Shown here: positions 1 to 64,000 of the stretch, in pieces
Numbering within the stretch: position 1 is the stretch's first letter
How the letters are laid out: every line of letters starts with the position of its first letter
Source of the DNA: Eledone cirrhosa
Lineage: Eukaryota
Reading direction: 5' to 3'
Assembly (NCBI GenBank): GCA_964016885.1
Contig: OZ024744.1
Location: 119,598,001-119,662,000 of the forward strand
Length of the DNA: 64,000 nt
Made by a program: the position numbers and the translations under genes
Notes under the pieces: model-generated
What the model was told of the DNA's origin: nothing
The model's database searches: none
Seen by the model: only the letters and a program-made list of their open reading frames with translations

Positions 1-573
1 CCTGTAGCCCCTCTCCTTGGGGTTACTTTTCAGGTAGCATTGCATAACAGTTCTATTCAATTCTTTCGTCCAGTTGGTTCTGGCCCCTTTCCTTCTTCTT
101 CTTCCTCCAACATCAGCAGTATTTCGTTGACAGTCAGGTTCCTGCTGCTGAGCCAGGGGGCACCTGTTGGGTGAGAGTCTGTCACATGACGTTCTAGTCT
201 CCATTTCACCGTTATTCGAACTGTTTATGTTCGATATTTAAACACTCTTATCGAGGATTGGCGAATGTATGTTTACATAGCCATCTGTGGATCCGCCATC
301 CCACTTGGCCCTTGTGTGGCATTATCACCACGCTGTATACGGACACACATAAACAAACAAACACACGGGCAGAAAGGGCCCCAAAAATGAATAAGCATAA
401 GTTTCATTGTAATGTAGTATTCGAATGTCTGACTTAGTTTTTGTTTTTTAAGTTTTACTTTTTCCCCCCTCTTCTCTGTCCGTCCGCCTGCTTCTCTCTT
501 CATTGTTATTATTATTATTATTGTTGTTATTATTATTATTATTGTTATTAATATATATATATATATTTTTTTT

Positions 574-619
574 TCTCGTGCAATGGCCATACTCGATAAC
601 GAGGGGGCAGCCATCATCA
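574..619 (+). mobile_element. RTE LINE 3' tail fragment
   Basis: ctcgtgcaatggccatactcgataacgagggggcagccatc is a near-exact reverse complement of 13583-13624, which lies downstream of the RTE ORF; small ctcg-ataa-cgag hairpin. Confidence 0.6.
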
Positions 620-729
620 TATATGTATATATATGTATATATATATATATGTATGTATATATGTATATATATGTATATATATATATATATGTATATTTGT
701 TTATATATATATGTATATATGTATATATA

Positions 730-1352
730 GGTAAGTATGTATGCATGTATACGTACATACATATATGTATACAGACGTACAGTAGTATGTATATATATAC
801 ATACATGCACACATATATACGTGCACGTATCGGTTTACCGAACATTTATTATAATGCTCGGTTTGTTCGTTTGTAAACAAACAAACAGCCTGAATTACGC
901 CGTACAGTGTTTAGGCAACCACGTCACCTTTTTGTTCAACACTGACACAGGAACGATGTACTAGTTTCAAGCTTATTAGCTATCGTCAGCATCGTATACC
1001 TTCCTGCCAGATGGTTGAACATCTGAAAGTATATACTTTCCTTATGCATATTAACGGCTGAACAGCCTAATTTGCATATCGATTGAGATCAGTCGGCTGG
1101 GCGCACCGAAAACGATAAATGGAATAGAATGAAACGAAATTTCATTTCTCACTCTTAGTACGGCACTTACTTAAATGTAAGTATGTATGTATGTATACGT
1201 ACATACATATATGTATAGAGACGTACAGAAGTATGTATATATATACATACATGCAAATTAGGCTGCTCAGCCGTTAATATGCATAAGGAAAGTATATACT
1301 TTCAGACGTTCAACCATCTGGCAGGAAGGTATACGATGCTGACGATAGCTAA
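730..1352. mobile_element. HHR tandem repeat (retrozyme-like family A): ~1.2 units on - strand plus inverted segment 1251-1352
   Basis: Homologous to 4462-5540 and 31780-32130; 1251-1352 is the reverse complement of ~977-1077. Confidence 0.8.
953..995 (-). ncRNA. Minimal type-I hammerhead ribozyme (family A)
   Basis: - strand: acgatg CTGACGA t agct-aata-agct t GAAA ctag TA catcgt; 6-bp stem I, palindromic loop III. Confidence 0.85.
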
Positions 1353-1820
1353 CTTTGGACATCCTGCAGGACTAAAAACAAAACCTGTCAAAGGACAAAG
1401 GAGCTCTTAAGAGTCAATAGCCATCCAAAATCAAGGCAGAATTCTAGTAGGCGGAAAACTCTGATATAACACCTGCAACCCTGATGGTATCCAATGATGT
1501 TGACTTATTCTTCTTTTTGGTAAATATCATCTTGGTTAAGAGAGTGGAACTGGCTTTGTGCAGTGCCTTTGCTCACTATAAAAGCTTCACGGCACAGGCA
1601 TTGCTTTATATCTGGAGATCTCTCTGCACTTGTCCTCACATGGTACCATGGGCCCAGCACTATATGTCAGTAATTGTCACAAGTGTAGTGTTTGTACCAG
1701 AGTTTTCAAGTCGCTGACTGACTGGACTAAAAAGTCACACTCGTTCAGCGCATCGGTAGGGGTTCTCCTACATGGATATAAAGTAGTGGCCATACTCGAA
1801 CACGAGTTTGCAGCCACCAT
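1353..1820 (+). mobile_element. Non-autonomous RTE-derived element (RTE 5'UTR-like body plus RTE 3' tail)
   Basis: 1440-1570 resembles the reverse complement of 17590-17720 (5' region of the RTE); ends tggccatactcgaacacgag-gcagccacc like the RTE tail. Confidence 0.55.
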
Positions 1821-1884
1821 ATATGTATATATATATATATGTATATATATATATGTATATGTATATATGTATATATATACATAT

Positions 1885-2157
1885 GTATCCAGGGATAACT
1901 TGAACCGTTAAGGTATATTATCAGTGGTTATGTCAAATTTTATAAAACACACTTTGTATTTTATCTGATGAAAGCGTACCAAAATGTTGGTACCCTTGAA
2001 ATATATATAATAGAATAAATATGGTTTTATAAATATAGTTTCCATTTATTTAATATCATTGAATATTATACTCCAGAAAACTGTTGAGTGCTCTGAATCA
2101 GTTATAAACATTTATATCTGTTGAAATACCAACAAATTGAATATCCCTTCTGCTTAT
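1885..2157 (+). mobile_element. Solo PLE pseudo-LTR with HHR at 1957-2017
   Basis: tattttat CTGATGA aagcgtaccaaaatgttggtaccctt GAAA tatata TA atagaata; near-identical inverted copy at 43347-43600; related to pLTRs at 38626 and 42624. Confidence 0.8.
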
Positions 2158-2186
2158 ATGTATATATATATATGTATATATATACA

Positions 2187-2244
<58 letters not shown>

Positions 2245-2268
2245 TGTATATATATACACATATATGTA

Positions 2269-2305
<37 letters not shown>

Positions 2306-2330
2306 ACATATATATATGTATATGTATATA

Positions 2331-2392
<62 letters not shown>

Positions 2393-2468
2393 CGCAGGAA
2401 ATGTGGTAAGGAACCAGGTGGACCATAACGCACCAAAGTACTCAATACTTGGGGTAGTAGAGTGGGTA

Positions 2469-2608
2469 ATAGGAACCAGTAAGACCCCGACGGCTGAGCT
2501 CAAGTCGTTTCGACGGCTAATTCTGTTAAGAGAGTGGGACTGGCTTTGTGCCAGAATTAGCCGTCGAAACGGCTTGAGCTCAGCCGTCGGGGTCTTACTG
2601 GTTCCTAT
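2469..2608. repeat. 57-bp inverted repeat with a 26-nt loop
   Basis: 2469-2525 vs 2552-2608 are reverse complements with 1 mismatch. Confidence 0.85.
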
Positions 2609-2750
2609 ATATATATATATGTATATATATATGAATGTATGTATAGTATATTTGATAATATACTGTATGTATTTAAAAACATTTTGAAGACCATTCGCTA
2701 TAAGTTTTAAAGTAATGACTATGACACTTAATTTGTCTTGGCAATATATG

Positions 2751-2785
<35 letters not shown>

Positions 2786-2802
2786 GTATATGTATATATA
2801 TG

Positions 2803-2833
<31 letters not shown>

Positions 2834-2834
2834 G

Positions 2835-2986
<152 letters not shown>

Positions 2987-2988
2987 TT

Positions 2989-4367
2989 ACCAGGGATATA
3001 TACTATAAACACACAGACACCCATCAATATCTGAATTTAAGTCGTGCCATCCACCTCATACAAAACGCAACATCCCATACTGCCTAGCCAGAAGAATTTG
3101 TACCATTTTAGAAGATATGAATACCAGATACAAACGCCTAACAGAACTGAGAGGATTTTTGCTCAAACAAAAATACCCATCTCTACTTATAGAAAATGGC
3201 ATACAGCGGGCTATAAAAATACCTATACAACTACTTAGGACAACCCAAGGAAGAAGAAACCAAGAACTGGTCATACCATTTATAATGACACACAACCCAT
3301 GTCACCAGAATGTCTTCAACACTACCAAAGAAAACCTACCGATCATTGCTCAAAGTAATGAATTAAAAGGCTTAATCACAGATTGATCTTTGACTCTTAG
3401 ACAGCCGAAAAATTTGAAGCAATATCTAACAAAGGCAAAGTTTGACCTTAACAAAGACCAATCATTCACTGTATCTAAATGCAATGATAGTCGATGCGGC
3501 ACATGTCAATCCATACACGCCGGTCAATATATGAAAACAAAAACTGGAAAAATATTGTGAAGAACTTTATGTCGGTCAAACTGGAAATGCACTATCGGAG
3601 CGTGCACGGGTGCACTGACAGCAAATCAGAGGCCTAAATGTCCGTCAGATACCCCTGAGTAACCATCTAGCAACATGTGGTCAGAAAATATTTATAATAT
3701 TTCAATTCTACAAATTACACAGCCCAATTGAAATCAAGAGAAAAATTAAAGAAAAGAATTTTATTGATAAATTCCAACCCAAGCTAAATGAACAATAATA
3801 ATGCTTAGGGGTATTACTTCTATTATGACTACGCCTACGACCATGTCGACTATCACCACTGACAACAACAACAATAATAATAATAAAAGAGATGTTGATG
3901 GTGATGATTACTAGAAAATGCTATTTTCATCATTTCTAAAAATAGAAAAACAATTGATGCTTTGGATAGGGTCAAATAGAAGTCGTTAGACATACTCAAC
4001 CAACCGTGACGCCTAAACCAATCAGCTTTAGTAATCTAGTGAAACCACACACACCGATTGGTCGAAATACAGTTTGCAAAACTTAGCATTCTGTAGCCCC
4101 TTTTTACTGTATATAAAGCACAGAATGTACCCATCTCATTACAGTTGAAAATTGCAAACTTGACTGTCACCACATATCATGAACCTGAAGATTGCGAAAG
4201 CATGAAAGTACTTGTTCAATTAACACTTAATATTTAATATTCTACGATACTATTTCATTATAATATCATTATAATTGTAAATAAAACGAGTAAATCAGGC
4301 AAAGTTTTAAAGTAAGTGACATAGTCACTACTTTAAAACTCATAGCGAATGGTCTTCAAAATGTTTT
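2989..4367 (+). mobile_element. 5'-truncated, degenerate Penelope-like element (RT thumb, Cys linker, GIY-YIG remnant, pLTR)
   Basis: [13 protein letters not shown]; CNDSRCGTC linker; YVGQTG; HHR at 4180-4218; inverted copy of its 3' end at 2678-2731. Confidence 0.8.
4180..4218 (+). ncRNA. Minimal type-I hammerhead ribozyme
   Basis: tgaac CTGAAGA t tgc-gaaa-gca t GAAA gtac TT gttca. Confidence 0.85.
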
Positions 4368-4376
4368 ATATGTATA

Positions 4377-5634
<1,258 letters not shown>

Positions 5635-5640
5635 TATATA

Positions 5641-6058
5641 TAATATATAAGAACAAAAGATGGTTAAAAGAGTTCCATGTATTTTATTATGCGCATTTCA
5701 AAAACAAATATCATCATGCAATAATATTTGTTTTCATCAGATAAAACAGGAAGACATGATATGAAGGTTAAAAAACACTTGTGGATAGTGCAGTTTTAAA
5801 TCAACATGTTGATTTAAAACTGCACTATCCACAAGTGTTTTTTTAAACCTTCATATCATGTCTTCCTGTTTTATCTGATGAAAACACAAATATTATTGCA
5901 TGATGATATTTGTTTTTGAAATGCGCATAATAAAATACATGGAACTCTTTTAACCATCTTTTGTTCTTATATATTATGTATACTCCAGTCCTACAAATTG
6001 TAGAGTGCTTCTTATCCGATATCTGCATTGCTTTATTGTACTACAATAAAACTCACCT

Positions 6059-6060
<2 letters not shown>
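5641..6060. mobile_element. Fold-back PLE pLTR: near-perfect palindrome 5641-5976 with divergent HHRs at 5680-5748 (-) and 5867-5937 (+)
   Basis: Centre caacatgttg at 5806/5807; tgttttat CTGATGA aaacacaaatatt...gatatttgttttt GAAA tgcgca TA ataaaata. Confidence 0.85.
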
Positions 6061-6100
<40 letters not shown>

Positions 6101-6186
6101 TATGTATATATGTATATAAATATATATGTATATATATATGTGTGTGTGTGTATATATATATATGTATATATATGTATATATATATA

Positions 6187-6229
<43 letters not shown>

Positions 6230-6512
6230 GAAGTAATTCAGTCGGAAAGGTACAGGAAAAAAGAGTGCTCTATGTAGGTTACAGAGCTTATTAGTTATGT
6301 AATAAACAACATAAGATAATTATTTCATTTACCAGTGGTTTCTTAAAAGCAAAAAAATCTGCTTTTAGTCGTCAGAATGAATAAAACATGGTCTTTTTAT
6401 TAAATGTGGATTTGAAAACAAAATATAAGAAATATGAAAGTGAGGCTGAGGAAACAACGAGCGAAGAAGAAAAAAGGGATATATATATATATATGTGTAT
6501 ACATACACATAT

Positions 6513-6643
<131 letters not shown>

Positions 6644-7142
6644 TATATATAAAATAAATAAATAAATAAACAAACATACAAACACTCGATCACGCGCATA
6701 TACTTAAAAAATATGCTGTCACATAAGCGTATATGTGTCAACCGGCATGGACAAATACATACATATACATGAAGTAATAAGAATAAATAAATAAATGAAT
6801 AAGAACAAAAAATAATTCAAGTCAACGATAAAAAAATAGACAGAGGACACAAATAAATAAGTACAGAGGGGAGGGGGAAAAACAAATAAAAATAAACAAA
6901 TACACGAGGTATGCAATTAAAAAATACAGATACACAAAATACAATATATAATAACATACTGCCTGCTGGATAAGTGGAGTGTTATACACCCCTGATCCTT
7001 TCCCTAGCATACAAAATACAATATATACATATATATGTGCGTGCGTATATTTGTATAGGTGCGTGTATGTGTATATATGTGTATATATATATATTTATTT
7101 GTTTTTCCGCTTCCCCTCTTGTTCTTCTTTTTGGTAAATATC

Positions 7143-7407
7143 TATCTATCTAAGGCGGGTAAAATTCCCGAGATCCATGGACGAGTTCTCTCCAGCGGTC
7201 TCTGTCCCTCATTATCGCTGCCATGTCCTGCGTCTCTAACAGACCAGTGTCTGTCCTTAGGGCATCAACATATGTTAACCTTGGTCTTCCTCTTCTAGTG
7301 TGTCCATGTAGGGGCTCCCAAAGGAGCACTGAGTGCAATGTCAACTCTGGATGTCGGTGAGCATGTCCAGCCAACCTCAGTCTCCTCTGTGTCACTTTTG
7401 AGCTGAC
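7143..7407 (-). mobile_element. 5'-truncated RTE LINE 3' end with 14-bp TSD
   Basis: RRLRLAGHAHRH...RRGRPRLTYVD; (ATAG)n tail; ttttggtaaatatc duplicated at 7129-7142 and 7408-7421. Confidence 0.85.
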
Positions 7408-7458
7408 TTTTGGTAAATATCATCTTGATTAAGAGAGTGGGACTGGCTTTGTGCAGTG

Positions 7459-7518
<60 letters not shown>

Positions 7519-7886
7519 ATGTGTTTGTATGTATTTTTACTTATGTGTGTGAGTTTATTTATGTTTATATTATACTTTTATTTGGTTCTATGTATATGTT
7601 TACGTCTTTAGTTGTGTGTATGCGGTAATTATAGGCCTTTGTTTTTTGTCCGTATAGCCTTACTTATAGTTTTGTCTGCGTGTGTTCTTTACGGGCGAGT
7701 GCGCGCAAGCATGCGGTTCCGTTTGTACATTCATTTGGTTGTGTGCTTATTCTCTTACGTGTGTAAGCGTGTGTATGTGGTTGTGTATACGTATTTTTGC
7801 ACGCTTGTTGATGTGTATGCATGTTTATTTTAAAATTTTTATATTTTTGTGTATATATTTATATATATATATGTATGTGTGTATGC

Positions 7887-7951
<65 letters not shown>

Positions 7952-8099
7952 AATGTATATATTTATATATGTATATACACCTACATTTGTGTATATGTTT
8001 TTATACGTATGTATGAGTGTTTGTGCGTGCGTGTGTATGCATGTATATGTATATATATATATATATGAGTGTGTGTGTATATATTTTTTTTTGTATGTA

Positions 8100-8134
<35 letters not shown>

Positions 8135-8185
8135 GCATTGGTTAAGTTTAACGTCCTCGAAATTGAAAGTAGATTTTTTGACAAG

Positions 8186-8723
8186 TGAATGCTTTTTTTT
8201 TTTTTACAATGAAATTTACGATACACTCTTTGTTTATTTACAACAGGTCTCTATAGTGATATGGTGTTAATTAGTATTGCGTGTGTGATTATTTTCTCTT
8301 ATATATATATGTGTGGGTGTGTATATGTGTGTATATATATGTGTGTCTGTATGTATATATATATGTGTGTTTGTATATATATATGTGTTTGTATCATCAT
8401 CATCATCGTTTAGATGTTTTTGTAATATCTTGCCAAAGTTGGCACCAACTATAAACAAATTAAGGCCGGGTCATAAGAAGGACAGAGAATGATAAGGGAT
8501 TTGGGTAAAAACATCTAAACGATGATGATGACACAAACATATATATATACAAACACACATATATATATACATACAGACACACATATACACACCCACACAT
8601 ATATATATAAGAGAAAATAATCACACACGCAATACTAATTAACACCATATCACTATAGAGACCTGTTGTAAATAAACAAAGAGTGTATCGTAAATTTCAT
8701 TGTAAAAAAAAAAAAAGCATTCA
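8186..8723. repeat. ~225-bp inverted repeat with ~85-bp spacer
   Basis: 8186-8421 vs 8507-8723 are reverse complements; TA tracts on both sides. Confidence 0.85.
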
Positions 8724-8762
8724 GGATAATCCTAAGCATTTCTTGCATAACCTAATATATAT

Positions 8763-9047
<285 letters not shown>

Positions 9048-9648
9048 AACTTATACGGTAGTGTCCAATACGTATGAAGAACTCAATGTAATCCAAATAT
9101 CACGAAAAGAGAAGATGCATTCAAAAATTTTCGATAAAGATCATAGGAAAACAGAGTCAAGATAAATTAATAAAAACAATGAAATAAAAACAAAGAACAA
9201 GTTCCTTATTTAAAATGTTATAAGAAAATGAAATACATGTTATGTGGTAAAGACAGAAGTTCAAGAGTTTGACAATATGAGTTGTTTTGATTGGTGGAAA
9301 GGATCAAAGGGATGTGCTGGCCTGTAGTGTATGTGGGGGTGGATGTGATGAAATGTTGGTGACGGTCGCTGGGTGTGATGGGCTGTGGTGTGGTGGTGGC
9401 GGATTGGCTTTGGCCTGTAGTGTATGTGGGGGTGGATGTGATGATAAGATGGTGGTGACGGTCGCTTACTGGGATGGGCTGTGGTGTGGGGGTAGTGGGT
9501 TGTCGGTAGACGGGTTGGCGTGTGTGGGTAGGTAGTGGCGTTTGTGGTGGATGTGATGGTGGTGTCGAGTCCATGGGGAGATACATACCTAGACACTCTT
9601 AGTCTGACAAATACGTTGAATATATATATGCGCATATATACTGATATA

Positions 9649-9687
<39 letters not shown>

Positions 9688-10004
9688 CAGTACATACGTA
9701 CACACTTATATACACACACATACACGCGCCCACATAGATCAACACATACACATATCTATACACATATCTATACACACATGTATGTGCATGCGCGCGTGTG
9801 GATATATATAGAGAGAGTGGGGGAGTATCGGTGGGGGGTGGCGTAGAACAAAGATAGAGGGAAGGTGAGAGCCAATGGAGATGGTGTTGTACATATAGAC
9901 ATATGCATACATACACACATACGGATATGCACACATACGGATATGCACACATACACGTACACACACATATACATAAACATACACATACACATACATACAT
10001 ATAT

Positions 10005-10079
<75 letters not shown>

Positions 10080-10641
10080 AAGTTATATTTAAAATTGTTG
10101 GGTTACAACTAGTAAATATTTATAACTGATATAAAAGCACTCGACAAATATTTGGAGTATATTTACAATATTAAATAAATGGAAAACTATATTTATAAAA
10201 CCATATTTATTTCATTATATATATTTCGGGGATATCATATTAACAATATGCTATGCCTTCCTCAGACAAAATACAATATAAACAGTTTTATAGATAAATA
10301 TATTCGACATACCGTAATAAACATCAACTTCATTTGAAGAGGTTTACGCTAGCAGTGAAAATACAGAGAGAAAGAAAGAGAGAAAGAAAAGAGGGAAAAA
10401 AAGAAAGAAAGAAAGACAGAACGAAGAGAAGGAAGAAAAAGAAAAAGAAGAAAAAAGAAAAAGAAGAAATGCATGGAACAAAATAGAGAGATGGAAAAAT
10501 AGATAAAGCGAAGAGCTTCATGTAAAGAGACAGAAAGAGATATATATATATAAAGAGAGAGGAAATAGAGATAGATACATATATATATATAGAAAATTAG
10601 GTAGTGGGAGGTCATTTTGAGTAAGTGTATCAATGATACAT

Positions 10642-10676
<35 letters not shown>

Positions 10677-13514
10677 GCTCAAGTATTAATGTAAGGGAGA
10701 AATATAGAGAGATATAGAGAGATATAGAGAGAGAAAAAATTTAAAAATAGCCAGACATATTCGAGGCGTAGAAAACCCTATGTTTTAATGTATTAGTATT
10801 TATAAAACTTACACTATACTGTAAATATCAGTATTCCTGAATGAAACAAGTATTCACAATGTGTGAAAATTCATTATCTTATGTTTAGTTTTAAAAAATT
10901 CATATGTTTATGTGACAGCTACAAACATCAATGTGAATCCAACTGATTCACTCCGCAAATTCTAGGTTACCGGAAAACATTCTCAATGTGGTATAAAAAT
11001 TTGAGCATATTATTATTCTTGCGATTACTCTACAAGATTATCTATCAAGCAGAAATAGAGAGCAGATTTCAATATACTAATCGAAAATATATATTATATT
11101 ATAAACAAAGATAACAATAATAATAATAATAAGTAAAAATATATAAAAATATAGAATAGAAAACTAAAAAGATATTACGAAAGAATATTACATAATAAAA
11201 ATATTGCATATTAAAAATACGTATTAAAAAATATTACGTATTAAAAATTTACATATAAAAATATTAAAAATAAAATAAAAATAAAAATATTATAGAATAC
11301 TACAATACTAAAAGAATAAAGATAAAAATAAAAATAAAAATAAAAATAAAAATAAAAATAAAAATAAAAATAAAAATAAAAATAAAAATAAAAATAAAAA
11401 TAAAAATAAAAATAAAAATAAAAATAAAAATAAAAATAAAAATAAAAATAAAAATAAAAATAAAAATAAAAATGAAAATAAACCACAAAGAACAACCCTT
11501 CAAAGTTAATTGACAATATATTGCCAAGTTCATTACAAGACAAAGCCAAAAATTATCTATCAAATCACATCTAGCAAAGAATATCGCAAAAAAGATTATG
11601 ATGTCCAATAATGTCTACATATGTTCCTATATTTAATATAGAAGTTTATCTAGTGTAAGGTTAATTCAAAAAATTTGGAGCATCGGCTTTTAGGGTAGCT
11701 TAATTTTTCATGAGGAATGTTTAGATAAAAATAAAAATAAATAAAATAAATTAAACAATAAAAAGAGTAAAAAGAGGGAATCAAAGATTTAGGAATCAAA
11801 AGATTTATCGGCTAGTTCTCATATAAATATAAATCAAACTAAATATACTACATTTTAAATTTAAATTTATATTTAAACGTTGAGTTTAATCTATGCTTGC
11901 AACAACTGAATAAATTTGTCCGTAGGTTAAGGGAATTTTTAGATTTTAGTATAAAGAATATCTCCTCTGCGCAGAGGTCACATGTCTCAGAGGATGAATT
12001 AAAAGGAATCCCTCTTGAGACTATATTCCAAGCCGTCGAATATCTAACGTTATCTAGCTTAAGTTGCCAGAGTACCCCTGATAGTGCCGTTGAAGATTTT
12101 TTATTTGGATCTGTGAAAGAATTCTTGTGGTTATTATAGCGAAGTTTAAATTCCGTCGATGTGGAACCGACGTAGTTAAAAGAATTAGAGTCAGTATTAA
12201 CATTACAATTGTATACTATATTTTTAACTAAGCAGTTGTTATTTAACGGACATTTAGATCTATCTCTACAGTTACATTTGTTAACTTGTATATTATTTAT
12301 GCTATTATCAGTAGGTTTTAAGTTCCTATTATTTATTCTATTAATATTTTGTGCTAAATTTTTGGTGGATGAGTAGGTTAATTTAATTGTATGCCTATTG
12401 AAGATTGAGTGATACCTATGTGTTCTAGGGAAGCGATTATCAAGAGCTTTGAAAAATAATTTAGCGATGTGGGTTTTAATGTTTAGTGAGAAAGGGGGGG
12501 CAAACCAAATTATGTTCCTAGTTCTATTTCTTTTTTGTCCTTTGGAATTATTGTAATGCTTTCTATTATAGTTGTTAATGTTGTTGCCGTAATTAAAAAA
12601 GTTGTTACTTTGTTTAGTTAGTCTATCATTATCTATGTACACAATCTTATCAGCATACCCTGCCCTAGCTAGTGCATCATTATAGTATTGGGCCTTTTCG
12701 TCAAAAATCTTTCTATTCGACGAGATCCTAGAGATACGTTTTTGGACTGAGTTTACTATAGTGTTTTTGACAGATCTGGGGTGGTTAGAGTTAAAGTTGA
12801 CATAGTTTAAGTTTTCATTCAACTTGTGAAAAGGATAGTGGAGACATGTGTTGAGATTTAATGTTATATCTAGGAAATTGACTATTCTATGGTTGTTCTC
12901 AATTTCTATTTTAAGGTTAAAGTAATTAAAAAATTTTGTAATTTGTTTACATTTTCTATTTAGTTCAGGGTTATTATTATTAATAAGTAAAAGCATGTCA
13001 TCCCTATATAAACCTCCGGTAGTACCGGGTATTTTCCTATGTAGCGAATTGATTAAAAATAAGCCCACAAGGTCAGTTACCTGAGCTGAGTCGGAAGATC
13101 CCATAGTTATGTCAAAATTGCTATCTCTATCTGCTCTGGTCCATAATTTGTCATTAAATTCTATCAAAGTTTTCCTAGCCGATAATATAATATGCATTTC
13201 TTTGCTAGTTAGGTCCGTATGTTTGAATGTGTAATTTAGTGCCTTATTTAGTAGACTAGGGGTAATAGAAGAATAATAGTTAGCTATATCAAGTTGAATA
13301 AACCTCTTTCTTTCTCTCTGTATTTTCACTGCTAGCGTAAACCTCTCCAAATGAAGTTGATGTTTATTACGGTATGTCGAATATATTTATCTATAAAACT
13401 GTTTATATTGTATTTTGTCTGATGAAGGCATAGCATATTGTTAATATGATATCCCCGAAATATATATAATGAAATAAATATGGTTTTATAAATATAGTTT
13501 TCCATTTATTTAAT

Positions 13515-13519
<5 letters not shown>
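10080..13519 (-). mobile_element. 5'-truncated Naiad-type PLE with 3' pLTR (10080-10385) and inverted pLTR copy at the 5' end (13303-13519)
   Basis: RT/GIY-YIG ORF; HHRs at 10208-10273 (-, CTGAGGA) and 13411-13476 (+, CTGATGA); (AAAAAT)n in the 3'UTR at ~11324-11472. Confidence 0.9.
11848..13303 (-). CDS. PLE reverse transcriptase plus GIY-YIG endonuclease, open but N-truncated
   Basis: FIQLDIANYY, MGSSDSAQVTDLVG, GGLYRDD, WFAPPFS, CNC, IVY..YVGST, CDLC, CCKH; the first ~16 aa of the 500-aa ORF come from the inverted pLTR. Confidence 0.9.
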
Positions 13520-13576
<57 letters not shown>

Positions 13577-13582
13577 TACATA

Positions 13583-13642
13583 TGATGGCAGCCCCCTCGT
13601 TATCGAGTATGGCCATTGCACGAGAAAAAAAAAAAAAAAAAA

Positions 13643-13703
<61 letters not shown>

Positions 13704-13767
13704 CATATATACATACACACATACATACACATACACTCACACATATACACACACATACATTAATAAC

Positions 13768-13798
<31 letters not shown>

Positions 13799-16700
13799 GT
13801 AATAATAATAATAACGACAACAACAATAATAATATACATATTCATATATATATACACACACACGCACGCACATAAGCATATCTACACACACACACACGAT
13901 AGCAACTAACAGTGCTGCGATCGAATGTGGCATTTTAGCCCAGCCAATGATCTAAAATGTCTTGCACAGAGTCGGCAACCAAAACATTCACTGGGAATAG
14001 TCGGTTGTGGTTGGAGTTCGTGTACTTTTGCATGTCGCTTGAGCCCTCCTGCTGATTTACATTCTCTACCACATGTTTGGCAAGCATGACATCTCCAACA
14101 GCAGCCTGGTAGTCAACCACTGGTCTTACTTTATGACTGCGAAGATGACTTTCGAGTCCAGCTTTGCTTAGGCAGAGTCTCGCACAGACGCTGCATGTCA
14201 GCACCATAGGAGGACCCTCGCCGTCTGGAAGTGCAACAGCAATGCCCTTCCTCACATCCCGCTTTACTTTCTCGTGTGCGATTCGAGATGCCTCAAAGGC
14301 AACTTTTCCCTCATATACAGTCTTTCTCCATTTATTACGATCACCAGCAATATTTTCCCATGTATCAGCAGAGATGTTAGCGTCTTTCAGAGAGGCTTTC
14401 AAGGAATCCTTATACTTCTTTTTTGGTTATGTGGCGGTCGTTTTCCTTTAAGCAATTCTCCATAGAAGAGTTGTTTTGGTATTCTAGAATCCTTCATCCT
14501 GGCAAGGTGACCACTCCAACGGAGTTGTTGCTTAAGCACAAGAGCTTCTATACTGTCACACATAGAGCTTTCCAAAATCTCGACATCACTGATGTGGTCC
14601 CTCCAGTGAACGCCATGGATCCGTCTGAGACACATCTGATGGAAACGCTCCAATTGCTTAAGGTGGCGTCGATATGTGACCCAGGTCTCGCAGGCATAAA
14701 GAAGACAAGAGAGTACACATGCCCTGTACACCTTTACCTTTGTCCTCCTGCATATGTCTCGCCGACCCCAGAGTCGCCTTTCTAGCTTTCCGAAAGCATC
14801 ACTTGCTTTCCTAATCCTAAGTGAGATTTCACTGTCAAGGTTGCCGTATCGATTGACAGTGCTTCCCAGGTAGACAAACTGATCAACCACTCCAAGTCGT
14901 TTGCCATACACATAGATGTTTGGTTCAGTGTACTGCTTACTAGGGGCAGGTTGGTACATGACGACGGTTTTCTTGAGACTGACAGTCAAACCCAGGGCAG
15001 TGCAAGCGTCAGAAAATGCATTCAAAATGTGCTGCATATCACTCTCTGTGTGCGCTACAAGATCGCAATCATCTGCATACGAGAGGTCTCTTATGACTGA
15101 TGTAAATACTTTTGTCTTCGCAGCAAAGCGCCTGATGTTAAATATGCTGCCTGAGGTTCGATATCGGATGTAAACACCATGCTCGCAATTCCTGAATGCA
15201 ATACAGAAAACCATTGCAAAGTATATGGCAAACAGGGTCGGTGCTGGAATATCCCCCTGTTTCACTTCATTTTTTACTGAGATAGGCTCCGACATGTTAG
15301 CTCCGACATTAACCCAAGCCTTCATGTCGTCATGGAAAGACCTAACTGAAGCAAGGAACTTATCAGGGCAACCAAGTTTCTGGAGAACCTTCCATAATGC
15401 ACCTCTGTTGACAGTATCGAAAGCCTTTGTCAGATCGACAAAAACCTGATACAGATCCAAGCCTTGTTCAATGCACTTCTCCTGGAGCTGTCTAGCTGAG
15501 AAGATCATATCAGTAGTGCCGCGTCCAGCACGAAAACCAGATTGACTTTCAGGAAGGACACAATCTGCAATGTGTGTCAGCAGACGGTCCAGAAGCACCC
15601 TACATAAAACTTTCCCTACGACAGAAAGCAATGATATACCTCTGTAGTTCCCACAATCATTCCTGTTACCCTTTCCATTGTACAAGACCACCATTACTGC
15701 ATCTCTCCAGTCCTCAGGCACGGATTCATTAGCCCATATCCTTCCAAACAAAGAGTGAAGAGGTTGCAGGAGTCTCTCACCACCATATTGTAGGAGCTCA
15801 GCATGTATGCCATCCATACCTGGAGATCTTCCACTGTTCAGCTTCGAAATAGCCACTGCAACCTCCACAAGCGTCGGAGGTTCTGCGAGAGCTACTTTCA
15901 CAGGACTTTCCGGAATGAGATTGAGGAAATCTTCATTGACGACAGACGGCTGATTCAAAAGATCATCAAAGTGCTCTCGCCACCTTCGTAGAATTCCCTG
16001 TGAGTCACGAAGAAGTTCTTTGCTATCCTTGCTGCGAATCGGTGTCACCAGAGAAGAAGACGGTCCATAAACCTCACGCAAGAGACTGTACAACAGCTTT
16101 GTGTTATTGGAATCAGACGCAGTTTGTATCTCACCAGCCTTCTCACTCCACCACTCATCCTTCATCTGAGAAAGACTCCGCCTAACACGTGATTTTACAT
16201 CCCTGAGATCCTCATCCAACGTATTCCTCTCCTGTGGTTTTGCCGTCAAGTAGCGTGACAGAGCACGCCTCTTATCAGCCAACAAGTCTTCTGTATGTAC
16301 ATCATTCTCATTAAACCAGTCCTGATGTTTTCTCTGCACCAATCCCAGAACACGTCTGCCTACATCATAAACCTACTTTTTAAGGGTCGGCCAATCCTCA
16401 CCAAGATCTGCAGCCTGCATCTCTTCTTCCAATGTCCTCTTCACATTTTTATCCTTAAGACGAGCAGCATTCAATCTTTTGGGCAGGGTAACACCAGGAG
16501 CCCGGATTTTACGTTTGGTGATTAGATTCACTTTTGCGCGTACCAGGCGGTGGTCCGTCCAGCACTCAGCTCCACGAAGAACACGAACACACTGCACATC
16601 CTGTCTGTCACGCATCCTGACTAGGACGTAGTCCAAAAGATGCCATTCCTTAGATGCAGGATGCATCCATGTGGTCTTGAATTTGTTCTTTTGTTGGAAC

Positions 16701-17820
16701 ATGGTGTTGGTAACTCACAGATCCAGCTCCTCACACATCTGCAGCAAGAGCATACCATTGCTGTTACACTTTCCCACCCCATGCCTTCCGATTACATTCC
16801 ATGTGTTAAAATCCCTACCCACTCTAGCATTAAAGTCACCAAGCACGATGACTTTGTCTGCCTGAGGGATATTTCTTAGAACACCTTTCAAGGCATGGTA
16901 AAAGGACAGTTTTTCTTCATCGACAGAATTCATAGTTGGAGCATACACACTCACCAGGGTAGCATATCTTCCCTTGTCCAGCGGAACTCTCATGGACATA
17001 AGACGCTCACTAATCCCTACTGGGAATTCTTCTAATTTATTCACAAGTACAGTCTTAACAGCAAATCCTACCCCAGCCTCTCTTCTGGTTCCTTCATCTC
17101 TTCCTTTCCAGAAGAATGTATATTCTCCACAAAATTCCGTAAGATGACCATCTCCAGCTAACCTCGTCTCAGATAAAGCCACGATGTCAAGATCGTAACG
17201 TCGAAGCTCCTTTGCAACAAGAGCGGTCCTTCGTTCAGGACGCTCCAAAGAATCCCTGTCAAGCAGCGTCCGTACGTTCCAGCAGCCAAGACTAAATGCC
17301 CTGTTTGGCTCTATTACAATGGCACGATGACGGGCGGGCCCAGGTTGTGATAACTTGGGGCCCCTGCCCTTATTGCCAATTATCTTTTTTGTTCCAGAAC
17401 CTAAATTGGCAATTATCTCGTTTATATTGTTCTGGAACATCATTGAATTGGAAAAAAAAAAAAAAAAAAAAAAAAAATAATAATAATAATAGTAATAATA
17501 ATAATAATAATAATAGTACACTATTAATAATTATTAATGCACTCGTGCAATGCCTGTGCGTGACGAATATTTTTAAAGTGAGGAAAGACTGTGCACTGAG
17601 CCAATCCCACTCTCTGAGCGACAGTAGCTATAACCCGAAAAGAAGAAAAGATCAACATCATCGGTAACTACTGAGCCGCAGGTTTTATATTGGAGTTAAC
17701 CCAGTTTCCTGAGATGCCTTCTCCTAGAAGAATGCCCTGACAAGGGCTAGGGGTTCTTCACTCCCAGTGGTTTAACTGCGCGATCGGGCATCCAGCCCGA
17801 TTGTTTCTATGTCCCCGCGC
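13583..17820 (-). mobile_element. Near full-length RTE-clade LINE (APE + RT + three C-terminal C2H2 fingers), frameshifted
   Basis: CWNVRTL, LSETR, GDFNARVG, TDH (APE); NYRGISLL, QSGFR, FVDLTKAFD, YADD (RT); ORF pieces span 17450-13906; 5'UTR-like region 17540-17820; 3' tail 13583-13624. Confidence 0.9.
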
Positions 17821-17849
17821 AAAAAAAAAAAAAAAAAAAAAAAAATCAC

Positions 17850-20828
17850 TTATTGACACTTATACGTACGACATACACATACATATAAATATATGTATAC
17901 GCACATATATATAAAAAATAGACACACACACTTGCGTTGGTTCGAGGGGGAAGGTATGTGTTGGCGGTGGTGGTGTGTGCGACAGTATATTTACAGGGTC
18001 GAATTTAGCGTGTGGTCGTAGGTTAGGGTAGACAGAGGGAACATGGAGGAATAAGGTTGCGAGTGTGGGATGGTAGACTTATGGCGATGTGAGCTGTGGT
18101 GGTGGTGGCGATGGTGTGATATGATCGACATTATATTTACAGGATCAGATGTTACTATGGTTTGCAAGGTAAAACATGACAGAGAGGACAGATAGAGCAC
18201 AATGTTGCAAGGATGAGGGGTGTATGGCGATGTGATTTTTGGTGGGGGTGATGTATGCGGCATGCTATACAGAATACGGGCTTACAAATGGTTACATGCA
18301 ATACAATAAAATAAATTCACTGAGATGAGGGATGGTGAGACGGAGCAGAGGTGGTTATTATTATGGTGGGTCATGTTTAGTGTGCGGCCCTCCTCCGAAT
18401 GTTTGTGCGGAAAATGTGTTCATCCTGGTGTGTCTGCAATTGACAATTATGTCCGACCTATAGTTTATGGCAGATTTTAATTTAATTATTTCTGCCGCCT
18501 CAGCCAGGCATAACCTGCAGTGGTTTCTGTCACTGGGGAGTTGTGTCACGTGTCTTTTCACTGACCACGAGATCTGGGGTTCGATGTTCCAAATCGGCCA
18601 GTCTGGTTTGGGATCGTTTCAGCCTATGTTTAAAGGAGCTTCTATAGTTATACCAGCACTCCTTAAATGTAGTGGAGGTCGCACCTATATATGAGTACTC
18701 TTTATTGCCGGCTGTGACATCACACCGGTAAACAATGTTTTTAACGAGGCACTCCCCGTTTAGTGGGCATTCGGCCCGTTTTTTGCAGTTTCAGTTGGGT
18801 GTAACCGGTGTGGTGACACGTTGGCGGTTGGTGGCATGCGGTGTGGATCAGATATGTGGGTTGTTGTGTTGTGTTGTGTGTGTGGTTTCGTTCTGGGTTG
18901 TGGTGGTGGTTTGTTGTGGGGCAACCATGTGTTTTCGTATTTTTGTCCTATTAGTGTGTGCTATTGTGTGGCCTAGATTTGGTGCTGTGGAAAAAGAGAA
19001 TTTTACAGTGTGTCTATTGAAGAGCTTGTGGTATTTATGTGTGTGTGGAAAAGATTGTTCGAGAGCCCTGAAGAAGGTTCCCGGTATATTGGTGGCAACG
19101 TGTATAGAATACACGTTGTACCATGTGACAGGTCTACTTCGGGTTCTGCGGTGTTTAGTGAGGTTTTTGTGGTTGGGTGGTAGTTTGGGTGCGTTTTGGT
19201 CAGGCGTATGTGTCATAGTGGTTCCAAGTAATCTATTGGCATTATGTCTTTTGTCTCTAATTACTACGCAAACGTGTGCGATAGTCGGAGTCCTTATTGG
19301 GGTTGGAGAGTATGGCTTTATCTCCTTGATAGTTGTGTCTGACGCTGGCTGCCATGTCGGCTACAGAGGGTCTTAGGTTATTATTTGTCCTAGGTGTGGT
19401 GACTTCTTCTATGTTCGTTTCTAAGGGTCCAGTTATGCTTAGCGGCGTTACGGTTCTATTTGGGTCGATGTAAGAAACCTTCTCAATGTAACCAGCGGAG
19501 TTGTAGTATTCCGTGTGCTGGTTGAAGATATTTCTATTAGCCGACAGGGTGGACACTCTACTGGAGGCGCTTTTAACTATTGAGTTAATTATGCTCCTAG
19601 GGTGGTTGGAGTGTCTGTTGACGTATTTAAGATTTTCATTAGGTTTGTGGTATGGACGGTAGAGGCCTGAGTAATTCTAGGGTGACATCTAAAAAGTTTA
19701 CTGTCCTATTGTTAGGTTCAATTTCTACCGCTAATCCTTGGGTCTTAAAGATGTACCTAAGTCGTTTGTGTAGTCTATCTAATTGGCTATTATTGAGTAC
19801 ACAGGTCATTAGTAGGGCATCGTCACGGTATAAGCCACCGCCCAAGGAGGGGATCTCGTCTGTTAATATATTTAGGAGGTATATGCCTACTATATCTGTA
19901 ACCTGTGCGGAGTCAGTCGATCCCATGGTAATGTCGAAGCTATCTGGTCTATTCTGTCGCTCCCACAATCTACCGTCAAATTCTAGTAAAGTTTTCCTAG
20001 CTGTTAGTATGATGTCCACTTCCTTTCTAGTGAGGCTTGATCTGTTCATGGCTGAGATCAGTGCCTTGTTAAGGATGATTGGGGGTTTAGATGCGTAGTA
20101 GTTCGTAATGTACAACTGGACTAATCGAACATTCGACTTAGTTTCAATGCCACAAAACCAGTCGATTATCTCCTTTGTACAAGACCATAGGCTGAGTTTA
20201 GTTCTATTTCTAAGTTCAGGTTTAATTCGGGCAATGATTGATTTGCTAAGTCTACCTAGGTCCGATTTAGACGGGGCTATGAGCCTGACCGGTAGTTTTG
20301 ACTGGAAGTCCGGTTTATGGTCTTTAATAGATAGTCTCGGTGTCCTATGGTTGTAGGGATGAATCCTGTCGTCAATACTCAGTTCGGTCATTATTGTTTT
20401 CGCTTGTTTGTTTATGTGTGCTAGGTTTTCTCGTGTTGATGTTTTGTATATTTTAGCAATTTCGTTTGTAATGCATTTGGTGTAAGTTTTGTACTCCAAA
20501 TTGTATAAGTTTCCTGTTTTATCGGCTGGTACGATGATGCCAGGGCTATTCCTGGTCTTTTTTACAGTAGATGCGAGCCCAGACAGGAATGCACTTCTGT
20601 CAGGGTTTCGCGGTGGTTTCCTGAATCTAATGGTCCGGACCATGGTAATGATCCTGTCCTCAAACTCCTCTAGGAGTGGGTTGTGCGGTGGGTTTTTCGT
20701 CGATTTAAAATTTTTTTTTAGGTGGAATAGATTCCCTCCTTGAGCGGTGGCTTATACCGTGACGATGCCCTACTAATGACTCGTGGACTCAATAATAGCC
20801 AATTAGATAAGACTACACAAACGACTTA
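17850..20828 (-). mobile_element. Degenerate Naiad-type PLE (GC-richer subfamily) with short inverted segment 20741-20828
   Basis: PADKTGNLY, KDHKPDF..PVRLIAPSKSDLG, MGSTDSAQVTDIVG, GGLYRDD, CRLCLAE; 20741-20828 is the reverse complement of ~19757-19841. Confidence 0.88.
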
Positions 20829-20835
20829 TACATTT

Positions 20836-22178
20836 CTAGGGCGGGTAAAATTCCCGAGATCCATGGACGAGTTCTCTCCAGCGGTCTCTGTCCCTCATTA
20901 TCGCTGCCATGTCCTGCGTCTCCAACAGACCAGTGTCTGTCCTTAGGGCATCAACATACGTTAACCTTGGTTTTCCTCTTCCAGTGTGTCCATGTAGGGG
21001 CTCCCACAGGAGCACTGAGTGCAATGTCAACTCTGGATGTCGGTGAGCATGTCCAGCTAACCTCAGTCTCCTCTGTGTCACTTTTAAGTTGACTTTTGGG
21101 AGGCTCCCATACAGCTCTGAGTTTTTCATCCTCAGTGTATACTGATTAATGTTCAGAGCCATCCTCAGCATTCATCGTCCCAGTGCCAAAGAAGGGAGAT
21201 CTCTCTAACACCAACAACTACAGGGGCATCTCACTGACGTCACTTCTGGCAAAGATCCTCAACAGGATGTTTCTTAACAGGATCCAGCCTGAGATGGAGA
21301 AGAAGCTCAGGGGCAACCAGAACCGCTTCAGAGAGGGAAGATCAACCACCAGTCACATCCTGATGCTGAGGAGAATATTAGAGGGAGCTAGAGCAAAGTG
21401 CCTTCCTGCGGTCATGGTTTTCATTGACTTTAGGAAGGCCTTTGATTCTGTAGACCGTCACTGCCTGATGAAGATCTTACAGGCTTATGGAATCCCCAAG
21501 AAGATAGTGGACCTGATATCACTGCTCTACACCAACACCAAGACCCAAGTCATTACACCTGATGGGATGACAGAGTTCTTTGAGATATTGGCTGGAGTGC
21601 TCCAGGGAGATACATTGGCTCCCTACTTTTTTTTATCATCGTAGTGGACTATTGTATGCACCTTGCACTGGAGAAACACCAGGACTCTGGCTTTACTGTA
21701 ACACCGGCTCAGAGCAAGAGAGTTAAGGCGAAAAAGATATCAGATGCTGAATTTGCCGACGACATAGTTTTGGTGACAAATACAGTGAAGGAGGCAGAGG
21801 ATTTGATGCAGGAGGTTGAGACTGTGTCGATGAGTGTGGGGCTGAGAATGAATGAGACTAAAACAAAATATCTGGTAGAGAATGTTGAGAAGCCAGAGGG
21901 GATCACTAATGTAGGCGGGAAGCCACTAGAATTGGTTGAGGGCTTCCTGTATTTGGGAGCAAAGATTGGGAATACGGAAGGTGGTGTGGTTAAGAGGAAG
22001 AACAAAGCCTGGGCAGCGTGCCACAGATTGAGATCGGTGTGGAAGTCGGACCTTCGAAAAGACCTGAAAATCTGCCTCTTCGTTGCTGTAGTGGAGTCTG
22101 TGCTGCTGTACGGGTCTGATACTTGGACACTGACCAAGAAACTCACTCAGATGGTGGATGGGTGCTACACGAGAATGT
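20836..22178. mobile_element. RTE LINE insertion with internal inversion (3' end on - strand 20836-21172; RT on + strand 21173-22178)
   Basis: NYRGISL, FIDFRKAFD, GVLQGDTLAP, FADD on +; same 3' end as 7143-7407 on -. Confidence 0.9.
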
Positions 22179-22193
22179 ATATATATATATATA

Positions 22194-24057
22194 ACGGCGA
22201 TGAATTAGTTTTGCGAGGTTTTTGATATGAAATCGTGTGTCGAAACAAATATTGTTATACTTGGGGAGGGTCATATTTGTGTAATAATATTGCCAGAATT
22301 AATAACAGAAGAAACTCACTGTTTGGTTGGTTTTCGCTTCTGTGTCTTTTATATCGGTTAATTTAATTTATTCAGTCCTCAATGTTACCATTGACTGACC
22401 AACGGTAAAAAATACAGATACAATATAGACACAAACACATATATAGTCTAACAAAGTTCTTTCGTTGCACATCTGCAACATCGTCAGTGGTGCTATTATG
22501 TTTCCTCCCGTTGTATTGTACGCCATCTTTATTTAGTCTGTTTATTTATTTATTTATTATTTTTTTTCGTCTTCTCTGCGCATGCGTTTGCGTGTGTGTA
22601 TAGTGTTTGATGTGTGTTCGTGTTTGGGTGACTGTGTATTGGTTATTGTATTCTATCTTAGTTTACTAGTGTGTGTTTATGTGTTTGTTGTTATTGTGTT
22701 TGTGTATGTATTTATTTATTTATTTATACTTCTCTTAAGTCAGTATTGTTTGTTTGGGTGTTGTTATTCCATTCATTTTTTTCTGTTTAGCCTTGGCCTT
22801 CTAAGTTCTATTTCGCTGGCCTCTCTGGTTTGCCTATCTGCTGGGTCATTTCTATGTTTAGATATTATTCTAATTTCTATGTTGTCTATGTTACCGTCGT
22901 GTTGTTGTCTGGCATGTTCGTATAGTACTGAACCGTTTTTTCGTCCTTTTAGTTCCCCCCCCCCCAGTGTTGGTCTATCCTTTCACCTATGCTACGAGCT
23001 GTCTCGCCTATGTATGTTGTTGTCATGTTTCTGCAAGTACCCTCTGTACATCTTATGCTATAGACTACGTCTCTAGTTTTACAGTTTATCCGGGGGTTTA
23101 CTTTACTTATAATACATTTCCTATTAGTACAGTGGGTATTCTTAAAAGGGTAGGTTTTTCTGATCAGGGATTTTATGGTGGTTCCTGGCTTTTCTACCAC
23201 CTTAATCTTTAAGTGGGTCTTTCTCAATGCCTTTCTACACTGGTTAGCTAATTTCCCTCCAGGGGTAGCGTCCACAAACATGACACTCTGGTATCTCTGG
23301 TTGTCGTACCATGAGGGTCTTATACTTCTCCGTGGCTCCTTCGTATACTCTGATTCTGTCTCTTTGGTTGTAGCCAGAGAACTGCATGCGGTTGATGAAG
23401 TGTTGGATGTGTCTTTCCATTTCTGTTGGGTCGCACATGCGGGACACGTTCTTCATCACTCGTACCAAGTCTGCGATCAGAATATTAAACTTAGCACTAC
23501 TGGACATTGCTGAATTTTTGAGTATCAGGTATTTGGAGGCCATGGGTTTAGCATAATGTGAGTGGAGAATTTGGGCTCTCTCGTCTGTAGTGTTAATCCA
23601 GAGTTCCGTGTCTAATACAGGTAGTCTATTGTTAGGGTGTTTGGAAGGGTAGTCGATAGTTACAGTTATACTCTGGTGTATGGAATTAGCTATCTGCTGG
23701 ATGCTTTCCATTGTGCTACGTTCTAAATCAAACTTGTTAGTGCTCTCTAGTGAGGATGTTCTTATAACTATATTGATATCGTCTACGTAACGAGAGTACA
23801 TGATGAGGTCTATGGAGCTCTCATCAAGGAGATCTTTGAGTCTCCTTTCCCACCATATCATAAAAATGTTGGCAACGTCACCAGCTATGCTGACGCCAAT
23901 GGCTACTCCCTCATTTTGGGTGTAGATCTTCTCGTTGAATTTGAATATGTGGCCCTTTAGGGTAGTTTTGATACTAGTCCCTATTGCATGTGCGACAATT
24001 TTTCTTACCTGATCATTGTTTTGGGGAGTCCACCTTCCAATGGGAGTCTTTTTAGCC
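22194..24057 (-). mobile_element. 5'-truncated PLE of RYVDD type (Neptune/Poseidon-like) with pLTR and HHR-like motif at ~22450-22490
   Basis: YTQNEGVAIG, YSRYVDD, LPVLD, DVVYSIRC..YIGETAR; - strand CTGACGA t gttgca-gatg-tgcaac GAAA. Confidence 0.85.
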
Positions 24058-25780
24058 ATAGAATTTAATAACCAACTATGGACTAGGGCAGATAGAGATA
24101 ATAATTTCGACATAACTATGGGATCATCAGACTCAGCTCAGGTAACGGACCTTGTGGGCCTATTTATAATTAATTCGCTACATAGAAAAATACCAGGTGT
24201 AACCGGAGGATTATATAGTGATGACATGCTTTTACTTGTTGAAAATAATAGCTGTGAACTAAATAGAAAAAGAAAACAAATTATACAATTTTTTAATTAC
24301 CTTAATCTAAAAATAGAAATAGAGAATAACCATAGAATAGTCAATTTTCTGGATGTAACACTAAATCTCAACACATGTCTTCATTATCCATTTCACAAAC
24401 TAAATGAGAACTTGAATTATGTCAATTTTAACTCTAATCACCCCAGATCTGTTAAAAATACTATAGTGAACTCTGTTCAAGAACGAATTTCAAGAATTTC
24501 ATCTAATAAAAATATTTTTGATGAAAAAGCGCAGTATTACAATGAAGCGTTAGCTAGAGCAGGATATAGAGATAAAATTAAATACATCGATAATAATAAT
24601 AAGCAAACTAACCAAAATAATAACAATTTTAATTACGGTAACAACTTTAACAACTATAATAGAAAACATTACAATAATTCCAAAAGCCGAAAAAGAAATA
24701 GAACTAGAAATATATTATGGTTTGCCCCCCCCCCTTCTCACTAAATATTAAAACCCATATTGCTAAACTATTCTTTAATGCTCTTGACAAACGCTTCCCT
24801 AGAACACATAAATATCACTAAATTTTTAATAGACACACTATAAAATTAACTTACTCGTCCACCAAAAATTTAGCACAAAATATTAACAGAATTAATAATA
24901 GGAATTTAAAACCTAACCAAAATACCAATAATAACCCAAACAATATTCAATTAAATAACTGTAACTGTAGAAATAAATCTAACTGTCCGTTAAATAACAA
25001 CTGCTTAGCTAAAAATGTAGTGTACAATTGTAATGTTAAAACTAATTTAAATTCTTTCAACTATGTTGGTTCCACCTCGACAGAATTTAAACTTCGCTTC
25101 AATAATCATAAGAATTCTTTCACAGATCCAAACAAAAAATCCTCAACTTCGCTATCAAGCCTATTCTGGCAACTTAAACGAGATAATATTAAATATTCGA
25201 TGATTTGGAATATTGTCTCAAAAGGTACTCCTTTTAATTCCTCTTCAGAGAGTTGTGATCTTTGTGTAGAAGAAATATTCTTTATATTAAAGTCCAAAAA
25301 TTCCCTTAATTTAAGGAGCAATTTATTCAGTTGCTGCAGACATAGATTGAACTCAACGTTTAAATATAAATATAAATTTAAAATGTTGTATAATTAATTA
25401 AGAAATTTAGTTAATATATGAAACCTGACGATAAATCATTAGATTCCTTCACCTTTTTCATTTTAAACATTCTTCCTAAATATAAACAAGGATGTAATAA
25501 ACTACTCTAAAATGTATATGCTCCCAATGTATTAAATAAAATATACGTAAGATAAATTTCTATACTAAATATAAGGGTATCCGTAGAATCACTGGGTCTT
25601 CTAAATCTTTTAAATTATTTTAATTTTTTTATTTGTTTTGACTCTGATAGCTTCTAATAACTTTCATATGTCTACCCTTGCAATATCTTGTTTGAGATAT
25701 AGGTAGGATAAATTTCTATAATAAATATATAAAACATATTATTTTAACTTGAGATACTCTATAGTGTTTTAAAGATATTT
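24058..25780 (+). mobile_element. 5'-truncated Naiad-type PLE, frameshifted at ~24730
   Basis: Highly similar to 39785-41107; stop at ~24817; ORF ends 25397; 3' boundary approximate. Confidence 0.88.
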
Positions 25781-26079
25781 AATGCTTTGATATTTCTATA
25801 TTAATATATTGATATTTGATTATCTCTATACAAAGGCCATATGTGTGTATTAACATGCATATAAAAGTTTTATAGGGTCTATTTTTGTGTTTGTATGTAT
25901 GTCTGTATATATACATAATGATGCTGGAAGACTCACGCAGATATTTATTTATACATATGTATGTGTATATATGTGTGTGTGTATATGTTGATGTGTGTTG
26001 CAGATATGCATTATATATATATATACATACATACATATATATATATACATACATACATATATATACATATATATATATG

Positions 26080-26740
<661 letters not shown>

Positions 26741-26920
26741 GAGTTGCGACCGATAGATAGTAGTAGCAACTGGAAAGACCAACGAAAACATTGTTTCCTC
26801 GGTCCGATTTGACGAAAGTGGATCGATAAAAAAAAAATATATATATATAGTTACGTTATTCCAGGTTGAATCGGAGGTAACCACAGTAAGTAAGGTACTC
26901 AATACATAGCAGAGTATAAA

Positions 26921-27047
26921 AGTTTTAATATAGATGAGATTCTACAGGACTAGAACTGTTTCATTCTTTAGAAATCATCAGGATTCTTGATGATTTCTAA
27001 AGATTGAAACAGTTCTAGTCCTGTAGAATCTCATCTATATTAAAACT
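26921..27047. repeat. ~60-bp-arm palindrome containing back-to-back HHR core halves
   Basis: Arms are reverse complements; CTGATGA tttctaaagaat GAAA on -, tTGATGA...GAAA on +. Confidence 0.75.
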
Positions 27048-27058
27048 ATATATATATA

Positions 27059-27608
27059 TATAAAGAATTAGTATATCTACCAACATATATATACAGATGC
27101 ATACCTATGCTAGCAAATATATAGGTTTTGTCTTAGTAACTTTGTGGTTCAATGCAAGGGGATGCAGAACAATTATATGAAAAACGTAAAATAAGAAAAT
27201 TATAAAAATTAACTTACTTACTAAAATTTCACTCCAACTAATAAGTTTCCGAAAGGGAATAAACATGGTTCCCGAATGGAACACATGGAGAATGCCTTTC
27301 GTCATCAGGAAGTCAATTCTCAGCTAAGTTCCCAAGCGATGCGTGGACACAGGGAACTTATACAAAAATAATTCAGTGGATGGAAAAAATTCCAAGACAT
27401 TGAAAAAATCACTGCCTACTTGGTCGGTGGCAAATTCAAAAGAATCAATCACGTGACATCGAGGTTAATCAGTGAGGAGTGGGGTGTTAAGAAGATAGTA
27501 GCCGAACTATTACTATGAACTATAGTAGCAGTTTTGGCAAATTTTTGCTCAACAAAATAATTTGGAGTTAATTATAAAGAATTAGTATATCTACCAACAT
27601 ATATATAC
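27059..27608 (-). mobile_element. ~515-bp unit bounded by a ~35-bp direct repeat, with HHR at 27231-27313
   Basis: taaagaattagtatatctaccaacatatatatac at 27061 and 27575; - strand acttc CTGATGA cgaaagg...cctttcg GAAA ct-tatt-ag TT ggagt. Confidence 0.7.
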
Positions 27609-27633
27609 TAACATATATATATACGCATATATG

Positions 27634-27670
<37 letters not shown>

Positions 27671-27719
27671 GTATATATGTATATATATATATATGTATAT
27701 ATATATGTATATATGTATA

Positions 27720-27990
27720 TATCATCATCACCGTTTTACGCCCGTTCTTTCACGCTAGCATGGGTTAGACGGGTTGTCCTGTTGTGGGCAGTGTCTGCTC
27801 GGCTGACCTTGTCTTGCTCATACGGGAACTGATTCTGGCTTGATTTCTACAGCTGGATGCCCTTCCTAATACCAACCTCATTTACAGCGAGTGGTGGGTA
27901 CTTTTTCCGTGGCGCCTACACGTCTACTTTACAGTGTGGGCTGGGTGCTTTTTTGCCGTGGGACCTCCACGACCACTTTGCAGTGGGAGG
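27720..27990 (-). mobile_element. Short non-autonomous RTE-related element with (ATG)n tail
   Basis: ggatgcccttcctaa matches the 5' region of the LINE at ~34295; tail resembles the end of that LINE (~37340-37400). Confidence 0.6.
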
Positions 27991-27991
27991 G

Positions 27992-28028
<37 letters not shown>

Positions 28029-28094
28029 ATGTATATATGTATATATATATATATATGTTTATATGTATATATATATATATATATGTATATGTAT

Positions 28095-28745
28095 GAAAAT
28101 AAATATGTGTATGTGTGTGTGCCTGTGTATTACTAATAGGGGCCTACATCTTACGACTGATTTTCATGAAACTTTACAGGCCCATAGATTAGTCATCGGG
28201 GAGTGTTTTCTATATATCAGCGTATGGTTTTTTTTTTATTCTGGGGTCATTCTGCAGATAAAAATCGATAGGGGGGGGGGGATCACCTTTTTTTTAGGTA
28301 TCGAAAAATAAGATTTTTGGCTCTAGCTCCCACATTTTGCCACTGATTTCGTTCAAATTTTAAAGCAAAATAGAATTTATCATTGCACATCCTGTAATAG
28401 CTTTATATTTTGCATTTGTTGTTCAGGGACGGCGTGACAGCCGCTTAAATATTCGAAAATACCACCATTTCGCTCAAATTTCCGCCATTTCGGCTCTAGC
28501 TCCCACATTTTTCAACCGATTTCGTTCAAATTCGAAACTTCGGCTCCACCTCAAAATCAATTTATTTGGTTCAACCTATCATTAGCTCCCGTGTTTCTCA
28601 GTGATAGAGGTCATCACCACCCTCCCCCGCATGGCCTGTGTGTGGCCATAGATGAGTCACCGAGAAGCAGTCGCTAAGATCAACACCTTTTCATCAAAGC
28701 AGAAATTATTTTACCTACCCAGGTAACGCCGGGTACTGCTGCTAG
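28095..28745 (+). mobile_element. Non-autonomous Helitron-like element
   Basis: 3' hairpin taccc-aggtaacgcc-gggta followed by CTAG|T; internal direct repeat ggctctagctcccacatttt; 5' end approximate. Confidence 0.65.
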
Positions 28746-28788
<43 letters not shown>

Positions 28789-28790
28789 GT

Positions 28791-28881
<91 letters not shown>

Positions 28882-29296
28882 CAAATAACGAAACGAAATT
28901 AAATTTCGTTTCGCTTCTAACTCACTTTTGTATGACTGACGCTTAAACAATTAAGTTAAAGTGTACATCTACATATGTATACGGAAGTATTAGTATGCAT
29001 ATAAATACAGACATGTATACATATGTACATGTACTCAGCTTTTCACTAGACACTTTACAGTGAGTGTCAGCTAGTCTGTATGTAACCACACAGGCGGACC
29101 GGGTTTTAGAGTCATACGAGTTTTCAAGGAAACACATTTCCTCTATTCTCCAGAGGGCCAGACAGGAATATTGGACTAGTTTCGATGTTATTACATCTCA
29201 TCAGCAATATTTACCCATCTTCCGGCTTCTCTGGAGAATTGTAAAAGCAGATATCGTTATATGCTTTTTCTATGAAAATTAGTAGTGGGTAGACTA

Positions 29297-29304
29297 ATTT
29301 GCAT
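29297..29304. promoter_or_regulatory. Octamer ATTTGCAT, once per retrozyme unit (family A example 1070-1077)
   Basis: Perfect consensus conserved in both diverged families, 75-86 nt upstream of the HHR; function inferred. Confidence 0.5.
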
Positions 29305-30861
29305 AGAACGTGAGTCATTGTACGCACCGGTTCAGCGGAAACGATAAAAACAAATAACGAAACGAAATTAAATTTCGTTTCGCTTCTAACTCACTTTTGT
29401 ATGACTGACGCTTAAACAATTAAGTTAAAGTGTACATCTACATATGTATACGGAAGTATTAGTATGCATATAAATACAGACATGTATACATATGTACATG
29501 TACTCAGCTTTTCACTAGACACTTTACAGTGAGTGTCAGCTAGTCTGTATGTAACCACACAGGCGGACCGGGTTTTAGAGTCATACGAGTTTTCAAGGAA
29601 ACACATTTCCTCTATTCTCCAGAGGGCCAGACAGGAATATTGGACTAGTTTCGATGTTATTACATCTCATCAGCAATATTTACCCATCTTCCGGCTTCTC
29701 TGGAGAATTGTAAAAGCAGATATCGTTATATGCTTTTTCTATGAAAATTAGTAGTGGGTAGACTAATTTGCATAGAACGTGAGTCATTGTACGCACCGGT
29801 TCAGCGGAAACGATAAAAACAAATAACGAAACGAAATTAAATTTCGTTTCGCTTCTAACTCACTTTTGTATGACTGACGCTTAAACAATTAAGTTAAAGT
29901 GTACATCTACATATGTATACGGAAGTATTAGTATGCATATAAATACAGACATGTATACATATGTACATGTACTCAGCTTTTCACTAGACACTTTACAGTG
30001 AGTGTCAGCTAGTCTGTATGTAACCACACAGGCGGACCGGGTTTTAGAGTCATACGAGTTTTCAAGGAAACACATTTCCTCTATTCTCCAGAGGGCCAGA
30101 CAGGAATATTGGACTAGTTTCGATGTTATTACATCTCATCAGCAATATTTACCCATCTTCCGGCTTCTCTGGAGAATTGTAAAAGCAGATATCGTTATAT
30201 GCTTTTTCTATGAAAATTAGTAGTGGGTAGACTAATTTGCATAGAACGTGAGTCATTGTACGCACCGGTTCAGCGGAAACGATAAAAACAAATAACGAAA
30301 CGAAATTAAATTTCGTTTCGCTTCTAACTCACTTTTGTATGACTGACGCTTAAACAATTAAGTTAAAGTGTACATCTACATATGTATACGGAAGTATTAG
30401 TATGCATATAAATACAGACATGTATACATATGTACATGTACTCAGCTTTTCACTAGACACTTTACAGTGAGTGTCAGCTAGTCTGTATGTAACCACACAG
30501 GCGGACCGGGTTTTAGAGTCATACGAGTTTTCAAGGAAACACATTTCCTCTATTCTCCAGAGGGCCAGACAGGAATATTGGACTAGTTTCGATGTTATTA
30601 CATCTCATCAGCAATATTTACCCATCTTCCGGCTTCTCTGGAGAATTGTAAAAGCAGATATCGTTATATGCTTTTTCTATAAAAATTAGTAGTGGGTAAA
30701 TTTAATTTCGTTTCGTTATTTGTTTTTATCGTTTCCGCTGAACCGGTGCGTACAATGACTCACGTTCTATGCAAATTAGTCTACCCACTACTAATTTTCA
30801 TAGAAAAAGCATATAACGATATCTGCTTTTACAATTCTCCAGAGAAGCCGGAAGATGGGTA

Positions 30862-30906
30862 AATATTGCTGATGAGATGTAATAACATCGAAACTAGTCC
30901 AATATT
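30862..30906 (+). ncRNA. Minimal type-I hammerhead ribozyme (family B); also 31331-31375 (+) and 29167-29211, 29636-29680, 30105-30149, 30574-30618 (-)
   Basis: aatattg CTGATGA gatgt-aata-acatc GAAA ctag TC caatatt; perfect 7-bp stem I, 5-bp stem II, GUC site. Confidence 0.92.
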
Positions 30907-31590
30907 CCTGTCTGGCCCTCTGGAGAATAGAGGAAATGTGTTTCCTTGAAAACTCGTATGACTCTAAAACCCGGTCCGCCTGTGTGGTTACATACAGACT
31001 AGCTGACACTCACTGTAAAGTGTCTAGTGAAAAGCTGAGTACATGTACATATGTATACATGTCTGTATTTATATGCATACTAATACTTCCGTATACATAT
31101 GTAGATGTACACTTTAACTTAATTGTTTAAGCGTCAGTCATACAAAAGTGAGTTAGAAGCGAAACGAAATTTAATTTCGTTTCGTTATTTGTTTTTATCG
31201 TTTCCGCTGAACCGGTGCGTACAATGACTCACGTTCTATGCAAATTAGTCTACCCACTACTAATTTTCATAGAAAAAGCATATAACGATATCTGCTTTTA
31301 CAATTCTCCAGAGAAGCCGGAAGATGGGTAAATATTGCTGATGAGATGTAATAACATCGAAACTAGTCCAATATTCCTGTCTGGCCCTCTGGAGAATAGA
31401 GGAAATGTGTTTCCTTGAAAACTCGTATGACTCTAAAACCCGGTCCGCCTGTGTGGTTACATACAGACTAGCTGACACTCACTGTAAAGTGTCTAGTGAA
31501 AAGCTGAGTACATGTACATATGTATACATGTCTGTATTTATATGCATACTAATACTTCCGTATACATATGTAGATGTACACTTTAACTTA

Positions 31591-31763
<173 letters not shown>

Positions 31764-31779
31764 GTATATATGTATATAT

Positions 31780-32129
31780 GGAAAAGAAGGAAACGAAATT
31801 TCATTTCTCACTCTTAGTACGCTGATACTTAAATGTAAGTATGTATGTATACGTACATACATATATGCATACAGACGTACACTAGTATGTATATATATAC
31901 ATACATGCACACATATATGTATGTACGTATGGGTTTACCGAACATTTATTTTAATGTTCGGTTTGTTTGTTTCTAAACAAACAAACAGCCCGAATTACGC
32001 CGTACAGTGTTCAGGCAACCATCGTCGCCCTTTTGTTCAACACTGACACAGGAACGATGTACTAGTTTCAAGCTTATTAGCTATCGTCAGCATCGTATAC
32101 CTTTCTGCCAGATGATTGAACGTCTGAAA
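31780..32129 (-). mobile_element. Retrozyme-like family A partial unit with intact HHR at 32054-32096
   Basis: Homology to 730-1250. Confidence 0.85.
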
Positions 32130-32900
32130 TCAAGTTAAATACAGATTATTAATCAATTTGGATAACACGAAACTTATACAGGATAAATGTAAACAATATC
32201 TCCGTAGGACGTATCTAAACGTTTAAATTAATTAAACGGTTTGAAAGCCTGAAGATATTACAGATCTCAAATTCAGGATTTAAAAAGAGGATTCTAAATC
32301 GAACTAAGGTACTTAATCAATCAAGAGATTATGATACTCTTTTAAAGAACAGGTATGCATTTCTTAAGGTGAGGTAGAACATTAAACACAATATCAATAA
32401 GCAATAATAAAAGCATTACAAGAATTATTAATAAAAGTCAATAACTTTTCTCACTCTGTCAATGTTTTTTCCTAATTTTATATGATGCTTGAAATGTTGT
32501 TGCAGATTTATGGAGGCAATTTGAGAATAATTCACTTTTTTTTTATTAATTAAATTACCATAATTAGCAATTATTAATAGAGTCTCAGTATTGCAAAGAT
32601 TGCAGTTTGGTGAGATGGAATTATTCCGATAAACTTCGCAGTTTCGAAGTTTAGTCCAACAGATTGAGTATTTTATATTTTTCTCTTTTAATTGTGATAA
32701 AGAAGTAGCACATTTCTTATCCGGATTAGAAAAAGAATGTTTATGATTGGAAAATCTGTTTAAAGTTCGATGAAGTTGCACCTATGTAGTTATAGGTCAT
32801 ATTATTATTTGCTTTAATGGTACATTTATATACTAAGTTCTTATCAAGGCAGTTATTTTGCAAAGGGCATTCGGATTTCCTTCTACAGTTACAGTCCAAT
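32130..32900 (-). mobile_element. Naiad-type PLE 3' fragment (GIY-YIG plus 3'UTR), degenerate
   Basis: DCNCRRKSECPLQNNC, YIGATS, RFSNHKHSF, CNLCNTE. Confidence 0.8.
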
Positions 32901-32997
32901 TTCATGCTATTTCTATAATATAAACTGTTCGCATTATCATTGTTAAGGTAAGTGTTCTACTGTAAGTGGTATGTTTATGTATATATATGTATATACA

Positions 32998-33053
<56 letters not shown>

Positions 33054-33127
33054 CATATATATATATACATATATATACATACATACATTTGTATATATAT
33101 GTATATATATATATGTATATATGTATA

Positions 33128-33168
<41 letters not shown>

Positions 33169-33197
33169 GTATATATATATATATGTATATATGTATA

Positions 33198-33274
<77 letters not shown>

Positions 33275-33513
33275 ATATATATATGTATGTATATATATAT
33301 ATATATGTATGTATGTATATATATATATGTATGTATATATATATGTATGTATGTATATATATATATATGTATGTATGTATATATATATATGTATATATGT
33401 ATGTATATATATATATGTATATATGTATGTATATATATATATGTATATATGTATGTATATATATATATGTATATATATATGTATATATATATGTATATAT
33501 ATATATATGTATT

Positions 33514-33576
<63 letters not shown>

Positions 33577-33580
33577 GTAT

Positions 33581-33624
<44 letters not shown>

Positions 33625-33793
33625 GTATATATATATGTATATTATGTAATTCACTTCCTCATCTTTTTAATCAGTTCGAGCACTTCTTTCAGAACTGCTG
33701 GACTGGCTACCTGACAGATACCTCAGGCACAGAAAGTGATTATCGCTAAATACTGATGTTGGTTAGATTATCAATATTAGTATTATTGGGGCA

Positions 33794-33920
33794 CCCACTG
33801 ATGAATTATAGGAGCCCACTTGAATATATATCTATTGATGGTATACAAGCTCCTACATAAATTGGTATAATTTCACCCAAATTGTAGGAGTCCTATAATG
33901 AAACGAGACGTCCGTCTGGG
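33794..33920 (+). ncRNA. Type-I hammerhead ribozyme with a ~95-nt branched stem II (in probable solo pLTR ~33645-34100)
   Basis: ccca CTGATGA attatagga...tcctataat GAAA cg-agacgtc-cg TC tggg. Confidence 0.75.
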
Positions 33921-34240
33921 AAGAGATATATTAGATATGTCTCATTTGAAATAATACAGCCAATTTTCCACGCAATACTTTTAGTTAGCACCCCGAACAC
34001 ATAATTGGGAATATAATCACTTATTTCCTAAAATTTTTTGAGTGAGTTGGAATTTGGCCGGAGTATCGCTAAAAAGCTTTCCCCGATATTGTATTTATTA
34101 TGTATATATATATATATGTATATATATGTATATATGTACATATATATATGTATATATGTATATATATATAAATGTATATTTATATATGTATATATGTTTA
34201 TATATATATATGTATACATATATATATATGTATATATGTT

Positions 34241-34271
<31 letters not shown>

Positions 34272-34274
34272 GTA

Positions 34275-37200
34275 TGGTGTAAAGTGGCGCTGGTGTTAGG
34301 AAGGGCATCTAACCAGTGTATCAATGCCAAAATGATATTAAGCACAGCAACAAGATATAGGAACAACAACAATATGAAGACGTCGCATCTCAGAGTTGCA
34401 ACACTTAATGTTGGCACTCTCTCAGGTAGATCTGGTGAAATAGCGGAGATGCTAGGGAGAAGACATGTGGATGTGTGCTGCGTGCAAGAGGTGAGATGGA
34501 GAGGTGCCTCTGCGAGACTAGTCGTAGGCAAGCGTCTTAGCTATAAGCTTTTCTGGGTAGGTAAGGATGATGGGTTAGGGGGAGTAGGCATATTCCTGGC
34601 TGAGAGATGGATCAATAAGACAATAGAGGTAGTTCGAGTTAGTAATCGAATAATTAATCGATTAGTTGTAGGTAAGAGACTACTGACAATCATCTCGGCC
34701 TATGCTCCCCAAGCAGGCCTAGGCAAAGATGAGAAAGACTGATTTTACGAGCAACTTTTACAAACAACCGCAATGACAGAAGACGGAGACACCGTTATGA
34801 TAGCAGGGGACTTCAATGGTCATGTTTGACAGCTCCAGGATGGTTACACTGGGGTACATGGTGGGCACGGTTACGGCTCAAGAAATGAAGAAGGGGTGAG
34901 ACTTCTTCAATTTTGTGATGCAAGTACACTGACTATTTGCAACACAAACTTCCAGAAACCTGCCAATCACCTAATAACCTACAAATCTGGTGAGCACATA
35001 AGCCAGATTTACTTCTTACTAGTTAGGCAGCGGGACAGGCAGATAGTGTCTAATACCAAGGCATACCCTGGGGAAGAATGTACCCCACAGCATAGGTTAG
35101 TTGTTAGTGATATCTCAGTAAGCAAGAGAAGGAATGAGACATACAGGAAGATGTGGAGAAGAAAGGTCTGGAAGCTAAAAGACCTTTCACTAAAATACAA
35201 ATTTAAGAAAGCCCTTCAAGATGTGTATGAAGAAAAAGAAGACGATTTAGAGACGTATGACATAGATAATAACTGGAAATTCTTACGTGACAAATTATTG
35301 CAGAGAGTGACCTGGTGTTGGAACAGCACAGTAGATAAGGCCATTAGAGACAAAAGACTAGCATGGAAAGCTTGGAAAAAGGGTGGGAGTAGGGAAGGAT
35401 AGACAGCCGCTAAGAGAGAAGCTAGACGTCAGGTGTACTTAGCATGCAGGGAGGCGGAGAGTAGGAGGTTTGCCAATGTTCTGCGATGGGAAGATCAGAG
35501 GCGTGCGGTGTTCCACATTGCAAGGCAATGTGTTAATGCAAATCAGGATATTATTGGAGATAAATGTATCCGGAATGATGCCGGTGTACTTAGTGTTACG
35601 AATGATCAGAAAAAGGAGGCCTGGAAATGTTATTATGAGAGACTGGTGGATGTGGAAAACGAAAGGGAGAGAGAGAAATTACCCTCAGTATATCCGACAG
35701 AGAGACCAGCTATTGAGATTGACGAATATAGGGTCCAAGAGGCGATTAAGGAAATGAAAAATGGTAAGGCTGCTGGACCATCGGGAATAGTTGCTGAGAT
35801 GCTGAAGGTATCAGGGGACGTAGGCACTAAACTGGTTGCACGCATCATCAATCAGGCTATATATGGTGGTGTCAAACCCAAAGACTGGTGCAGCAGTATT
35901 CTCATAAATTGCTACAAAGGTAAAGGGGATGCTCTGGAGAAGAGCAATTATAGGGGTATAAAACTGATGGATCAGGTTATGAAAGTGGCAGAAAGGATAT
36001 TAGCACAACTAATTAGAGAAAGGGTCAAACTAGATGAGATGCAGTTTGGTTTTGTGCCTGAAAAGAGTACAACAGATGCCCTCTTCTTGGTGAGACAATT
36101 GCAAGAGAGGTTCTTAGAGAAAAATAAGCCACTATACTTAGCCTTTGTTGACCTAGAGAAGGCCTTTGATAGGGTACCCCGATCTGTCATCTGATGGTCC
36201 ATAAGGAAACTAGGTGTTGAGGAATGGCTTGTGAGGACAGTGCAAACTTTGTACAGAGGTGCTGTCAGTAAAATCAGGGTAGGAATGGAATTTAGTGAGG
36301 AATTGCAGATACAAGTAGGAGTACATCAAGGTTCGGTCCTCAGCCTGCTCTTGTTCATTATAGTCCTCCAAGCCATAACAGAGGAGTTTAAGACTGGCTG
36401 TCCATGGGAACTTCTCTATGCTGACGATCTGGCTCTTATAGCAGAATCAGTAGAGGAGCTAGAGAATAAATTCTGGCTATGGAAACAGCAGTTGGAAGCA
36501 AGAAGACTGAGGGTGAACCTAGCTAAGACAAAAGTGTTGATGAGTAGAAAAGAGGACAAAACTCTGATTCCGTCAGGGAAATGGCCATGTTCGATATGCA
36601 GAAAAGGAACTGGCATAAATTCTATAAAATGCACACAATGCAGATACTGGGTACACAAGAGATGTAGCGGGATAGCAGGCAAACTAACAGGTAGGGAGAA
36701 ATATGTATATAGTAGATGTACAGGGAAATTAGACAGTAGAAGTCGCATTGATAGACGCTTTTTTTCAAATGCAGGCGGGTGCTATAGAAGTGGTGAATAG
36801 CTTCCGGTTAAGGAGATCAGATTAGCATGGGAGGGGGTGTTCCGAGGCCATAGTATCTAGAATAAGGACGGGTTGGAAGAAGTTTAGGGAGCTGCTTCCT
36901 CTGTTGACGAATACGGGTTTCTCCCTGCGTACGAAAGGCCGGTTATATGATGCCTGTGTGAGGAGCGCGATGCTGCATGGTTGTGAGACATGGGCAGCAA
37001 CTGCAGAGGATATGCGACGTCTGGAGAGAAATGAGGCAAGCATGCTCCGTTGGATGTGCAGTGTAAATGTGCGTGAACGACCCAGCATGAATGTGTTGAG
37101 AGAGAAACTGTGTCTGAGAGGGATAGAATGTATTGTACGGGAGAGGAGACTGAGGTGGTATGGACATGTGATGGGCATGGAGGATGACCGATGGGTGAAG

Positions 37201-37402
37201 AAGTGCCAAGAAATGCCAGTTGAAGGAAGACGTGGTAGAGGTAGACCACGAAAAACACGGGCGGAGGTGGTGAGAACAGACCTCAGATCATTGAAGCTCA
37301 CGGTGGAGATGACGAAGGACCGTGACAAGTGGAGAATAAGACCCGTCTCACCCTTGCAAGAAGGGAAGAGCGGACGTAAAATGATGATGATGATGATGAT
37401 GA
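34275..37402 (+). mobile_element. RTE-clade LINE (APE + RT + PHD-like Cys insert), pseudogenised, (ATG)n tail
   Basis: [70 protein letters not shown]; several stops and frameshifts. Confidence 0.9.
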
Positions 37403-37659
37403 TATATATATATATACATGTATACCCATATATATATATATATATGGGTATACAGTAAGAACTGACGTGCCTGTCGGAAATACTCATTTATAAAACCTGA
37501 AAGTAAGAGAAATAAAAACAACAGCAATAATAATAATTTTTTCTGATTTAGCAACAAGACAAAAAACTTTTGGGGAAAGGAAAAGTCGATTTAATCAACC
37601 CCAGTGCATTACTGGTACTTCATTGTATTGACCCCCGTAAGGGTGAAAGACAAAGCTAT

Positions 37660-37722
<63 letters not shown>

Positions 37723-37769
37723 CATATATATAAATATATGAACAAAGCTATCTTTAAATATATATATCT

Positions 37770-38030
37770 ATATCACCTTGATCACCTTGACCGACCAGTC
37801 TGTCAGGCGCCAGTCGACGCCGCTGCTCACAGCACGTCGTTCTGTTTTAGCCATAAGATAACGCCATCCTACTAGCTGGGCGGGCAGGACGGTACTCATT
37901 TCTACAGCTGAGTAAACTGGAGCAACGTGAAATAAAGTGTCTTGCTCAAGGAAACAACACATCACCCGGTCCGAGAATTGAACTCACAACCTTTCGATTG
38001 CAAGCCCAATGCTCTAACCACTAAGCCAAC
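37770..38030 (-). mobile_element. tRNA-derived SINE, same family as 26609-26740
   Basis: - strand tggcttagtggttagag ... gagttcaattctc, CORE-like block, short tandem tail. Confidence 0.8.
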
Positions 38031-38034
38031 TTTG

Positions 38035-38268
38035 TGTGATTTACTCGTTTTATTTACAATCCTTTAAAATATATATAATGGTATTATAATGAAATAGTAT
38101 GATAGAATATTAAATTCTAAGTGTTAATTGAACAAATACTTTCATGCTTTCGCAATCTTCAGGTTCATGATATGTGGTGACAGTCGAGTTTGCAATTTTC
38201 AACTGTCAGTTGAAAATTGCAAACTCGACTGTCACCACATATCATGAACCTGAAGAATGCGAAAGCAT
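38035..38268. mobile_element. Fold-back pLTR (family of 4140-4300) with HHR at 38129-38167 (-)
   Basis: Palindrome 38144-38268 centred on 38206. Confidence 0.8.
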
Positions 38269-38310
38269 ATATATATATATATATATATACGGTTTATATA
38301 TGGTTTATAT

Positions 38311-38385
<75 letters not shown>

Positions 38386-38469
38386 GGTTTATATATTGTA
38401 TTTTGTCTGAGGAAGGCATACCATATTTTTAATGATATCCCTGAAATATATATGATATATATATATATA

Positions 38470-38543
<74 letters not shown>

Positions 38544-38563
38544 GGTTTATATACGGTTTATAT

Positions 38564-38616
<53 letters not shown>

Positions 38617-38625
38617 GGTTTATAT

Positions 38626-41600
38626 ACGGTTTATATATTGTATTTTGTCTGAGGAAGGCATACCATATTTTTAATATGATATCCCTGAAATATATATAAT
38701 GAAATAAATATGGTTTTATAAATATAGTTTCCATTTGTTTAATATCGTAAATCTACTCCAAAACTTGTTGAGTGCTTTTATATCAGTTATAAAATATTTA
38801 CTCGTTGTAACCCAACAATTTTAAATAAAACTGTTGCATATATTTTGCTCCAATACTGTTGAGCGCTTTATATTATAACTGAAAAAAATGGAATTCTTTA
38901 AGATCTCTTCTTCTCTAAAAGACACACCTCTACCTAGAAACAAGGACTTTATTAAACAATTAATAGATAAATCAGACTCTTTTATAAGGAGAATCGGGTG
39001 GCGTGCTTTCCACTTTGATAAATCTAATATAAATGAAAATGTCTCAGACTTAGACAAAGTTTTCAAATCTAAAAAAAATCTACTCCCCAACAAACTTTTA
39101 ATTGATTTTGAAAACGATATAATTTCTATCATACAAGGAGTCAAATTCAAGAGAAACTTCAAAGGCCAGGAATATCTGAAAAGCATTAAGGATAATATTG
39201 TGAGCTTAGAGAGAACAGAGAAGATCTTGGTGAAATCGGATAAAACCAACAACCTCCACGGAGTGGAAAAAGACATGTATAATGGCCTCATACTGAAAGA
39301 ACTAAGGAAAAAGTACAAGGTAGCAGATAAGGCTGAACTTGAGAAAATGAATGTTGAGGCATCTTGTATAATGCATGAGTTGGAAATTGAGAACAAAACA
39401 CAACCTTTCGTGCCCAGGAAACCCAAGATCAATATGAAAGATCACAAAAGAAATTTTGAAAATGACTTGCCAGTCAGATTGATTGCACCATCAAAATCTG
39501 ACCTGGGTAAACTTAGCAAAAACATTCTAGACAGGGTGATAAAGCAAATTAAAAACTTGAATTGTTTACCTAACTTGAGCTTGTGGAAGGGAACTGGAGA
39601 GGTCATTGAGTGATTTAAAGAAATTAAATGTAACAATAATAATAAATTTATTCAACTAGATATTGCTAACTACTATTCATCTATTACCCCTAATCTACTA
39701 AATAAGGCACTAAATTACGCATTCAAACATACAGACCTAACTAGTAATGAAATGCACATTATATTATCGGCAAGGAAAACATTGATAGAATTTAATAACC
39801 AACTATGGACTAGGGCAGATAGAGATAATAATTTCGACATTACTATGGGATTATCAGACTCAGCTCAGGTAACGGACCTTGTGGGCCTATTTATATTTAA
39901 TTCGCTGCATAGGAAAATACCCGGTGTTACCGGAGGATTATATCGAGATGACATGCTTTTACTTATTGAAAATAATAACTCTGAACTAGATAGAAAAAGA
40001 AAACAAATTATACAATTTTTTAATTACCTTAATCTAAAAATAGAAATTGAGAATAACCATAGAATAGTCAATTTCCTAGATGTAACATTAAATCTCAACA
40101 CATGTCTTCACTATCCATTTCACAAGTTAAATGAAAACTTGAATTATGTCAGTTTTAGCTCTAATCACCCCAGATCTGTCAAAAATACTATAGTGAACTC
40201 TATTCAAAAACGTATCTCTAGAATCTCATCTAATAAAAATATTTTCGACGAAAAAGCCCAGTATTACAATGAAGCGTTAGCTAGAGCAGGATATAGTGAT
40301 AAAATTATGTACATCGATAATAGACAAACTAACCAAAATAACAACAATTTTAATTACGGTAACAACTTTAACAACTATAATAGAAAGCATTACAATAATT
40401 CCAAAAACCAGAAAAGAAATAGAACTAGAAATATAATATGGTTTGCCCCCCCTTTCTCACTAAACATTAAAACCCACATCGCTAAACTATTTTTTAATGC
40501 TCTTGACAAACGCTTCCCTAGAACACATAAGTATCACTCAATTTTCAATAGACATACTATAAAATTAACATACTCGTCCACCAAAAATTTAGCACAAAAT
40601 ATTAATAGAATAAATAATAGGAATCTAAAACCTAGCCAAAATACCGAAAATAGCCTAAAAAATATTCAAGTAAACAACTGTAACTGTAGAGATAGATCTA
40701 TATGTCCGCTAAATAACAATTGCTTAGTTAAAAATATAATATACAACTGTAATGTTAAAACTGACTTAAATTCTTTTAATTATGTTGGTTCCACCTCGAC
40801 AGAATTTAAACTTCGCTATAATAATCACAAGAATTCTTTCACGGATCCAAATAAAAAATCTTCAACATCACTATCAGGCTTACTCTGGCAACTTAAACAT
40901 GATAACGTTGGATATTCGATGGTTTGGAATATAGTCTCAAAAGGGATTCCTTTTAATTCCTCTTCTGAGACATGTGACCTCTGCGCGGAGGAGATATTCT
41001 TTATACTAAAATCTAAAAATTCCCTTAATCTACGGACCAATTTATTCAGCTGCTGCAGACATAGATTGAACTCAACTTTTAAATATAAATATAAATTTAA
41101 AATGTAGTATATTTACTTAAGATATTTAACTATTTATGAAAATTGGCGATAAATCTTTCGATTCCTTCAATTTTTTAAAACCTTCTTCATGAGTATATAA
41201 TTAATGAGATTAATTAAACTACCCTAAAATGGTGATACTCCCAATCTATTGAATAAATTTTTAAGCTAGATAAACTTCTATAATAAATATAAGAGCATTT
41301 GTAGAACAACTGGGTATCCATAAATTTTTTTGAATGATTTCTGCTAAATAAGTTTTGTTGAATAATTTTGGTTTTGTTTGCTTTTGATTCTGATTGCTTC
41401 TAATGAACTTGACAATATATTGTCAAATAAATTGGAAGGGTGGTTTTCTGTGGTTGATATGCGTGGCATACTATGTTTTCTTACGCCCCTAGATACTCTG
41501 GGGAGTGATGAAAATATTCTTGGCGTTTTTAATATATTGATATCTGTTGTCTATTCTATGCTTGAACGATAATCATGTAAGTGAGGGCAAGAATATTATT

Positions 41601-42832
41601 ATTAATATTAATGTATATTTTATGTCTATATATATATATGTATGTACATATATGTATGGTGGAATCTTTTGTAACGCAATGAAGATTTTCATGAAAAATA
41701 AGAATTTACAGAGCCGATCACGTAAATTCACATGTGTGTCTATAATTGTCAACTTGAATTTGAGATAACCTTCTCTTTTCTCTTTTTCTTTTTTCATGAA
41801 AATACATATATACTTATGTATTTCAGTATTTTTGAAGTTTTATCTCAGATTTTGATTATAAACCTAAGAATTTTTAAACTAAACATAGGGTCATTATTTT
41901 TTCATTTTTTCACACATTATTGATATGTGTCTCATTCATGAATATTGATATTTACATTATAATACCTAATTCATATGAATTGATAATTCAAATGGATGAA
42001 ACATAATATTTTAAATCTATCATCTTTCTTTCTGAATATATCTATTTCTTCTCCTGTTCCCTCTACACTTGACGAGATTTATGTATCGGCTGATTTAACT
42101 GTATCTCTCCCACCTCGTATGATAGATATTACTCGATCTACCTCTTTTCTCCCACCACCTATATCTCTCTCTACCTCTCTTTATTTATTTTTATTTTTAT
42201 TTTTATTTCTCTCCGTATCCTTAACACTATAACTAAATAAATAAATAAATAAATAATTACAGTACCCCCTTCCCTCCTTATTCTCTCATTTGTACGTTGA
42301 TCATCTGTGCCCAAGCTGCCTATCATTTTTCACTTCCTCAATATATTTCTCTCTCCCATATCTCTTTCTCTCTCTATCTCGCTCTGTTGTTTTTTCTTTA
42401 CATACATCTCTTCATCTTCTTCGTCTTCCTCTCTAACTGTCCTTAGCACTATACACTTTCTTTCTTCTTCTCTTCATCCTTAGTACTATACACTTTCCTT
42501 CTTTTTTCTCTTCGTCTTTTTTTCTCTTCGTCTTTCTTTCTAACTGTCCTTAACATTTCACTACCAAATCAACTTTTTAAATGGAAGTTGTAATGTTTAA
42601 GGTATGTCAAATTTATTTATAAAACGGTTTATATATTGTATTTTGTCTGAGGAAGGCATACCATATTTTTAATATGATATCCCTGAAATATATATAATGA
42701 AATAAATATGGTTTTATAAATATAGTTTCCATTTGTTTAATATCGTAAATCTACTCCAAAACTTGTTGAGTGCTTTTATATCAGTTATAAAATATTTATT
42801 CGTTGTAACCCAACAATTTTAAATAAAACTTT

Positions 42833-42840
<8 letters not shown>
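38626..42840 (+). mobile_element. Full-length Naiad-type PLE between direct pLTRs (38626-38842, 42624-42840), each with an HHR (38641-38706, 42639-42704)
   Basis: 217-bp direct repeats with about 2 mismatches; single long reading frame; TA tracts on both sides. Confidence 0.93.
38888..41107 (+). pseudogene. PLE RT + GIY-YIG ORF (~739 codons) with one in-frame TGA at 39611-39613
   Basis: The 241-aa and 451-aa ORFs are in the same frame; VKSDKTNN, KDHK, GGLYRDD, CNC, YVGST. Confidence 0.9.
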
Positions 42841-42914
<74 letters not shown>

Positions 42915-43144
42915 CAGAGCAAACAGCACGGACACTCTATCTCAAAATTATTTTTGAAAAGCATTTAGAAATGCGCAACCGGTAAAAACTTAAAAACTTA
43001 AAACCACAACTGAATACTAACCCATACAATCACTAATACTTTTTTATTCCTAATTAAACCATTTTTCAACTGTGAACAATTTGTCAGCATTTTCTATTCC
43101 GTTTACCAATATATAATAACTTGTGTGTTACACCTCTATTCTTT

Positions 43145-43753
<609 letters not shown>

Positions 43754-43759
43754 ACTGCC

Positions 43760-45570
43760 TCTCTGTTTTGTTCCCGTTCAATTTTTCACTATATAAATAT
43801 ACATAAATATATATAGAAATCACATGAATCAAATTTTTGTTCATTTATTAGCTTACAATTGTTTCGTCCAAACCGAGGTTTGGAGTCTTCGGAGCAATTT
43901 TTCAATGATTATTTACATACATGACCTCCTTTCCAACGCAAGAAACATATCTTAATATCGATGCACAGTGGGTTGACATCCATTATAATATTTTAGTATG
44001 GCAATTTACATTCAAAAATTAAAATCATATTAAAAGAAAATTAAAACAAAATTATAGTTAAAATACAACATCGGCAGTTTACGAAGATAATGCCAGAGGA
44101 TAGTTTGAAGTAGTTAGTGTATGCAATAGTTTCACGTGGGGCATGCACGTGTGTCTTATTTATATAAGATTAATGTGCGGCAAGGTGTTATATGCAATAC
44201 AAGCACTTTAAGCGGGTAAACAAGAGTATTATGGGGGTTGTATTGGTAAAGTATGTTTTATGTATGATAAAGAAGCTTGTGTGCAGAGAAATATTAAAAA
44301 TGAGAAGCAAAATAATGTTATGGTTTTCGTATACACCACCATTTTCACAATCCAGGAAATGTAATATATAGATTATATGTCCTTCACATAATTCTCGATG
44401 ATTCAGTATTGGAAGCTTGATGAATTAGGTTAGATTATTACAGCATGTTGTTCTTTAATCCAATTTTATAGAGCAGGTTGTATTTGTTGCGAGAATTTCC
44501 GGAAGTATGTGTGTGATTAAGGGGAGTTAATGTGTGAGGGGAGGTAACTAGCTGATTTCTATAACTAAATTTATTATTCCAATGTACATTAAATGGTGTC
44601 CCAATTGAGTCCCTTACATATATGGTTATAAACAGTTTCTAAATTTAAGTATCTTATCTTTAAATTACAGTGTAGTCTATCAAGAAGTACCAAAGGTGTC
44701 CATATTAGGATGATTACCCTCTATCATAGAGTGCCACAACTGAATATTCGACATGAAGAGTCAGATCTCTAAATCAATGATCTTTGTAAGTGTAGTCTAC
44801 CCACAGAACCTGGCAGGGTTTTATTAGAACTACGTCTATATATAACCCCTGGTAAGCTCTGGGTCAGCGCATGTCTGATTGCATGGCAAAGTTAAATATC
44901 TCTAGGGTAGACCAGAGAGCAATTCTCACTTACAATGTCATTAATCTGTCCATCAAGTCATACATGTATGTATAACTCATATACCACTTGTTAATAATTC
45001 ATTGTACTCAACATATAGGTTATATAGCTCTTTTATGTTAATAAATTAATCTTCTATTTATCCAATGATGGCACTCCATACACAGAACAACAATAGCACA
45101 AAAAATTCAGTGTTTAAAGTTTACATTTAATTATATAGTGGTGTAATGTAGTCTAAGTAATTGAAGGCAATTATACTAAAAGTAGATGTACATGGGGATA
45201 TTTCTAGGGTAAAAGGTTCTAGATAGATGTCCCTAATTGTGTTAAGATAGGGTGGATCATTGAGTGTGGAGTTGTGGTGTAATGTGTGGCCTTGAGGTGT
45301 GTTGCTAGAAGTGGTGATGGGTTCAAGTTTGACGTTGCTATATATTGGGTTTAAAGTTTTGGAAGGAGTGTCGGAAGCGGTGCTGGCAAGACGCGAACAC
45401 TTCTGATTTTTTTTATTATAATCAGGCATTAGTTAGATCAGGCCATTGAGCTATTTATCTTACTGGTAATAAGGTAGTAATAAATTACTGTCTTTCACTG
45501 TTTAGGGTTTAAAATATATATAATTATAAACATTTTTAGTATATACATAACCATAAATAGTATCCTAAAT
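43760..45570 (-). mobile_element. PLE 3'UTR/pLTR fragment with variant HHR at 43851-43895 and an inverted terminal piece at 45445-45570
   Basis: Homology to 52900-53860 and 47600-48500; 45445-45565 resembles the reverse complement of 50000-50103. Confidence 0.7.
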
Positions 45571-45574
45571 ACTA

Positions 45575-45637
<63 letters not shown>

Positions 45638-45654
45638 ATGTATATATGTATATG

Positions 45655-45854
<200 letters not shown>

Positions 45855-45899
45855 AATGTATATATATATGTATATATATATACATATATATATAAAATA

Positions 45900-46220
45900 A
45901 TTGTTTCTACTTTTGGCACAAGGCCAATAATTTACCAGTACATTACTGGTACTTTATTTTATCGACCCCGTAAGGATGAAAGGCAAAGTTAACCTCAGCG
46001 GGATTTGAACTCAGAATGGCAAGGGCATTATATATATAATAATATTTGTTTCTACTTTTGGCACAAGGCCAGCAATTACCCAGTACATTACTGGTACTTT
46101 ATTTTATCGACCTCGTAAGGATGAAAGGCAAAGTTAACCTCGGCGGGATTTGAACTCAGATCGTAAAGGGACGTAACTATGCTGGAAAGCATGTCTGACC
46201 CCCTACCGATACTGCCTAAT
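45900..46220 (-). mobile_element. Two partial copies of a tRNA-derived SINE
   Basis: actggtactttattttatcgacc..aaggatgaaaggcaaagttaacctc..ggatttgaactcaga occurs twice; B box gagttcaaatcc on -. Confidence 0.75.
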
Positions 46221-46221
46221 A

Positions 46222-48499
46222 TTATTTATAGTTATGTATGCACTATATACAACTATAAATAGGAAAGGTCAGTAATTTATTACTACCTTATTATCAGTAT
46301 CAGTAAGAAAAATAGCTCAATGTAAATACATCAGATGTTTTACAGAGCAGGAATATGAATTACACAATAATCAAAGTTATGTTCAAATCATTTAATTGCT
46401 GACAATCCTTTCTTCCAAACTATCGTTTGGATCATCGGGTAAAATACATATGTTTGGACATATAATTAACATCCTATTCCACTCATATAGATATATGCAT
46501 ATTAATGTTGCCAACAACAGTTTCGAATTTACAGGGTGGAATGGATGTGACATAGATTTCAAGAGAATTGTACAATAATTAAAATTAAAAATTAAAAGTT
46601 AAAAAGGCACCGAGTGGAATGCATGCGACAGAGATTAGTATAACAATTAGAGAGGCATTAAGGGAGAAAGTTACTCATGAAACGAGGACACTAGTAGTAC
46701 ATATGCAAGCATATAGAGAGTGCGATTGCAATATGCTTAAACAGGAAGGAAACAAGCAATGGTACTAGGCATATATAATTTCTGCGATGCAAAGGTATCC
46801 TGTTTCAACCTAAACGTCTCTACCAACTTACCGAAGGCTTTTTTCTCAATCCTGGAAAAAAACTTCCCATCCGGCCACAAATACCATAATCTTATCAATA
46901 AAAATGCCATTAAAATATCTTACTCTACCACACCTAACATCGAATACCATATAGCTAGTAGTAATAAAAGGAAGATTAATAATTATTTCCAACTAATTAA
47001 ATCACAAGGGGAAAACTTACAGGGCAACATAGTCCCAGAGATTTCTAGTAGCATTAATAATAATGATAATAGCACTAATGAAATTAATAACAATGGGAAT
47101 GACAACCATCATTACCCTAATGCCATTCCTAACAACCAGGCATCTACACAACATAGTAACCAGCGAGCAAACAACCAGAATAACTGTAACTGTAGAACAA
47201 ATAGAACTTAACCAAAGACATCATTTACTGTCATTTACTGTCAACACAAACAACTCTTCTAAAACATATATCGGTTCTACTTCGAACTGCTTCAAGACGA
47301 GATATAACTCGCATCTCCACACGTTCAAAAACCCCAATCTAGCCAACTCCACTTCTTTATCCAGCTACAAACACTCTCTGAAAACTAGGAATAGAACATA
47401 TACACTTCAATGGGGAATAGTAGATAGGGCCGCATCGTATAAACCACCTAATAAATTATGTAACCTCTGTCTTTTAGAGACCCGAACAATAATCTATTCT
47501 AAACTAGACCTCCTAAATAGAAAATCAGAGGTTTTTTCGATCTGCCAGCACTACAACCGACACTCTTTCCATAGCTTTAAACCTAGCTGCTGATGTATAA
47601 TAATGTCAGATCTGAATTCCTCACCACAATTAACACATAATGTATAGCAACACAAAGAATTTAAATAATATATAGCTGTAAACATATTTACATTTTTCTA
47701 AATTCATTTACAATGTAATCACTAGTTACCTCCCCTTGCGTATTAGCTCCCCTTAATATAGATCAAACACACTTCCGGAAATTAAACCGTTAGAGAACCT
47801 CTCTACAACAACTCGAATCCCGGATAACAATATATTAGGACCGGTATACAATCCATGGCTGTGACTGATTAAAACATTCACTAAAATAAAACAGCCAATG
47901 TTATGGAAAAGATAGCAATAACATTGATACTCTCAGCACATACACATCTGAACATTACAGAAACAATTTTCACACTACAGCCAGCATAAACTAATAATTT
48001 TAATACAAAAAAAGCTTCGCCTGCTTGTAAACATGTTGTTTTATGTGATATCTTAGCCTTGCAGAAATTATATATGCCTAGTACCATTGCTTGTTTCCTT
48101 CCTGTTTAAGCATATTGCAATCGCACTCTCTATATGCTTGCATATGTACTACTAGTGTCCTCGTTTCATGAGTAACTTTCTACCTTAATGCCTCTCTAAT
48201 TGTTATACTAATCTCTGTCGCATGCATTCCACTCTGTGCCTTTTTAACTTTTAATTTTTAATTTTTTATTTTAATTACTGTACAATTCTCTTGAAATCTA
48301 TGTCGCATCCATTCCACTCCGTAAATGCGAAACTGTTGTTGGCAACATTAATATCCATGTATCTATATGATTGTTCAGTTAAATAGGAGGTTAATTATAT
48401 GTACAAACATTGCTAATGCTCCGATGATTCCAAACGATAGTTTGGAAGAAAGGATTGTCAGCAATAAAATGATTTGAACATAACTTTGATTATTGTGTA

Positions 48500-48502
<3 letters not shown>
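46222..48502 (+). mobile_element. Naiad-type PLE 3' portion (46800-48502) with inverted pLTR at its 5' end (46222-46795)
   Basis: FNLNVSTNLPKAFF, YIGSTSNCFKTRY, CNLCLLE; 46357-46795 is the reverse complement of 48055-48502; HHR at 48417-48463. Confidence 0.85.
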
Positions 48503-48575
<73 letters not shown>

Positions 48576-48590
48576 ATGTATGTATGTATG

Positions 48591-48622
<32 letters not shown>

Positions 48623-48625
<3 letters not shown>

Positions 48626-49876
48626 CATCACAAAACAACAAACACCATCCCGTCCTGCCTAAGCAACCTCATCAACCCATCCATGGTAATACAACAACGC
48701 ATAATTATAACTGTAACTGTGTCCAACCAGGAATGTGTCCGTTGAACAATCAGTGTCTTGAACGCAACATCATATACAAATGTACTATCGAATCGGGTAG
48801 CCGGAAGTGGTACTATGTGGGGTCTACAGCTACCTCCTTCAAATCTCGCCTTTATAGACATCGTTACTCGATAAAACATGAAAACCAGCGTTATGTAACA
48901 ATACTCGCAGACAAGGCTTGGCAGCTGCGCGAAAATAATCAACAATTTAACCTAAAATGGGATATAATAACGCTGCCCCTGCATATTTCCAAGGACAGGA
49001 ATTTTGTAAATTGTGTAATATGGAAATATTTTGTATTATGAAATCCAAAAATATTTTATTAAATAACAGAATAGGGCGATCGTTATACTGTAACCATCGC
49101 TTGAAATCTACATTTTCATATTACAAGCGCTACCAGGATTGAACACCTGTCTCCATCTCCGTTTGATTGTCAAAATACATATTAACATTCTCTATTAGTC
49201 TTACATCTATCAACTCTTCTATTCTTTACCATTTAATATAAATTGCTATAGATAAAATGAGATTTCTTAATTCAATTCCCTAATGCATATACCAGCAGGC
49301 TACCAGCATTGTTGTTATACAGTAGCAGTGAAAATCTCTCTCTTCCTTACTTGACACTTTATATCTGTATTAATACTACTACACCAAACGACTAGCCCTG
49401 TCCATTGTTCAATTGGTCAAATATAGATTAAAATAGGCACTCCCAAAAATTCTTATTTAGATAAAATAAGCCATATACTCATTGTATTCTCATTAAAAAC
49501 CTTATATACTTGTTTACCAGCAATTGAATTGCCATCTGTCATATACTATCCCTTCTCTTCTTCCTTTCTTACAACTAATATAAATACTTTAATTTTTCTG
49601 ATTTTTCCAATTTATCCAATATCTCTGAAGAAGTGACAACTGATTATACATTTGCTATCGAATACTTGCTAACATTATATGATTACGCAAGCAGCGATAC
49701 ATAGGTATTCCGTCTATTACAGAAACATATGTCAATACCTAATAAATTCCTTTATAAAAGCACTTTCATTTTATATTCATCTTTTCTACATTTTCTCCGG
49801 AATATAATTTATACCTACACGTACTCTGTTCATCTCTAACGTGACGATATATTATCACTACATTATTGATAACTTG

Positions 49877-49880
<4 letters not shown>
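48623..49880 (+). mobile_element. Naiad-type PLE 3' fragment (GIY-YIG plus 3'UTR) with degenerate long-stem-II HHR at ~49620-49737
   Basis: CNCVQPGMCPLNNQC, IIYKC..YVGST, CKLCNME; CTGAAGA...GAAA catatg TC. Confidence 0.75.
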
Positions 49881-49919
<39 letters not shown>

Positions 49920-49920
49920 T

Positions 49921-53978
<4,058 letters not shown>

Positions 53979-53989
53979 GTGTGTGTGTG

Positions 53990-54049
<60 letters not shown>

Positions 54050-54051
<2 letters not shown>

Positions 54052-54321
54052 GTTTCGTTGACAAATATATCAATATGCCCAGACACGCAGATATATTGCC
54101 CTTGGTATGGTGCATCATATATTCTGTCTTTTTCCATATAGCGCTGGCCTCGGGACCCCCTGCTGGTCTTTTAACCTTGTTCTGGTGTCACAGCTCGATG
54201 GAGCATGCAACTATTGATATACTCTTGTTTATAGGCTCTGATGATTCCTGCCATGGTGTATGGATGAAACACTGTTAGCTAATAAAACAATGTATTTCTA
54301 AGCACTCCTTGGTTATTCCTA

Positions 54322-54325
<4 letters not shown>
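54050..54325 (+). mobile_element. Probable solo pLTR with HHR at 54234-54280
   Basis: ggct CTGATGA ttcctgccatggtgtatggat GAAA cactg TT agct, followed by aataaa; TA tracts on both sides. Confidence 0.65.
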
Positions 54326-54373
<48 letters not shown>

Positions 54374-55663
54374 TAGCTTTACGGGAGTCAATAAAATGAA
54401 GTACCAGTAATGCACTGGGGTTGATTAAATCGACTTTTCCTTTCCCCAAAAGTTTTTGGTCTTGTTGCTAAATCAGAAAAAATTATTATTATTGCCAGCT
54501 ACTGTTGCTGTTGTTATTGTAATTTTTATTTCTCTTACTTTCAGGTTTTATAAAATGAGTATTTCCGACAGGCACGTCAGTTCTTACTGTATACCCACGA
54601 AGGAAGTGTTATTGCCGTGCAAATACTGTTAAGATTCAACATCTTAACCCTTTTCGTGACCATTTGTGAATTTTGAGATAACTGGAAACAAATTATAATC
54701 ATAATCATTAATATCTTTTTCAATTATTAACATTGTTATTTTTGTTATATTGATATTAGAAATAAATTTTATTTAAAAAAAAATTGTGAGAAATCCTAAT
54801 TATTATTGGAAAGAAACAAGAGAAGATGAATAAAAGAAACAAGAGAAGATGAATAAAAACTTATATCTATATATTAATTTCAACAATGTCAGTATTCCGT
54901 GTGTCATAATTCTCGATTATCATTGGTTTATAGGTTTCAAATGACTCCTCCTACCTCAACGACGCCAAACTTAAATTAATATGCATAATGCCAATGAGGG
55001 AGTGAGAGGGAGAGTAAGAAACAGAGGCAAAATGAACGCTGTATTGGATACACTATGTATATGTGTCAGTGTAGAGACATGTGTGTGTGTGATGTGTGTG
55101 GAAATAAGAGGGGAAGGAAAGCAATAACTATTAACATGTGTGCGTGTGTATGTACGTGCGCGTATGTTTATGTGTGTGTGCGTGCGTGCAACGTTCCACA
55201 GAAAGTAAAAACTATCAACATGTGTGAGTGTGTGCGTGTGTGTAAGTGCACAGGTGCGTGTGTAAGTTTGCGTGCGTCGCTTCTGATTGCGGTGGTAATA
55301 AAACCTCATCATATGCTGAGTCTGGCAGAAAGGTTGAATCCTATGGCCGGCCAGGGCTAGAGTAATATTGAAAAACGATTATATTTTCGAAGTATAAGGA
55401 TCCGCCATTTGGAGTTCAAACCAGGCCACGTCCCCGAGTTGAACTCTGGGCAACATTAACTGTCTATTACTCAGTGGCTAAGAGCCTGGAAATTACTGAA
55501 TAAATTTTTGTGTCATATAATTTGTTGTTTTATTATCATAGCTGACCACTTATAGATAAGCATGTTATCCATATCCATATTAATTTGGCATTTGTATAAA
55601 CGATTTCAAGTAAATAGGGACTTTTTTTACATTGACGGACATCTTTTATATTAATTATCGATA

Positions 55664-56009
55664 TCTACATATAATATAAAAGATTGGAACTTCCATCATC
55701 CTTTTGAGAAACGTGGGACAACCACGTCTATGCAATGATACACGTTTTACAGTCAGACAGAAGATGAACCATCTCCTAGAGGTCACTATTCTAGGTGGGA
55801 GCACCTAGAATTGTTCTTATACTATGCACAAACGGTACAACGAAGAATCTGGTATATCTGGAAGATTTTTTTACTGTTTTTTGTATCACACAGACACCAC
55901 GGACTCGCCTCATACTGTAACCAGAAAAACATCCAATACAGTCATTTTCTCTTTTACCTGTCTTCTCTTATCATCTGTTTACCCGGGCGAAGCTGGGTAC
56001 GTCAGCTAG
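55664..56009 (+). mobile_element. Non-autonomous Helitron (346 bp)
   Basis: A|TCTACATATAATATAAAAG ... hairpin accc-gggcgaagct-gggt, CTAG|T. Confidence 0.75.
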
Positions 56010-59000
56010 TAACGTTAATTTGAGGGAAATATATTCTAAGTATATATCTTAATAGTACGTGTATTTACGATTATTAGTTGTTTAAAATTTGTTTATAATA
56101 TAATATTTTTCTTCTGTTATAAGTAGATAAATAAATAAATACATAAATAAATACATAAATAAATAAATAAATAGATGGGTATATCATGTTATAGATAATT
56201 GATCTAATGAGTTATGAGGGATATTCGTTTTGTATTTAATGTAAATAAATATTAAGTTAAATTAAATTAACTGAGTTAATAAGAATATTTATATTTATAT
56301 GATTTAAAATGGGAAGATACGGAAAAAACTCCGGTTTAATTTATTTATTCGTTAGTGTGAGACTATTTAGTCAAAATAAGTATAGATGTTGAAAGATACA
56401 TTTAGCCAGAATCAGTTAGTGGTTATAAATCTATTGAAAAAATATAGAACAAATATTGATAAAGTATTGAAAAAATATTGAAAAAGTATTGAAAAAATAT
56501 TGAAAAATTAAAGAAAATTAAAAAAAATAATAATTTATAAGAGATAAGTAATTTTTAAAGAAATAAAAATTAAAGAAATAAAAATAAAGAAATAAAAATT
56601 ATTAAAATTAAAATAAAAATTAAAATTAAAATAAAAAAAAAAATAAATAAAAATAAATAAAAAAAAAAAAAATTAGAATTATATACGTATATATTTTATG
56701 AAACTTTAAGAAGTGGAATTACAGCAAATGTTATAGATATTATGATTTAGAGATATCAATATATTAAAACCAAGTGGATGAGATTGTTATGGAAATAAGT
56801 AGAAATATTATAAGTATAATTATAAGTTATATATAGTTCTGAATGTTGAATTCTGGCGATGTCTACAAGAATTAAATAAATTCGTTCTTAGATTAATAGA
56901 GTTTTTACATTTAAGTATGTAAAAAAATTTCCTCAATACACAATTTGCAGAATCTAGATAAAGCTGTATTTCAGTACGCGGGTGCTTTTGAAACTGTTTC
57001 CCAAGCTAATGAATAGTCCATATTCTTGCATTTTAAGCCCCATATTAGGTTTGAAAGAGAAGTTGAAGATTTTTTATCAAATCTTCGGAAAGAGCAATTG
57101 TGGTTATTCCAGCGACTTTTAAATTCTGTAGAAGTTGCACCGACATAGTTCAATATATTATCACTGGTTTTAACTGTACATTTATAGACCATGTTTATAT
57201 CTAAACACTTATTTTGTAAAGGACAGTTTGATTTAATTCTACAGTTACATTTTGCGGAGTTGTTGTTCGGAACGGTACTATTATGTTGGATATTGCTAGA
57301 GATATTACTGCTATTTTGGTTATTTTGGTTAGGGTTTAAATTTCTATTATTAATTCTATTTATATTTTGTGCTATGTTCATAGTAGTAGAATAGGATAGT
57401 TTTATAGTATTCTGTTAAAGATTGAGTGGTATCTGTGGGCTTTAGAAAAACATTTATCTAGTGCTTTAAAGAATAGCTTTGCTAAAGGTGTGTTTACGCT
57501 TAATGAGAATGGGGGTGACTACCAAATAATATTTCTAGTTCTAGTTCTTCTGTTAGTTTTAGAGTTTAAGTTAAATTTTTTATTATTATTACAATTAATA
57601 GTAGGGTTATTTGCCTTATTACTGTTGTCGATGTATTTAATCTTATTTATATAGCCTGCTCTATTTAAAGCTTCATTATAATATTCTGCCTTATCGTCAA
57701 AAATGTTTTTATTAGCGGAGATGCGTGAAATCTATTGTTGGACAGAATTGACAATAGTGTTCTTGATAGATCTAGGATGATTAGAGTTAAAACTTACATA
57801 GTTTAGATTCTCATTAATTTTATGGAATGGATAGTGTTAAGGTGTTAAGGTTTAATGTTACGTCTAAAAAGTTAACAATTTTATAGTTATTCTCTATTCC
57901 TAACTTAAGGTTGTAGCTATTGAAGAATTGTATTATGGATTTTCTTTTCCCATTAATTTCCCAATTACAATGATTTTTAATTAAAAGCAGCATATCATCA
58001 CGATATAAACCACCGGTCATCTCTGGCATTTTTCTATGCAGTGTATTATTAATAAATAAGCCCACATGATCCGTTATTTGCGCCGAGTCAGATGATCCCA
58101 TGGTGATATCAAAATTTTTTTTTCTATCGGCTTTTTTCCAGAGATGATTGTTGAATTCAATTAAAGTTTTCCGTGCAGTTAAAATGATATGCATTTCTTC
58201 GCTAGATAAATATGTATGTATAGATGCATAGACAAGAGCTTTATTAAGTAAATCTAAGAAAGAATTTATTAATCTAAGAACGGATTTATTTAATTCTTGT
58301 AGACATCGCCAGAATTCAACATTCAGAACTATATATAACTTATAATTATACTTATAATATTTCTACTTATTTCCATAACAATCTCATCCACTTGGTTTTA
58401 ATATATTGATATCTCTAAATCATAATATCTATAACATTTGCTGTAATTCTACTTCTTAAAGTTTCATAAAATATATACGTATATAATTCTAATTTTTTTA
58501 AATTTTAATTTTAATTTTAATTTTAATTTTAATTTTAATTTTAATTTTAATTTTAATTTTAATTTTAATTTTAATCATTTTTATTTCTTTATTTTTATTT
58601 CTTTAATTTTTATTTCTTTAAAAATTACTTATCTCTTATAAATTATTATTTTTTTTTATTTTTTTAATTTTTCAATATTTTTTCAATACTTTTTCAATAT
58701 TTTTTCAATACTTTATCAATATTTTTTCAATATTTTTCAATAGATTTATAACCACTAACTGAGTCTGGCTAAATGTATCTTTCAACATCTATACTTATTT
58801 TGACTAAATAGTCTCACACTAACGAATAAATAAATTAAACCGGAGTTTTTTCCGTATCTTCCCATTTTAAATCATATAAATATAAATATTCTTATTAACT
58901 CAGTTAATTTAATTTAACTTAATATTTATTTACATTAAATACATAACGAATATCCCTCATAACTCATTAGATCAATTATCTATAACATGATATACCCATC

Positions 59001-59225
59001 TATTTATATATTTATTTATTTATGTATTTATTTATTTATCTACTTATAACAGAAGAAAAATATTATATTATAAACACATTTTAAACAACTAATAATCGTA
59101 AATACACGTACTATTAAGATATATACTTAGAATATATTTCCCTCAAATTAACGTTATATGAGTTTTTATTCATCTCTTGTTTCTTTCTTCTCTCTCTCTC
59201 TCGCACTATTTTATCCTTCTCCTCT

Positions 59226-59319
<94 letters not shown>

Positions 59320-59620
59320 GTCGTTTAAATAAACGGTTGTTTTTCAATTATTTACATATTCATTTGCCCATTCACACATAAGTTTGAAAAATCCCTAATA
59401 TATTTCCACTATCCTGTATGCATAAGGTAGGATTTTCATGGGTATGTCTCTATTTATAAAACAAACTTTGTATTTTATCTGATGAAAGCGTACCAATGTG
59501 TCATTTATTTAATATCATTGAATATTTACTTCAGTAACTTGTTGAGTGCTCTAAATCAGTTATAAACATTTATATTTGTTGGACTTCTCAAAGGCTTATA
59601 TATCTTTTACAAATATACCC
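56010..59620 (-). mobile_element. Naiad-type PLE (ORF remnant ~56830-58255, -) with ~890-bp inverted duplication of its 3' region (58265-59155), continuing on + to a deleted pLTR/HHR at ~59470
   Basis: MGSSDSAQITDHVG, GGLYRDD, CNC..YVGATS; 56010-56900 is the reverse complement of 58265-59155. Confidence 0.88.
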
Positions 59621-60469
59621 ATCTTTCTACCTTATTTCAATATTATATATTATATAATACAATTTACTCATTCCATATCATTCCTCTTTATCATTTTCCT
59701 TTCCTTTTTTCTTTTTAATTTCTAACCTCTAATCTGTACTTTTTCTTCCCAACTACTTCTCAATTCTTATTATTACTCACCACAACATTATCCATTCTTC
59801 CATCTTTCCCCATATCATTGGCCATAAAAATTATTTTTTTAATACATTATAATATTACCATTAGAAGTCCTTCGTAAACATAAATATTTTGACGTTAGAT
59901 TTTTTTCTTCCTTAAATTTTTCATATCTCTTCCATCCTTTCCTGCTCGTTCTAAACCTACTACTTAATTTGACTTTTACATATTACAATACATAAAAACA
60001 AACTTAAACCCTAACTAATTCCTCTAAATTCATAACTCATTCATTCTTCTCCTTCTTTTCACATTATATCCTTAATATCATTAATATTTTTATTTTAATA
60101 ATACATATTAATAAAGTCTTTTCCTCGCACATATTATTAAACCCTTCAATATACAAACCTTAATTTAATACTATTCTTAATTCCTTTTTCGTCATGCATA
60201 AACCTCATTAACTTTTAATTTCAAAATCTTTTAAATTATCTATTATCTTCCAACGGCTTTTTAATTTCTCTCTGTGAGACAATATATATTTTTTTCTCAG
60301 TTGCAAAGGCTATCTCTCTCTCTCTATCACCCATCTCTCCTCCTCTCTCATCCTTCCGTCTTATACTCCTCCCCCACCATCCTTTACTCTCATTTCTTCC
60401 TCTTCCTCACCTTTTCCACCCCCCTCACCTTTTCCCAATCTCATACATCAATCTTAATTTATTTTTCAT

Positions 60470-60600
60470 ATGTTGATTTAAAACTTCACTATTCACAAGT
60501 GTTTTTTAAGCTTCATATCATGTCTCCCTATTTTATCTGATGAGAACTTTACCGTACGGTTTCGAGTCTCAAAAATAAATGAATAGTCCTTACGGGCCTC
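60470..60600 (+). mobile_element. pLTR related to 5807-5940 with degenerate HHR
   Basis: gttgatttaaaac..cacaagtgttttttaa..cttcatatcatgtct..ttttat CTGATGA shared; GAAA not intact. Confidence 0.6.
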
Positions 60601-60777
60601 CATTGAAAAGAAAGACTCTAGTCAGAAGGTTCTTTTCACTCGGAGAATATAAAATTTCCGAGTTCGAATTACGAACTGGCGCTATTCAAAATTGTTCCCG
60701 AGATGAGAATGAATGATGTGGAAGCAATTCTGTCCAGTGCCGTGTGCAAAGATAGAAGGCAGAGGCGGAAAGGTCAA

Positions 60778-60887
<110 letters not shown>

Positions 60888-60902
60888 TATAAATACATAC
60901 AT

Positions 60903-60972
<70 letters not shown>

Positions 60973-61122
60973 ATAAATATATATCCAAAATTAAATTAAG
61001 GGTTGTCGTGTCTGAGAGACATGCGCCATATCCATTGCAGAATAAGCTCAAAGATTCCAATGAATAGATCCGAGCATTTTATATCAACTAGAAATAGATT
61101 GACATGTATATATATATAAAAT

Positions 61123-61492
61123 AAACATATGAAACAATCACAGGGAATAATTTGTAAAGTGTGTAAGCATACACAGCTAGGTAGGTAACTAATTAAAGTT
61201 TAACTAGAACTTCAAATATAGATACCTTTTAAAATGATTAATCTCCTTTGTATATATTTCTTCAAATAAAAAATATATTTCACCATCAATCAGTAAATCA
61301 CAGCAGTCAAATTCCGGATGGTCACCAAAGGAGAAGATCCAACTATCTGTGTTTACACAGCAAATGCAAATCTGTGAATGACCCGTACCACGTGTTGCAT
61401 ATTTGAAGTTCTAGTTAAACTTTAATTAGTTACCTACCTAGCTGTGTGTGCTTACACACTTTACAAATTATTCCCTGTGATTGTTTCATATG
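61123..61492. repeat. ~95-bp inverted repeat with ~180-bp spacer (MITE-like or inverted PLE ends)
   Basis: 61123-61219 vs 61399-61492 are reverse complements; TA-rich flanks. Confidence 0.8.
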
Positions 61493-61512
61493 TATATATA
61501 AATATATACATA

Positions 61513-61588
<76 letters not shown>

Positions 61589-62022
61589 AAAGTTACAACA
61601 TACCCGCTTTGGCTAAGAACGAAAGACTTGCTGAAGAAGTAAATCCTATGTTCTGTCGTCAAAAACCATTATATTGCAGACTCCTCCAATAGGAATTTGT
61701 CGATCTTGGATTTTCAGAAACTTAGCGCTGATGTTGGATGCTATATGTGATCTTTCTTGTTGATATACGATGTAAGTTATATATTTTACACTCAGCCTCA
61801 TCGCTATGTCCGGGTCAGTATAAAATCTTTTCCTGGGTCCTGTATTTTCGTTGCTCTGGTAATGCGGCTGAACTGCCGACTGCTATATCTGATTTGCTAA
61901 GCTGTCTGAACGTAATGTTATTACTCTGGGGTCTTACCTCATCCGAGTGCTAAAGCTACAGACCGATTATGCATATACGCTAGCTTGGTCGTATACTAAA
62001 GCTTCGTCAATGCTGTACTAAA

Positions 62023-62134
<112 letters not shown>

Positions 62135-62155
62135 ATGTATATATATATATATATA

Positions 62156-62260
<105 letters not shown>

Positions 62261-62262
62261 GT

Positions 62263-63798
62263 TTGTATATGTATGAATTATTCACAGAGATCCCGGACAT
62301 GACTGCAGCCCAGATCGAAAAACAGACCAACTCCATCTGGTTCGACATCTGTAGGAGAAGACAACTCCCAAATAAAGTTAAGCTCAACTACACCACTAGA
62401 AATAGCAGACTGCCCACTTTCTACCACCTCATCAAGACCCACAAGAATAGTACTAAGACGCAAATAAGACCCATCGTCTCTAGCATAGAAGGACCCCTAT
62501 ACAGAATTTCCTGGCTCCTCTACCAGGTCCTCAAGCCTCTACTCTCCACCTTTCCCGGGCATGTCAGTAGCTCCGACGAAGTCATACGTAGACTACATCA
62601 ACTCCAGCCAGAACAACTTAAACTAAATAGAGACGCCTTTAGCCTCGACGTTGTCTCCCTCTACACTAGAGTCCCCGCTCATCCAGCTGTCGATTTATTG
62701 ACGGACTGCGTGGTCGCAGAGGACATCCACTGCTACGGCCTCCACCCGACGGACATACACCAACTTTTGTCCTTCACAGTAGACAACACGTACTTCACCT
62801 TCCACCACCACACATACAGACAGACAACAGGATTACCCATGGGATCCAGCCTATCGGGCCTGCTGGCCATCACCTACATGAACCAGCTAGAATGCCGAGC
62901 CCTCAACACCTGCCATTCCCATACCTTCTTCACCCGATATGTAGATGACATACTCATCCTTACATCATCCCGTGAGGAGGCGGATAAAATATACACAACA
63001 TTCTCCAGCATGGACGCCAGTATAAAGTTCAGCATAGAACACCCCGATGACCGCGGATCCCTATCCCTACTGGACTTCCAACTCAGGGTAACAGAGGAAG
63101 GCAACATCCACACCTGCTTCTATAAAAAAGCCGCCAGCAGGGACCTGTTCGTACATTTCAGATCGGCCCTCCCACTCGGTGCCAAGTTCGGATACATAAG
63201 GAACGAACTGGCACGTATCCGGAACAAATGCAACGACGCTAGAGACCGAGACACACACACCACACATTTCCTGGAAGTACTCAAACTGAACGGATACACG
63301 ACATCCACCACAAACCGTGCCAGAAAGAACAGAGGACATTACACCCGAGGCACTAACACTTGCTTCCTGAAGCTCCCACACTTCAGTGAAGAAACAACAA
63401 CAGCCATCCGCAGAGCTATCAGACGAGAGGGACTAGATATCCAACTGGCCCACTCAGGTCCTTCTCTACGCGGACAGCTAACCAAAAGACACTCCACCAG
63501 ACATGACAACTGCTGCAGACTAGCCAACTGCCCCATCAAGGACACAGACCTATGCCACCAGGCTTACGTCGTATACAGACTAGAGTGTGACAAATGCAAC
63601 AACTTCTACGTAGGTAGCACCACCAGACCACTCCACATAAGAATAAAAGAACACCTCAATACTAACGCTTCCTCATTTAAGAAACACCTAGTTAAATGCA
63701 AAAACACCGACAAAACCATAACAGTTAGGATAGAAACTAAGGAAAAAAACCTCGGCAATCTTAGAATTAAGGAAGCACTAATTATAGATAAAACATAA
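62263..63798 (+). CDS. PLE RT + GIY-YIG endonuclease (RYVDD type, Cys-rich linker), N-truncated
   Basis: [63 protein letters not shown]. Confidence 0.92.
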
Positions 63799-64000
63799 CC
63801 ACCAATCAATAATAGACTAGAACTCAACACCCAATTTATAACCTGATAGAGCTTCTAGTCCCATATTTACACACACCCCCCACACACACACGCACGCACG
63901 CACACACACACACATGCTTACACCTCCACTTATTCTCTCTCACACATACACACACACAACCAGTTCTAACCCCAGATAACACCTATCCCCCACATTTACG

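Follow-up and report, generated by a model that had tools for sequence, protein, structure and literature searches.

The hammerhead-bearing repeats in this stretch of Eledone cirrhosa DNA probably carry, in each complete unit, a compact internal promoter composed of an octamer and a TATA word, with a predicted transcription start just before the ribozyme; we would give this reading a probability of about 0.6. The observations behind it are the two words themselves, their spacing, which is fixed within each family, the match to the U6-class promoters of the host, the hammerhead fold downstream, and the anatomy of the insertions. The repeats are retrozymes of a known kind and the idea of an internal promoter is already known. 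The source of the abundant transcription of animal retrozymes is largely unaddressed in the consulted portions of the literature, in which internal promoters are reported for single cases, newt and schistosome. If the reading is true, it would add a third promoter design for animal retrozymes, together with a precise prediction of the start site.

The window, which is the whole 64,000-nt stretch that was analysed, contains two retrozyme families, A and B, whose units are 430-470 bp long (Table 1). The hammerheads in it were called from the core pattern plus stem pairing, and Rfam at gathering thresholds reports no hammerhead in the 64,000 nt. Each unit has one type I hammerhead, and the units are short, low in GC, arranged in tandem, and found on many contigs. 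These properties (hammerhead, short tandem, low GC, dispersal) are similar to those of the metazoan non-LTR retrozymes, described in the available text of Cervera and de la Pena 2020 (PMC7229834) as short low-GC tandems with one minimal type I hammerhead and no protein gene. A single hammerhead pattern has 16,324 exact matches in the 3.0-Gb genome, compared to none for the reversed control. The copies of family B are 99-100% identical over many contigs. Between A and B, 292 of 486 alignment columns are identical (~60%), and the longest word common to both is TATGCAAATTAG, followed by 11- and 10-nt words of the 3′ end and then by 9 nt of the hammerhead.

The insertions show the traits of the Penelope type, namely a (TA)n target, partial tandems, 5′ truncation, an inverted copy, and two ends that differ by an extension. 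In the accessible part of a study of Penelope-like elements (PMC8557442), the insertions have such an anatomy with an extension of 30-40 bp, whereas the extension between the two ends is ~60-70 nt here. The 3′ ends of family A cluster at unit positions 408-410 and 341-352, mostly against (TA)n, and head-to-head insertions often hold one 3′ end of each preferred class. The favoured 3′ end of the insertions falls in the T5 run that follows the hairpin common to A and B (Table 1), ~40 nt before the next octamer. A reading of these discrete 3′ ends as the product of a Pol III terminator was dropped, and they are not counted as such, because the second preferred end lies inside the unit and because priming of the Penelope type could explain both. 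Animal retrozymes have been proposed to be non-autonomous derivatives of Penelope in Li, Clavereau and Pollet 2026 (bioRxiv 10.64898/2026.07.22.740005).

Table 1. Retrozyme insertions and candidate promoter features in the window (positions counted from its first letter).
Feature	Position	Strand	Remarks
Family B retrozyme array	28875..30698	−	3.9 units × 469 bp; 3′ end against (TA)n
TATGCAAATTAG	29294..29305	−	octamer core 29297-29304; matches the −77 element of host U6, U6atac, and MRP; also 5′ arm of a predicted RNA hairpin
Inverted imperfect octamer copy	29271..29282	−	hairpin 3′ arm, or weaker second site on the other strand
TATA-like CATATAA	29257..29263	−	41 nt after the A of ATGCAAAT
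Predicted transcription start	29229..29234	−	~30 nt past the TATA-like word; placed by U6-class geometry
TGAGTCA	29311..29317	+	family B only
Type I hammerhead, family B	29168..29210	−	stem I ATATTG/CAATAT, core CTGATGA, stem II with AATA loop, GAAA; stem III minimal, palindromic; predicted cut after C at 29174
Hairpin common to families A and B	29344..29381	−	followed by a T5 run
Further octamer words of the family B array	29763-29774, 30232-30243	−	within 28875..30698
Inverted head-to-head family B array	30698..31598	+	1.9 units; terminates in (TA)n
Octamer words of the inverted array	30768-30779, 31237-31248	+	hammerhead cores at 30869 and 31338
Family A insertion	731..1352	−	octamer word 1067-1078; TATATA 1030-1035; hammerhead core 959-989
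Inverted piece in the family A insertion	1251-1352		begins with the octamer
Family A array with inverted piece	4453..5540	−	octamer words 4778-4789 and 5219-5230; hammerheads at 5111-5141 (core intact) and ~4670-4700 (GAAA substitution)
5′-truncated family A copy	31780..32130	−	hammerhead core 32060-32090; without promoter block

The octamer, written ATTTGCAT, occurs in the repeats at 1070, 4781, 5222, 29297, 29766, and 30235 on the (+) strand and at 1251, 30769, and 31238 on the (−) strand, and these exact matches bear out the positions given for both families in the initial annotation. The type I hammerheads lie downstream of it on the strand reading ATGCAAAT. From the end of the octamer to the CTGA core there are 92 nt in B and 80 nt in A; measured to the start of stem I, the distances are 86 and 75 nt, which reproduces the earlier estimate of 75-86 nt. 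The octamer had also been said to be present in every unit, and this holds for the complete units but not for the fourth B unit (30282-30698), which an inversion cuts before the octamer, nor for the A copy with its hammerhead at 32060-32090, which is truncated before it. The full 12-mer occurs eight times in the window on the ribozyme strand. Octamer matches in the window number 12 against 5.92 expected, and at least 12 were reached in two of 100 shuffles; this count proves little by itself since a single repeat accounts for nine of the 12.

The conservation of the octamer was examined in 57 family A loci chosen by hammerhead alone, with one vote per locus, of which 47-48 cover the octamer site. 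Only four of 379 octamer letters (1.1%) depart from the majority, compared to 7.5% for the median 8-mer window outside the hammerhead and the TA-rich part, so that the octamer ranks fourth among 304 such windows and stands above most of the unit. TATATA departs from the majority at eight of 312 letters, and unit positions 49-88 and 119-260 vary at 10-12%. An AT-rich block of family A, CATTATAATAAAT, ranks above the octamer. The alignment thus indicates that the octamer is constrained, though not uniquely. A long subfamily of A has 4,813 genome copies with a perfect octamer at the exact distance. A long family A tandem array of at least 35 units (G000:C1:51772506-51793523) shows TATATA changed to TTTATA and an altered hairpin 3′ arm, and the octamer is intact among the units listed, as the search demanded.

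The upstream regions of the U1, U2, U4, U5, U6, U6atac, RNase P, and RNase MRP genes of the host were used for comparison. All five independent promoters of the U6 class (three U6 loci, the best U6atac match, and MRP) have TATG(C/G)(A/T)AAT(T/G)AG at −76 to −78 and TATA at −30, 46-48 nt beyond the octamer word. The 15 promoters of U1, U2, U4, and U5 have in common an AATCAG-type word at −54 to −57, and the octamer occurs within 400 nt in one of 14 distinct U1, U2, and U5 promoters, at −399. It could be deduced from this comparison that the octamer is here the proximal element of the U6 class and not a distal element of the U1/U2 class, and the two snRNA classes of the species appear to have distinct proximal words. 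The two words, AATCAGT in U1, U2, U4, and U5 and TATGCAAAT(T/G)AG at −77 in U6, U6atac, and MRP, have a common AAT-N-AG core; in U1, U2, U4, and U5, AATCAGT lies at about −55 and AATTAAAT near −90. A distal TTACCTCCCTT-like word, which sits at about −265 to −290 in the host type 3 promoters, is found in five of five U1 and three of three U6 loci, in one of three U2 loci by the strict pattern, in none of six U5 loci, and at RNase P, and was not found upstream of U6atac. Among 14 dispersed U6 copies that were fetched, none has the octamer element in the last 120 nt before the gene, and five other U6atac matches are without it; one U6atac copy has a reversed octamer that comes from a neighbouring repeat. 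The dispersed U6 copies and the other U6atac matches are read as retrocopies, partly because the octamer element is missing. As a by-product, the snRNA promoter elements of the species are defined, including U6 promoters usable for guide-RNA expression.

Against a matrix built from the five U6-class sites, the retrozyme word scores 18.6 bits, compared to 13.5-17.7 bits for the leave-one-out host sites and 12.7 bits for the best site in the 15 Pol II snRNA promoters; none of 300 shuffles per family reaches the retrozyme score. POU2 factors likewise prefer TATGCAAAT(T/G)AG as their site, so the 12-letter match points to a shared binding word and not to descent from U6. The TATA word is GTATATA in A and C (the latter a further family, described below) and GCATATAA in B. 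It lies 42 nt from the octamer in A and 41 nt in B, versus 46-48 nt in the U6 class, a spacing that is found outside the window in family C. Among 86 hammerheads examined, 59 are accompanied at the expected distance by TATGCAAAT with at most one mismatch, and 52 of these have a TATA-like word exactly 41 or 42 nt further on, the other seven giving no match to the pattern; the remaining 27 hammerheads are mostly 5′-truncated. The distance from octamer to hammerhead varies (80, 88, and 100 nt) while that from octamer to TATA is constant within each family (A, 42 nt; B, 41 nt), which indicates that octamer and TATA move as one block. In a subfamily with an 8-nt deletion, the loss falls just past the TATA, and both the TATA and its spacing are kept while the palindrome around the TATA is disrupted.

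Because the octamer varies less than most of the unit and matches an element of the host snRNA promoters, an internal promoter is a good inference. On present evidence, the block would work like a host type 3 promoter. It has in common with the type 3 Pol III promoters (host U6, U6atac, and MRP, and human H1) an octamer element above a TATA at about −30. It differs from them in its spacing of 41-42 nt, in having no distal element (TTACCTCCCTT is absent from A, B, and C), in T-runs before the second ribozyme, and in its place inside a mobile unit that must transcribe the promoter itself; the spacing and the distal element in A and B are the reasons why it is not classed as a host type 3 promoter. 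Among the listed matches, from which 12 of 100 places were omitted as tandem arrays, there are 86 family A copies with genomic 5′ ends, of which 51 are truncated at unit position 47 or beyond; 14 of these end within 69-76, the zone of the predicted start, compared to 9.5 expected, which is no significant clustering (p = 0.08). The limits 69-76 were chosen after an earlier inspection of a first set of loci, six of which recur among those counted.

A genome search for the octamer word with U6-like spacing gave 324 matches, compared to seven for the reversed control. From the first 100 listed, 47 matches outside family A were examined, and 20 extra loci were picked by eye. Of the 47, 33 belong to a third, older, and decayed family, C, in which the spacing is 47 nt in 25 of the 33 copies. 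In the majority sequence of C, the octamer is followed at ~105 nt by a complete type I hammerhead, and a near-intact hammerhead core word is present in 19 of the 33 copies. The hammerhead of family C is independent support since it was not in the query, while the conservation of the octamer and the TATA is not counted because these served as the query. A strict hammerhead descriptor matches three of the 47, compared to none of 1880 shuffles, the low number being due to the decay of the copies; one of the three, L229, represents a fourth family, with a hammerhead and an octamer-TATA spacing of 44 nt. Rfam reports no hammerhead in 20 of the promoter-pattern loci at gathering thresholds, nor in 12 loci at E ≤ 0.05. 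Five further old repeats (L244, L248, L249, L253, and L254) have the octamer word, a TATA word 44-49 nt on, and, by eye, degenerate hammerhead-like words, and they do not match the strict descriptor. In family C, ~150-165 nt past the octamer (e.g., L233 and L263), there is, beyond the hammerhead, a T6 run followed by CAG, which resembles a 3′ splice site and recalls the intron in Penelope terminal repeats.

The main alternative is that the octamer is kept for RNA reasons only, as a hairpin arm or as an RNA-level protein site, with transcription supplied by read-through from neighbouring host transcripts. The folding data lend it some weight: the octamer is paired at a probability of 0.87-1.0 at seven of its eight positions in A and B, whole units fold far better than shuffles (z of −9.5 and −5.5), and the arm opposite the octamer is conserved in A, where ten of 610 letters differ. 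The TATA of A and B is likewise predicted to sit in a hairpin next to the octamer hairpin. However, three states of the facing arm are found (ATATGCAT, ATTTTCAT, and ATGTGCAT), all with a single mismatch, against an octamer that is constant between lineages, and no compensatory change was seen between the two. Family C, moreover, retains the octamer word without a well-paired hairpin, its pairing probabilities ranging from 0.03 to 0.73, and a role in RNA only would leave unexplained the match to the U6 class in sequence, order, and (in C) spacing. We regard this alternative as improbable, at about one chance in five, though it is the strongest competitor. The facing arm could itself be a second, inverted site, with scores of 9.7 and 14.0 bits, and the octamer may have DNA and RNA roles at once.

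A second alternative is that the block is the remnant of a promoter that came from the terminal repeat of an ancestral Penelope-like element or from a U6-type gene, active in C and weak or dead in A and B. The difference in spacing between the decayed family C (47 nt) and the young families (41-42 nt), a slip of half a helical turn, and the absence of the distal element from the units are what such a vestige would predict. Yet A and B are recently amplified, as judged from the near identity of the B copies and the abundance of perfect-octamer copies of long A, and an element that stays invariant through the ~40% divergence between A and B does not behave as a dead one is expected to, which makes this explanation rather unlikely.

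The initial annotation had taken the octamer for the distal element of a snRNA-type promoter with a separate Pol II proximal sequence element (PSE), as in the newt, where the promoter of satellite 2 reportedly consists of a distal octamer and a Pol II PSE. In the corresponding detailed form, the octamer would be a distal enhancer together with an AP-1 site, with the PSE 150-200 nt away, and this is very improbable in spite of the newt precedent, a hammerhead repeat with an internal snRNA promoter used by Pol II (PMC2220036, in its available sections), since the host Pol II PSE matrix has its best sites in A, B, and C on the antisense strand and not above chance (5.2, 5.2, and 8.0 bits, scores matched by 188, 194, and 48 of 300 shuffles), and since the octamer is all but missing from the U1, U2, and U5 promoters of the host. 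The part of the claim that stands is the snRNA-type character, in that the octamer matches the proximal element of U6, U6atac, and MRP; the part that does not is its distal role, because the host octamer is proximal at −77 and paired with a TATA, and both the PSE and the distal word are missing from the units. TGAGTCA, which we take to be the AP-1 consensus, was described as lying beside the octamer, and in family B this is so: it is in the same place in the other four octamer-bearing B units, and 127 of the 131 B-unit matches counted have TGACTCA adjoining the block, although the loci that hold them overlap and are not independent. Neither A nor C, however, has TGA(G/C)TCA, and in a diverged B-like contig from a run of another organism the octamer is unaltered although deletions occur at 29316-29321.

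If the octamer-TATA block is indeed an internal promoter, a POU/Oct-type factor would bind the octamer and TBP the TATA word, and transcription would begin ~30 nt beyond the TATA, at a point some 10-30 nt short of the hammerhead core. The polymerase would then run across the unit and the promoter of the next unit, successive hammerheads would cut the RNA into monomers that hold the promoter sequence, and the reverse transcriptase and endonuclease of a Penelope-like element would copy these monomers into (TA)n. A monomer that bears the promoter requires transcription through T-runs, which are T5 in B, T4-T6 before the next promoter in many A copies, and, in C, T6 at ~20 nt past the predicted cut. 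For the propagating RNA, Pol II would be a somewhat better candidate than Pol III, given the sense-strand T5-T6 runs ahead of the second ribozyme in B and C, and plain Pol III is disfavoured by these T-runs and by the spacing of A and B, which is 5-6 nt short. In insects, the PSEA-TATA distance is held within 1-2 bp (PMC1761439, from the portion available). Human H1, whose promoter has an octamer at −97 to −90, is transcribed by Pol III as well as by Pol II, with the octamer required in either case (PMC7949045), which shows that a single octamer-PSE-TATA promoter can load both polymerases. The spacing series of 41, 42, 44, and 47 nt accordingly bears on how octamer-TATA promoters choose between Pol II and Pol III. 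A more ambitious and quite tentative scenario is that an old radiation of at least four families captured a host U6-class module, retuned the spacing from 47 to 41-42 nt, and exchanged Pol III for a read-through polymerase; each unit would then transcribe the next one and copy its own external-type promoter.

The schistosome repeat is said to have a promoter with tRNA-type A and B boxes. The available text on the schistosome hammerhead satellite/SINE places a Pol III promoter ahead of the ribozyme (PMC6765202 and PMC2220036), and because of that order each unit drives the transcription of its neighbour, which makes tandem copies necessary. The units described here are similar in that the promoter would precede the ribozyme, and differ in that no B-box-like word is common to A and B on the sense strand by eye; A has such a word, again by eye, on its antisense strand, and B has none. 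In the U6 gene of Schistosoma japonicum, the element assigned as PSE starts with GTGCGAATGAG at −71 (PMC5460494, as far as its text is available), a word similar to the host octamer word. The likeness to newt satellite 2 lies in a per-unit promoter with an octamer that resembles a host snRNA type. Compared to the distal octamer and Pol II PSE of the newt, the octamer here is proximal, precedes the predicted start by ~72-77 nt, has a TATA as its partner, and is of the U6 class and not the U1/U2 class. An endogenous promoter is absent from the main-text discussion of PMC7229834, where "promoter" appears twice, both times for T7, and from the available text of bioRxiv 10.64898/2026.07.22.740005, where the word appears 0 times. 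No paper on an octamer-TATA promoter in retrozymes, or on such a promoter in mollusc snRNA genes, was found in a coverage that most subscription papers lie outside.

Several other features of the window and the host loci may be recorded. A broken Penelope-like fragment at 2990-4310 is inserted in (TA)n and bears a type I hammerhead of its own at 4185-4213 (+); a reversed CCAAT word precedes the TATA word found near 4108, and an inverted piece lies near 2660-2745. The Penelope label rests on anatomy because Pfam gives no match in three frames of the broken ORF 3009-3795. The weak tRNA match at 37963-38035 (−), with 35 bits and mismatched stems, is probably a tRNA-derived repeat. Among the host loci, the sole RNase P RNA match (L175, G000:C24:12936134-12936474) has upstream AATCAGT, the Pol II-type and not the U6-type word, and a long T-run at its end. 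In some genes of the tandem U6 cluster on C19 (L067, L068, and L070), an insertion of ~190 nt at the TATA region shifts the octamer-like element to −270. Another very common repeat inserted in (TA)n, also with an inverted piece, occupies 2390-2610 of the window and is likewise present beside L119, L143, L178, and L234.
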